Assembly: GCA_905331295.1 (NCBI GenBank)
Contig: CAJNYD010000449.1
Span: 124,001 to 188,000 of the forward strand
DNA: 64,000 bases
Direction: 5' to 3'
Origin: Rotaria socialis
Lineage: Eukaryota
In this document: positions 1 through 64,000 of the stretch, one piece after another
Numbering within the stretch: position 1 is the stretch's first letter
Layout of the letters: each line of letters starts with the position of its first letter
Notes under the pieces: generated by a model
Database searches by the model: none
Told to the model about the DNA's origin: nothing
Seen by the model: only the letters and a program-made list of their open reading frames with translations
Made by a program: the position numbers and the translations under genes

Positions 1-3000
1 GTACAGAGATAACTATACAATTATACAATTCTAAAAATCAAGTTTATAAAACTGGAAGTATGCCTGGAAAACATATTTGTTAGTTTGACAAGTTTTACCA
101 TCATCTTTTCTCGTACAAAAAAAAAACACTCGCTGGTAGTGTTAAGTTAGTAGAAAAAATGTTTATAATCATATTATTCTCTATATAATTCTGTTCAGGA
201 AGCAAAACTAAATTGTTGCGTTACAATAAATACTAATTGTTGGAATCAATTAGCACAATTGTTTTTCCTCACAAACGTATTCTTCTTTACTATTCAGGGT
301 TGTGATTATTTCTAATTGAGATTGTACAAATATTTTTTTAAATGTCCACATAAAATCTTAGTATTTCATACACTTATTGGATGTAGTAAAAACTGTATCA
401 GTTATGATAGAATATCAACTTTGCGTCTATGTCTATTTAGTGAGGCTTAATACACTCTTTGTAAGTACATTCGAGTAGGGAATTAGATAAGCGTTTGTGT
501 TTTGATTGATCGCTGTCATGCAATTTATGCTAAGTTTAGGAGTTCGCTCTCTTGAATTGTATGGTGTTGTCTTTATCTTTCAAAACTAAATACTCTGACA
601 AACTAGAAATATTTTCAAGAAATTTATATATTTCTTTTACACCGTAAGATTGAGAAGTCAAATACATTGAAAAATAGTCAAATGTTTAACGTTATATATT
701 TCGTTTAATAAAAATGGAATTGAGTTAAACCCTGCAGAAAAAATTCTGAATCAGATAAGAAAAAATGCACAACGAACGAAAATTAGTAATCTTTTATAGT
801 TATATATTAGCAAAACAATAAAGTAAAGATCAAGACCTTGTACTATGAGTTATTCTCTGTAAGATTGATTTCTGTCTATGATTTGAGGCAAAATTTGAAA
901 ATCATTCATTCTAGCGCTCTTAAAGGAAACAGAGACATAGACTTTTTTAAATGACGTAAAGAAGCTGTATTCTTGCAGCATTACTCTAGTAGCATGAACT
1001 GTTTTCATACTGCTCGTAACTCATTAGTGTGTACATGATGCACATTGTTCCAAAGCAAAAGTGATTAATTAATCAAGAGAGTTTCTTCGTTATTCAATAT
1101 ATTTTTATGCTTATTTCTGCTTGTCTTAGCTAAAACGATTCATTTAATGTACATTTCTTACAAAATAAATGATGTTTTTCGAATACGCAATAAAATAGAC
1201 AGTAGAAAACACCGTTATGATCATATTCAATGACGATCTAGGTTGTTGAAATTTTATAAGCGAGTTTGATCTATCGAATGTATGCCATGAAAACAAAACA
1301 GAAATATAGCAAGCAAAAATAGCTTGTAATCTTGTATTGCGCACTTTCATTGAGCATCTTATTTGAAATATTTACTCACCGAGAAAAACAAAGAAAAGTT
1401 CAAGTAGAACTTTTTCTTTGATACGTAACTTACGTTGATCGTCAACCCCAATAGTTATTATTAATTTAATAGCAAATACTTGAAAATTCTGCTTTCAAAT
1501 TCTATTATTGTTTCCTTTTCCCTCATTATCTATACGAAATCCAACATTTTAAGTCCAAGAAATGGACAACATGAAGCCATTTTTGACAGCATGTGAAAAA
1601 AAACTCGTTTGACTTCATCTTTGTATGGCAACATAAACGTCAATTTTCTTCATCATCAAATCAATTGAGAATTATTATAATACAGTAGAAAAAAGAATTA
1701 GATGAGCTAAGAAACTTTTTTTCTTATTAACAATGACAGACGTAACGATTGAAGAAGAATATTGAATCTATGTGACCGATGAATAAAAAACCATCAATCC
1801 TTTCTTTCTATTATTATTTTAGATTCTTTTTTTATCGTGTAACTTTATTGTAATAAATTTGCTCCTTTTCTTAGCAGATCGAATGTGTAAAAATCGATTT
1901 TTGTCAGCCAACAATGACCTGAAAATGGCATCCGATGGCAGTCAACAAACAGAACTGTAGCTATAGTACTTGTCTTCTCTTCTTCTTCTTTTTTTCTTCT
2001 TCATCGTCTCTTCTTGTTCTGCTGTCACCCGTTACATGCACGTATTCATATGTCACTGTCGTTGCTCTCGTCCGTCGACGACCATTACATACAAATATAC
2101 ACGCGCGAGAAAGCGAGCAACCACTCAATACTACTAACTACTACTACCACAATTCATTGCGTTATGCATGTATGTATATGTTTGATCAATCGGTCAGTCT
2201 TTTTGATTAGTTAATGATTGCTGCACCAAAGAGTATTTTAACATCATTGTCATTATTATCGTTACAGAACGAGAGCTATTTATTTGTTGTTTTTTTCTTC
2301 ACCATTCCCTTCTCTCTACATATATGTTAGAGAAAAATATTGTATGTCAAAGAAAGAACAGCATACATTTTGCCTCATCGACACAGGCAGATATAGGAAC
2401 ATTGGTATAGAAGGGTGCCAGCAGAAATTATATCAGTAATCATCATTTTTCTCCAGCTTACTCTTCCTTTTGATGGCTGGTGGCCCTCATCCATAGTCCT
2501 TCTTTTCCTCTTTCTCTTCTCTTTCTTGCCATATGTGTGCTCGTTGTTGTTGTCGACAAAAATCGGTGACACTACACTATGTATCCTGCGAACAGGAGAA
2601 ATCGACATAAACACACGCGACTCGTTCGCTTGCGAATTGAGCTGTGTAGCCTACAAACATATAGAAATCTGTTTCTTTCTTCATCGTCTCATACTCATTT
2701 GTGTTCTCTTTCTTCTTGCGTTCTTATGTGTGATGGGGGTGGTGTATGCATATTAATATATGAAAATAGATCTACCGCGTCGCGCCGGTGCCCGAGACCC
2801 CTTTCTCTTATTCTTCTCTCCACACTCTCTCCTTTCCTGCTCACTGCTCGCACGATTTGTTCTTCTTATCTATCTGTCTGTGGGTTCGCGAGCATATAGC
2901 GACTTTTCCTTTCCTTCGGGCGACACTCCACTATACCATAAGCATAGCTTGTGTGTATGTGTGCTTATAGATTTTTTTCTTCCCATTCCTGTACTCCTCC

Positions 3001-3727
3001 TTGGTCAAACAAGCAACGACGAAAGAAAGAACGAACAAACGACGGCGCCGAGAGAAAAGAGAACGGGAGAAGAGAGAAGTTGAACTATAACTATTCAACG
3101 ACGATATATATATATATATATATATTGAAATCTTTCATCGACGACGAACGACGACGAGGCAAACTACAGCAGCAACATATACACACATGATCATGGTGAT
3201 GGTGGCGATAGGCGAAAAAGTGCGTCTTCTCCTCCTCAACGGCTGCTATTGCTGCTGCGGCGGACTGAATAAGAAAAAGAAGAGACGCACCAAGAAAGAA
3301 GAAGCAAAAGAAAGAAAAGAAAAGAAGAAGCAACAGCAACAAACGTTCATTGACTGACTGACTGATCGATTGAACGCGACACACATACAACACCAGATAT
3401 ACCCAACACAGCAGTGCAGTGGTGGTGGTTTGGCCACCGTCACTGTCAGTGATCATTATTGTTTGGTCTCTTTCTCTCTTTGACTCTTACATTTTTCTCC
3501 TTATTATTGTTATACATATTTAATATAAATTTGACAATCTATGTATATACAGGTAGGTACATAATTTTCTTCTACTCATGTGTCAAAATTCCACTACCGG
3601 AATAAGAACGCTAAAAGAAACAGAAAGAAACAAAAAAAAAAAGAAAAGAAAAAATATATATCACAAGAGAAAAAAACAGAGTAGTTTGACATCTGTGTCA
3701 AGTTCTGTTATTTTTTTTTTCAGAAAC

Positions 3728-5985
3728 ATGGCGGCACCTCCACAACAGCAAACAACACCTAGTGATCATCATTATTTCGAATGGGCAACAACTAAACAAC
3801 AAAAACTTGTTGAACAATCATTGAAAGTTGTACCTATTGCTGTCAATCAACAACAAATATCGGCGAATAATACAAACGCAAACAATACTGCAAACATGGT
3901 GCACAATCATCCACATCTTCATAATCATCCATTGATGACTCATACTCATCGACGTCACTATTATCAACATTTCGAAGAAAAACGTTCACTGGAAGATAGT
4001 AAACAAAAACAGAACAAAACAACAAGTGGCATAGTTCCATCTACGATGGCTAATTCACCAAGTCTATCACCTTCATCAACAAATTGTACTAGTAGTGGGC
4101 ATGTGAGGAAAAGACAAAAAACAAATACCAATGGAATTAGCTCGACATCATCAACATCATCACTGAACACAAGCGATGATCATACTCAATCACAAGTAAG
4201 TTCAATTTTTAATAAACAAAGATAGGTACATATTTTATTTACATTGCTCATAAATGATGTAAATATATTTTTTTGCATGTAAAAATTGCGCTGTGAATTT
4301 TACATGTTCGTTTTTGGGAATGATTTTTAACTCTGTCTAAACAGTTATCTCAATGAAATTTTAATTTGAGTGGAAAGATATTTAAAACCAAAAAGATAAA
4401 AAATAGTTTCATAGTTTTTATTTTATTTTTATCTTTAGACGTGTTATCCATTTCAAGCTGAATTAACTCAAAAAATCGATATCGAATGTGGTGGTGGCGG
4501 TAGTAATGGCAGTGGCCAAAAAGCTCATACACCAACACATCATTTCACATTGAGTACAGTGATCAATGTCAGTGTGAATGGTCAAACATCTCAACAACAA
4601 AAACCACTCGATATACTTCCTTCTCCATCATCCTCATCTTTGTCACAGCAACAGTGTCCACTACCTTCCAATGATCAACAAGAGTTCCTTGTTCATCCAT
4701 GTTCATCCTCTTCTCCGTCTATTCTATCTACATCATCGCCTTCAACAGCGTCACCTTCTACAACAATCAATTCAACCAATCTTAATAATAATAATACTAC
4801 TATTAACAACAACAACAACAACAACAACAACAGTTCGAATAATTCGAATAATCCTATTTCAAATTTAATTACTTCAACATCTCCATCAACAAATTTATTA
4901 TCACAATCACCATCAATACTTCCTTCGCCATCTTCTGCGATTTCATTCATACCATTTTCCGAATTGAACTTTTTATCATATATTAAAGATCTTGATTTAA
5001 CAACATTTGATTCATTTGCTTTACCAACATGTCCCAATCCTCAAGATTATTTAACATTTGATGGTTTAATTACATTTTTAAATTCATTAAACACAGGATG
5101 TCTTGTGTCAGATAATAATAATAATAATAATAATTTATCGATACAAAAAACGATAGAATACAATAAGAGATATCAACAACAAATGATTCCTAGATCAGAT
5201 TCGTTGTCATTGAGACAAACACCTTATTTACCAAATACAACTCAACAGTATTCTGATACATACCGAATGCAACAACAACAACAAGTGTACAATTATTCAA
5301 CTCGACCAACGCATTTTGAACAACCTAATCGTTATTATCCTAATCGATATCCATCGATGATATCTCCTTACTCTTCTTATCCATCTTATTCATATCCATC
5401 ACATAATCAAGTAAGCTGAAACGAATTATTAAAATTCTTAATTTTGTTTTTACAGGTTTTTGTGAAATGTATTCATATTTTTTTCTTATTCTATTTTAGC
5501 AATATCAAATGTCTCAACATTATAATTATGCATCACCAACCAATTCTTCTGTGAATGTATCATCAATACCACAACAAAATTCATCTTCAATGATAATGAC
5601 AGGCACATGTACATCCACGTCGTCCATGATACCATCAATGAATCTAACACAAAGTAACCATCCTTCATCATCTAATTATGGATCAGTCCCATCATCATCA
5701 TCATCATCTTATGATCCACTTTCATCACATGTTACTCATTCACCGTCAAATCCAACAACTGGAACAGGAAATGTCTATTCTCCGTCATACTATAGACAGT
5801 CATCTGTACCATCCTATCCGACTTCGATACCACCACCACCACCACAACAACAACAACAATCGCAACAGCAGCAATTGACGCGACAAATATCATCAAATTT
5901 TCCAATGACATCAGTTAATCCTTCAAATCCAACAACATCAAATGTTAATTCTTCATCATCATCGCCCGTTCCTCCTTTCAGATAA
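3728..5985 (+). CDS. Uncharacterised low-complexity Q/S/N/P-rich protein (~641 aa, 3 exons)
   Basis: Exons 3728-4195, 4439-5410 and 5500-5985 join in frame through phase-0 GT-AG introns (CAA|gtaag donors; ctttag and ttttag acceptors). No folded domain recognised. Basic patch RKRQK may be an NLS. Confidence 0.75.
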
Positions 5986-8088
5986 TAAATCACTACACTT
6001 ATTTTTTTCTCTATTTCGCCCGTGTCGGATCTCACATCTATCTCTGTATGCATGTCGCTTCTCGCAATAAGATGCAATCGCTACATACACACAAAGATCT
6101 ACCTGAATCTTTCTCTGTCGTCTATACAACTCTTATATACATATTAAGCCCGGTGCTTTCTCAATTCTATCTATTTTTGTTTTGCTTTGTCTCTTATTGT
6201 CATAAACATTGTACAAAATGACTTCTTTCATTCAGCTGAAAAGAAAATCAGCGCGTGAGCGTGTGCATGTGTGTTCGTAAATGTGTCATTTTTTTCCTAA
6301 TTGTCGTTATTGTTTCTGTTCTTTTTTCTCCTTTCTTTTCTTTATTGATTTCTTTCGTTTTCTTCGATTAATTCGAATTTGTTAGATTTGTATTCACAAT
6401 TGTGCAGCTTTCATTTCTCTAAAAAAGCAAAATAAGATAATGAAAAGATTTCAAATCGTCACGACAATGTTGTCGTGCACATCAAATGATTTCTTTTTCT
6501 ATTTAAATCTGTCTGGTCCACTGTAAGATTGATCAATTAACAGTAGTGACTTTTTATATACAAACGATCAATTTAGACTCTGATCAATATCATACCTTTT
6601 GGTATATCTAGTGAGTAATAGTATATTCAAGTATCCAATTACTCTTAATGTTCTCTTGTCCCAGTTCTTATACGAAGGATTCAGGGCATAATGATTATTT
6701 GTATCGCCTAGTGATATGCTACTTAAATAGATATGACCGTTAAAAGAGAAGTTATCATCATAGAATATTTTGTTTGTACATCTAAAGAATCTTGGATATA
6801 TTAAATGTCTTTCAAAAATTTTATTAATAAAAAGATTTCAATAACTTGAATTAGCTATGCCGAACATTTGATAGTTCTTGTGGGCGACTACCGGATTTAA
6901 TTTACAATTGATGATTCTAAGATTAAAAAATGAATGTAGATTTCTACGCTCTCATCAAATTTTTGAATATTGGTGAAGAATATACTATAAATCAGCCATG
7001 TCATAAGTAGTTTTCACTACTATTAACTGTTATGTTGATGTGTTTGAGAATGGGAAAAGATATGAATAAAAACTTTGTACCAACATTACCGCTCAATGAA
7101 GATTTAATAACTTCCAATGAAGATTAATATTATGCAGCGTTTATTTTCTCTATATGGAAATGTTACTTTCAATTTTGAGCAATATCAACGAATTATCTTC
7201 ATAGTAATAATTTGACCGTCTGTAGTCTGACTGATGCTAGAATTAAATATCTGACTTTTTATTTTTAGACAGTATTGCGACCAGTAGAGTATGATATTAT
7301 CTAATATTCTAAGTTTCAAATCAAATAACTCATAAATTGCCAATTAAAAATTGTTGCTACTATTGATTTTAAATAGGATAGATATAATGACGACTCTATG
7401 AACAATTAAGTATGAAGTATATGTGTATTGACAAAATCAAAAAGTAGAACTTCACCTCCATGATAGATCTAATGAAGTGTATCATATTTTGAGGCAATTT
7501 TTTTGTTGCAATACAATATCTCAAGCCAAGAAACAACATACTTTTTTTAATCAAAACATACAGAATATAGTGCAGTTTATTCAACCTATCTGTGAGGAAA
7601 AGTTTACCGAGTCAAAATTCTTTTTTTTTCGATTTCTTTTTTCTATGTAATCCCCGCTGGATCAAAGATTAAGTAAGAAATATAAAATACATTGCACAGA
7701 AATATAGAGACAAAGCCATTTATAATTTGTTTAATTCTATTAAAGTGTATGTACGTGATTAATATTACCTCGAAAACCAAGTATTAGTTTACTTGACTTA
7801 CTCGTTACAAAACACGCTAGAAATAACTTCATCGAAATGTTCAATGATTAAAATCACAAGAAAAATTAGCATCTTAAGTATATAACAGAGTAACATTGAT
7901 GAATAAAATTCATTTATTAAAAGCTAAGAAATATTTAACGGCTAATATTAGATATGTCAAGAGAAGTTATTTTTAAATATTTAACGAAGTTATATCGAGT
8001 TAGTAGAACAATACAAGCGACCTTTAAGCTCATATTGTTGTCTTAGAATAAAACAGTAATGTTAAATAGAAACTACGTAATAAAATTA

Positions 8089-11000
8089 TCACGCAAATGT
8101 AACAACTGGTCCATGTCGGTCGATCTGCGCAGAAAATAGTGATACATTTGGAATGTTCTCCTGATTTATCAGATTTCGACAGGTTTGCGCATCGTCTGGT
8201 GTTTTAGCAACAGCAGCAAGGAATCCACCACCACCAGCACCTGCTAATGTTACACCTAGAATAGACAGAATAGAGAAAATAATAATACAAACAATTGTAA
8301 ATTCAAGCTACCATATATGTATGGTGTTAGAAGATCGATTAATCGACGACATGTGTCCGGTTCAGAACCTGGCGCAACACGTAATTTTTGTTGCCAATAT
8401 ATTGACATACATTCACCCAATTTCAACAAATTTCCTAAATAATTCTATTCAATAGAAATATTCTTTTAACAAAACTATAAACCTTGTTCAACAGCTTCAG
8501 CTGCTTGTATAGCATTTTCTTCAAGTTCATCAAATAGTTGACTTATTACACCTGAATACCAATTGCGTAAAACTGATTGTAAAAGATTTCGTGCTAAACG
8601 TGTTTGACCTGTATAAACAAGTATTAATCGTTCATCAAAACTATCCCAAAATATTGCATTATTATTGTCTTTAACATTAAGTTGACGCCAAGCAACTTCA
8701 AGTGGTAATTGAGCATTTGATGTTCCTAGTTTAAATGCTGGCAATAAGCCTCCAATTTGATCTTGCCAACCACCACCTGTTGTCATCATTTGTTCAACAA
8801 CCAAAACACCATCTAGATTTCAATTTTTCTTTCAGTTTTATTTAGAAAGATACTAAAACAAATTGACGACCCGGAAAAATACTTACGAATAATCATACTA
8901 TCTGTAACATTGGCAATACCAATAAGATGCCATAATGCAAGTAAAATTGCCCCAGCTAAAATTGAACTTGTTCCAAGACCTGAACCAACAGGCACATTAG
9001 ACCAAACTTCTAGTATTAAACTATAACCAAATAATTTTTTTTTTAATTGTTCAACTAATGTCATAGCTTGTGTTGTATCTAAATCAATAATACGCGTAAA
9101 AATACAACATGTTTTTAATAATGCACAAGGACGCTGTGGTTGATCATAATCTGCGAATTGTGTCAATGAATGTAATTCATATATTTTATCATCTTTTTTA
9201 TGTTCACCTTTGAGAATAAATGTAACCAATGGTGTTGATGTTGATTCAACAAGACTTGCACGAGCACCAATAGGTCTCTGTCCATTTATTGTAATAGCAA
9301 CATTCAATACACTGCCACCATGTTCGTAACAAATCGGTGGTGTATCAGTCCATCCACCCGATAAATCAAGACGAACAGGACATTCGACTATAACTTGTCG
9401 ATATTTTGGTTGTGATAAATTTAATATATCACTATCATTAACTAAACATTTAGATCGACATGTTAAGACACCTTGTTTAATCAATGTTTGTGTTGCACCT
9501 AAAATTTATGTAAAGATCTGTTGTTAGAACAATTCCTATGAAATTCAAATATGAAGATTGATTGATTGGCTGATTGATACGAACTTATTTTTCTTAATGA
9601 GAGAGTTTAACAGCAATTTTTTGTGGTGCATCAGTCTTAATTATAGGGTCAGATCGTGATGAAAAATGAAAAAATTTTCTCAGTTTTTTTGTACTTGAAC
9701 GTTTCTTTATGAAATTCAATTTGAAATGTAATAAAATTCTTACCATCATAGTGCCGGGCAGCTCGTATTAAAAGATCAGGTCTATCAATCCATAATTGTC
9801 TTTGTTTAATTAAATGTTGAATACTCAAAACATATTTTCCTTCTTCAAACATTAACAAGGCATATTTCCATTCACGATTAAGATAGGGCCCAGAACGAAG
9901 ACCAACACGATCTCCACCAGCCATTTCAGCTAGGGTATTAGCAATAGCCGAAAACAGACAAGATAATATTTGTAATTTATTATAATTAGTTAAACATGCA
10001 CGATCAAATGTATCAAGCATATCTTTAGAATGTCCATCAATAATTGTTTGTTTTAATAATTCTAAGTATGAATCATTTGTTCTTTGTTTGCTACCATGGA
10101 GAAATATTAAATTCAAAATTTTTTGTTGAGCTATTCTATGAAATAAATTTTCACGGTATACTATTTCTTTATAATGATCAGCACGAGTTAATATATCAGT
10201 CAGTGATAAACGCCATGAAGATTTCCATCGTTGTCGTAATTCATTTGTTGGATTAAAAAACCAAAGTAAATCTTCCTTCAATGATGACATACTATCAAAA
10301 TGTAATACTGGATAAAGATGAGCATTTGCTAATGTTCTTTTCTCAGAATCATTCTAAAATAATTTATATATATATATATTTATATACATTATGTATCATT
10401 AACTATTCGATAGAAATTTAGATTTTTTTTCTTCTTACCTGTAAATCTGGCCATAAATCCCAAACATCAATACCAGTTTGCTCTTTGAATTTATCCCATG
10501 ACATATTTAATATAGTAAAATTGTCATTAGTAAATAAACAATCAACATTATCATGAATACCAATTATTGTGTAGACATCTAGTCGATTATTTGATGTTTC
10601 ATTTGTTTTTTGTAATGATAAAATAATACGTTGAATAATAACATCACATGGAAGTGTTAAATGAAGATCCTAAAAATAACACAAATCACTTATGAGTCAA
10701 TTTAAAAAAATCCTAATATCTTTACTTCCTTTGAGAAATCAACTGATTTAATACAACAATTATCTCCCAATGTAACACGATTACCAACAATTGAATTATG
10801 TATTGTTACATTTTTACCTAGATGGCATTCATCATTAATAATACTATTTATAATTGATAAATTTTGGGATTTTATTTGGGTTTTATCAATAATTGAATGT
10901 TGAATTGGTAACCATTGAATATCATCACGTTGCGAATGAATATTATTATCATTCAAGTAAGGCCATCGTGAATCAATATATTGAAAATGGCAACTATGTG

Positions 11001-13055
11001 GAAGAATCCCTAAGTAATTCAATCCAAAAAAAGAATAAATATTTTAACAGAAAAAGGTATTTTTACCACATGTAAATTTTGTTCTTCCATTTAAATGATT
11101 CCATAGAAAAGTTTTTGATTGCATTGTTAAATCATTTGTCTGACTTCGATGATGTGATGATAAATATTGATTAAATGTAACATCAATGCAGGCAGCCAAA
11201 AGAAAATCAAAATACAGTGATAACTTGAAAAAAAAGCAGAGAAAAATTAGAGTCGAATAAAAAATTGCAAAAAAAAACTGAATTATTATTTATGAATTTT
11301 TACTTGATTGGGCTGTGATCCACTATCGATACCTTCATAAGTACAACCATCAAGCGGCGGTGTAGCATGAAAATCTTAATAGAGAGAAAAACAATTGAAT
11401 GTATGTGTCGAATTATGATTGATTATCTTACTGATTAATTTTTCAGCAAAATTAACTGAAAAATAAACAATACTGCAGATCTAAATATGATAGAAAGAAT
11501 CTATGATTAGTGAAAAAGATTCAATAGCTTGCAATGGAAATTTCAATGGCGAAGATATGATTGAAAGGTTTCTTTTCTAGTATAACATATTACAAACTGA
11601 GACAAAAAATACTATAGTTAACAATAGAGATTTCGATAGGTTTCTTGAATAAATTTTGAGTAGGGCGTTTCATGCTTTGCTCAAAAGGAGTATAAATCCA
11701 CAACAGTTTGTGAAAGTTTTTCAAGTATTTTATTATTTTCTTCGTTCTTTTTTTGTATAGATCAACGGTATGTGTAGAATTATGTTTTAAGTCATACTCG
11801 AAGTGTTTCTATTTTTATTTTTATTATTTCAAAAAACTAATTCAATAAAAATATTTCTTTATTTTCTTTTACTATTTTTAAGTTGGTCAAAATATTTTCT
11901 CACTGTCTCTCTCTCTCTCTCCATGTTCTACTTACAGTTGGCACTTTTTGGTTATCGTTTGAATATTTATTCAATTCTTGAATTGATGCCCGATATAAAA
12001 TATTTCTAACATTATTCTAAACAATAAAATGTAGGTAGAAATAAACACAGATTTCTTCTCTATTTTTATACTGTTTCTTTATCAACTATGTAAACACCAT
12101 GTTCAGTTGCATATTGAACGTCTTCTAACGTTGCCAATGCATGAATGTCACTGCCGAATGGAATCTGAATACCTTGAAATGTAAGAGATAGAAACTATCA
12201 AAATCGATATATACAATATATATAAATCTGTTAAAACATACCATTTTTTGGTAATGTCACAAATGCATCCGTGCTGCTAACCCAAACACCATAGGGCAAG
12301 TGACTTGAAGCAATCTAAATATTTTGATTATTATTTACTAGGCTAAAATATAATAAAAAAAGTCATACGAAATTATTAAAATCGTATAAAAGTAAGTCTA
12401 AATTAGTTAAAAGCCATGGGTGATTCGGTCCAAAACGAGCAGGTAATGTTGCTAATGAACGATGACATGCATCGTATGGAAAAATTCGACCCTTTAATTA
12501 TAGAAAATGTAAATGATATTTTAATTTTCTTGTTGATGAACAATTAAATTTTACTGTATGAAGAATCAATATATGTGCGGAATGTAAGACATTTGTATTG
12601 ATAAGCTAAAAGAAAATAAATATTTCTTGAATTTCTAGAGAACAAAAATTTTTTAACTAACAGAATAGCCAGCTTTAGCACTTAGAAACTCCGTAGCAAC
12701 TAAGAGCGCATTTAATGTTGCTCCACCACTACCAAGTTTGTCTTGTGGATCATTAACAGTCAGTATCACAGTGGATTTATCGATTAATCCATAACGTTGA
12801 CGTTGTCGAAGAACTGCAACACGACAATATCATCTATTAGCATGTTCATATATTGAAGTATACAGACCAATATCAAATGCATAAACACTTTCTTGATCTG
12901 GTGCTGTAACCACAATAACTGTCCAGTTTACATATCGAGCGTTATCACTTAACGTCAATCGTATCTAAGTAATTAATAGATGTTAAATCCAACAGACATT
13001 CAAGAACAATAAACACGCAAACCTGATCTCCAACAATCAAATTTTCAACAGACAT
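8089..13055 (-). CDS. FCSK: L-fucose kinase (N-terminal nucleotidyltransferase-like region plus C-terminal GHMP kinase), multi-exon
   Basis: N-terminal WTVIVVT...[28 protein letters not shown] motifs [54 protein letters not shown] and [13 protein letters not shown] at 13055, TGA ends at 8089. Confidence 0.95.
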
Positions 13056-15147
13056 CTGAAAGAAACAATAGAATATATTGAATATTTACTTTATATTGTA
13101 AATGCTGACATAGTATTCAACATATAGTATATAATGCACTCGATAAAAGAAAGCAACATAATTCCATAAATCATTAACAGTTTTTAAAGAGTAACTTTGA
13201 TGTCTACTATTCAGATGTGTTTTACTATTTATTTATTCATGTATTTATTTTAAAGATGAATGCATATGATAAATCATCTTTGACATTCAAATAGAATATA
13301 GATTTCAATAAATATCATATTGTTCATATTCGTTCTTTTTTCTTGTACAGTTCTTAAAAGTAATATTTACTTGATGTTGTTTTTCTTTAATACAAACATA
13401 CTTCAAAATCTCAACAGTTTAATTTGTGTTTGTTTTTATTTTTTCAAAAGTAACACTCAAAATAGTAGAAACAGTCGTAAGTTTAATCTAAGCAAATCTC
13501 AATGAAATTTATTTTCGTACGTAACATCAAGTAAAATCTATTTTTTTCATAAAAATTTGTTTTTACTTAAACTTCATATGAAAAATGATAGAGACTAAAA
13601 AAAACTTCATTTGTGTAATTCAACTAGATAAGATCATGTTACCAAATGTTATCTTATAAGATAAGAAAGAAAAAACTATGTTAGAGCAAACGTATATGTC
13701 AATTAGTTCGTCACTTATTTGTATTTTATAGTTGTTTGATTTATAGTAACAGACTCTTAAAAATATTTAACTTACTAATTATATTTTAGCATTCTATTTA
13801 GTGCAAGAAAATTATTTTTATTCTTCTCTAACAAGCATAATTCTCATCTGATTCTTCTGTATACAAACAAAACGTATGTCCACAGAAAAGATCCTCATGT
13901 AGCATCGAATAGTACTGGATAGAAAAATGTTTGTTCAATAGTTTTTCAATTGTGAAATTAATTGAGAAAAAAATCAATTGCATAGAAAGTTAGTTCGTCT
14001 TGTTTAGTTATATTAAGTTTGAATCAAATGCATCCGATTCAATCTCATTAATAGTGAATACTACAAAGCATTAATTTTAAAATCGATATATATATTCATA
14101 CGTGAATTTAGAATTATATATTAATCAAAACTACGATCTATATTGTAAATTTAGAGATGCATTGTTTTAAAATTTATATTTATGATCTAAAGCAATTCTT
14201 TCTATGACCATAGTCACCCAATCATTCAATCAGTCTATTTGAAATTTTCAATAAATTGAACATTGGTAGAAAGTGGACACACCGATTTTAAAGTTTTCAA
14301 CATAAAGAAATTCATTGCTTTTTATAGATTTTTTTCTAAAAAGAAAGGCATATAGCTGCTAAACCTACATTATTAAAAATCGAAATTATGATAAGTATGC
14401 TACAATAATTCAACGCTACTAAAAAAATCTTTTTCACTCTCACTCTCTCTCTTGCGCGCGCTGTCTTTCTATGTCATTCATTGAAGTTCATAGAATAGAC
14501 TATTCAAAATAAAAAAACAAGAGGACATCTTGTGTTTATAACACTTATAATATCTAAACTATGCATAAAATCAAAGAGAGAGAGAGAGAGAGAGAGCGCG
14601 AAAGAAAGACAGAGAAAGAACCGGATAAACAGAAATAGAAAAAGAGAACAAGATGTTTCACCGAACTAGATGAATACATCAGATAATAGTAATTTCGTGA
14701 GATCAACAATGGCACGTTCAACTTTATCAGAAAGAACGAAAACAAACTCGGCACACCTCTTTTAGAAACAAACACAAGAAATTAGTATTAGAATAAAAAA
14801 AGACAAATGAAAGTGCAAAATCGGCCTCGATCACATCAAGGTTTCCGTCTTCTTTTTGCTAACCACTAAACAGGTAAACATACACACCGTGATTTGATCC
14901 GACTTGACTAGCTCATCACATGTTTGACGTATACAAAGAAAGAAAAGAAAATAAGCCAAAGGGAAAAAGACAAAATATTGATTGTATCGAAAACAGACAT
15001 AAGATGAACCGAAAGAGAAAACAATCATGGAAAGAAAACAGAAAATAAACTGATAGACTGTTCTTGTTGTTTTATCAAAAAAAACAAAATTCTATTTTTT
15101 TTCAGTGTTTTTTATAACAGGAACAGTTGTAAGACACAAGTATAATA

Positions 15148-16068
15148 TTATTGATTTGTATTATTATGGTACTTGCCGTTTTCACTATAATCACCGCGAA
15201 GTCTTTTACAAACTAAAAGAAAATTAATTTCGTATTTGATAAATATATATATTATTTTATTTTTATTTTCCTCTTACTAGGCGATGGTAACGTTTCAATA
15301 TCAATATCTGAATCATCGTCGTCTGTCGACCGACGAATCGATGAATTCGTGTTATTGGATAGCACTGGTGTTGACGATGAAGATGATGAAGATGGGGGTG
15401 TTAAATCGACGGAATGTTGTCGAGCAATAGGTAGAAGTGGGCCGAAAGCACTGGGTGATTGGTTTGAAGTGACTAGTAAAGTTGTTGTCGATGATGGTGA
15501 CGGTGTTGAATATGATCGAATCGGAGACAGTGTGTTTAATCCATTTGGTAGTACGTGAATCGTCGATGAGTACATTGATGGCATTGGTGGCGGTGGTGGT
15601 GGTGGTGGGTGTGATTGTGATAGTATTGGGCCATAATCAAAACGGTGTTGATAAAATTCTGCAAGAAATGGAAGAGCAGCAACCGGATGAAAACTTCCCA
15701 TTGAACCAACAAATCGTTGCATTTGTTGAGAAAAAGCGTTTGGTTCACGCATTTGTGATAAATGTTTTGAACAAAAACCATGCCGTTGGGATTCTTTCTG
15801 ACATTGATCGATACCACATAAACGACGCCATTGTTTTCCATTAAATTTTTTACGTATTCCTGTATTACTGAAGAATAGAGAGAAAGACATGGAGATTAAT
15901 TTAACAAATTAGTTTTAGTTTTACCCCATTGTAAAAATATCTCCTTTTTTTATTCCTTGTAATTTATTAGCTGCTTGTTCTTGTTTTTGTAATTCTCTTT
16001 CGACTTCTTCATCATCTTCATCTTTCTGTTCAATGGGTGGCGTTGGAAATGCTGTTTGTTGCTGTTCA

Positions 16069-16103
<35 letters not shown>

Positions 16104-16724
16104 TGCTGGTAATTCAACTGATATTGGTCGAAACATAGTTGTCATTGATGTATTTTCACGATAAAGACGTAATTCCTCATGCCATGGTTCAATTAATAAA
16201 CGAATATTTTGTCTTGTAAACCAAACATCTTCTTTACCATTTTCATCTTGATGAATTTCATCATCATTATGATTAGTATTATTGTGAGAATTATTTAAAT
16301 CAATTGAAAATTCTAAACGTGTTGGATGTTTAGCTTGTATACGGCCACATTGAAATTGATTCAATTTATTAGTTTTAATTTGTCGAACACATACTTGTGT
16401 ATTAACAACAAGTTCTTGACATGCCGGAATATTATCAATTATAATTGATGGTAGGTGATTACAAATCGGCCGTGCTAGATCAACTTGTACTGTTGATGAT
16501 TGTTGATCACGAAGTGATATTGTGACAAGATGAGAATCAATTATATCAAGAATTGTACCCATATGATATATGTTTAAATTCTGATTGTCAAGCACTAATA
16601 CACTTTGATGACGCCATTGACTTGCCTCAAGTGAAAATGGCGTTACTGATAATGGTGAAGGCGTTGATGAACAACTTCGTTGTTGCCAACGTTTTTTTGG
16701 TGGTGATACTTCGTCGCACGCCAT
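15148..16724 (-). CDS. Capicua long-isoform N-terminal-module protein (Tudor-like region plus N1 Cys/His motif) with no HMG box or C1 domain, ~484 aa
   Basis: Exons 16724-15925, 15867-15278 and 15212-15148 total 1455 nt in frame. Motifs [18 protein letters not shown] and KKGDIFT...[35 protein letters not shown] match the CIC-L N-terminal region as I recall it. Confidence 0.85.
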
Positions 16725-17681
16725 TTAGTGTACGTCTAAAATGAATTTCACAAAAAAAATAAATACTTTCCTACTCAAACTACAAGACATGTAGTATTTT
16801 TTATTTTTATTATTCTTTTTCTTTGCAATTTAAATGGATAAAAAAAATGGGTGTGGGTATGTGCATGGAATTTGATGATGAAAACAGTTTTTTAATGACG
16901 TACACCGAACAGAAGGGCTGTTTTTGTTATTTTTCGGGTGTTGTTTTTTTCTTCACTTACTATTGCTTCTGTAATATTGTACGCAAAGGAATTTTTCAGC
17001 TGTTTTTTTATCAATGGAACGTGAGTGATTCAACAAGTATTCATCGGCTTTAGTATGTTGGGAAAAAAGCTAACCCATCTGTATGTTGAAATTCAGAAAG
17101 AAAAAAGAAAAAAATATCTTATGAAGTGTCTACAAAAATAGGTTGAATGTATACTGGTAAATAAAAAACGAAGAGAAATTTAAGAAAAAAACAGATACGT
17201 CTATTCGAATATAACAGAAAGAAAAAGAAAATGAGAGCAAGTAACTGCATTCATCAGCTGACGTTACTTGTTTTCCTTTTTCTCTCTATCTCGATTCATC
17301 TATGCAAATGCATTATTATTACTATTATTATTATTATTATTATTGCTGCTGTTGTTGTCTAAAAAGGAGTTGTACTTTGTTTGTCTGTGATGCTCAACTA
17401 TGGACACATATACGCATTTTGCACTACGAACGTACGATGTAACAGTCGTACAGTGAAAGCAACACATGTTTGTATCGTTTCATCTGACATACATTCTTGT
17501 ATAGAAAACAGATGTTACTATGTGCATAAAACCGTTTCTCTTCCTACTTACTTGAGTGACAATGAATTGAAGAAAGAGACAGGCGGAAAAGAAAACAAAA
17601 TTGACAGCAATATTGAGAAAAATGACTATTTTTCAACATTTTTTTCCTTTTGTCAACGCGAATGAAACCTTTTCAAAAAAG

Positions 17682-17716
17682 AAAAGGAAAAGGAAAAGGA
17701 AAAGGAAAAGGAAAAA
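17682..17716. repeat. (AAAAGG)n hexamer microsatellite
   Basis: About 5 consecutive aaaagg units seen directly. Confidence 0.85.
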
Positions 17717-19038
17717 ACGAAAACATTCATCCATATAGAACATAGTATATTATTCATCTCTTCAGTTTACGAGCATACAAATAAAATTACAATACGAACA
17801 TGTGTGTACGTGAAGGAGAAATCCACATAAATTGAGAATAAAAGTATATATTCTACAATCTATCGTGTCGTTTTTTATTTTTTTATTTTTCATCAGAAAA
17901 TACAGGTTAAAGTCATTTTGAAACGTTGAAAAAGGTGCAAAAATTACTAATAATATTCTTATCATAATTGCACGTGTATTAAGCTACCATCAAACAGCAA
18001 TAAACATACGTAAAGTAATCAGGTGACAGTATTTATGTAGAAGAAAATACTGTATGAAATAGATTAATATAACCTAAGTTCCTTACCACTAAATTCATTG
18101 CTCTCAATCAAAGAAAACGTTCACCCAGGAAAAGAAAAAGAAAAGAAGGAAAGCAAATAACCGCAAGGAATATTCCATCAATTTATCTAAAAAACACTTT
18201 AAAAATGACTATGAAGCTCAATAATAAAGCGTAGTAGTAAAGATACGCCTATTTATAGAGTACAGGCGCCGGATGACGAAACCAGACGAAAGAAAACAGC
18301 AAAAAAAACAAGCGAGAGAAAACGACTGCGGTAACGTATATATGTCTTTCTCCTTTTCAGTTTCTCTCGCTTTTTTCTCTTTCACGCACTCTCAGTATGA
18401 TCAACTCTCGGGGTGTTTTTTCATGTTTTTCTCTCTGTCGTCGATGCTTTTTCCTTTTTGCCACATCTTCTTTGCCTTCTATCTTTCTTCTTTGACATAA
18501 ACACATAGACACAATCTGAGTTCGTGGACAAACTGCAAGTTGCGCAAGGGTATGCGTATGTTATATAGCGACTCGATTCTTTGATTTACACATACACACG
18601 TAGTTGCGTACGTACGCACTGTTAGCGATTACGTTCTTTTTTTCGAATTTCTTTCCTTTCTACATCGCTTTTCTTTCTTGTTGTCGATCCCATGTTTTTG
18701 TTAATAGCAGAGTGATGTGTACGTGACAGAGCAATGCTACATATCATTGCACGATTAAAATCATGTTTTTTTTTCTTGCTGTCAAAGTGTAATATATGTT
18801 TGTCTATGTGTGTGTGTATATATAGGAAGCCTCATATATAAAAGAGTTACCTTTAACAATGAGTAATTCATCATAGTATTCATGTGATGAAATTTACATT
18901 GATATGTATATAGAATTTTCTATTTTCGTTTACCATTTTTGACTAATCAGAAAAAAAATATTCATCTAAAAAAGGTTTATTGAAATAAAACAAAACAGAA
19001 AAAAGAACAATTGAAATTAATAGTGTGTTTAGTTATTT

Positions 19039-22000
19039 TTATTTGTTGCAAAATAATTCAATTAATTCATTTCGATACTGTATATTTTCAATTTGACTCA
19101 ATTCATTCTCAATAGAATCATTCCAATGATTGGATTTTGTTAAATCAAACTAAAACAAAAAAATTCAAAACAACAAAAATAAACATTTGTTTTTCAGTAA
19201 TCGAAAATTAGCATACTCGACTAATAATTTTATATAAAAATCCATATAATGAATGATTGATTGATTCTGGAAGAAATAAAATATCTTCTTTTGATTGACA
19301 ATGGTCAAGATCAAGAATATGTTTGCATGATAAAAAAAATATATTTTCTACAAATAAAAATAAAAATAAAAAAAGGTTGCAGAAAGTTTTCGTTTACCCG
19401 TCGATAAATTGTTAACACCTTCAAAATTTATTTTTAAGGCTTTCATTCGGGCTGGATGTAATAGTAACACATTTGAAGTACCTAAACATAATCAAGCATA
19501 TGATAACAAAAAAAAAACAAGAGACAACAAAAACAAATTCAGTGAAATTTATGAATAGCAATCACATAGAGTGTACAAAGCCACAATCAAGACAATTGTT
19601 ATATAGATGTATGAAATACTTACGCATTATTAAAAAGAAGATGCTTAAAAAAACAATAACATAGATATATAAATATGAAGATATAAATTAGATATCTTTT
19701 ATACAACTAAAAAATTAAGAAAAGAAAAAGAAACAATACCTGAAATTTGACATTGACCAAACATTCCAACAACTTGATTTGATTGGAATTGATCAAATAA
19801 GGACCATAATTTATCAAAAGATTTCATAAAGATTATATTTGAATTTAAATATACAACACGATCAACATTTAATATTGTCTAAAAATAGTTTTCTTTATTA
19901 TTATTAACTAATAATTATAAATTCATAAATATCCTCTCTTTTTAATTATACACAATAGTTTAGACTTCTAATCTTCCTTTTCTATTTACAACATTATCAG
20001 TAAAATAAGAACGTATTTGTTCATATGAAATTTAATAATGAACAAAACTTCCTGATTTTACAACGGTATATTTCTCGTTGAAAAACATGCCATTTGTTTA
20101 TGCAGTAAATTCCTACTTTGCTTTTTCTCCTGGAGTTATCAAGGAAACATATTTTACAATTCAAAATCCAGTCAACATACTGATAATTGCAATGGATGTT
20201 TTATCGTAGTGTTGTAATATGTAATTGTATAGTGCATCAGCTTCATCTAAATGTAAATTATTTAATTATAGATTTTTGTTTCTTCTGTTCGTCAATATTT
20301 TTACCTGTTTCGAAAAATAGTTTTGCGCATCGCTATCCGTTACAATAACATGTAAATGCATCTGATCAGTTTTATTTGAGGAAAATAATGAAAGTGATTT
20401 AAGAAGAACGTAGGACTGTTCAATAAATTTCCAATCATTACTAAATATTAATGCAATATGAAAGAGATTTTTCGATGAATAATTTAATGATGATATTTCT
20501 TTTGATAAATGCTTGGTAAATAATTCTTGAGTTTTACCACAGTTAGTTAATGAATATTTTTTTAAATTACTTTGTATGTTCGCTAATAATGAAGATTTAA
20601 TATTTGAATTAAAGTTCCAATTGAGAATAACTTCATAGATAGATTTAAATTCTTGATATTTATCATTATGAAATGCACTACGACAACCATGAATTATTTT
20701 AATACCATCTAATTTAGCCACTTGACAATTATTTTCATACATACAATGATCCGGTCGATAATTCCAATTACAACTGAATTCATAGATTTGCTCTAGAATA
20801 AAAAATACAAAGACAAAATAGCACTGAGATGTGTTTCCTTCAAATCGCAATAAATCTACCTGGATAGTAATTAAAATAAATATTTAATAAACATTGATCG
20901 CCCCAAGTAATATTCAAATGAAATTCATCAAAAATGTTCATTATCTTTGAAACCATATTCACCTGGCGCATACGGGTTAAATTCATTAACATGACACCAG
21001 AATTCAGTCCTATTTAAATCAAATGTAAGATTATATCAGTAGTTAAATATTAAGAAATGAAGATTCGTACATGAAAATTAATGATAACATTACATTCTAG
21101 TTGTCATAAAAAGATTATTTTTTTTCTTATAACTAGATCCTTCTATGAGTTTTTTTGTTTTCAATGCTTTTATAGTTTAACTTTATTGATTAATATGTCG
21201 TCGATGATTAGATGAGAATTTATTTAAATAAACATTTTTCAAACGAATGTTTTAGATTGTTTAATGATACAAGAAATATAGAATAATTGTCAGAACGTTA
21301 TTTTTTACGAGAAGCAAACGAACAGATGATATAATCATTGACTCCCTGTGAATTTTTGTTTTTGAGGGAAAAAATCTTTTTATATCAATCAGTATCACAG
21401 GAAAAGATAAGAATGCTATCAATTGCTTTCAGCCAACATTGTCTATAAGAGTGCAAAAGGTCGTAGAAATTTTCTTTATGCCGGAAACTTCTGGGTAAAA
21501 AAAGCCCACGCCATTGGCGGTTCCTTATCGGCAAAGCTTATGTACGCTGAGTTGTTCTTAGTTTTGAAGAGGGATTTCTTTTTATAAAGAACTAAAATAA
21601 AACTAGACTATCAAACCATCATGTAGAAATACACAAGAAATAATGTGTTAATAAGTTATTTAATGATCACGTTATTGTTTATTATTTTTGCTTATTTTTA
21701 ATATTTGCATGTGACTGGATTGTTGTAAAAAATTCCCATCAAAGATCATATTTTACAAAATCAAGACACTATGAATATCTGTTTTTTATGACACAAAAAG
21801 AAAAGAAATGTAACAATATGTTTCTATTTTTAATATTACTAGCTAACCTATTGTTTAGCCTACCCATTGCTCCATAATAAGGATGTCGTGCAAATCGATT
21901 ATACCATCCCATAGATGGATCTTCGTGTTCTGGTGTCAATGCAGCCAATTGCGTTGAATTAAATTTTCGAAAAAAGCGCCATAAACTTCTGACATTACTT

Positions 22001-22572
22001 AAAAATAGTATGTCCGTATCAATATAAATGACTGAATCAATATTTGTCAATATATCCTTAAACAAGATAAAAACAATAGCAGTTTGAACGATTGATCTTA
22101 CATATTCAACTAACCGGAATGAATAAACGCTGAGTACAGCATGGTTTAAATAATTTTCTCCATCGTTCATCATTTCCACGTGTAAATTGAATTGAATAAA
22201 ATTCGATTTGAAATTTCAATTTATATTCAATAGGCCATTCGGTATTAATCTTTAATTTATAACGATATAAATTAGAACAAAAATTCAAATAAAATATGTT
22301 ACTTTTTCATTAAATTGCTCTCTTAAATGATCTTCAGTAAAAATATGAAAAATAATTGGTGATGGTGTAAAAATTAATGATGATTTCAATGCGTTCAATG
22401 CTTCTTCAAGTCTAGCGAAAACAAAAATAAAATTGATGAAAATAAAACAGGCAATGTTGCTTTGATTGATTCTATACCTATCACCACAGACGACTAAAGT
22501 TAAATGTATCGGTTTAAGTGCATATATTTCCGTATTTAAAACAATTAATAAAGTAAAATAATTGAAATTCAT
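19039..22572 (-). CDS. GXYLT: Glucoside xylosyltransferase (GT8, GXYLT/Shams-like) with an extra degenerate C-terminal GT8 repeat
   Basis: Motifs [36 protein letters not shown] (DxD), [33 protein letters not shown] and [12 protein letters not shown]. Further in-frame exons continue to a TAA ending at 19039. Confidence 0.9.
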
Positions 22573-22658
22573 CTACGAACAAATAATATTCATATTTCTT
22601 TTCTTTTTGTTAATCTTGTTGCATCAAAACACAAAAGTAAAATCTCTAGAAAACACTG

Positions 22659-22777
22659 ATACACAAAAATTAAAAAGAAAATAGCCATTCGAAAGATAAA
22701 AAAACAAGGTTAATACGCAAAAATTACAAAGAAAATAGTCATTCGAAAGACAAAAAAACAAGGTTAATACACAAAAT
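22659..22777. repeat. 54-bp tandem repeat (~2.2 copies) just upstream of the GXYLT start
   Basis: atagYcattcgaaagaYaaaaaaacaaggttaatac occurs at 22681 and 22735. Confidence 0.9.
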
Positions 22778-23557
22778 ACCAAAAAGAACAATATACACCA
22801 GTAGTCAAAAGTTTACTCGCGACAGCATCTTTAATGTCTATATTTATTAGAGATCTAATGATTTGTTATGCATACTATATGCCAATAAATGTAGACCAAC
22901 AATAAGATCTCACTGAATAGTAACTTCGAATACTAAGAAACCTATTGACGGGTGCCGTCTATTAAAGTTTTAAGTATAAGTCTCTATCGAAATACAAGAT
23001 TTGTTTTTGATATGTTTACATAGACTTCAGATTTGACTCCATTATGTTTTGTCACTACGAAAGAAAACTTATTAGAGAAATTATGAATGTGGCTGAACAA
23101 AGATGTTTAACTGAAAGAAAAGTCTATGTAAACATTAGCGTTCAGTTCACCGAATTAGTAGTACTCATAAGTAAGAGTTTCTAGAGAGTAATATATATTT
23201 ATATAGTTTTTCTTCATATAGGTGACTACAGGAAAATGTATAAAGACGCTATTAATCGAATTGAGATCATGTTTTTGAACTAAATTCTTGACAAATAATA
23301 TATATATATATATATATATATATGTAAATTTTAAGATTTCTAATACTTATAATACGCAAGATTCGGTAAGGTAAAGACTGTTATTCATTACTGTTGATAT
23401 ATAAATAACTTTCTCCCATTCTCTCATAAGATTTAATGATTCTTTTGGAATTTTTTTCTTAGTAAAATGGAAGAAAAAGATAAAAGCACACGCACACGCA
23501 CACACACACATTTATATATTTATAAATATATACTAATGACTTTTGCATTTTAAATGA

Positions 23558-26349
23558 CTAGGAAGATGAAAAATCAAAAGCAATCATTTCTAAAACTGAT
23601 ATGGAAAAGTAGGGCAATGAACACAGTGGTTCATTATTAAATGTTTCACAATGAGCTGTACGACCTTCACACAATGACGAATCAATACACAAACCATCAG
23701 CATTACTAAAAATGAAATTATATATATATATATATATATATCGTTGTTTATTTTTAATTTTTAATTTTATACCCTCCACCAATAACTAGTTTTTCATTAT
23801 TAACAAATAAGAATAGTTCTCTTGTAACTTTGGATTGACGATTATCATTTTCTTGTTGTTGTCCAACCCAAGGAAATTTTATTTTCTTTGGTAAAAGTGT
23901 AAATAAATATGATTCACCAAATCCAAAAAATGTTTTAGTATGACGATCAGACCAAAGACCTGCACAAAATGCACCGAAGATCTATTGAGACAAAATAAAA
24001 GAAGAATAAGAATAATCATTGGCTGTACTTATTAAGGAAAATGATCTTTTCTTGTTCTGTTTTCGAATTCCGGACAAGTATTAAAAAAAAGAAGCAAAGC
24101 AGTTTTTCACGTTAATATTCTCAAAATTTATCTAACTTCTGTTTCACAACAAAAAAGAAACAACTGAAGAAATATTAACCTCGCCAGTAGTTGTTTTAAT
24201 AACTAATATCGAATATTCAAGTTCATCGATTTTTTCTAATAAAGTTTGTAAGCGAAATCCATGTTCTTGAGTAGTAAACACTAGGATAGGTTGAGAAAGA
24301 CTAAGACGTGCTGGTAACCAATTCCATAGGGCAAAAAACTAAAATGAAACAAAATAATAAGATTTCTTTTATGGTTTCATTCCACATAATTTAATAAATA
24401 CTTGTTGATGATCGAGTATAGATGTGCTGGGTATTCTTGTAAGATGTTGAGGAGTGAAAAATATAGAATGACGCGGACTAATACTTCCATTATTTTGATT
24501 CGAATTATTATTATTATTACTGTTATTATTATTGTTATTATTATTAGAATTACTATTCAGTTGATTGTTATCATCGGTTCGAGGATTAAAGCGAGTTGTA
24601 TGTAATAGTTTTTCTTCTTGATCAATCAATTGTTCTATTGTACTTCTTTTTAAGTTTCGAATATGAAATGCAGCCTAAAAGAGAAAAAAAGTCTTATTCT
24701 TCTTTGTCAATAATAATAATAATAAAAATAGCAATTTATTCACACACTCGCTCCTTGTTCATGTATTGCAAATTTTTAGATATTCAAATTACTTACATTT
24801 AATAAATTTTCAATGGATATAGGAATTTGTTTACAAAAATCAGCTATATTTTGAATATTTCCATTTGATTCATGCTTAATCGCTAGATAAACGTAATAAA
24901 AAAACAAAAACAAATTATTATGCGTTCAATAGTGAATTCAATAAGAAAAAAAGCTGCTAATATCCCAAAATAAAATAATATTTTGTTGATCATCCCCTTT
25001 CTTCTATTAAAAAAAAAGAATAGTTAAAATAATATGGTTAGTATTCATGCATTTCCTAAAACGCCTATCTGTTAGTACCACATAGCTTATATTAATACAT
25101 TATGATGAGTAGTAGACTGTGAACTTCTTTTCAAAAAATAAATAAATAAATAGATAAAAACTAGCATGAATTCATGGTGTGCCAATATGGAAAATAAAAG
25201 CGAATATTTACACAAACAATTGTACGAATGAGGTTCTACAAAATGACATGATAGAATTAAAAATAAAAACGATCACTTAATGTTTTTGTTTAATCTTTTT
25301 CCTGATAATTGTTTTTTTTAAACATACTTTTAATATATAAATGAACCAATGTTAAACTAATACGATATAACATTTTTGGACCTTCAAGAAAGAAACAATC
25401 GATAATTTTCGCCTATATAAAAAAATAATCATTAGAAAGATAAAAAAGTTTAAAATTTAAATTTCATACAAGATAAGATAATGGTAGATAACGAAATATC
25501 CACCAAAACCATTCTTGATAAAATACTTTTGTATTTGTATAACGTAATTCAATTGCATCAGCCGTTGATTTCTATAGTAACAAAATTTTATTTTTCTATT
25601 TTAATGCTGAATTAACTTACATAATACATTTTTAATAGTCTTTTAAATACATTACAATTAGCTTCCCACTGTAAACGTGTTTCACCGCATAACCAATGTT
25701 TAATTAGTAAACGATTTACTAAATATAATACTTCATTTTCAGTAAAATAATGTAAAAGTAAAGATGACAATGGTTCTAATGCTGGACAATAAGTTAAATC
25801 AGGATGATGTAAAGCAAATGTGAATAAAATCCGTTGCAATAATAAACATCCTGTAGATTCAGTCAAATGATAAAAGCATAAATTAGTCGTGTCGACAAAG
25901 TTTGGCCACTGATTTAATTTTGTTGATAATGATTGTAAACTACTATCAATCGTTACTGCTGACGCTGATATAGGTATTTGTGATGCATGATGAATATTAT
26001 GGGATTGTTTCGAAGTACTAACTCGATTTAATGTTAATATATTCATCCATAATTGTCTACGGATAGGATGATCAATGGGCCATATTGTTAAACGTATTAT
26101 TGATTTAAGACGATTAAAATCATCATCGGATACAGAATGAGACGAGATATTTTTGGATGGATCAATTGAATTTAAAAAATGGTTACTGGTATTATTTGAG
26201 GAAAGAAGATCGATAAGATCTTTATGTTTGGAATTATATTGCTGCTGATATTGTTGTTGTTGATGATGAGATTGTTGTTTTTGTAATTGAGTTATCGTAT
26301 CGCCAGCAATAACAACATTGTTGAATGGGTGGCTATTGCCATCCGCCAT
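23558..26349 (-). CDS. TBC1D24: TBC1D24/skywalker-like protein (TBC domain plus C-terminal TLDc domain)
   Basis: TBC motifs WPIDHPIRRQLW, HPDLTYCPALEPLSSLLLHY and IIDCFFLEGPK; TLDc motifs LWNWLPARL, FTTQEHGFRLQTL, IFGAFC, FFGFGESYLFTL and CETFNNEPLC. About 8 exons. Confidence 0.92.
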
Positions 26350-27436
26350 TCAAACATCTAGCTCGGTTCAAATGAGCCTAAAATAGATAAGAAAAAGGAT
26401 AGACAGATTCAGGAGTCTAATACAAATAACAGCCATGTCGTTCTCTTCTTTTTCTTTTTTTCTCCTTAGTCTTTTTTTTCTGCTTTCCCGTTTTTGTTTA
26501 TCAGATAAGTGTGACAAAAACTTGCATTTCTTTCGCTCCCTCGTCCTCTCTCTCTCACGCACACACACACGCATACACTCTCTTCTTCTCTCTTATCTTT
26601 GGTTGTCGAAAGTCAAGTAGTTGAGTAAGAAAGCTGATCGATCGACACAAGAGAAAATGCAAAGAAAAACGTTTTTGATGACGCATAGTACATGAGCTTT
26701 CATTGAGTTTTTCTTTCTTTCTAGTTGTTTTTTATTCCTCTATCTATTGTTAAATATTCGGATGTTGCTATGTCGAGTGAATCAATTTGTTCATGCATAC
26801 TGCTTTTCACATCGTTTAACAATCATGGTATCCGTATATAGTTGTAAGTTTCATCCTATGTCTCAAGGACAAAAGTAATACTTCGATATTTTCTCATCTT
26901 AGATAAGGCAAAAATAAGAAGAAAAAATAGAAAACTTAAAAGAACGAGAACAGCAACAAGACGGATGAGAAAAGGAAAGTATATATTAATATATCTAGAT
27001 GGAGGAGCACCATCACCACATGAGAGACGCGAAGAACGAACCAGAGAATGCAATTACTACCTTCTTTTCTTTCTAGCTTTTTTTTTGTGCTGGTGTTTCT
27101 TTCTCTTGACTTTCAAATCATACAATAGATGGCAGTAAAGCCTCTTTATTTAAGAACTAAGATCAATTCTATATGACATAATTAATCTATATCGCATATC
27201 AATAACATGATTTACCACTGATTTGTTTTAAAAAAGTAATCTGGTGTTCTAAGTTGTTGACAACGCATTGATTTAGTGAACAGCTATGATGAAACATAAT
27301 ACTATTAAATAATCAACGAATAATATCTGAAATAAGGAAAAGAAAAAACAAACAAGATAAGCACTGCTTTGTTTTCATAAACAAAAATCGGATTAAACTT
27401 ATTTAGTTTTTTCTTTCAATTAAAAACAAAAATTTA

Positions 27437-30400
27437 TCACGATAATGAAATGCTGAAAATACGAACAGTTCCATCATTAGAACAACCAGCTAGTTGATAG
27501 GATGATGACGATGATGATGATGGCCGAAAACATAATTGATTCACAGTTAAATGAAAGCCAAGTCTTGAATAGATAAAACAAAATATTCAAATGTAGTTAA
27601 TTTTCTATCAAGTGATAGATTTTTTTTTCTTTGAATTATTGCTATGTTAATCAATAACGACAAGTTAGAAGCGACTTTCTAAAGAACAATTAAATCCCAA
27701 TAGATGTTTTTATGACCTTTTTAATTCTTAGAAAAAACGATCTGATTTATTTGAAGTAACATTCATTTATATGTTCCGTCAATACAACCAAAATGTTTCA
27801 TGAAAAACTTTTTGTTCAAAAACACTAATAGCATTCTTTTTATTTATTTTTGTCAGGAAACAAGCATAGTAGACCGATTTTTCTTCGTCGAATAATTGAA
27901 AATTCCCGAGAGAAAAGGTCAGTCTTTGAAAAAGTGAACGAATCGACAATAAATTTGAGAGCGTTTTTTTTTTATCTAGCTGCAGATTTTTTTTAAGTCT
28001 AAGAATAACATTTATCTTTAGTATAATAACTTGTATCTTTGATAGGTTCCAAAGATTTCTTTGTTTCTCATGTATATTTTGTCACAGCAAAGAAATTATC
28101 TCAACAACATAAAACTGCGTAAATATTTTGTTTTGACTGACTTCACATAAAATGATAACAAATAATTTGTTTTCTGAAAATAAAAATCACAGAACAAGCC
28201 TGATATATTTTTAAGTCTATCAGGCATAATTCTAACAAGCAATTTCAATGAGAGCAATAAACAAAGCTATATGATTCCTTATAATAAATAATGATAAACT
28301 ATTTTTATGTTGTTTTTTTCCCCATCCACTATGATAGCCTCAAATAAATAACTGTTCAACTTTTCTTATTATAATAACTAACTAAAATCGATTGAATAAT
28401 AATATATCGATAAATTAAATGAAACTTAAAAAGCTATGTTTTTAACTAATTTTCATTAAACATAATTCTAATTTTGATTTATTTAATGCTTAATTTTTTC
28501 TTACGGTGGTGCAATTGATGTTATTTGTTGCCAAGATATTTGTTCATTCCAAGTATAGAGAAAAATAGATCCATTATCAAGTCCTGCTACAACAATATAC
28601 CTAAATTTTGAAAATTTTGAAAATCACGAAATGACTCAAAACTATTTGTCAAACTTGTCATTCTGTATTAAGTGAGATCCAAATGTAACAGCTGTAACCG
28701 AATCATTTAGTTTTAAATAGTTTTTTTCACAAGGTTGCTCATTATCATTATCACTTTTTTCTTTGACATGCCATACATGGATTTGTTGATCGCGTGCACC
28801 CGTTATAAAATATTTATCATTGTGCGAGAAACTGCAGGTCCAAATTATACGTTTATGATATGGATTATTACTTGATATTCGTTTATGTAAACGAGCTTGA
28901 AAGTCTAACTCGTAGAAGGTAAAATAAAATACAAGAAAAACTAGAAGCAAAACCTACCTGATTCATCTACGTCAAATAATGACCAAGATCGGTCACGTGA
29001 TACCGATAATAAATATCGACCATCATTCGAAAAAACCATTCGAACAACTGTTAATTGATGTACAACAAGACGAACAACAGGTTTCCAAGTATTTGTATTC
29101 CATAATATGATAGCTGCATCGTTTTGTTGAGTTGCCTAAAAGAAACACAAATTAAATCGACATATTCAAATTATCAGAAGTAGAATTCGTTATTTCTTTT
29201 GTTTGTTTTTGTGTACTCAAAAAATGAGTACACTACTAAAATCGGTCAGTGTGTCCGGCCGGCCGGCTGTCCGTTTATTCGATAACTCTTCACAATTACA
29301 TTTGATTGAACTGAAATTTTGTGCACAGAATTGTCTCATCAATATCTAGGTCGAGTTCGAAGATGAGAAGGATGCGTCGAGAAATGGCAGGAGTTATCGA
29401 AAAAATTGTATTTTTTTATCAGACCATCCCTGAGGGGGAGTACAGGGATTTTTCAAAAAAAACTTTTTTTCTCAGAATTATTCAAAACATATATAAATCG
29501 ACGCAGTTTTTAACGATAATTGTGAATCTGATATTAGTTTTGAACTAAATCGTAGCTTTCTAACGAAACATCGCCTGGGAAACGTCTCAAAATGCACAAA
29601 AACTGCATCCAGAAATCAAATTGCCTAGTTTCTCATGATAATTTTCATATTCAGACATTCTAGAATGGCTCATATGTCCCATGAACTTTTTGCAGTACAC
29701 ATAACTCTCGGATGAAATCCGAAGTTTCCACATTTTTTTTTTTATTAAAAATGATATCTCAAATTTTTTGACAATTAACTAAAAGATATGTAAGTTTCGT
29801 GCCATCTAAGAATCGGCTTAGGTCGACGACAACGAGCAACCGACGCATGATTCAATTATCTTTTTTCATTCATTTCTATTAAAATTTATCATAGAATCTT
29901 TTTTAAATAATCAAATTAAATCAAAACTTAATTCAAAATTTTCAGAAGAAAATTGAAAAAAAACAATTTCAAGATATCTTTTAATTAATCAAGTGCATGC
30001 ATTCATCTGTTTGTTAATATGGGATTTGATAACTCATACCGTTAGAGATATTCGTTTTTGTTCTACTATACTTTTATTATTATTTGTACGCATCAAGAGC
30101 GACAAAATTTTAGTGATCTTCTTTATTTTACATAAAAACTCAATTCAGTAGCATAATGAAATATGGAACTTTTTTTATTTAGTTACAGATGCATTCTTCG
30201 ATGTTTTATTCAGATTATGAGACTAAATCATCTTTTGCAATAAAACGAATCAGAGAAGTTATTTTGATGATCAACATGAAAACTGCAATGGTCAATCTAA
30301 ATCAAATTAATCTTAGATGGAAAAGAGTACTGTTAGCTCCGTAAAAAGGCATAGCGTTCATCATTTCATCGATACTTCCTATGAGTTCAGTAGTAATTTT

Positions 30401-33400
30401 CCTACATATTTTTTCATCATCTCCAGTTAAATCTAATTTCACATCGTATTATTGTGTTTCTTCGTTGTATTTAGTTGAATCCTTCTCTTATCATTTCTTT
30501 CAACCTCTTGATCTATGAATGGAATTCACAATTTGTAAATGATATATTATACAGTAATACATCATTGAAATTGAAGTTTCGTTGCTTGACAAGACACCTA
30601 GTTATATCGATAGAAACTGGTATTCTCTTTCGATTTCCAATGAAAAGCATAACTAATCTCTGATTTGTTTTCAAAATCATAGTCAGAGTAAATGAACAAT
30701 AGCTATCTACACCTAAATTCAACTATTTTTAGCTTTCTTGAATACAGTTACCTGTATAACAAAAGAATTGTCAAATTATTTAAAAAAAATAAAAATAAAA
30801 GGCTCTCTTCATAACCTCTCCATATCTCAGTAAATAACTTACTTTACACGATGAAGCAACGATTGACCCGGACGGATTTGATGCTACAGCAATGATTTCA
30901 TAACCATGTCCATAAAGCTTTTGGATTTCAGGCCAAAGTGTATTTTGTAAAAGATGTTCTTCAAGTGGTGGCTCTTCAATAAAACGAATATTCTAGTTTT
31001 TAATGAAATGTTTTCCTTTTTCTTGTCACTCACCACTCAAAATAGTTGCTTTAAAAAATCCTTCCTTATATAATGCATCAACAGTCATTGGATTTTCTTC
31101 GTTGGCTATTGTTGTTGTTTGATTTTCATCACTATCAAATATTGCTTTATTTGATAAACCTAATGCTGGTATATTAGCACCTTCAGGTAAAGATTGTGCT
31201 CTCTATGTAATGATCAAAACATATATTCATTCAAAACAAAGAGATAAGTAGATATTCTTACGGCAATATCTTCATCAACATTAATTTTTGTTATGCGAGA
31301 AAAATTTTCAAGAAAATTTTTTGGTGCATCAAATACACGCAAAATTTTTTCATCAGCACCGGATACAAAACGTTGTTGATTTGAACCAATAAATGCTAAA
31401 CATTTCATCTCATAGCCATGAATTTGTGGTCGACCAATTTCATGCCATGAAATGATCTAAAAACAAAACTTTTCACATAAAAATAGAGAAGAAGAAAAAA
31501 CGTCATTTACTTCATCTCGTTTCCACTCAGCATGTAGACGTGTTGTTTGATCTGTTGATACACTTAGTAAGTAGCGACCGCTGTGTTTATCCCAACAACA
31601 ATCTTCAACTGTATTAAAATGTCCACTATTAATTACTTGTGGAACTAAATTAATTCTATCATCAATCTACACGACCAAAAGAAAAAAACAACATCCTAGT
31701 ACACACAAGAAACTAAGCATTGCTTTACTTCTTCAATTTTCCATAAATGTAAAGCACCTTCATAACCATGACCAAGTATATATGAACCACATGGACTAAA
31801 TGTACAGCCATAAAAGCCAAGTGTATTACCTCCTACTTCACCAACACGAGCCTAGTAGAATTAGTATAAAAGGAAAGAGGAGTTCTCTGTTGCTGGTAGA
31901 GAAAAAAGAAGCTATAATTTTACCTTATCGATATACATTTTTTGATTATCATCAAAAGTCCATAAAACCATTGATTTATCCATTGATGCTGATAAGATTG
32001 TTGTTGCTGCTTTTTTCAAATCTGCAATATTACGACAAAATGTTCTAATGAATTTTTAGTTAAAGCAATCTACCTGTGTTGGGATACCAACAAAGACCAT
32101 AAATAGCTTCTTCATGTCCTAGTAAAATTGAATAAAGTTCAACATTAATATTAATTGAAGATTCATCTACATATTATAAATAAAAGAAAAAATAATTATT
32201 TATTAATCGATTTTTATGAAATCATTTTCTTATACCAGAATTTTTTAGAGCGAATGAACTTCGTTTTAACTTTAATATTGTCTCATCAACATTTGTTTGA
32301 TTATTATTTTCATCAAATGACAATTGCCAAATACGAATATAATTATCTTGAGAACAAGTTGCAACAAACCATTGTAACGGTGCTGAAAATAATTTCATCA
32401 CAAAAGATAGTAGATAATAAAAAGAAACAGAAATTTTTTGATTACTTAATTTTTGAATTGCTATTGAACGTATCCAGTCTTCATGTCCACTTAATACAAA
32501 AACTTGTTCAATCTGTATCGATAAATGAAATAAATAAAGTTTAAAGAGTATTTTCGTAAAATGTATTTCAACTCACTAACCACGCTGTTTGATACTTGAT
32601 ATATATTAACTGTATTTTTATCGGTTGCAACAAACAATAAGGATACTGAAATAAAATAAATGTTTCTGATTAACTTTTTTGTTTTATAGAAAAAAAAGGA
32701 AAGTAAATTCACCATTTTTATGATTATCTAATGGAACGAATTCCAGTGTAATAGCAAAACCATTTTGAAGATCAAGTGTATGAATTAAAGTAGCTAGAAG
32801 AAACAACCAAAAAATATAGTTTTCAATTTCATATATATTTTCATACCTATTGTATCAACAATACACCAAACTTTTACTGTGGAATCTGCAGAACCACTAG
32901 CTACATAGATATTATCATTAGAAGATTGCTGATATCCAATAAGAGTTGTCACACTATTCTGATGTCCAACAAGTGAAATACATATTCTATACTATTGTAG
33001 AAAAACAAAATTACGAGTTCTTTTATTTTCCATACAGATAACAAACTATCAAACGTACATCGTCGTCTATTCCTTTCCATAAGCAGATTGTTTTATCAAC
33101 AGATGCACTGAGAAAATAATAAAAATCACTAATGGAATCTAAACAACAAGAAATAATTGTGTTCTAAAAAATTAGTTATTAATTTTCATATGAAAGAAAC
33201 AAACTTCGTTGCTCTTGTCGAATCCATTTCACACAATTTACTCGTGCTTGATGACCAGAAAATGTTTTACGTATTGAAAATGGTGCAGTCTATGGCGAGA
33301 AAAAAGATATTATTTTTCAAAATAAGATTACAATTATATATTTCTATCATACATCCGAACACAGAGCTACACTATTTGTTACAGCATAAATAAGTCGTGG

Positions 33401-33493
33401 TCCATTCTGCCAATCTAGTGAATGTGGACAACAGTTACATGCTGCACTGATATAATCAATGTCGATTTTGATATTAGTAGAAATATTAGCCAT
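27437..33493 (-). CDS. ELP2: Elongator complex protein 2 (WD40 double propeller), multi-exon
   Basis: [72 protein letters not shown] and [14 protein letters not shown] at 33493, TGA ends at 27437. Confidence 0.95.
29206..29743 (+). mobile_element. Non-autonomous Helentron-associated element (HINE/DINE-1-like) in an ELP2 intron
   Basis: 5' hairpin gtgtactca-aaaaa-tgagtacac (29211-29233); gtccggccggccggctgtccgt microsatellite-like tract; 3' subterminal inverted copy agtacaca (29694-29701); 3' stem-loop tcggat-gaa-atccga (29708-29722); T-runs on both flanks. Confidence 0.75.
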
Positions 33494-34864
33494 AGATATC
33501 TACAACAAAGTTGACTAGCATATATATAACAAAATATGAGCAATTTATGTCAATAATTTGATGTCTATTTGGTTGATCTACAAGTTTATACGAATGACTC
33601 ATCCATCATTTCTTAGACGAATCCATTAATACTTTTCTTAAGAGCATTTTTTTCAGTATAGGGTCAATCAAAAAAATTATTTCGTAGAAAAATCGGCTAT
33701 ATTTCAAAACAGGGTTTTATTATATTTTAGTTTTGACCATTTCTAGTTTCCATTATAGTTTGTTGGTGGCATAAGTAGTGTCATCTATACAAGACATGTT
33801 CAAATCTGAAAATAAGATTTTATCATTATAGCCTATTTTAAAATGAAATGAAATACGAGGCTTGAGAAATCGATAACTATAATCTTAATTGAAAAAGATA
33901 TGCATATAATAATGAAAAAGGAATAAGAAGACAAAATAAAGTGGAAATAAGTAAACTATCAATACTGCGTGCCATTATTTCACAAGTAAAGTTGTTGAAA
34001 TGATAGAAGTTGGTGAGATTGACTACACAGATCTTTCTTTTATGAGATCGAATAAAAAATAATCAGAAAATGAATTAAAATCGGTTATTCAAGGCAAATA
34101 TCTATCAATTTGTTCCTGTGCGCTGCACGATGTTTTAATCAAGTTTTGTCAATCATAGGAACGATCATGTAGGAAATAAATCAATGCATATCGGAGATTC
34201 AAATAAGTAGGTCATTGAATTTATTTGTCATGATTTAAAGTCAAAAACTTCCGAACAATAGCCTATGAGAATATTGTTCATCACTGATATATTTATCTAG
34301 ATAGATTGTCGTTTTTAAAAATAAGTTAAACAAAGATTTTGATTAAAACCGATTATTATTGAATCGAAAATTTATGATGACTAGAAATAATCTAAAAGCT
34401 AAATATTTTATTGATGTTTCTAATTAATAGCAATTAGAATGATTTAGAAATAAGATATTTTTTATAATCGAGATTAATAATAATCATGGATCGGGTTTGA
34501 TTTTCTTTGTGATCGGTTTCTAGTCGATTACATAGCTGTAATTTTTAAGCGTCCTGTTTTATAGATTGTGACTTCATTTTTGTCTCATTTTTTTCAACTG
34601 AATGCTTGCTATTGTTTTACATAGATGGTTTATTGATTCTATGATTTACACTGTTTCTGAAACTATGCCAATCTTATGTAGCCATCAATAGACTTTTTAA
34701 GATAATGAATGAATTGTGATATAGCTTGATCAGTGTTTCGGCTGTCTTGTTTAAGAAAAAGAGTTCAAATAGAAACAAAAAAGAAATGAATGCAATGTGA
34801 TTGTTATAATCAATTTGACATTTCACAAGCTAAATAATTTAGTCTTATATTAGTGTATTGTGAT

Positions 34865-35899
34865 TCAATAAATTGGTGGTACAGTTTGTGTTTCTATCCA
34901 AGCTCGTTGAGATGTTGGCATTTGCCATTGTTCAACCTATTCAAATTATATAAACAATATGAATTAATATGGATTATTCACTTGAACTTACTTGACACCA
35001 TTTTTTCCATTGATTTAATCGAATTAATAATTCGTTAGCATGTTGGACTTCTTGTCCAATATCAGTAAACATAAGTAGAATAGTGGTTGGTATTTGTGAT
35101 TGTTGCCTACATAGAAAATAAACTGGGAAAAATCTTTTAATTGAGTAGAATTTCAATCTACGTCGTATAAAATAATCGATTAGCAATGCCACCACCAGCA
35201 ATATAGTATCGATCACGATCTCTTACAATTTTATGATGATGTTTATCTTGACGTTCTTCTAGTACAATCCAATTCAGGTTATTTGAATCAAGTGTTGTTG
35301 ATAGATATCGAAATTGTTCTCTAACAAATATAACTTTTGTTTTTCGTCTAGCATTGTGAAAAAACATTCATACCCTGTTAATTGAACATCATTGCGTTCG
35401 ACTGCATTAAATGCAGTTAAAACAATTATTTCTTTTAATTGTTCATTTTTAAAAAATGTCAAAAGTTCATCAACAAATTCTTGTCGTTTACCCGATACAA
35501 TATTACCACGTTGTTGAATAACAAGTATTTTTAAACTTGGTTCTTCATAAACTACCATTGATTTTGAAAAAAAGTATTTAGTTTTTAGTATTTTACATCA
35601 CAAAATTTTCATATTACCTTCAATACCAAATGCCAAATTTTCTCTATTCGTATTTTCGTATGGATCATAAGCAATCACCGGTTCTACACATGTCCAATTA
35701 AGTATACGCACACTTTTCATATTTAAAGTATTAATTAAAGTATCTACCGCCAACTGTCCAACATGGCAATGACAAATAGATGGCTAAAAGATAAATCATA
35801 ATTTCAAAAAACAAAAGTTGATAAGGTAACCAAAAATCATCCTATTCTTACTAGAACTAATGTATATCCATTCCAATTTAGTTTTTCTGTTCCAGTCAT
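34865..35899 (-). CDS. PSMG2: Proteasome assembly chaperone 2 (PAC2), ~6 exons
   Basis: GYTLVL|PSICHCHVGQLAVDTLINTLNM, PVIAYDPY, IE|VYE...LVIQQRG and YIAGGGIA resemble the PAC2 family. Confidence 0.88.
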
Positions 35900-36181
35900 T
35901 TTTAAGTCTGAAAAGCAGATGCAGTTGAATAATTTTTAAAAAAAGCATAAAATTTGTTGAAAATTTTATTTTAAAGAAAATAAAAAATAGACCATAAATT
36001 GGTTCATACTCGTAGAACTATGTTATATGATTGCAAGCGTATCGTTTAAGGAAATACTGAATATCTTAAATAGGGAACACTAAATAATGATAATAATAAT
36101 ACAAGCAATAACTATCAAACAGTATATTCGTATGATAGATCACAAGAAATAAAAACAATATCTATCTGAGGAATGGACATT

Positions 36182-36431
36182 TTAGTCTATTTTGGGTTTT
36201 GTAAATTGTATAAGCGTTTCTGGTGAACGAAACAAGAAAATAATTTTAGCGAAAATTTGTTCTTCAATACGTAAAATATTATGTTCTCGAACCAAATAAA
36301 TATCACGTAAAAGATGCCAAAAGCGATCAACATTTGGTAATTCGTTAAACATAATTGTTTGGCTTGTTTGCAAGATTGTACGTAACAATCGTGCAACAAC
36401 AATCACAAATGTTGTATAGAGACCAATAATC
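36182..36431 (-). CDS. PIEZO: Piezo distal terminal exon (T2): inner helix plus CTD, closer to canonical
   Basis: Phase-2 acceptor aaatag|G at 36431; encodes (G)IIGLYTTFVIVVARLLRTILQTSQTIMFNELPNVDR...IFLFRSPETLIQFTKPKID*. Confidence 0.93.
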
Positions 36432-39400
36432 CTATTTAAAAATAGAAGAATTATTCGGATTAGCACAAGAAATTTATTATTACATCAATCTTAGTAAAGT
36501 TACGGAATAAATGAAAATGTTTACAGCTCGAAAAACATAACGAAAAACAATAGATCACTGATATCTGAACAGAAAAAAAACAAAAAAAAATGACTACTGC
36601 GTATTTGTTGTCTCTCGTGTCCAATAGAGTAACACTTGCGGATTACGATAAATATAAATTAAACGATCAAAAAAGTCAGCTTCAATTTCATGTTCCCGAA
36701 CAGTTCGTAATAAATAAATATCGGTTAAAAAATACCACAGTGCATCAACTTGTGGTAATTCATCAAACATAATTGTCTTCGTTGTACCAAATAATTGACC
36801 ACGAAGAAAAGATGCAAACACAGAAACAATTGAAATGTAGATACCAACAATACTACAGAGGATTTACATGTGAGAATCTTTTCAAATATTTCAAAAGGGT
36901 TAACAATTAGAACAACAAAGTTGTCCAACTAGTAAGAAGAAGAAGAAGAAGAACAAACTACTATAGATATTATACTAAAGAGAAAAATCAGCAAAGAAGT
37001 CCTTCATATCAAAAAAAAAGAAAACAAAAAAAAAACAATTAATAGAGCATGCGGTGAACATGAATGTGTTAGTTCCATATCGAGCAAAGCTATCAAAAAC
37101 AACAACAGTAACTATTGAAAAACTTACCCATAACGAGTTAGAAATGAAATATTAGCTGGTGAAATTTTATCATTAAAAAAAATCATGGTCATATAATTTC
37201 GACTGGGAAGCAGTGAACCTTTGAAAAAATGTTAAATAAATGAAATAGTTCCTTAATACAAATTTTTGAATGAGTCTTTAATATTTTATTTCTAATTGCT
37301 GATAGATTTTATCTTTCTACATGAAAATTTTACAAACAACTATCATAATTCTGTTCTGATTTTTTTTCTAGCGAACGCAATTGTCGTGAAACTCCCTGAA
37401 TTTCTATATATATATATTACCTGTTGATCCAGTTGATAGAAAAAAAAGATCCATCTAACAGACTCTTTAAGCTAGTAGGACCTCAGGAAAGCATTGTATT
37501 TTTTAAAAGTTAATGGTAAATTATCAATTAGTAAAAACTATTTTCATTTTCAACGTACATGATGCATTAAATCCATTTGCCCTTCGATTTTCAGACATTT
37601 CCCACCAAGCGCTTGTACTATTCGGTATTGATCTTGTCTGATAAACGCTCATAGTTATATTAGCATAATAGTCCCATAGAAAAACTAGATCAAATCAAAT
37701 ATCAATACAGAAAACATAATTTCTTTATGAATGAAAATACTTTTTTCAAATGCTTTAATGGAATCTGGTTTTGCTTTTGGTTTCACATGTAAAAATCGTG
37801 GCATTAACTGTACAATTGTAAATTCTCTGGACAAGAAAAAATACAAATATTGATCAAACTGCAAAGAAACTAAACCATGAAGTAAAACAAAAGTTTACCT
37901 TGTTCGTGTATCAAGAGTTCCATTAAGTATGTCAATCAATGCGTTTCGAGTTTGTCGATCATCTATTGCAATATTAGTTGTTTTTTCACCTGACACAACT
38001 GCAGCAATATCTTCTGAATCATCTTGATTTGGTGGATTACGTGTTATTGTGTATGAAAATCGTACAGGCACTGGTGTAGAATTTGATTTTAAACTATTTA
38101 TGACAATATCTCGTATTGGCTGACTTATTTCCCATAGATCGACACTTGTTGAAAATAAATTTACACAATGAATATCATTCGAATTGTAATCACGTAGAAA
38201 TGCATAAGCTGTGTCCTAAATACATTTAAAAAGCAAAATTTCTAAAAATTTTAAATGTCAAAGACGGTTTACTTCAATAGCTGGTGCAATCTTTGGTAAG
38301 TAAAGTGCCGCACGAAAGCTGTTATAATCAGCATTTGTAAATGAAGTTATGTCCCTATCTTGTGCCGTCATTTTATAAATTGGCTGTAAAGAACAAGAAC
38401 TTAAAATGACAAAAACCAAAATACTTGTAATGTTTTTTCTTACCAAATAACCACCTAATTTTATTTCAACACTAACTTCTGTTGGTGGATTGGGTTCATA
38501 AAATGATGAAGTAAATGAAAAAAACAATAATGGAAACCATATCAATAGAATTAATAAAGCTAACAATGAACCACCGATTCCATATTTTGATACTTTTGTC
38601 CGAGGTACACCACGCTTGGTTGGATATTTCTTGCAAAAAGGAAAAAAAAAGGAAAAAAATTTTATTCAATATTTTCTCATCTAGTTTTACTTCTTCTGCC
38701 CATCTTCCACACTTAAGTAAGTAAACATTTGAATAAATATCTTCTAATTGTAACCAACTTGTTAAGTCAAGTGCTGTATCCGTAAATATCCAATCCATAA
38801 TTGTACGTAATTCAAGTAAAAACGGTATAAATAAGTAACTGAAAACATTCTTATTATGAATATTTTAGCAAAAAATTTATAGAATAAAATTCTTACATTC
38901 GATAGAGTACTTGATTTACATAATTAAAACGTTTCATAAGAAAATTTCCTGCAATACGCTTTGGATAACCTAGTCGTACCTGTACTGATGAATAACCGAA
39001 ATAAACACATTTGAATAGATACCAAAATTGTGCCGCTACGTTTTCACGAAATTTTCTTTAAAAAAATTGTTTTCAACAATGAAAAAAAAAACAATTTGGA
39101 TTATTTCATACATTCGAGTTATTCCAGGTAAAACCAAAAATAACCAAACATGTACGGCTATGACTTGAAATAGTTGAAAGAACAATTTGCCGCGTACATT
39201 TCGACGTAAATAAAGTGCACGATCAATTATAATTAATACAAATTGAATTAATAATATAACAAGGAAAGCCACAGGAACCTTAAATATATTTACTCATGAA
39301 AAAACAAACGATTCACTAAACAAAGGGTTTTTACTTTATTTTCTTTTATTGTTTGTACTACATTTCCACCACTTTGTTCCTAGGAATAAAAAAAAATTAA

Positions 39401-42400
39401 GTTTAAATAATAGAAAACTCGATGCGTGGAAAATCATTTTCTTTCAAACTTTATAACTATTATAGGAATACTATCCCTACAGTGTCCCGAACGTTTCTTT
39501 TCTTAGCGAAATAGTAAAATTGTTTGAATTAAATCATACTGAATGTCTACTAGTCTAAGAGTCAGACTTGCGGTGAATCCAATTGATTTCGTGTAATCAT
39601 ACGAAATGAAGTACTGTGGTGGAAAATATTTCTTGCAAACTAGTTTTGTAATGGTAGATTTTTACATGCAATAGACAACTATGATCACTATAGGTGATTA
39701 ATTTTTCTGGATACTTTTACTTAATTACAATTAGAGGAAAATCTTTTAAACTAAAATAAAGAAGAAAATTATTTGAAAGTACATACTCCAAATTGACTAT
39801 AAAAGGCAATAACAATAACCATATTAACAAAATCACAGAAGAACATGGGTGCATAAACGTCACGAACAAATAATGCTTGTTTCAGTTGGCGATAGAATTT
39901 CATAATTGATTTCATAAAATATATATTACTGAAAAAAAATAAACATTAAGCTATACAATAAAATACGTATATAGCTACTGAAGAACAACAAAAATAAACT
40001 AAGAGAAGATTTAAACATGCTCGACTAACAAGTTTTTCTATGTGTGTTAATATTCATACCTCATGAAGTATATGAATCTGTTGTGTAATTTATATATACA
40101 TATACATAAATACATAGGTGTAGCTATAATATAAGAATTAATTTTTAAATCACTCACCTTTTTATGCGTGGTTTTTCTAACTGATCATCTGATTGTTGTT
40201 GTTTTTGTTGTTCTTCATTACGAGCGGTATGTTCAGTTATAGAATCTAAATATGCAATCAATAGAATTATGATAGTATTTTAATTTTTTCGCCAAACATA
40301 TATAATCATGATAGAACTGTGCTCTAATTACAACTTTCATATTACAAGTAGTTTACTTTACATAAACGTAACAATGGGAACTATTCTCGGAAAGAAGAGG
40401 TTTCTTGTAAAGAATATCGTTAGTTCCATCCAAAACTATGCTGATATTGAGATTTAATTAGCTTAATCATGCATTGAAAGTTTCATATATGACAAATATT
40501 TTGCATTGTCAAATAGTAAATGAGAAAGGAGATAGAGTTTTTCTAAATTGTTACTAAAATATGTTTATTTCTTTTTAAAGGCATGTTATCATAAGAAGAA
40601 AAAGTTTATTCTCTCTTCAAATTCTGCTTTATGAATGAAAGTCAAAGCATGTTCTCTTGAGTAATATTTTATATCAATATGATTACTTTGAAGTTTTTAT
40701 GACGTAATATTCTCAAACTTAAAATCTCAGTAAAATAGTCCTAACTAGTGTTCGGTAACTCGAATTAATATGAAACTAAAGAATCGAACCGAAATTTTGA
40801 AAAAGATACGAAAAGTTTGATTTCGTAATACTATAAAATAAATATTCTATCAGATATGTCTAAAGCTGTTTTAATTCCGTGGTATCTGTAATTTCATGAA
40901 ATAACAAGTTAAAGTTTGTCAAAGGGAACTTTATAATTGTTGCATATTTATCATGATTTATTGATTCTAATAGTATGTAATAGTTTAGGAAACAAGCTCT
41001 AGTCACTTCTGGAGAATAAAGCAACAAGACATCAAATGATTATCAGTTTTGTTTAATTACACTCAGTAAATTCTATACAAGTGCATGGATACTGTACTAA
41101 AAAACAATTCTATCACTTGAAAAGATGTGCTGTTAAAGTTGCATTGTGCGAGCAAAAGAAAATTTTAATTCTTTTACGTACTAATTGGTGTTGTTCGTTC
41201 TGATTTCCAAAGTCCGAGTTGCTAGAACGGGAGAAAATGAAAAGAAATAAGAATTTAAATTCTTTTAAAACTTATACTTTTAAAATAGATCGATGAAGAA
41301 ATAATGATAAAAGTAAAAATAAATCAGCAAATGAAGTAGCACTTTGTTTTCGATCGATTCCAATAATGTTTACTGCTGCTAGTGGACGAACATCTGCTAT
41401 GTCAGCATTCCATGGATAAAATCGAAATTGAAATATATATTCAACTACGATCATGGCTTCTGTATATGTCAAAATAGTAATCCAAAAATTTCGTGTTGGC
41501 CGTGGTGATAAAGTTGCCCAAAGAAATATTGATAATGGTAGTGGGATTGATAAAAGTGCGCCGCTTGTTAAATGATCTATTATCATAGCTGAATAGCATA
41601 GAAGTTCAGATCGAGACATTGTTAAATAAAATAGAGAATCGAATAAACGGTAAAGACGTGAATGTTCACTTAATGGAATCGATTGAGATACTTTTCGAAG
41701 AGAAATATTCCTATGTAATAATAATAACAAGTAAAAATAAGACTAATCTAAGAAGAAATTTACCGAGATTGTTGACCACCACCACCACCACTACCATCAA
41801 TCATGTCATTGATGCTAATTACCGAAGTCTAGACAAGAATAAAAAAGAATGAAGATTTTTAGCGAATAATTTTACAATGAAAAATTTACTAGATCAGAAC
41901 TTGTTTCCATTCGCATTCGTTGTTTTTGAAAAACTTTGTCTTCCACTTTCATTTCAGCTAACTTATTTGAAACTTCGCGATAATCACGAGAATTTCGATT
42001 AACAAAATCAATAAAATAGTCAACAATAATCCAAATAATTAAACGAATTTTAAATAAAATCTGTTTTTGTCTTGTTTTCAGTTTTTCTTTTTAAAAAAAA
42101 AAGAAATAAAATCATTAAAAACTATACGATAAATCTCAAAAATATAATAGTCTACCTTTGGATTCAACAGATGTTGCCTGTTCAGGTATTGTTGAATCTG
42201 GCATTGTTTCCATTGTTGTGGATGAAAGAGGAGGAGGAGGAGATCGTGGTCTTATAATTAGTTCTTGAACATTTGATTCAAGCACAGATGATTTTCGAGG
42301 CTCTGTAAGAGAGAAATTAGCATTCATTTGTGTGTTTTTCTTCATTTCAAAAGTAAAATTTACTTTTAAGTGAGTCACCAATACTTTCATCTTCATCAGT

Positions 42401-45400
42401 TGCTACTAAAACTTGAAAAATCTATTTAGAAAAAAGAAAAGAAAAACATTGATATAATTTTTCTTTCGTTTGAATTTCTTCGATTATGAGTAAACCTGAT
42501 TTTGAGCAGCATCAGCTTCATTTTGTGCTCCCTCATCGTCATCATCTTCTTTTTTTTCGTCTGATTCATAATCAAACATATAATAATCAGCCGATCGTAT
42601 AGCTATAATAATTCAATAAAATATTTTATTTAAATTGATTCTAAACAAACCTTCAAAATGTTCAGATGATTCTGTCAGTGTCGAAGGACGTATACTCTCC
42701 GATTTATTCAATTTCGATTGTTGTTCTTTAATTCGTTTTAAATTTCGAGTTATTTTCGATACGGTTTGTTCTTCACGTAGACGATCTTCTTCCATTCGTT
42801 TCAGTGATATTTGATTAAATAAAGCAGCACCTTGGCTAGCTAATTTAGCTTGAGAACGAAGTTCAGTTACAATATGTTCCCAATAGTAACTACCAAACAT
42901 TCGTTTTTGCAATAATAAAAATATCATACAAACGCCATCCCTTCAAATAATACAAAATTTATTTTTATTGTACGATTATCAATCTTAAATTGTAGTGATT
43001 TGTTTTATTTATACAATAAAATCGATGATGACAGATTTTTTTAATTATGACATTTCGTAGAAAGAAGAGTGTGAGTGAGGATGAGGATAAGGGTAAAGAT
43101 GATCCCAACACCGACATCCTCAAGATTCAGCTAAACTTTTAAAAATATCTTTTTTTTTATGCTTAAATAGATGTATCTTTGTAAATACTACATTTTGTTT
43201 AAAAATAAATAATGTGAAAATAGTGTTAAGAAATAATGATGATCAAAACTATGTTAATTTATTTGGTGATCAAAAGTATTCTCACCCATTAAAGATGTGC
43301 AAATATACGAATGATCTATTTATTACTCCTTAATTGTAGAAAATTTTGTATATTACATTGTTATTTCTCTAGAAAAATCTCTCAATCAAAAGCTTTCTTC
43401 TGTCTATAGGAATAAAATTGTCATCGAATTAATATATGACATTATCATAATTTTATTTACATAAAAAGACTGGCATCAGCAGCATCTCGATCACATTGTT
43501 CATTAGGATCTAGAATTTAAATAGCACAAAACAAAATGAATTTAATGTACCATACGAATAAAATAGAGAACATCTAAATAGACTTACCCTTATAAGATAC
43601 ATAGCAATCACTTGACGGTTTAAAATAAGATTTCAAACATGGTACAAACAAATCCACTATTATGCAAAATGAAGAAGTGCGCGATGTCATCGTGCAAGTT
43701 GAAGATGGATAAAGAAGCATGCAAACTACCACCTAGAGAAAACATTCAATATATGACATCAATTTTCTAATTAAACTATTAGATTTAAAAAAGAAGAAGA
43801 AACACGCTTGATGAAATAAAATACTGATCCTGAAATGCATCTATACATTCAAGAAGAGTTTGAAAATGAGAAAAAACCTGTTACAGGAGTATTGCTAGGA
43901 TGGTTGAATCTCTGAATTCCTGATTGTAAACAAGCTATTGCAAAGACTTGTTGTATTAAACATTGACTTGATAGAACACCAATGCAAGCAACAACCTGAA
44001 AGTTTTTATCTCTCATTTGCCTAGTATTATTATTTGATAGAAAGAAAAAAGACCATCATCATTCAGATTTCTCCTGGCATACCTGTAAACATGTCTTTAA
44101 AAATATTACTGAAAAACAATAGTATATTAAATAGTTCCACCTAAAAACAAAACAAAAATGAAATGCAAGAAAATGTTCAAAATAATCAACATACGATCGT
44201 AACATAAAAGCGACACGTTTTGTTAAAAAATCTTGACCATACCAAAGAAAATAAAAGCATGCTATAAGATAACCAAGACCAAGTAGACTAATGCGTGTTG
44301 TTCCAGCAAGATAAACAATCGATAAAACAACCCATACGCCATACATAAATACTGCATATTTTATATGATCAAGCCAATGTCGTTTATTTGTTACAAAATC
44401 CCATGTTGGATTATTTTTGTACATATCGTCATCGTAAATTATTTCACGATTTGATCCACCAGCATCATTATACACGTGATCCTTTTCGTTTGTTTCATAT
44501 GCAAATACACGCCATTGTTGACAAGCAAATAGAAATTGAAAGAAATCAGCTACAAATGATTTAACATTTACAGAAGTATTTAATAAATATTAAGTATATA
44601 TATATATATATATATTACTAATCAACTGGGTTGCCAATGGTGGATCTATATAATCGGGCAGATGAAGCCAATGTCTCAATTGTGGCCAAACTCGTATATT
44701 GATATTTGTCCATGGATACTCTTAAAATGATTTGAAAAATTTATTAGACTATTCGAACAAAACTGTAAAATGAATGTCTATCTCAAAAGATGTTCATCTT
44801 ATGATTATTATGTATGAATATAAGATAATCACTTCTTTTTCAAAGCAAAGGATATCGATAAATTCTCTTCTTCTGCAATTTGTCGTATAATTAGACTGAA
44901 TTCTAATGATTATTTTGGGTGTTTGAGTCAAAAACATGATGAAAGTAAAAATTTCTTCTATTTAAATCGTGAAAACGAAAACCAACTTGGTTTGTGAAAG
45001 CAAAAGCCTTCATCCTGTTCATAATTATGAAAATCAGTGAGATATAAGAAAAGACTAAAATGAAAAATTTCTCAGCTGGGATCAATCGAAAGCTAAGAGT
45101 GTTCAATTATGTCGGCATGAGATTATAGTTTTCAGCAAGTTACCATGCAAATCAAAATAGAATGACTTAATGGCTGTTTTCGAATCTAATGGAAAAATAA
45201 ACTCTGAAATAGTTTTCTCTTGATCAAAATTAAAACTATGCGGTTATGCGCATCTCTAATCCTGAACTGTAGTTCTCTATAATACATCTTTTATTCTTTA
45301 AGAATAGAGACATCGATAAGTGTCTTCTAAGTCAGGACGAATACTTTTTTGAAATATGAAAGATTACTTTGAATTCAAATACTGAATAGTTAGATGGACA

Positions 45401-48400
45401 TTCCAAAAAAAAATAATTTAATCACTTACCAAAGCATAGAATCGGTGGTGTTCCAACAGCAATCATGTATTGCAGTGGAAAAGCAATAACTTGAAATAAA
45501 ATATAAATAGGCCATAATCTTCGCACGGCTCGTCGCCTTGAAATCAAAAATAGGCCAAGCCATATGGCATAAAAAACAGCAACGACGTCAAGACGAACAC
45601 TGATAACAATTATTGTTGTTATATAGCATATCTAAAGAGAACCGTGATAGATATGTTTAGAAAATGTCTCGAATTAGACATCTTACTTCTAAACCGAATC
45701 GATAAAAGAGAAAATTCAAGAAATATTTAAAGAAATTCTTTAAACCTTGATCAGCTTGTTGATAACTAGTAATATCATGTTCGTATGTATCATCATGGAC
45801 ATTTTTTAATGCAAATGGTTCAAATAAAATTGGGAAACGATTTTCAATAAGATGAACATTAAAATGAACTGATAATGTTAAACGACGATGTCTTTGCCGA
45901 TATCGTACAATTGCATCAAGTGTTAAAACAATTGTTAATATTATATACGTCTAAAAAAGAAAAATCTATCTTTGTTTTTTTTCTGCTTGTGCTTAAGAAT
46001 TTTATTTCTTTTTACGCCAATGAATTGACCCATATTTGATGTTAATTCAAGACCAAACCATTTTGCTGTGTCATTAGGTATTATATTGGCAGCTGAGCCA
46101 AGCGTAACATTTAAATTGAACGTCATATTCGAATCCAATGTCATATTTGAATCAATCTAAATTAATTGTTTAATGATTTAAAAATAAAACGTTGTTCTTT
46201 TTGATCATTTTACTTTAGAGCAACTTTTAACAAAAATATTTTTTTCAATTATTTGTTTTTTTGCTATTTCTAACTGATAACACATTGATGCAAGAATATA
46301 AATGCCAGTAATAATTAATGTTAATAAATTAATTAATGACCGAAGACGTAATAGTGTTAAACCGATGGTTGTTAAAATAATTAATGATATATTAAATGCA
46401 CAAACCTAAACAAGAACGAGAATGAATAATAATAATTGTTGCACTAAACAAAGATTTCGACTATATTTCTTTTACTTTGAGTGAAGCAACAAGAACCATC
46501 ATGAAAAGAACAAGTTTGTATGAATGTAATTCACCGAAACGCCAACTATAATAAATGATTTGCTTATAGAAACGATTGGCTCGAAAATAAAATTTATATA
46601 AAGTTTCTAGCCAAGTTTTCGTTTCATTCTTTAGTATCTGTTGACTATGAAGGCTGTTTACATGTTCAGTATTTTCTAAGCATAAAGATTGAAAATGAAT
46701 AATAATTAAAAACAACAAAGAAAAGAAATTTTACGTTTTGCATAAGCATGAATATCTTTTAATGTGCCATTTGGTATTCCTTGAATGTTTTTATCACTAG
46801 AAAATTATACGAATAAAACAAAATGGCTTATTCTATCGAAAAACAATGGTGATAGTTTATGCTCTTCGTTAATAACAGACAACTCAAAGAGAAAGAAATA
46901 TGTTAATTATTACGATGATCATATACATATTATAGTTTACATGTGGAGCGAGGTAGATCATGCGTATTTATGTTCATGGTATGTGAATCTTTCTTGGATG
47001 AAAAATTAACGATCAGATACTATAGAATCATATAGAATTTATTAAAAACATAATTTACGGGAAATTGCACACTTGGAGTTTCGCTGTGTTCTCAATCTTC
47101 CACAGTTATCAAAAGCCCTTCGGAATTAGGACAATGAGTGCGTTTTAGATGCAATTGTAACTTGATTTCGACTTCAAAAGCATTTGCGAGCGGAACATCA
47201 TTTATACAACTAAAGAATCACTAGAACTCGTGGAACAGTACAACTAAGCAACGGTGATTATCACTGTGAAATCACACCATTGCCATTTGTTCATTAATTT
47301 GTGCAACAACAAACAAACTGGATTCAAATTTTATTCAGTTTGTTTGATATAGATACAATTACTTTAAAACTATACTCGACAAGTTTATCGGCTATAGATA
47401 GCGATCCAATGACAGTTAAAATTAAGAATAGTCAGCTCTTAAATAAACTTCAACTGTAATCCATGTTAACGTTGATACGATCCAACGTGCGCAGATGAAA
47501 CTCTCGTGTGTGAAAACGATTTGTCTCGAAAATTGTCTTTTCCTTATTCAACTTCTAATGTTACGCTCATCTTTATGTGAAGCATGTATATTTTGTCTAT
47601 TTTCTTCTGATTTTCAGCATACTATTAGGCACAAATAAAAGCTTATCAAGTAATATCCACTGAACTTAAATGATAATTTTTAACTTTGTATTTATCTAAA
47701 AATGAAGAAATCTGTGTTTCAATCAAGCATAACAGTGGTGCATATGGTATGTTTCTGATGAAAATCAGACAGTAAGACATGCAACAATGAATGATCGTTT
47801 CCAAATTCTATCTTATATTAGACGATAAAAAGTTCAGAAAAAATTGATATTATCATAATTTTTTAAGAAATTTCGACAACTGTAGAAAATCGGCCACATT
47901 GCCCAATTTCTAGTGCAATTCGAACACTATCCAGATTCTGAATGTTCAATGTTCAGTAAATAATAAAGAATATGCTGAGCATCATTCAACGCATGTGAAT
48001 CCTTTAGAAACCCATTGCATTGCATAGAAATCATGTTTGTACTATTCAATTTTATCTTTTCTAGAAGATTCATTGATAAATGTTTTGAACATAGTGTATG
48101 TGATCTTCATTTCATATTTAAAAAAATAGATACTTCAAGATTCGTTGATCTAAATTAACTTTTTTGTCTTCACTAATAATGTTGACCGATTTTCTTGTAT
48201 ACGACTACAATCTGTTGACTAGAAATTAGCTGATTATTGCTGAGACGGTGTATGTCTTTCTCTCTATTTAATACAGCACAGTCATTGTCTCTCCGAATGA
48301 TACCAAAAGAAACCGATTTTTCGAAGTTCTACTTCCAATATAACAGGGTAGTTCATTCTGAATGCTTTCGAGTTTTTTTTATTTATCCTATACGATCTTT

Positions 48401-51400
48401 ATTCTTGAATAAATGTTGTAATTCTGCAGCAATTAAATAACAGCGTGGAATCTGTGTATATCATCTACAATATCTTGATGCCATAAATGATACCCATTTT
48501 TTTGGACTGAAAAGCAATTAACCTATTCGAAGACTCTCTTGGTAATTATCATAAGTATTCTAGTTTTTCATTCGCATCTATCTTTTCCTTCAAATTATTT
48601 AAACTACTAAAAATCAATTTCTCGAACTGTTATCGTAAGAAAAAAAAACAGATCTTTTCTTCATCCTATATAGTCATTCAAAAGAATAACAATGCAAGAA
48701 AACTACCTGGGCATCGTAATTAAATCCATCCAACCAGAATGAAAATAATAAAGTTGCATAATATTAACAATAAGAAATGTGCTTGGTGTCAATAATCTAA
48801 CAGCCAAAACGTCTGATGCAACAGCTTCAAGTCCAATTGATGCAAGGCTTGACGAGAAAAAGAAAACAGTTAGACTATAAAATATCTGTTATTCTTCTTC
48901 TTCTTTTTAATTAAACCTTACATTTCTGGACTAAATCGTGCTAATAAAAAATTTTCAACTACTTTAAACTAAAATATAAGAAACAAATTAAATATTATTC
49001 AAATTATTCGAGAGCGTCACCTGATAAATATATATTCCAATTAAAATAATCATTGAATAGATGATAATCGTTAAATGAAATGTAGCTGCTGTTCTCCGCC
49101 AAAATCCAAATGAAATCTTCAAATAATAAAAAAAATTGTTTTTGCATTTTGTATTACTCAATCTGTTTTTACTTGGAATGAAAGAATGAAGAATAAATAA
49201 AAAGCCATGTAGATTATTCGATAAATCACAACAGTATTCTGAATGCTAACAAGTAGCAGCATTCCACATGAAAAAAATATCCAATATTTTGTTAAAATAT
49301 TAATCAGCCATTGTCCTATAATACATATGAAATGCTTTTTTGATTATTTAAAAAAGTTCAAAGATTTTTACCAAATCGTCGCGGATATGAATCAGGTGAT
49401 CTACTGAATCGTTGATCTATAAAGAGAAGACAGCATATGAATACTTGTGGATTAAAAAAAATGTTTCTACATAAACAAATAAATTTTTTGAAACCTAAAT
49501 CAAAAATTTTTCGAATATAGCTAACCTTCAATGGTTGAAACATTAGGATTTTGCCGTTCATTTATATATTGTCGAAGTGTTAACCAAAAAAACATCATAT
49601 ACAATGACTAAGGAGAAATGAAGAATGAAATTTTGATTCCTGTCTTTTTTATTTACATACTTTAGCAAGTAATGGTACGAAGGCTGGATAATAATCATTC
49701 GTTTCGATGCCAATTTGTTTCATCGTTTGACGATCATAGGCAAATTCAAATTGATCAAAACTTATGTTGAGACCGCATATATATTGTAATGTTAGCAATA
49801 TTCCACCATAAAGTGTAAAAAATGGACTCATTCTTAAACACCACTTTCGAGAATTGGGTAATACCCAAAGAAAGCATGCCCAAAGAAGAAATACTAATGT
49901 TATTAAACTATGAAATGTTATACTCCATACCTAAATAGATTCATTTATAACGATATTAAAATTAATTAATATTCTTTTTGTTTTACCAGCATAGAAATTA
50001 TCGATAGTAAATAACTTTGTCTTTCTAATACACGAAGTAACGATAATGCAATAAAAACTATTCGTTCTTGCCATGTATGATCACCAGGTTGCTCTAGGCT
50101 CCATCGATTTGATGATTTTCGAGGGCTTTGTTCTGACGTATCAGATCTTTCGACAGTTTTAACTAAACTCTATAATATTTACAAGCAGAATTAGTAAATA
50201 TCATTATGGTAACAATAAATCAAGCTTTGACATTTAGATTAAGGAAATCAAATAATAAATCATAACAAAAAAGTGAATTTCAATGAATTATTAGTACATT
50301 GAAATCAAATATTGGGAAAACCTAATACAATAATGATAGAGCATTTAGAGGCTCGGCAGCTACAAAAAGCATAAATACTAAATTTTACGTTTATTTAAAA
50401 AGGAACAGTACTCACTAACAACTTAACTGGCTAGAGCTTTTCGCCAAAAATGGACTGATAAAGAAAATGAATGCCCCATTATTGCACAAAAGAAAAGGTT
50501 TAATCTATGGAGATTTATTGTAACGCACTATTCGAAGATCTTAATTCATATTGCCCTACCGTTTATATTATATTAATCTGATTTATTTTCTGTTTTATAA
50601 CTTCTACACGCAGAATAGAATAAACTACATCAATAATTAAATGTTCCCAGATATGTAAAAGATCTTGTGCTAGACAATCATTGTGCTAAATTTTTTCGTG
50701 CTGAGTTTCCACCAACCTTTCTTGCTTTATACTTTTTTTTTTGATTCAATACATAGAAGACTACTCATACAGAAGTGTAGAAAAGCATGCAGCCGAATTA
50801 TATATGAAAACAAAGGCAAACCTGTTTATCGGCACTGCGACGAAAATTCATCTAATTAATTTACATGCAGAATATGACACAAGCAAATGATTGAAACATG
50901 AAATAATGATATAATTTTATTCTTAGCCCATTTCTTACCTGTTGTTCCATAGATTGTAGTGTTGTACTGTTCAATCGTATTTTCTGAATAAGAACAAACA
51001 AATTGTTTTCTAATAGACAAATGATTCATTTCATTTACTCGTCGAGAAAGGGCTCGATCCGTTTCAAAAACAAGATAGAAATAAAGCAGCATAATAGCAC
51101 CCGGATTGACATAATCATTCCATGCAAGATTTGTTGCAAGATTTGGTTCATTTTTTGTACAATTAGTTGTTACAATGGCTGTTAAACCTGTGATGCTATT
51201 AAAAGAATTCACAAGATAAACGCATGCATATCAATTTTCTCACGCTAGATTTTACTTACTTGCTCCATAATGAAAATGGAGTTATAAATTCTTGAAAAAA
51301 TGTAAATTGATAGAGATAAAGAGTAAGTAAATGTATGGCCGCATAAATGACTAATAAGGAACGGAATAATACAAATTTTCTACCGAATTTGACAGATAAT

Positions 51401-53520
51401 GACCATGTAAATGCCATAATAATAAAGAAAATGAAATAAACAGAATTGATTATACTTGGATAGACGAATGCAGCACCACCCACAAAAATAAATTGAATAA
51501 ATAGACGTATACGTCGTATTATTGACAGTACGCGTTGCCAAAATTTCCCCTTATTTGCTCTACTGATACTGTTAGTTTTTGATGGTGATATATTTGTTTC
51601 ATTTGATATTGCAGATATTTGTAGTTCGGCAGTTTCGCGTCGTTGTAATTTCACTAGTATACGCCGGATAATAATAAAACAAATTGTCGATACAGCGAAT
51701 ATGATGATATCAGGAAAGACCAATCGTATGATTCGAATAACGTCAGCATTATCCAAACTTTAAATTAAAGTAAACAAAAACAAAAATAATTTACACTATG
51801 ACAATTATCTTTTTGTTCAAACATACCGTTCCAGACCAAAATATCGAAGAATCAGAGTAATCGTCGTACCTAATAATAAAGTTCACAATTAGTTACTGTT
51901 ATTTTTTACTGATTTCAATAATACATACAACTATTGAGCGTATGACCATAAGGCTTTTTGGCAACAAGAATGGATTGAAAGATTATTTGAGCAATAATAG
52001 CGACAAGACTAATTAAAGCAACAATAATGATAAATAAACGATAACGAGCTAAAATATATTTCTCGGGGTTTATAAAAATGAAACATTTATTTATAACTTT
52101 ACTTCGAATATTTCGTCTGTTTATTGAACCTAGCCATGGAATAGCAAGTAGAAGAAAACCATAGATAAACGAAGCAAAACTGTATCGGAAAACAGTTCCT
52201 AAAGATTTTTGAGTTAAATTAATATATTAATAGTAAAAAAACTTTTATTTTTACCGCTGAACAATACAATAGGAAGAAGGATGAATAAAAGGCCAGTTAA
52301 GATTGATCCACTCATGAAAGATAAAGACCTAGAGATAGAATTTTTTTTAAAAATGAGTCTATAAATAATAATTATACAATCAATTTTTCTTTCTATATTC
52401 AAGCGTCATGAATTCTATTTGAATAGAATGTCAAAGGTTCTTATAATTCAAACTTTGATTTAGTATTGCCATGCCGTCGACAACTGCAAATGTTAATGGT
52501 AATATCTAATATCGGCAAGAAATTCAGTCACGTCTGCACTAACTATTTATGTGCAATACTTTAACCTTCATTGTTAGTCTTGAATAGTATTTTTCATTTA
52601 AGGGAGGGGGGGGGCGTGACCCCCCAATTTTTGATTCAATAGGCTCATTTTTTTACGTATATCCAAAAATTTGTCTTCTGGCGTCTATAACTCGGACTAG
52701 GTACACCCAGATAAAAATAAAAATTGGAGGATATACGTAAAAAAATGAGCCTATTGAATCAAAAAAGTGGGGGTCAAGAACCCCCGCCCCCGTTAACAGT
52801 AAAAATACAACAGAAAAAGAGATCATATAGACAAAGGTTTTAACTAATTAATATATTCGAATAATGTCCTCTAAAAAGCCATATCCGTCGTATGATTGCA
52901 ATAGAAGCATTAATCTAGAGACTCCAAGATCATTGTATATTTCGATATCTATTCTATTTTGTTTCTATTCAATCTGAAACACGTCAGTTTTTGTTTCTAT
53001 TCAATCTGAAACACGCCAGTTTTTGTTTCTATTCAATCTGAAGCACGCCAGCTCTTGTTTTTAGAGAAAATTTTTTTTCCTGCTACAGAGATTAAAAAGC
53101 CTCGATAATACTAATAAAGAAAAAATAGTAATTATTGAAGTGGCCCATGTGACTAATGACAATGGATTTCTGTCATTCATAGAAAATATCTTACTTCTCA
53201 TCAACTACCATGGATAATGTAGGAATTAACATAGGATCATGAGAGGATATAATCGATATATTTCTTGGAGCTTCTATTATATTATTTCTTGGTAATAGTT
53301 GATCAGATTTGGATAGATAGATTTCATCTTGTTTTGCTGGTATTGAATTGTCACGAGTATAATATCGATCCTTATTAGGATCGCTGTCATAGTCATTATT
53401 TGTTGTTTGTCTTCGTCTTGGTTGTGGATGTTGAAGTTCAATATCAAATGTATTATTAGATGATAGTCTTCTATTTGTAGAATCAGTTGAGTTTAAATCA
53501 GCTTTATTGGAATACATCAT
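36182..53520 (-). CDS. PIEZO: Piezo mechanosensitive cation channel, many exons, with alternative pore/CTD terminal exons
   Basis: Conserved Piezo blocks: VFRYSFASFIYGFLLLAIPWL, IRSADYYMFD (latch), IIDRALYLRR, PFLLELRTIMDWIFTDTAL..WLQLEDIY (anchor), LLIWFPLLFFS (outer helix), FFNDKISP..FLTRYG|I(I/V)GLY, IMF(D/N)ELP and FLFRSPETLI. The canonical-looking ATG is at 52315; an upstream in-frame exon extends the CDS to 53520. Confidence 0.97.
36594..36852 (-). CDS. PIEZO: Piezo proximal terminal exon (T1): second, divergent inner helix plus CTD
   Basis: Phase-2 acceptor ctgtag|T at 36852; encodes (G)IVGIYISIVSVFASFLRGQLFGTTKTIMFDELPQVDA...IYIYRNPQVLLYWTRETTNTQ*. The ORF is intact. Confidence 0.88.
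43588..43732 (-). CDS. PIEZO: Piezo mutually exclusive exon B (145 nt)
   Basis: ctctag|...|gtaagt, phase 0 to 1; encodes VVVCMLLYPSSTCTMTSRTSSFCIIVDLFVPCLKSYFKPSSDCYVSYK. Confidence 0.8.
43878..43995 (-). CDS. PIEZO: Piezo mutually exclusive exon A (118 nt)
   Basis: tttcag|...|gttttt, phase 0 to 1; encodes VVACIGVLSSQCLIQQVFAIACLQSGIQRFNHPSNTPVT. Confidence 0.8.
52602..52792. mobile_element. MITE (~191 bp) with ~64-bp terminal inverted repeats, flanked by TTAA
   Basis: Left arm ...gacccccca..ttttgattcaataggctcatttttttacgtatatcc is mirrored by ggatatacgtaaaaaaatgagcctattgaatcaaaa...tgggggtc. TTAA at 52598-52601 and 52793-52796. Confidence 0.88.
52957..53052. repeat. 32-bp tandem repeat (3 copies)
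   Basis: gtttctattcaatctgaaRcacgYcag starts at 52961, 52993 and 53025. Confidence 0.92.
53195..53520 (-). CDS. Probable upstream coding exon of Piezo (108 codons of hydrophilic, disordered sequence)
   Basis: The ORF ends in GAG AA|gtaaga, a strong phase-2 donor. It matches the phase-2 acceptor tctctag|G TCT TTA TCT TTC ATG at 52329/52328. Confidence 0.7.
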
Positions 53521-54286
53521 TGCAATGATTATAGATGTACAAAAATAGATGGATCGATTTTATTCACTTTACTGATAGTAGTGCCAAAAAATGTGAGTAA
53601 AAAATAATGAGTAAAAAACAGAACGATAGCTCCAATGTGTCTTTCTCTTTTTATTAGCAATGATGGAATTGATGATGATCATGTACACACACGAATGTGG
53701 GAGTCGAAAAAATTATAGATGAAGAGAAAACTATTTACAAATGACTTATGCTCTTCTTGTCTCCTGTCTACCGATTTCTTTTTCGCACTTAATGAGTGAG
53801 GGCGAATAGTTTATAGACATTTGTACATACTAACTACAACAGTATTCTTTTATGTTCTTTACTTTCTGTTTTTCTTTTATGATCCCATTTAACATCATAA
53901 ATGTATAAAATAACACAGCATTTAATATGGTGAAATGATTCAACACTCATGTCAGCCTACTATTTATCTTACCTATCTATGGTAAGATGATTATTTCTGT
54001 TGGAATGTTATAAGTGTTCGTGAAAGAATCAATTCTCATCATGAAGCTATGTACGATCAAAGAGAAACATGAGCAAAAAAAGCGACTAATCTACTAAGAC
54101 CAGTGAGGCATTGAACTTTTTGTATCATTTTCTCTTTGTTTTTATTTATTTATTTAAAATAACATGATAGATTTTATTCTGTTTTCGGATCTTACAACAA
54201 AAACAATTTAAGAAAGAGAAATGATGTTTTTTTTTTCTTATTTTAATGTATCATGTTGTTTTCCATGATCTCAAAATTTCAATAGT

Positions 54287-54751
54287 TTATTGTTGTTGTT
54301 GTTGTTGTCGAGCAAGTTTTTCTGCAACTTGTTTGGCTATTGTGTCCATATTTCTTCGTCCTATTTGTGAAAGTACACGACCACCTGATGCATGTTTTTC
54401 GACAAATTTGACTTTTTCTAGTGATTGTATACATTTACGTACAACACTGCGTGAACCACGTTGGAAATGAGATGGACGTACACCTTTACGTTTACGACCA
54501 CCATAGATACGAGTAAAAGCGCCAACGCCTGTTCGACGTAAATAAAGAAATCGGGCTATTGATGCACATCGTGTATAATACCAATCAGGATCGACGGGTG
54601 CCATTTCTTTGTGAATACCTAATTTGACAATATCTACCCAATTGCCAGATGGTACTTCAAGTTTGCCGGTTTTTTTGAGAAATTCAGAAAATGCAGCAGT
54701 AAATTGTTGTTGATCAACGTCTTTTACGGAGCCACGATCGATTGAATCCAT
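54287..54751 (-). CDS. RPS19: 40S ribosomal protein S19 (eS19), intronless CDS
   Basis: [10 protein letters not shown]...[50 protein letters not shown] and [17 protein letters not shown]. The likely ATG is at 54751. Confidence 0.96.
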
Positions 54752-57298
54752 TTTTATGTTAGTAGTTTTTTTTTGGATTCTGTTAGAAAGATAAGAATCT
54801 GAAATTTCCAAGAAGAATTTCACTTATTATTTAATACTTTAAAAGTTTTATATTCAATTCAATAGGATGCTATAAAGACAACGACAACTAAAACAAAAAA
54901 TAAATAAATATGAAACACTTTGATTATGATCCGAATGGTTTGTTCTCCACCTATTCACCATCGATCCTTTCACATACATCAATCCTCTGCAGAAAACTTG
55001 AAATATAGCTAGTAATAGAAAAACTATAATGAAAAACATTTATAATCAATAGAAAACCCATTGGAATTTAAATTTAAACATCAAAAACAAATATCAAGAG
55101 GATTTCATGAACAAATATTATAGATGTCGTAAGGCGATGTAACGTTGCATGTGCCTGTTATTATCAAATTGTAATACTACATGAGAAAAAATATCAGATT
55201 CTTCAAAATTAATATCTTGAATTTCATATAATTTCAGCTGCTTATCACCAAAGTAATGCTAAAAAAATATTATCTACTTGCAATAGTCTAAATAAATCGA
55301 GCTTTCTTTACATAACAGTGTCGTGAGTTCTCATTGACAATCATCTATGAACAATAAAAAACAAGCCACAATTGTACTACTATTAAAATCGCAGCGATTC
55401 AATGAATTATACAATAAAAAAAAATGCATCAAATCTCACATCATACTGTTCAACATCTTGTTTATTATACTAAATTCACGTTGATATATTTTCACTCTGA
55501 AATCGGTATCAATTATTGTTATCGCCATTGAAACTTCATTGTTTGTGATCGTTTCTGTGCAGATGAATCTAGAATTATGAGTATACAATTAATACTAGGC
55601 ATTACTTTAGTTTTACAAAAATCATACTATAGAAAGATTCTTTAGAAATGCCTTATCACCCGAACACTGAAGACAATGAGTAACATTCTAAAAAGTGACT
55701 TAAACCTACTCTAGTATTGATTCGTCATTGAATATTCATTCTGCAGAAAATTCTAACTGGCGTGTGCTGAGATGTTTCGGATGTTTTTTCACTTGCATTT
55801 GTGAAATAGATCATGGTAGCTCTAAAATATTCAGCGAGTGTTTTAGATTTCGTAATCAGAATAATCACAAGCTCATACAGAGGTATTGACTCAACAAGAA
55901 TAGTCCTCACCACTAAAAACTGAGTTAAAAAACATATATACATGTGATACAATACGCTCCTAGTTCAATATCAGTACAGCAAGTAGAAATAATTAGTAAT
56001 TTGATGAATAATATGATTCATAATTTAAAGTACGCAATATAAGGTTATATGATGTTTGTTCTCATCCAAATGGCATTAAAAGACTCGACATCTGCATCAT
56101 GATAAATGCTACGATTGTTGATCATATAAATGAGCTACCACCGACAATTAATTTTAATTGTTAGCTATGTCAATAATACTCAGTTCTAATAGCTATTCAA
56201 GTGTTGAACTTCTAAAGCAACAGCAATTCGTGTGAATATGGACGGTACGATACTATGTAGTTTTAGTATCACCCGTAAATATTCACTTCATTTCCATTGA
56301 TCTGACAAATTCATTTTGTCGTATGAATGTTGTTTATTCTATTGAAGAGTATCTCTCTATGCATTACATTATAGAAAAAAAAACACAATTTGCTTTTTTT
56401 TTTACTATTATTGAAAGATTCAATAAGACAATAAGGAAAAGCTTAGTTCCAGAATTTTCTCACTCAAAAAAGAAAACTAACTAAAAGTTAAACCTTGAAA
56501 AACGCTTTCAAGATCGATTTCATTGCACTACTATTTTTAGTGCCCTTGTTTAAACAATAAAAATTGATTAATGTAAACTTTAAACATTTTTTGTTTGTCA
56601 CCTTATTACGTTTTGTTACTAGTGAAATTTGCTCTCTTCGTTCGTCTTTCACTGTATGTCACTATTTCATATGTGTACACTTGACGAATATAAATAGAAG
56701 TGGCATATGGTAATGCATGTCGATGCATGATTTCAGACATATTGATCTTGAGGGCTTTCATTCTTTTATTTCAAGATTGAGAAAAGTACATAGCATAACA
56801 TCTTTACGTTCGCCGTAGTATTATATTTCATTACTGTTCTCACAGTAATTTTATATTTTTAAAAAGCTTTTCACCTTAAATAAACATTTTGGAGAGTAAA
56901 AAGACTGGATATTTTTTTTATACGACAACATGACCAAATAGAAACCTTCAGTTTAGTAAGGCCCCTATCGTTCTAACATCGTATTGGTTCATCATTGTCA
57001 TAGATTATTGGCCGGTTCTGAACAACTTTTACATTAAATGATTCATTGACCTATAAAACATTAAAAAATGTTTTTTTCTCTTTTTCATAAAAGTACGATT
57101 AACTACAGATGTATCACGACGATAACGTATGCTCTCTATTTTTTCATTGTGTAACAATTGTCTTGTAGACGTTATATATTGACAAATTCTTTAATAATTT
57201 TAACAATAATTATTCCATTTTTACTTTGCTGTTTAATGTGACTTACTTTAAATATATGATTAATAGATAGATTCATGTCATTTATTTTTCAGATAAAA

Positions 57299-58228
57299 AT
57301 GTCGCTCGATACATTAACTCTTGCAATTATTGGTGGCTTTGGAATTATTTGTGTTTCTATTATTTATCTAATCAAAAATAAAAGTTCATCCGGTAATACT
57401 AAACAGAGTAAAAAAAAGAATGTGATAATTTCATTGGCAAATCCTGACACAAAATATAAATTTCCATTAGCGCACAAGGAAAATATTTCCCATGATACAC
57501 GTCTCTTTCGTTTTCAACTTCCATCAACAAAACATGTGCTTGGTTTACCTGTAGGTCAACATATTTATTTAACATCCCATATCAACGGTGAACTTGTTAA
57601 ACGACCATATACACCAACAACATCTGATGATAATCAAGGCTATTTTGAGCTTGTGATAAAAGTTTATCCTAATGGTAAAATGACTCAGTATCTTGATAAA
57701 TTTTCTATTGGCGATGTGATTGATGTTAGTGGCCCATCAGGTAATCTTATTTATACAGATAATGGTTTATTTGATATACGTCCACGCAAACAAGATCCTT
57801 TCGTTACTCGACGTATTCATAAGCTTGGTTTAATAGCGGGTGGCACAGGTATAACACCAATGTATCAAATACTGAATGAAATATTGAAAGAACAAACATC
57901 CAATGTACCTGGTGAGCGTATCGATATAAAAATTTGGCTTCTATTTGCGAATCAAACTGAAAAAGACATTTTATTACGTGATGAATTAGAACATTTGGCT
58001 GCATCGAATTCTGATCGTTTTAAGTTATGGTATACAGTTGACCGTGAAAGCGAAGAATGGAAATATTCAAAAGGTTTTATTAATGAAGATCTATTGCGTG
58101 AGCATATGCCACCTCCAGGTGATGATGTTTTAATATGTATTTGTGGTCCACCACCAATGGTTAAATTTGCATGCATACCTAATTTGGAGAAATTAGGTTA
58201 TGCTGAAAACATACGATTTACATTTTAA
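57299..58228 (+). CDS. CYB5R: NADH-cytochrome b5 reductase with N-terminal membrane anchor, intronless CDS
   Basis: ISHDTRLFRFQLP...LGLPVGQHI, RPYTP (FAD binding), GKMTQYL, IAGGTGITPMYQ, LLFANQTEKDILLRDELE and CGPPPM. ATG at 57299 follows a tttttcag acceptor. Confidence 0.96.
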   Translation: MSLDTLTLAIIGGFGIICVSIIYLIKNKSSSGNTKQSKKKNVIISLANPDTKYKFPLAHKENISHDTRLFRFQLPSTKHVLGLPVGQHIYLTSHINGELVKRPYTPTTSDDNQGYFELVIKVYPNGKMTQYLDKFSIGDVIDVSGPSGNLIYTDNGLFDIRPRKQDPFVTRRIHKLGLIAGGTGITPMYQILNEILKEQTSNVPGERIDIKIWLLFANQTEKDILLRDELEHLAASNSDRFKLWYTVDRESEEWKYSKGFINEDLLREHMPPPGDDVLICICGPPPMVKFACIPNLEKLGYAENIRFTF

Positions 58229-58897
58229 TGCAATATGCTTAAAAGAGACTTCTGTTCTTTTCATGTTAGCATTTACTATCATCATCATCATCATTAGTTT
58301 ATCTTTTTTCTAGATTTTTCTTTTGGTTGACATTAAAAGTGAAACAAGATAAAGAATAAAATAAAACACTTTTTTTAATTATTCATAATTTGAACATTTT
58401 TTTTTCTAGATCAATATCTCTTTTTTCTCACAATATTTACTGGAAAGATTGATATCAATTACATACGTGTGTGCTATTTATTGTTACATCATATTTTATA
58501 GAAAAAAAAATAGTACTAGAATGAAGTGATGACAATTTGCATTGAACATTTATGCATGGATTGTAACATAGTCGACATATAGAGATTTGTTTATGTCCGA
58601 TTAGACAAGCAAAGGTCGTTCATACGACGTGAACAAAGTCATTATTATATGTGAACATCAGATAGGCCACGTTATTCTCCACATAGTTTGTATGTCAAAC
58701 ATAGAAATAAATAGTTGTCTCTAATCGATACTTGAAATAGATTTAATGTGAATGTATGTCTCTGTACATTCTCTTTCATAGATCGATAAGGTAGATGGGA
58801 CTGTTCTCTAAGGACGAAGAAGAAAACAAAAAAAAGAAGTGTTGTCTTAATACAGCTTGCTTTGATCTTGCTTGAGCACAGGCTAGATTGTAAACAA

Positions 58898-58928
<31 letters not shown>

Positions 58929-59642
58929 GAGATAGTGTCTTGTTAGATTGACTTATGGCTACAATCGTTGTCTACAGGTAATCAAAAAAAAATAAATATT
59001 GATGTTGATAAAAGAAACAGAAAAAAAACCATAGACACAATTAGAAGTAACAATAATGAAGATCGAGACGAAGAAGCATTACGCTTGCGTAGCCATATCC
59101 GATTTCAGACAACTTTCTCTTCAACTCGTGTATGTCTGTGTTCTGTGATTAAATAAAAGTTGTAGTGATAGTAGGAGTTGTTTGTTTCTCTTTTTTTTCT
59201 TGTTCTTAAGAGTTTAGCTAGACGAATAGTGGGCGATCGAGTAGGTGGCCGAGGTAGATGTTAACCTTTCTTTTTTTCTTCTCTCTCGTCCTTTCTCGCG
59301 CTCTCCCTCCTTCTTTCTACCTATACCGGCATGAAAAAAGAAAACGAAGAATACGAGAAGAAAAAAGAGAACTGTACATTTAGAATATATGTTCGAAAGG
59401 GTTGCGCTAAAACGAAGGTCAATATTGCCAGCTCAATAGAAGTACTCCCTATATTTGTATACAACCATCAAAGGAGGTCTCAGAATTGAATCGATAAGTA
59501 GTCAAACATTATGAAAAGAAAGCAAGAACAGTACTTTCTTACATGTTTGCATCATTGATTCAGCGCTGTTATTTTGTTGTTGTTTATAGACAGCTGAAGG
59601 GCTCGTTATCGACGTGAACTACGAAGGATGTGAATTACTGTA

Positions 59643-60079
59643 ATGCGTGATCGACAAACATCGTCTCCTTTCGAATTACTCATATCGTCAACTAAAATGG
59701 CCTCTACAACGTGTAATACTGTTATCGGTAAGACAAGAAAAGATTTTATATTGAAGTAGGCAATCAAAAAATCATTTATAATCTTAGAGCTTTTACCCGG
59801 TCTTGAATCTTTTTTACGTTCGATGTTAAACAGCACACATCTGGATCAAGATCACCAACAAATTGCTGCCATGTATGTTAGTAAACTTGATCAACTTGGT
59901 AAACAAAAAACTCCACAGCAAACATCCACCATTGATGATCAATCATTGTAAATAGTAGATATTTGAAAAGGATACAGAAAATATTGTTTCCTCTTTAAGA
60001 ATTCATACAGATATTGTATCTGATGCAGAAAGCGACGATTTTACTGATGAAGAAGAAGAAGAACGAAAAAAAGATCTAG

Positions 60080-60114
<35 letters not shown>

Positions 60115-62815
60115 CTGATAACACCAACTGTTTCAAGGCGTTCATCAGCCAGTGATAATCAATTATATCATGATACGCGACGCAAGTCTAGTAGTGGTAA
60201 TAGTCAATGGTACATAGATATGCCAAAAAATGCTTATTTAGAAGCCTTACCAACACAATCTTCAAGTAGTAATTAATTTTTATTTAATAAAATAATCAAT
60301 AAAACTTGCTTTTATTTTCGTTTTTTTAAACGACAATTTAGAGCATGATGCTAGTTTGTCATCAAAAGTGCCAAGTCGGTTATCAATGTCAACACCATCA
60401 TCCAGTGTCATTGCCGATGGTCTCTTACTTACATATGACGAGAATCATAGTTGGATTTGGCGTTATTATGTTCTTGATGATTTTGATCTTATCTGTTTCC
60501 CAGCTGATAAAAAAACATTACCAACAAATCAATTACAGACAGATAATGATTCTTCACCATTATGGGTATCCGATATGACCAATGCAAAAGTTCATACAAC
60601 AATTATCGATAAAGTGGAATGTTTATGTCTACAAATTGGTCTTGCCGAAGCAATTTATGTACGCCCATCGGACCCAGATCAAATGAATATGTGGCTTAAG
60701 GTACTATTTTTGATCTTATATTGGTTGAAATGTTAATTTCAATATTATTTCTCTGAAGGCATTTCGAGAAGCTGCATCAGCACAAAAATCAAAAGATAAT
60801 TCCAAAAATCGAAGTAATGTGAAAACACTTTCACGTAATGCTCGTCGTATGTTTGCTCAATTTAATCGTAAGAAAGGTCAAATTGTTTCACATTTACTTG
60901 ATCAAATGGCTAATGTGACAGGTGTCGATGAAAAAACACGAAAACATTGCGAATTACGAGGTAAATTAGTTCTTTAACAAAATATAGAATAGATCAATTG
61001 ATTCATTTTATTTTTCTTTCCGTCAATTAGGTTTTCTTGTTGTTTCTCTTGATAATACTACATTTGTTACTAAATATTGTACTATAGTCGATGGAATATT
61101 TCGTATACATAAATCACGTTTGAGTGAACAAACTGAGCATGAATTATGTTTAAATCGTTGTAAATTATCATTTCCTGAAGAACGTACACGTGATATACAA
61201 TTTGCCTTAATCGATGGAGATGTTGAAACAATTTTTATTCGTGGAAATAATATTTATAGTATGGGAAGACTATTAAATACATTAGCTAAATATGTTGAAA
61301 TCATTGGTAGTTCACAATTTGCTTTTACATCAGGTGGAAGTGAACGATCAACGCCATTAATTAAACATCGGCAATCAACAACTAATTTATCTCAACCACA
61401 TATCTATTCTGATGTTGATGCTTCCTCATCGATTATAACTATGTCGCAATCAAATGGTACAATATAGAAAATTTTAAGAATCAGTTTAATAAAAATATAT
61501 GCACTTTTTTGCTTATAGAAATTTATGCTCCATCAAGTGTGAAATCTTTTTCTACTCCACAACATTCAACATCAAATATAAAAGCAACTATCTATCATAA
61601 TGCATCAAAACTGCACGATAACGATACTGATGATCGACCATTTTTTTTACCAGTGCGTCGACCAACACATGATAGACATATAGTATCAAATCAACAGAAT
61701 ATTATAACTATAAATGAAACCTATGATCGACCAAAACCATTTGATAACGTTGCATTAATGTCAACATCAATCGATCGAAATAACAATCAAGTCTTTGAAG
61801 CCCCACAACGAAATGATAAAACTAAAACTGAAGATAAAAATGTGTAAGATTTATTTTATTTTAAGTCGAAATAAAATTTATATTCGTAATCACTTGTAAT
61901 TTAGTTATTCTAAATCTCGTTCATCGACGAAAAGTTTGTCACATTCTCATCGTGCAAAATCAAAATCATCTCCTTCAACTGATTCTTCATCGCCCTCTGA
62001 AAAAACTGCTTTTTGTTTACGTTCATCGAATTCTTCATCGTCGAATCATCGTAATTCTCGACGTCGTCCAAATCCATTGCCACGTCGTTCATCAACACAA
62101 ACAACACCAACTGATTATGTTAATAAACTTGCTAATTTATTTACGAAAAATTTTTCTACACCATTAACATCAACATCAATATCCAATGAAAATCACATAA
62201 GCACGCAAACATATGAAACAATTTCAGCTACATCATCGCCTCGTTTTACTACTGATCATATGACTACTGATAATATTCGTCCTACATTCAAAGGATATGT
62301 ACGATAATTTTGTGAAAATTAAATTAAATTTGAAAAATTAATTTTTTGTCTTATAGCCAATGCCAAAACGTGTTTATGATATTCCAATAACAATTGAACG
62401 TCCGACAAAACGTCTTATCACACCATTCGAACAATATCAACAACCAGGAATACGAAATTCTCGTTCCGTTGAACCAATATCAGTTGTTCAATCAAATAAA
62501 AAAAATGATGACGACGACGAAGATGAAGAAGAAGAAGAAACACCTTATGCTCACGGCTATGATAATTTAGCAAAAAATGATGGTATTGGAAAATTCCGTT
62601 TTGTCATTCCATTTAATCATAGTCCAACATCGGCTTTTACAACATCAAAATCAACTATGAAACCAATAAATTCTCCAGTAAGTTCAACATCATCAACAAT
62701 CAGTTCATATTCAACTGTTCGTCAAGCATCATCATCGTCAAATAATAATTCAAATTTGAACAACAACAACAACAGCAATGATAATATTCGATCAACGTTG
62801 ATGACAGCCGTCTAG
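59643..62815 (+). CDS. Multi-exon adaptor protein with two PH-like domains and a Tyr-motif-rich disordered tail (AFAP/SKAP-like architecture)
   Basis: PH1: IADGLLLTYDENHSWIWRYYVLDDFDL...DQMNMWLKAFREA. PH2: ELRGFLVVSLD...TKYCTIVDGIFRIHK. N-terminal helix ELLPGLESFLRSMLNSTHLD. In-frame GT-AG introns. Start codon uncertain (59643 or the in-frame ATG at 59697). Confidence 0.7.
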
Positions 62816-64000
62816 AATCATATTTTTTGCTCATTTATCTTTCAAGTATCGAACTTATTTTAACTTTGTAACAGTATCATCATTCACCTATGTTCTTTTC
62901 AGTGCTTTTCGTTTTTTATGCAAATCGTTTGTTTTTCTTCTCTCGCTTCATATTTAGTGATAGAGCTTGTGTTTGCACTAGTTCGTTTTCGTGTTTTATG
63001 TCTAGCATCAACATTCTGTTATATGTTGATGTAATGTATATTTTGGGAAAGAAAAGAAACTCAGAATGATACATCAGGAAAAAAAGCAACAAATGCAATC
63101 TCAGAGATTTTTTTTGTTGTCAGATAGATGAATTAAGTTTGTGAAAAAGATGAAACAATAATTGGAACAGTTGAGACAAAGCTGAATGTCCGGTTATTGT
63201 TTGTTTTTTCGCTTTTTTTCCCTTTGATTTCAGGAAAAAATTACAACTTTTTATGTTTTTACTGGAATAGAAATCAAAGTAAACTTTAAAAACATTTATA
63301 GATGTTTTTATGTTTGTTTTAGATTAGTCGTTATTTTGATCGTTGGTGGCAATTGAAATGGTAGGTTTTTAGATTTCATAGTTTTTGTTCTATAAAAATA
63401 AAATACTATTGAAATAAATCATACAACTGATATACTGTACGCGTACGATTAAAGGTAGCCGATTTGTATCTAATCAGAATTAATCTACATTACATAGATA
63501 CACTCACAGTCATAGTGCAGTATTTAAAAAACTGTCTCTCTTATACAATAAAAAAATTTACTCTTTAGTTTCTTTTATTAAGACCAACAAAGAAAAATAT
63601 GAAATCATATCACACTCTACCAATCAACAAGTGATGTACGATTTACTCAGTACCGTTCTACTTGAAAAATTTGATCCAGTTCGCTAATCATATTCTCAAT
63701 CGATTTTCTTCATAAAATAATACTGATTTCTAATTCTTAAACATATTTTCAAACACAATTTACTGCTTGATCATATTTGAACTGTTTGTTGTTTTCATCC
63801 GTATGCTTTTCTAAGAATTTCTAGTTTACAGAACGATAAGTAATTTTGATTGTCGAGATTTCGTTTATTAATTTATCCGATTCAGGTATAAGATCATACA
63901 GGAAAAGTTAAATTGATCTATTCGTAGGACATTAGTTACAAAACTATTGTAAACGAACCAGAAAATCAATAGCTATTATCTCTTTCGAAATGATTTTAAT

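Follow-up and report, generated by a model that had tools for sequence, protein, structure and literature searches.

Two candidate alternative pore exons at the end of a bdelloid rotifer Piezo gene

We describe a bdelloid rotifer Piezo gene that ends in two intact pore exons, and its shared body is likely to be spliced to either of them, giving two channels for which different inactivation is predicted. Most invertebrates have a single Piezo gene, and vertebrates have fast and slow paralogues. If the reading holds, a pore-exon swap lets a single gene supply both the fast and the slow kind of mechanosensor. It would also be a natural experiment, in which the same blade and cap carry two pores that differ at exactly the residues whose mutation in mouse Piezo1 defined the inactivation gate and the voltage dependence, and natural isoforms would make it possible to test what the pore module contributes to inactivation, to selectivity and to the mixing of subunits.

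Layout of the Piezo locus

The gene is a full-length Piezo on the minus strand, at ~52,300-36,182 of the window (the whole stretch of 64,000 nucleotides that was analysed), and it ends in two tandem phase-2 exons, here called T1 and T2. Searching with the full-length Piezo of Adineta steineri (P0251, tblastn) gave 27 ordered segments with ~59% identity over 52,199-36,185, which place a full-length blade, beam, anchor and cap upstream of T1 and T2 on the same strand. A Pfam Piezo_THU9_anchor match lies at 38261-38665, and the closest named relatives are bdelloid rotifers. The features of the gene are as follows.

37219..52320, minus strand: upstream part of Piezo, with the blade, beam, anchor, outer helix and cap exons (tblastn with P0251; start approximate)
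37128..37218, minus strand: last shared exon, with a phase-2 donor at its end (sequence; 9 metagenome loci have a homologous exon with its donor)
36853..37127, minus strand: intron before T1, 275 nt, with GCATG at 37052, ACTAAC at 37073 and pyrimidine runs (alignment of loci)
36594..36852, minus strand: T1, first alternative terminal exon, encoding inner helix and C-terminal domain (CTD), with its own stop (open reading frame, homology, dN/dS)
36182..36431, minus strand: T2, second alternative terminal exon, encoding inner helix and CTD, with its own stop (open reading frame, homology, dN/dS)

The shared exon ends in the donor GG/gtaagt at 37128/37127, and the two acceptors read ag/T at 36852 and ag/G at 36431. 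T1 is open for 85 codons up to a TAG at 36596-36594 and T2 for 82 codons up to a TAA at 36184-36182. Their products are 44% identical over 82 residues (E 6e-22), each aligns to residues 2466-2545 of mouse Piezo1 from the PDB (E about 1e-17 to 1e-19; T1 gap-free, T2 with one gap), and both match the last 80 positions of Pfam PF12166; no third copy of helix and CTD was found within the 64-kb window. Donor and acceptor positions, reading frames and the homology to Piezo1 and PF12166 thus bear out the original prediction of two alternative terminal exons with phase-2 acceptors and separate stops. An assembly artefact is ruled out, as the order shared exon-T1-T2 recurs in independent metagenome contigs and in other species, and the arrangement is not due to chance.

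Conservation, splicing and gate residues in rotifers

A metagenome scan with a T2-based alignment gave 372 pattern matches and from these 25 loci, 17 of them rotifer-like. The rotifer counts leave out the other 8 of the 25 (L017-L021, L023-L025), which hold a single copy in the DNA examined; most residue, motif and dN/dS counts also omit L009, L004 and L002, near copies of L008, L003 and L001, and the sequences in all counts are related and hence not independent trials. A complete T1 with an ag/T acceptor stands before T2 in 7 of the 17 rotifer-like loci (L005, L008, L009, L010, L012, L014, L015), and in 4 of the 17 an open T1 is cut by the contig edge (L006, L007, L011, L013). Gene models of Didymodactylos, A. 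steineri and Rotaria sp. Silwood1 have the same order of shared exon, T1 and T2, and T1 is present in Didymodactylos as well as in gene copies both linked and unlinked to a downstream PSMG2-like gene (described below). Elsewhere T1 has gone: L003 and L004 have a 57-nt intron and T2 only, L016:1500-1830 has lost the T1 acceptor and helix by deletion, and in L022:300-860 an inserted, partly palindromic element has replaced T1 and left a short remnant. Judging from these sequences, T1 is decaying or dispensable in some gene copies. As for the question raised with the original prediction, whether one exon is missing or frameshifted in relatives, T1 is intact in 7 of 17 rotifer-like loci and lost or broken in 4 of 17.

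Selection was estimated per exon (NG86; window and six loci; 21 of 21 pairs for each exon). The dN/dS ratio is 0.25 for T1 and 0.20 for T2, neither near the value of 1 by which the original prediction would have been put in doubt; the highest single-pair value is 0.53, and the T1 helix (codons 1-27) has 0.30. Synonymous divergence in T1 is 0.68, and its variable sites are spread 33/26/46 over the three codon positions. By these measures both exons are under purifying selection, T1 diverging faster than T2 (mean identity 73% against 88%).

Short signals around the exons are conserved as well. GCATG occurs 49-75 nt into the intron before T1 in 8/8 loci, with a chance of 0.03-0.09 per locus, and in 0/2 T2-only introns and 0/10 upstream control stretches; ACTAAC/T occurs in 4/8 introns before T1. 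The GCATG at 37052 may be an Rbfox-type site, and the ACTAAC at 37073 is presumably a QKI-type or branch-like site. AATAAA precedes the T2 acceptor by 26-47 nt in all 12 T1-bearing loci and in neither of the 2 T2-only loci, which is where a proximal last exon should have its poly(A) signal, and the copy at 36478-36473 is likely to be the poly(A) signal of the T1 isoform. In the intron before T1 we found no consensus RNA structure beyond 4 invariant pairs and no Rfam match. An antisense gene behind the conserved intron blocks was considered and rejected, given intron lengths in all three frames and antisense frames that vary between 26 and 60 codons.

These signals suggest how the choice might be made. 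For T1, the proximal acceptor would be used and the RNA cut at the AATAAA just before T2; for T2, T1 would be skipped, likely through splicing regulators acting on the conserved intron motifs. The two resulting channels would share one force sensor and differ in the pore helix and the cytoplasmic tail.

Spliced sequences joining the shared exon to T2 exist in relatives, namely the transcript-like L001 and L002 and the proteins P0010 and P0011. A 1173-codon frame runs across the junction in L001, and in both proteins the frame continues through several exons into T2. Of 32 rotifer proteins that include the end of the shared exon, none finishes in T1 alone: T2 is the end of 18, another 12 are models that fuse T1 and T2, and the remaining 2 run on into the intron, and a junction from the shared exon to T1 is absent among the 25 loci and 407 proteins. 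Contigs from four sequencing runs (X1-X4), none of which is recorded as RNA, were aligned to 35,900-39,400; they reach neither T1 nor the shared exons up to 39,400 and are uninformative on the T1 junction; X2 and X3 contribute short pieces only, and such contigs cannot show caps, RNA ends or expression ranking. The claim that two pores arise by alternative last-exon choice is supported by selection on both exons, by the T2 junction in relatives and by lophotrochozoan isoforms (below): the splice to T2 is seen in the relatives' transcript-like sequences, and the splice to T1 we infer.

Quite unlikely, in our judgement, is the alternative that T2 alone is used and T1 is a retained silent or decaying duplicate. 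The missing T1-only proteins (0/32), the loss or breakage of T1 in 4/17 rotifer-like loci and its faster evolution are what such a duplicate would leave. Against it stand a dN/dS of 0.25 that is maintained at the synonymous divergence and with the codon-position pattern given above, and the retention of frame, acceptor phase, GCATG and AATAAA in PSMG2-linked copies, in unlinked copies and in Didymodactylos.

If both exons are used, as we favour, the residues that distinguish them bear on channel behaviour. In mouse Piezo1, L2475 and V2476 form the inactivation gate, L2475S has a tau of 62 ms compared with 2.8 ms for L2475I or V, and K2479 carries the voltage dependence (PMC6349400); K2479Q inactivates faster and loses the voltage dependence (PMC10531961). 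At position 2475, T1 has Ser in 11/13 sequences and T2 has Ile, Val or Leu in 24/24. At 2479, T1 has Ser, Thr or Gln in 13/13, never a basic residue, and T2 has Arg in 24/24. The window itself has Ser at both positions in T1, and Ile and Arg in T2. The exons differ further at 2495 (Asp in 8/13 T1 against Asn in 21/23 T2) and at 2537 (Gln in 10/13 T1 against Glu in 20/23 T2), and R2482, M2493 and E2496 are kept in both. By analogy with the mouse channel, the T2 channel is predicted to be fast and voltage-dependent in inactivation, and the mouse mutants predict other kinetics for the T1 channel, probably slower and voltage-insensitive. The net kinetics of T1 are uncertain, because the effect of K2479Q opposes that of Ser at 2475, kinetics depend on the cap as well, and the mollusc pair described below differs elsewhere. 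Mixed T1/T2 trimers would be plausible only for cells that make both isoforms.

A tree with 65 rows and 82 columns places T1 in one clade (7 rows, support 100/99) and T2 in another (7 rows, 98/91). The acanthocephalan Pomphorhynchus groups with T2 (86/92), and two Piezo ends with long tails (P0023, P0173) group with rotifer T1 (92/98) and may represent the T1 exon in a species further removed. Since each exon forms a single clade and the shared order recurs across bdelloids, the duplication is at least as old as the sampled bdelloid radiation. As a separate observation, P0012 and P0210 have a T2-type CTD with an 18-residue low-complexity insertion between two helices.

Leader-bearing T2 RNAs and the downstream gene

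The contigs that cover T2 lead to further features between T1 and the next gene; that T2 also occurs by itself behind a spliced leader was no part of the original prediction.

36484..36564, minus strand: mini-exon of 81 nt, behind a spliced-leader acceptor AG at 36566-36565, with a 5-codon upstream open reading frame (X1 contig 1)
36432..36483, minus strand: 52-nt GT-AG intron removed in the X1 RNA, with AATAAA at 36478-36473 inside (X1 joint)
35948..36181, minus strand: 3' UTR of T2, with AATAAA at 35970 and a poly(A) site at ~35948 (X1 contig end)
34860..35907, minus strand: PAC2/PSMG2-like gene, its acceptor 40 nt after the T2 poly(A) site (Pfam PAC2 hits on two exon pieces, weak and below the cut-off)

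The X1 contig is 606 nt long, has one mismatch and consists of 21 loose nucleotides, positions 36566-36483, the 52-nt GT-AG skip, T2 and a poly(A) end, with 18 non-templated T at 35948 that represent the poly(A) tail. Contig 11 of X4, with 8 mismatches in about 350 nt, has the same letters joined straight to the T2 acceptor at 36431, which can thus take the leader itself. Together with the shared AG, the 21 loose nucleotides make up the 23-nt rotifer spliced leader (PMC3795323, Table 1), which bdelloids add to more than half of their transcripts (PMC1925144). The leader is the published one and is joined at genomic acceptors as elsewhere; what differs is its location within a gene, where it joins the acceptor of an alternative last exon and a site just after the T1 stop. 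X1 and X4 have the same year and size and are maybe from one campaign, and the leader may stem from priming with a leader primer, as the library type is unrecorded, yet both joints fall exactly on AG acceptors.

The X1 joint creates an ATG in frame, from the last two bases of the mini-exon and the first one of T2, and this form would encode an 83-residue peptide of helix and CTD, the ATG being preceded by the 5-codon upstream frame. In the X4 form no ATG precedes the helix, and at most a 56-residue piece of the CTD could be made from it. An acceptor-like CAGATA lies 132-140 nt before T2 in 8/9 loci of this type, and the donor that forms the ATG occurs in the window only, that is, in 1/12 T1-bearing loci.

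A PSMG2-like gene follows T2 in 9/14 loci examined. In L001:3520-3605 the 3' end of Piezo-T2, with AATAAA and a T run, is followed by the 3' 12 nt of the leader and then by the PSMG2-like gene, which is likely to be the next cistron of an operon-like unit with Piezo. Because this gene starts 40 nt after the poly(A) site, is linked in 9/14 loci and is preceded by the leader's 3' end in L001, the T2-only RNAs can be read as by-products of operon-type processing of Piezo-T2-PSMG2. Such an origin is the most likely one, an internal promoter being the other candidate, and the leader-bearing RNAs would appear when processing takes an unused T2 acceptor for the beginning of a downstream cistron. The leader site used in X1 lies upstream of the AATAAA at 36478-36473, so the X1 RNA cannot arise from cleavage at that signal.

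The same RNAs could be taken to mean that T2 works chiefly as an independent, leader-capped micro-gene encoding a peptide of helix and CTD that lacks the blade, with the full channel ending in T1. The T2 contigs of both runs do start with the leader at genomic acceptors, and X1 shows both an ATG in frame and a poly(A) tail. We nonetheless consider this very unlikely, given that spliced shared-T2 sequences exist, that some gene copies have T2 only, that the donor forming the ATG is confined to 1/12 T1-bearing loci, that X4 offers no ATG ahead of the helix and that a 5-codon upstream frame precedes the ATG in X1.

Paired Piezo ends in other animals and in known channels

When the fused Didymodactylos model was compared with 50%-identity representatives, a Mya arenaria model with two copies of helix and CTD was among the best 150 of 696 hits, and a search with the Mya protein (114 hits) gave further fused models from Solemya and Octopus vulgaris. 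Two other proteins (P0072 and P0120, one of them named Timema bartmani) have two diverged copies, in tandem, of an internal exon that encodes the inner helix together with the first half of the CTD, and one shared CTD end after both copies; in the stick insect, the arrangement resembles a pair of mutually exclusive exons for the pore helix.

Among 7 lophotrochozoan clusters (15/25 and 15/23 members listed for the two largest), at least 5 have both ends on the same shared sequence in RefSeq isoforms of one species, as in the following pairs.

Mya arenaria, two-ended isoforms: XP_052818789 and XP_052818791 (RefSeq)
Dreissena polymorpha, two-ended isoforms: XP_052229513 and XP_052229514 (RefSeq)
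Crassostrea virginica, two-ended isoforms: XP_078337037 and XP_078337042 (RefSeq)
Octopus bimaculoides, two-ended isoforms: XP_014782009 and XP_052831049 (RefSeq)
Lingula anatina, two-ended isoforms: XP_013388062 and XP_013388063 (RefSeq)

For Patella, each of the two ends comes from a different species, and in Biomphalaria one end is present in 12/12. RefSeq isoforms usually rest on RNA reads. As in the rotifer, these proteins have a shared body that breaks after the Gly-Tyr-Gly closing the cap into two diverged ends of helix and CTD, which stand in tandem in the fused models. They differ from the rotifer case in coming from automatic annotation only, and the mollusc pair is without the rotifer residue pattern, differing at position 2495 rather than at 2475 or 2479.

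The first mollusc-brachiopod exon forms one clade (12 rows, 97/89). Neither a rotifer-only origin of the pair (p-AU 0.127) nor a grouping of rotifer T1 with the mollusc first exon (p-AU 0.371) is rejected, so a single origin and two origins both fit the tests. The idea that a vertebrate-like T1 and an insect-like T2 descend from one bilaterian duplication is not supported, the tree being open there.

Gene models with two helices in a row and differing fusion points (P0003, P0242, P0251, P0066, P0217, P0219, P0222) are likely to be annotation errors made from tandem exons, a class of error that the present locus flags. Taken at face value, 12 rotifer and 4 mollusc gene models, the fused ones from Didymodactylos, A. 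steineri, Rotaria sp. Silwood1, Mya, Solemya and Octopus vulgaris, would mean that both exons enter one mRNA and that the subunit has two inner helices. This is hardly credible: the fusion point varies between models, the T1 tail past the cryptic donor, the T1 stop and the AATAAA are all conserved, Mya and Octopus RefSeq isoforms carry one end or the other, and a second helix would be expected to leave the final CTD across the membrane from its proper side.

A bolder version of the alternative-exon reading is conceivable, and we hold it to be unlikely as a whole. The gene would then make three products: a T2 channel that is fast, a slowly inactivating, voltage-insensitive T1 channel whose natural Ser equals the substitution with which the inactivation gate of mouse Piezo1 was opened experimentally, and an mRNA with leader and T2 only, for an 83-residue blade-less pore subunit that would enter trimers and tune or block them. 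Duplication of the pore exon would in addition be recurrent or ancient in rotifers, molluscs, brachiopods and stick insects.

Known Piezo splice variants are of another kind. Those of mouse Piezo1 and Piezo2 alter intracellular loops (PMC9127981, PMC10531961), and the C. elegans PEZO-1 isoforms G, K and L have a shortened N-terminal blade (PMC12951647). One Piezo gene likewise gives isoforms with different gating or inactivation in these animals, but none of the variants in the available parts of these papers swaps the inner helix or the CTD. A full-text literature search, with most subscription papers and supplements outside its scope, found no description of alternative pore exons in Piezo, and the part available of an octopus paper (PMC12919962) mentions Piezo only as a candidate gene. 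Outside Piezo there is a precedent in Drosophila Shaker, whose A and B splice variants differ in the pore-lining helix, where Ala or Val at residue 463 of S6 alters inactivation by two orders of magnitude (PMC2223370). The parallel is that of one gene with splice variants in its pore helix; the differences are that Shaker is a voltage-gated tetrameric K+ channel and Piezo a trimeric mechanosensitive one, that the rotifer gene would swap the whole helix and CTD (44% identity), and that its distal exon is also trans-spliced alone. The original statement that no pore-exon swap was known stands for Piezo, within the literature searched. The novelty lies in Piezo, not in channels generally.

The neighbourhood of the locus holds several other elements. 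Downstream, at window 30780-33000 on the minus strand, is a multi-exon gene that looks Elp2-like (no Pfam hit on the one piece tested). Just upstream of Piezo, at 52600-52790, lies an element of ~190 bp with long terminal inverted repeats, MITE-like by eye, and at 52955-53055 there are about three head-to-tail copies of a 31-nt unit. Further on, Pfam matches identify a ribosomal protein S19e at 54287-54823 on the minus strand and an FAD/NAD oxidoreductase at 57260-58228 on the plus strand.

Follow-up and report, generated by a model that had tools for sequence, protein, structure and literature searches.

The window analysed here, a 64,000-nt stretch of Rotaria socialis DNA, has the composition of AT-rich animal DNA with short introns and carries on its minus strand a multi-exon Piezo gene (Table 1). 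The gene was recognised by colinear tblastn matches running from 51486 to 36191, with an intronless 2082-aa bdelloid-type Piezo ORF (from locus L012) as the query; five Piezo Pfam domains are found on this query, and the architecture is that of Piezo, in which blade, anchor, cap and pore domains follow one another along a large multi-pass protein. At its 3' end lie two pore exons, which we call T1 (proximal) and T2 (distal). As T2 is 98% identical to a protein record from Rotaria magnacalcarata and an RNA from the locus bears a rotifer spliced leader, we assign the gene as a bdelloid rotifer Piezo.

Downstream of Piezo lies a PAC2-family gene, whose leader joint falls about 40 nt past the T2 poly(A) site, an operon-like spacing; a PAC2 gene also follows T2 in nine loci from metagenome relatives. 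Between 31000 and 54800 the minus strand is tightly packed with RPS19, two short unidentified ORFs, Piezo, PAC2 and a WD40-repeat gene, and the RPS19-Piezo-PAC2-WD40 strand block is possibly one long operon. At 57260-58228, on the plus strand, there is an intronless FAD/NAD-binding oxidoreductase gene (cytochrome b5 reductase-like) among intron-rich neighbours. An intronless Piezo of 2082 codons followed by an intronless PAC2 occupies positions 1-7059 of L011 and 1-6246 of L012, whereas both genes have many introns in the window; these two loci may come from a bdelloid-like lineage with few introns, or may have arisen by retro-copying of a polycistron. Upstream of the penultimate Piezo exon, the intron at 37219-37558 measures about 340 nt, compared with the usual 55-70 nt, and contains a TA repeat; an unspliced 228-nt contig of run X2, one of three runs considered below, covers this intron, which is a candidate internal promoter.

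Table 1. Features at the 3' end of the Piezo gene and of its downstream neighbour in the window.
Feature	Coordinates	Strand	Basis
Piezo gene, bdelloid rotifer, multi-exon	35948..52405	minus	Colinear tblastn; 5' end approximate, from ORF list
Penultimate exon, ending just before the inner helix	37128..37218	minus	5' boundary placed by eye
Phase-2 GTAAGT donor of penultimate exon	37127	minus	Spliced alignment; present in 7 related loci
T1, proximal last exon (inner helix and C-terminal domain, CTD)	36594..36852	minus	Alignment; open frame; in-phase acceptor
AG acceptor joined to rotifer spliced leader, 28 nt past T1 stop	36565..36566	minus	Run X1
Short-RNA first exon, 81 nt, with 5-codon upstream ORF, ending in AT	36484..36564	minus	Contig; translation
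AATAAA, likely T1 poly(A) signal	36473..36478	minus	47 nt before T2 acceptor
Short-RNA intron, 52 nt, GT-AG	36432..36483	minus	Joint in run X1
T2, distal last exon and 3' UTR	35948..36431 (coding to 36182)	minus	Alignment; open frame; RNA contig
T2 AATAAA; poly(A) site	35970; 35948	minus	Poly(A) tail seen in RNA contig
PAC2-family gene	35001..35909	minus	Spliced contig with same non-genomic leader end; Pfam PAC2 on intronless relative in L011

The presence of two pore exons is confirmed. A complete inner helix and CTD are encoded by each, Pfam PF12166 matches both (T1, E = 5e-23; T2, E = 2e-30), and the exons are 44% identical, that is, they differ at 56% of positions. In an alignment to full-length mouse Piezo1 (reference PDB 5z10, 2547 aa), residue 1 of both exons corresponds to position 2466; T1 aligns over 80 residues with no gaps, and T2 with a single gap in the linker after the helix that leaves the register unchanged on either side. 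By mouse numbering T1 has Ser2475, Val2476, Ser2479, Asp2495 and NPQ at 2535-37, and T2 has Ile2475, Val2476, Arg2479, Asn2495 and SPE at 2535-37. An earlier note on this DNA had made the same residue calls by eye, and the formal alignment for which it asked bore out all of them, with their numbering, and did not shift the register. The pore signature of R2482, MF (M2493/F2494), E2496 and P2536 is found in T1 and in T2, both of which thus have the 2496 acid. The predicted structure of T1 has four helices (pLDDT 73.5) and all eight of its structural matches were Piezo structures, a result not independent of T2 and other Piezos, as these were in the alignment from which the fold was built; a single-sequence fold of P0078, a protein of the penultimate-plus-T2 type, reached a pLDDT of 34.

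The two exons are predicted to share a splice donor. A spliced alignment of the last 557 residues runs in stop-free frames from the donor of the penultimate exon into either exon, across an intron of 275 nt to T1 or 696 nt to T2, and the T1 acceptor is an in-phase TAG in 7/7 loci. The pair thus has the form of alternative last exons: homologous, in phase with one donor, and each with its own stop. A poly(A) signal also follows each exon, that of T2 with an observed tail and that of T1 as a conserved AATAAA alone. This AATAAA, likely the T1 poly(A) signal, lies 45-47 nt ahead of the T2 acceptor in the window and in 8/8 relatives with a long spacer; 0/13 control introns have this hexamer at 40-52 nt, and three loci with a short spacer have it 26-39 nt before the T2 acceptor. 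A T2-type end closes the intact, intronless 2082-codon Piezo ORF of L011 and L012, and T2 is thus able to end a full-length channel. Three spliced-looking proteins that join the penultimate exon to T2 (P0011, P0024 and P0078) were set aside as transcripts, because intronless genomic loci exist.

Of 115 confirmed stretches from a metagenome scan, 80 were retained, and identity to T2 reached 80% or more in 17 of these. Among these 17 close loci, T1 stands ahead of T2 in 12 (about nine distinct sequences), T1 is absent and T2 directly follows the penultimate sequence in four (two distinct sequences), and unrelated DNA lies upstream of T2 in one (L021, excluded from the spacer counts); in L015 and L016, T2 directly follows the penultimate exon. 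A gene model from Didymodactylos carries both exons strung together, T1 before T2. No second pore exon was found in 63 non-bdelloid loci, many of them short and most seemingly close relatives of each other. Both exons are under purifying selection, with mean dN/dS, over 21 pairs from seven loci, of 0.166/0.68 (about 0.24) for T1 and 0.085/0.43 (about 0.20) for T2. Copies of T1 are less alike than those of T2 (74% vs 88% identity), and form one group on a long stem branch (support 100/100, seven loci). In L010 (1776-1834), L013 (4217-4319) and L014 (1808-1887) we observed a second copy class, with a more divergent T1, a short spacer that has no leader acceptor and no PAC2 match within the contig; this class may represent the second homeologous copy within the bdelloid genome.

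The distinguishing residues of T1 are largely conserved. Ser2475 is present in six of the seven T1 copies that have a whole helix, with Phe in the other (L003), and the Didymodactylos T1 has Leu; the start of the helix is missing from T1 in L014. Position 2479 is neutral in all seven copies, all of which also have NPQ or NPE, and position 2495 is variable (Asp in five, Glu in one, Asn in one). All 17 T2 rows, which include near-duplicates, have Ile, Val or Leu at 2475, Arg2479 and a non-acidic residue at 2495. By comparison, a search of 1.84 billion representatives clustered at 50% found Ser2475 in none of 133 other Piezo pore domains, Lys or Arg at 2479 in 115, and NPQ in one, itself a bdelloid T1; 29 of the 120 domains scored at 2495 are non-acidic there. 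The Ser gate of T1 is unusual, and the 'MFNE' of T2 (Asn2495) is ordinary variation.

Reads from three small-share runs, whose kind was guessed as RNA, were placed on positions 34800-40000 only. The resulting contigs cover neither T1, nor the penultimate exon, nor either Piezo junction; these gaps are uninformative, and depth cannot rank the genes. In run X1 we found three contigs, with at least 99% identity, one of which (606 nt) is a separate T2 RNA that the earlier note had not anticipated. Its 5' end consists of 21 non-genomic nt; the genomic part starts after the AG at 36566-36565, continues from 36564 to 36484, skips the short-RNA intron and proceeds through T2 to the poly(A) site. The non-genomic end has no counterpart in the window, corresponds to the published 23-nt rotifer leader and recurs on the PAC2 gene at 35909. 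This is a spliced leader, non-genomic and joined at an AG acceptor, and a short T2 RNA exists in this species, on one contig from one run. A 215-nt piece within T2 was recovered from run X3. The word share of run X1 was 0.14, compared with 0.15 expected from the short RNA and the PAC2 piece alone, which is a hint at most. Bdelloids are known to trans-splice a spliced leader (PMC1925144), and its 23-nt sequence has been tabulated (PMC3795323); the leader and its use of AG acceptors are the same here as in the published accounts, but the present acceptor differs in lying between two pore exons, inside the 3' end of Piezo and before the proximal poly(A) signal.

Removal of the 52-nt intron joins AT to G; the AUG so created is in the T2 frame and falls where the inner helix begins. 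The resulting ORF has 83 codons and comprises the inner helix and CTD only, behind a 5-codon upstream ORF. The leader acceptor (CAG/ATAT) is kept in 7/8 aligned relatives, L008 being without it; CAGATAT matches in L010 and L014 fall in T1 coding sequence and were excluded from this count. The donor that makes the AUG was found in the window only (0/8 aligned relatives), and in L001 and L009 no choice of GT donor yields an in-frame AUG. Across relatives, then, we did not find the conserved start codon and frame that would mark a micro-protein gene, and a conserved micro-protein is not supported by these alignments. As the start codon is not conserved, the likeliest origin of the short T2 RNA is as a by-product, formed when an operon-like transcript that runs into PAC2 is resolved. 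The conserved acceptor itself may process or limit T1 transcripts, or may act as a third acceptor that stops Piezo before the pore; splicing from the penultimate exon to position 36564 would meet a stop within five codons in 7/8 loci.

Comparable pairs are present in predicted gene models of other invertebrates. Two oyster RefSeq isoforms, X1 and X2 (XP_011438487.1 and XP_011438488.1), are identical up to the junction and differ exactly from there on, and the representative search returned a Mya arenaria model (WAR12852.1) with two whole pore modules in tandem; as in the rotifer, two versions of the whole inner helix and CTD follow the same junction. Unlike rotifer T1, neither oyster version has a Ser gate, and because both keep Leu2475 and Arg2479 the Ser gate looks rotifer-specific. 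We found no published account of these mollusc Piezo C-terminal isoforms in the literature searched. In two Timema gene models (P0085 and P0133) the inner-helix exon alone is present twice, followed by one CTD exon; the two copies are likely mutually exclusive internal exons. In our trees T2 falls close to an acanthocephalan Piezo, and T1 joins P0185 on a long branch, possibly through attraction. P0185, an ENA sequence from a more distant organism, has a T1-like pore exon with a neutral 2479 and DPS instead of SPE, and joins T1 through long branches. An AU test rejected neither a T1 + T2 clade (P = 0.33) nor T1 with the first mollusc copy (P = 0.15); with 83 columns, trees do not separate one origin from several.

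Searches of the openly accessible literature revealed no description of a rotifer Piezo or of Piezo pore exons that have been duplicated. Among other channels, the Drosophila Shaker A/B variants use alternative 3' exons to swap a pore-lining helix and the C-terminal tail, altering inactivation, in the unrelated potassium-channel fold. In mammals, splicing of Piezo1.1 and of Piezo2 variants tunes conductance, Ca2+ permeability and sensitivity (PMC12490864), a likeness to what we propose for T1 and T2; however, the mammalian variants are cassette exons, such as that of the lateral plug, and none of those listed there swaps the pore helix or CTD. In C. elegans, PEZO-1 isoforms G, K and L from one gene differ in inactivation, L being non-conducting, but these isoforms differ by truncation of the N-terminal blade, whereas the rotifer forms differ by pore exon (PMC12951647).

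The earlier note had argued that polar gate substitutions slow inactivation and that neutralising K2479 changes its voltage dependence, and both premises agree with published mutants. The inactivation tau of mouse Piezo1, 11.9 ms in the wild type, rises to 62.2 ms with L2475S and falls to 2.8 ms with L2475I, and Piezo2 L2750S likewise slows inactivation (PMC6349400); K2479Q abolishes voltage dependence and also speeds inactivation (review PMC10531961). The single L2475S and L2750S mutants conduct normally, mouse Piezo1 P2536G/E2537G has reduced current and faster deactivation, and the Piezo2 double gate mutants LV/SS and LV/QQ are non-functional (PMC6349400). Thus T1 and T2 carry naturally gate residues that have been engineered in mouse Piezo1; however, the mouse mutants are single changes in a mouse background, whereas T1 combines changes of opposite effect in a 44%-identical exon (PMC6349400, PMC10531961). 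The conclusion that T1 is slow therefore stands as to the direction of its gate and falls short as to its net rate, which is not readable since Ser2475 and a neutral 2479 pull in opposite directions. The claim that T2 is faster agrees in the same way with the direction of Ile2475, but mouse single-site data need not transfer to exons that differ at more than half of their positions. Inactivation is, moreover, multi-locus, with contributions from the cap and blade (PMC12951647), which are common to the T1 and T2 forms.

The safest prediction from the residues is that T1 likely loses the voltage dependence of inactivation; T1 may be slower rather than faster, towards which the balance tips slightly. 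T2 is probably the conservative, default pore, likely with fast, voltage-dependent inactivation (hydrophobic gate, Arg2479). In mammalian Piezo1, single-site changes at E2495/E2496 affect conductance and Ca2+ permeability; in the literature consulted, these two residues are mentioned only as part of the 9K mutant, in which nine sites are changed together. The different permeation that had been ascribed to T2 from Asn2495 is a weak argument, because loss of this acid is common elsewhere and is seen in one T1 copy, and the acid at 2496 is kept in both exons.

We consider it probable that the tandem pore exons are alternative last exons giving two full-length channels predicted to differ in gating: neither exon is damaged, both fit the phase of one donor, their order is conserved, and purifying selection acts on each. 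Splicing to T1 would be followed by cleavage at the AATAAA just before the T2 branch point and acceptor, and skipping of T1 would lead to T2 and the distal poly(A) site; the two choices would exclude each other, given where the presumed T1 poly(A) signal lies. Were both forms made in one cell, mixed trimers would be possible. Several observations count against this explanation. The sole RNA joint seen into T2 starts at the short exon rather than at the penultimate exon of Piezo; T1 is dispensable in some relatives, being absent from 4/17 loci (two distinct) and lacking its helix start in L014; and Ser2475 is not universal in T1, as the Phe of L003 and the Leu of Didymodactylos attest. A gating difference is further complicated by the faster inactivation of K2479Q (PMC10531961) and by the part played by the shared cap and blade (PMC12951647), and the oyster pair, with Leu2475 and Arg2479 in both members, indicates that a gate contrast is no general feature of such pairs.

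Alternatively, where both exons exist, Piezo might end only in T1 and T2 might be a separate mini-gene, whose leader-capped RNA would encode a stand-alone inner-helix + CTD protein (83 aa here, or 56 aa from an internal Met) acting to tune, block or complete the trimers of Piezo. The T2 contig is spliced, polyadenylated and leader-capped, matches at 99% identity or more and places its junction AUG exactly at the helix start; the leader acceptor is widely kept, and splicing of the penultimate exon to it would leave a pore-less Piezo. Yet the acceptor is missing from L008, the AUG-making donor from all eight relatives, and any in-frame AUG from L001 and L009; any exon ending in AT would give AUG, for which we estimate a chance of roughly 1 in 8 in AT-rich DNA, and a 5-codon ORF precedes the start. 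As T2 also closes a full-length Piezo in L011/L012 and directly follows the penultimate exon in L015/L016, we regard the mini-gene as rather unlikely. A modular kit, in which two full-length pore isoforms are joined by an 83-residue pore protein from the trans-spliced RNA, is a doubtful proposition; that protein would enter trimers by exchange, block them, or complement a pore-less Piezo produced by splicing to the conserved leader acceptor. The chance that a functional stand-alone pore protein exists appears to be small.

Other readings concern T1. It might be a full-length but non-conducting or modulatory subunit, a mixed-trimer partner or signalling form instead of a slower channel; its long stem branch and its departures at near-fixed sites (Ser2475 in 0/133, NPQ in 1/133 and that one a bdelloid T1, 2479 neutral) are consistent with this, as are the non-functional Piezo2 LV/SS and LV/QQ mutants (PMC6349400) and the non-conducting isoform L of C. 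elegans (PMC12951647). T1 retains, however, R2482, M2493/F2494, E2496, P2536 and the predicted fold, and single L2475S or L2750S mutants conduct normally (PMC6349400), which makes a non-conducting T1 quite unlikely. That T1 is a decaying duplicate, no longer spliced in, might be suggested by its loss or damage in some relatives and by its lower identity among copies (74% vs 88%), but its frames are intact and its in-phase acceptor conserved at a dN/dS of about 0.24 (seven loci, mean dS 0.68), and it is also present in Didymodactylos; we find this very improbable.

Probable alternative last exons that swap the pore, with a natural Ser-vs-Ile gate, and a trans-spliced pore-only RNA are what is new here for Piezo. 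The splice variants described for Piezo in the sources consulted alter the plug or blade, not the pore (PMC12490864, PMC12951647), whereas in this gene two whole pore modules have been maintained in evolution behind a common force sensor. With Ser (T1) and Ile (T2) at the site where the same substitutions shift mouse Piezo1 inactivation by about 22-fold, the pair offers a natural test of the hydrophobic-gate model and of the L2475-K2479 interaction. The short RNA, if translated, would give a pore-only Piezo protein, for which we found no precedent in the literature searched, and the modular kit, if true, would be a naturally split mechanosensitive channel. Together with the mollusc and stick-insect cases, this suggests that invertebrates have repeatedly diversified mechanosensing by duplicating pore exons, a route that has been overlooked.
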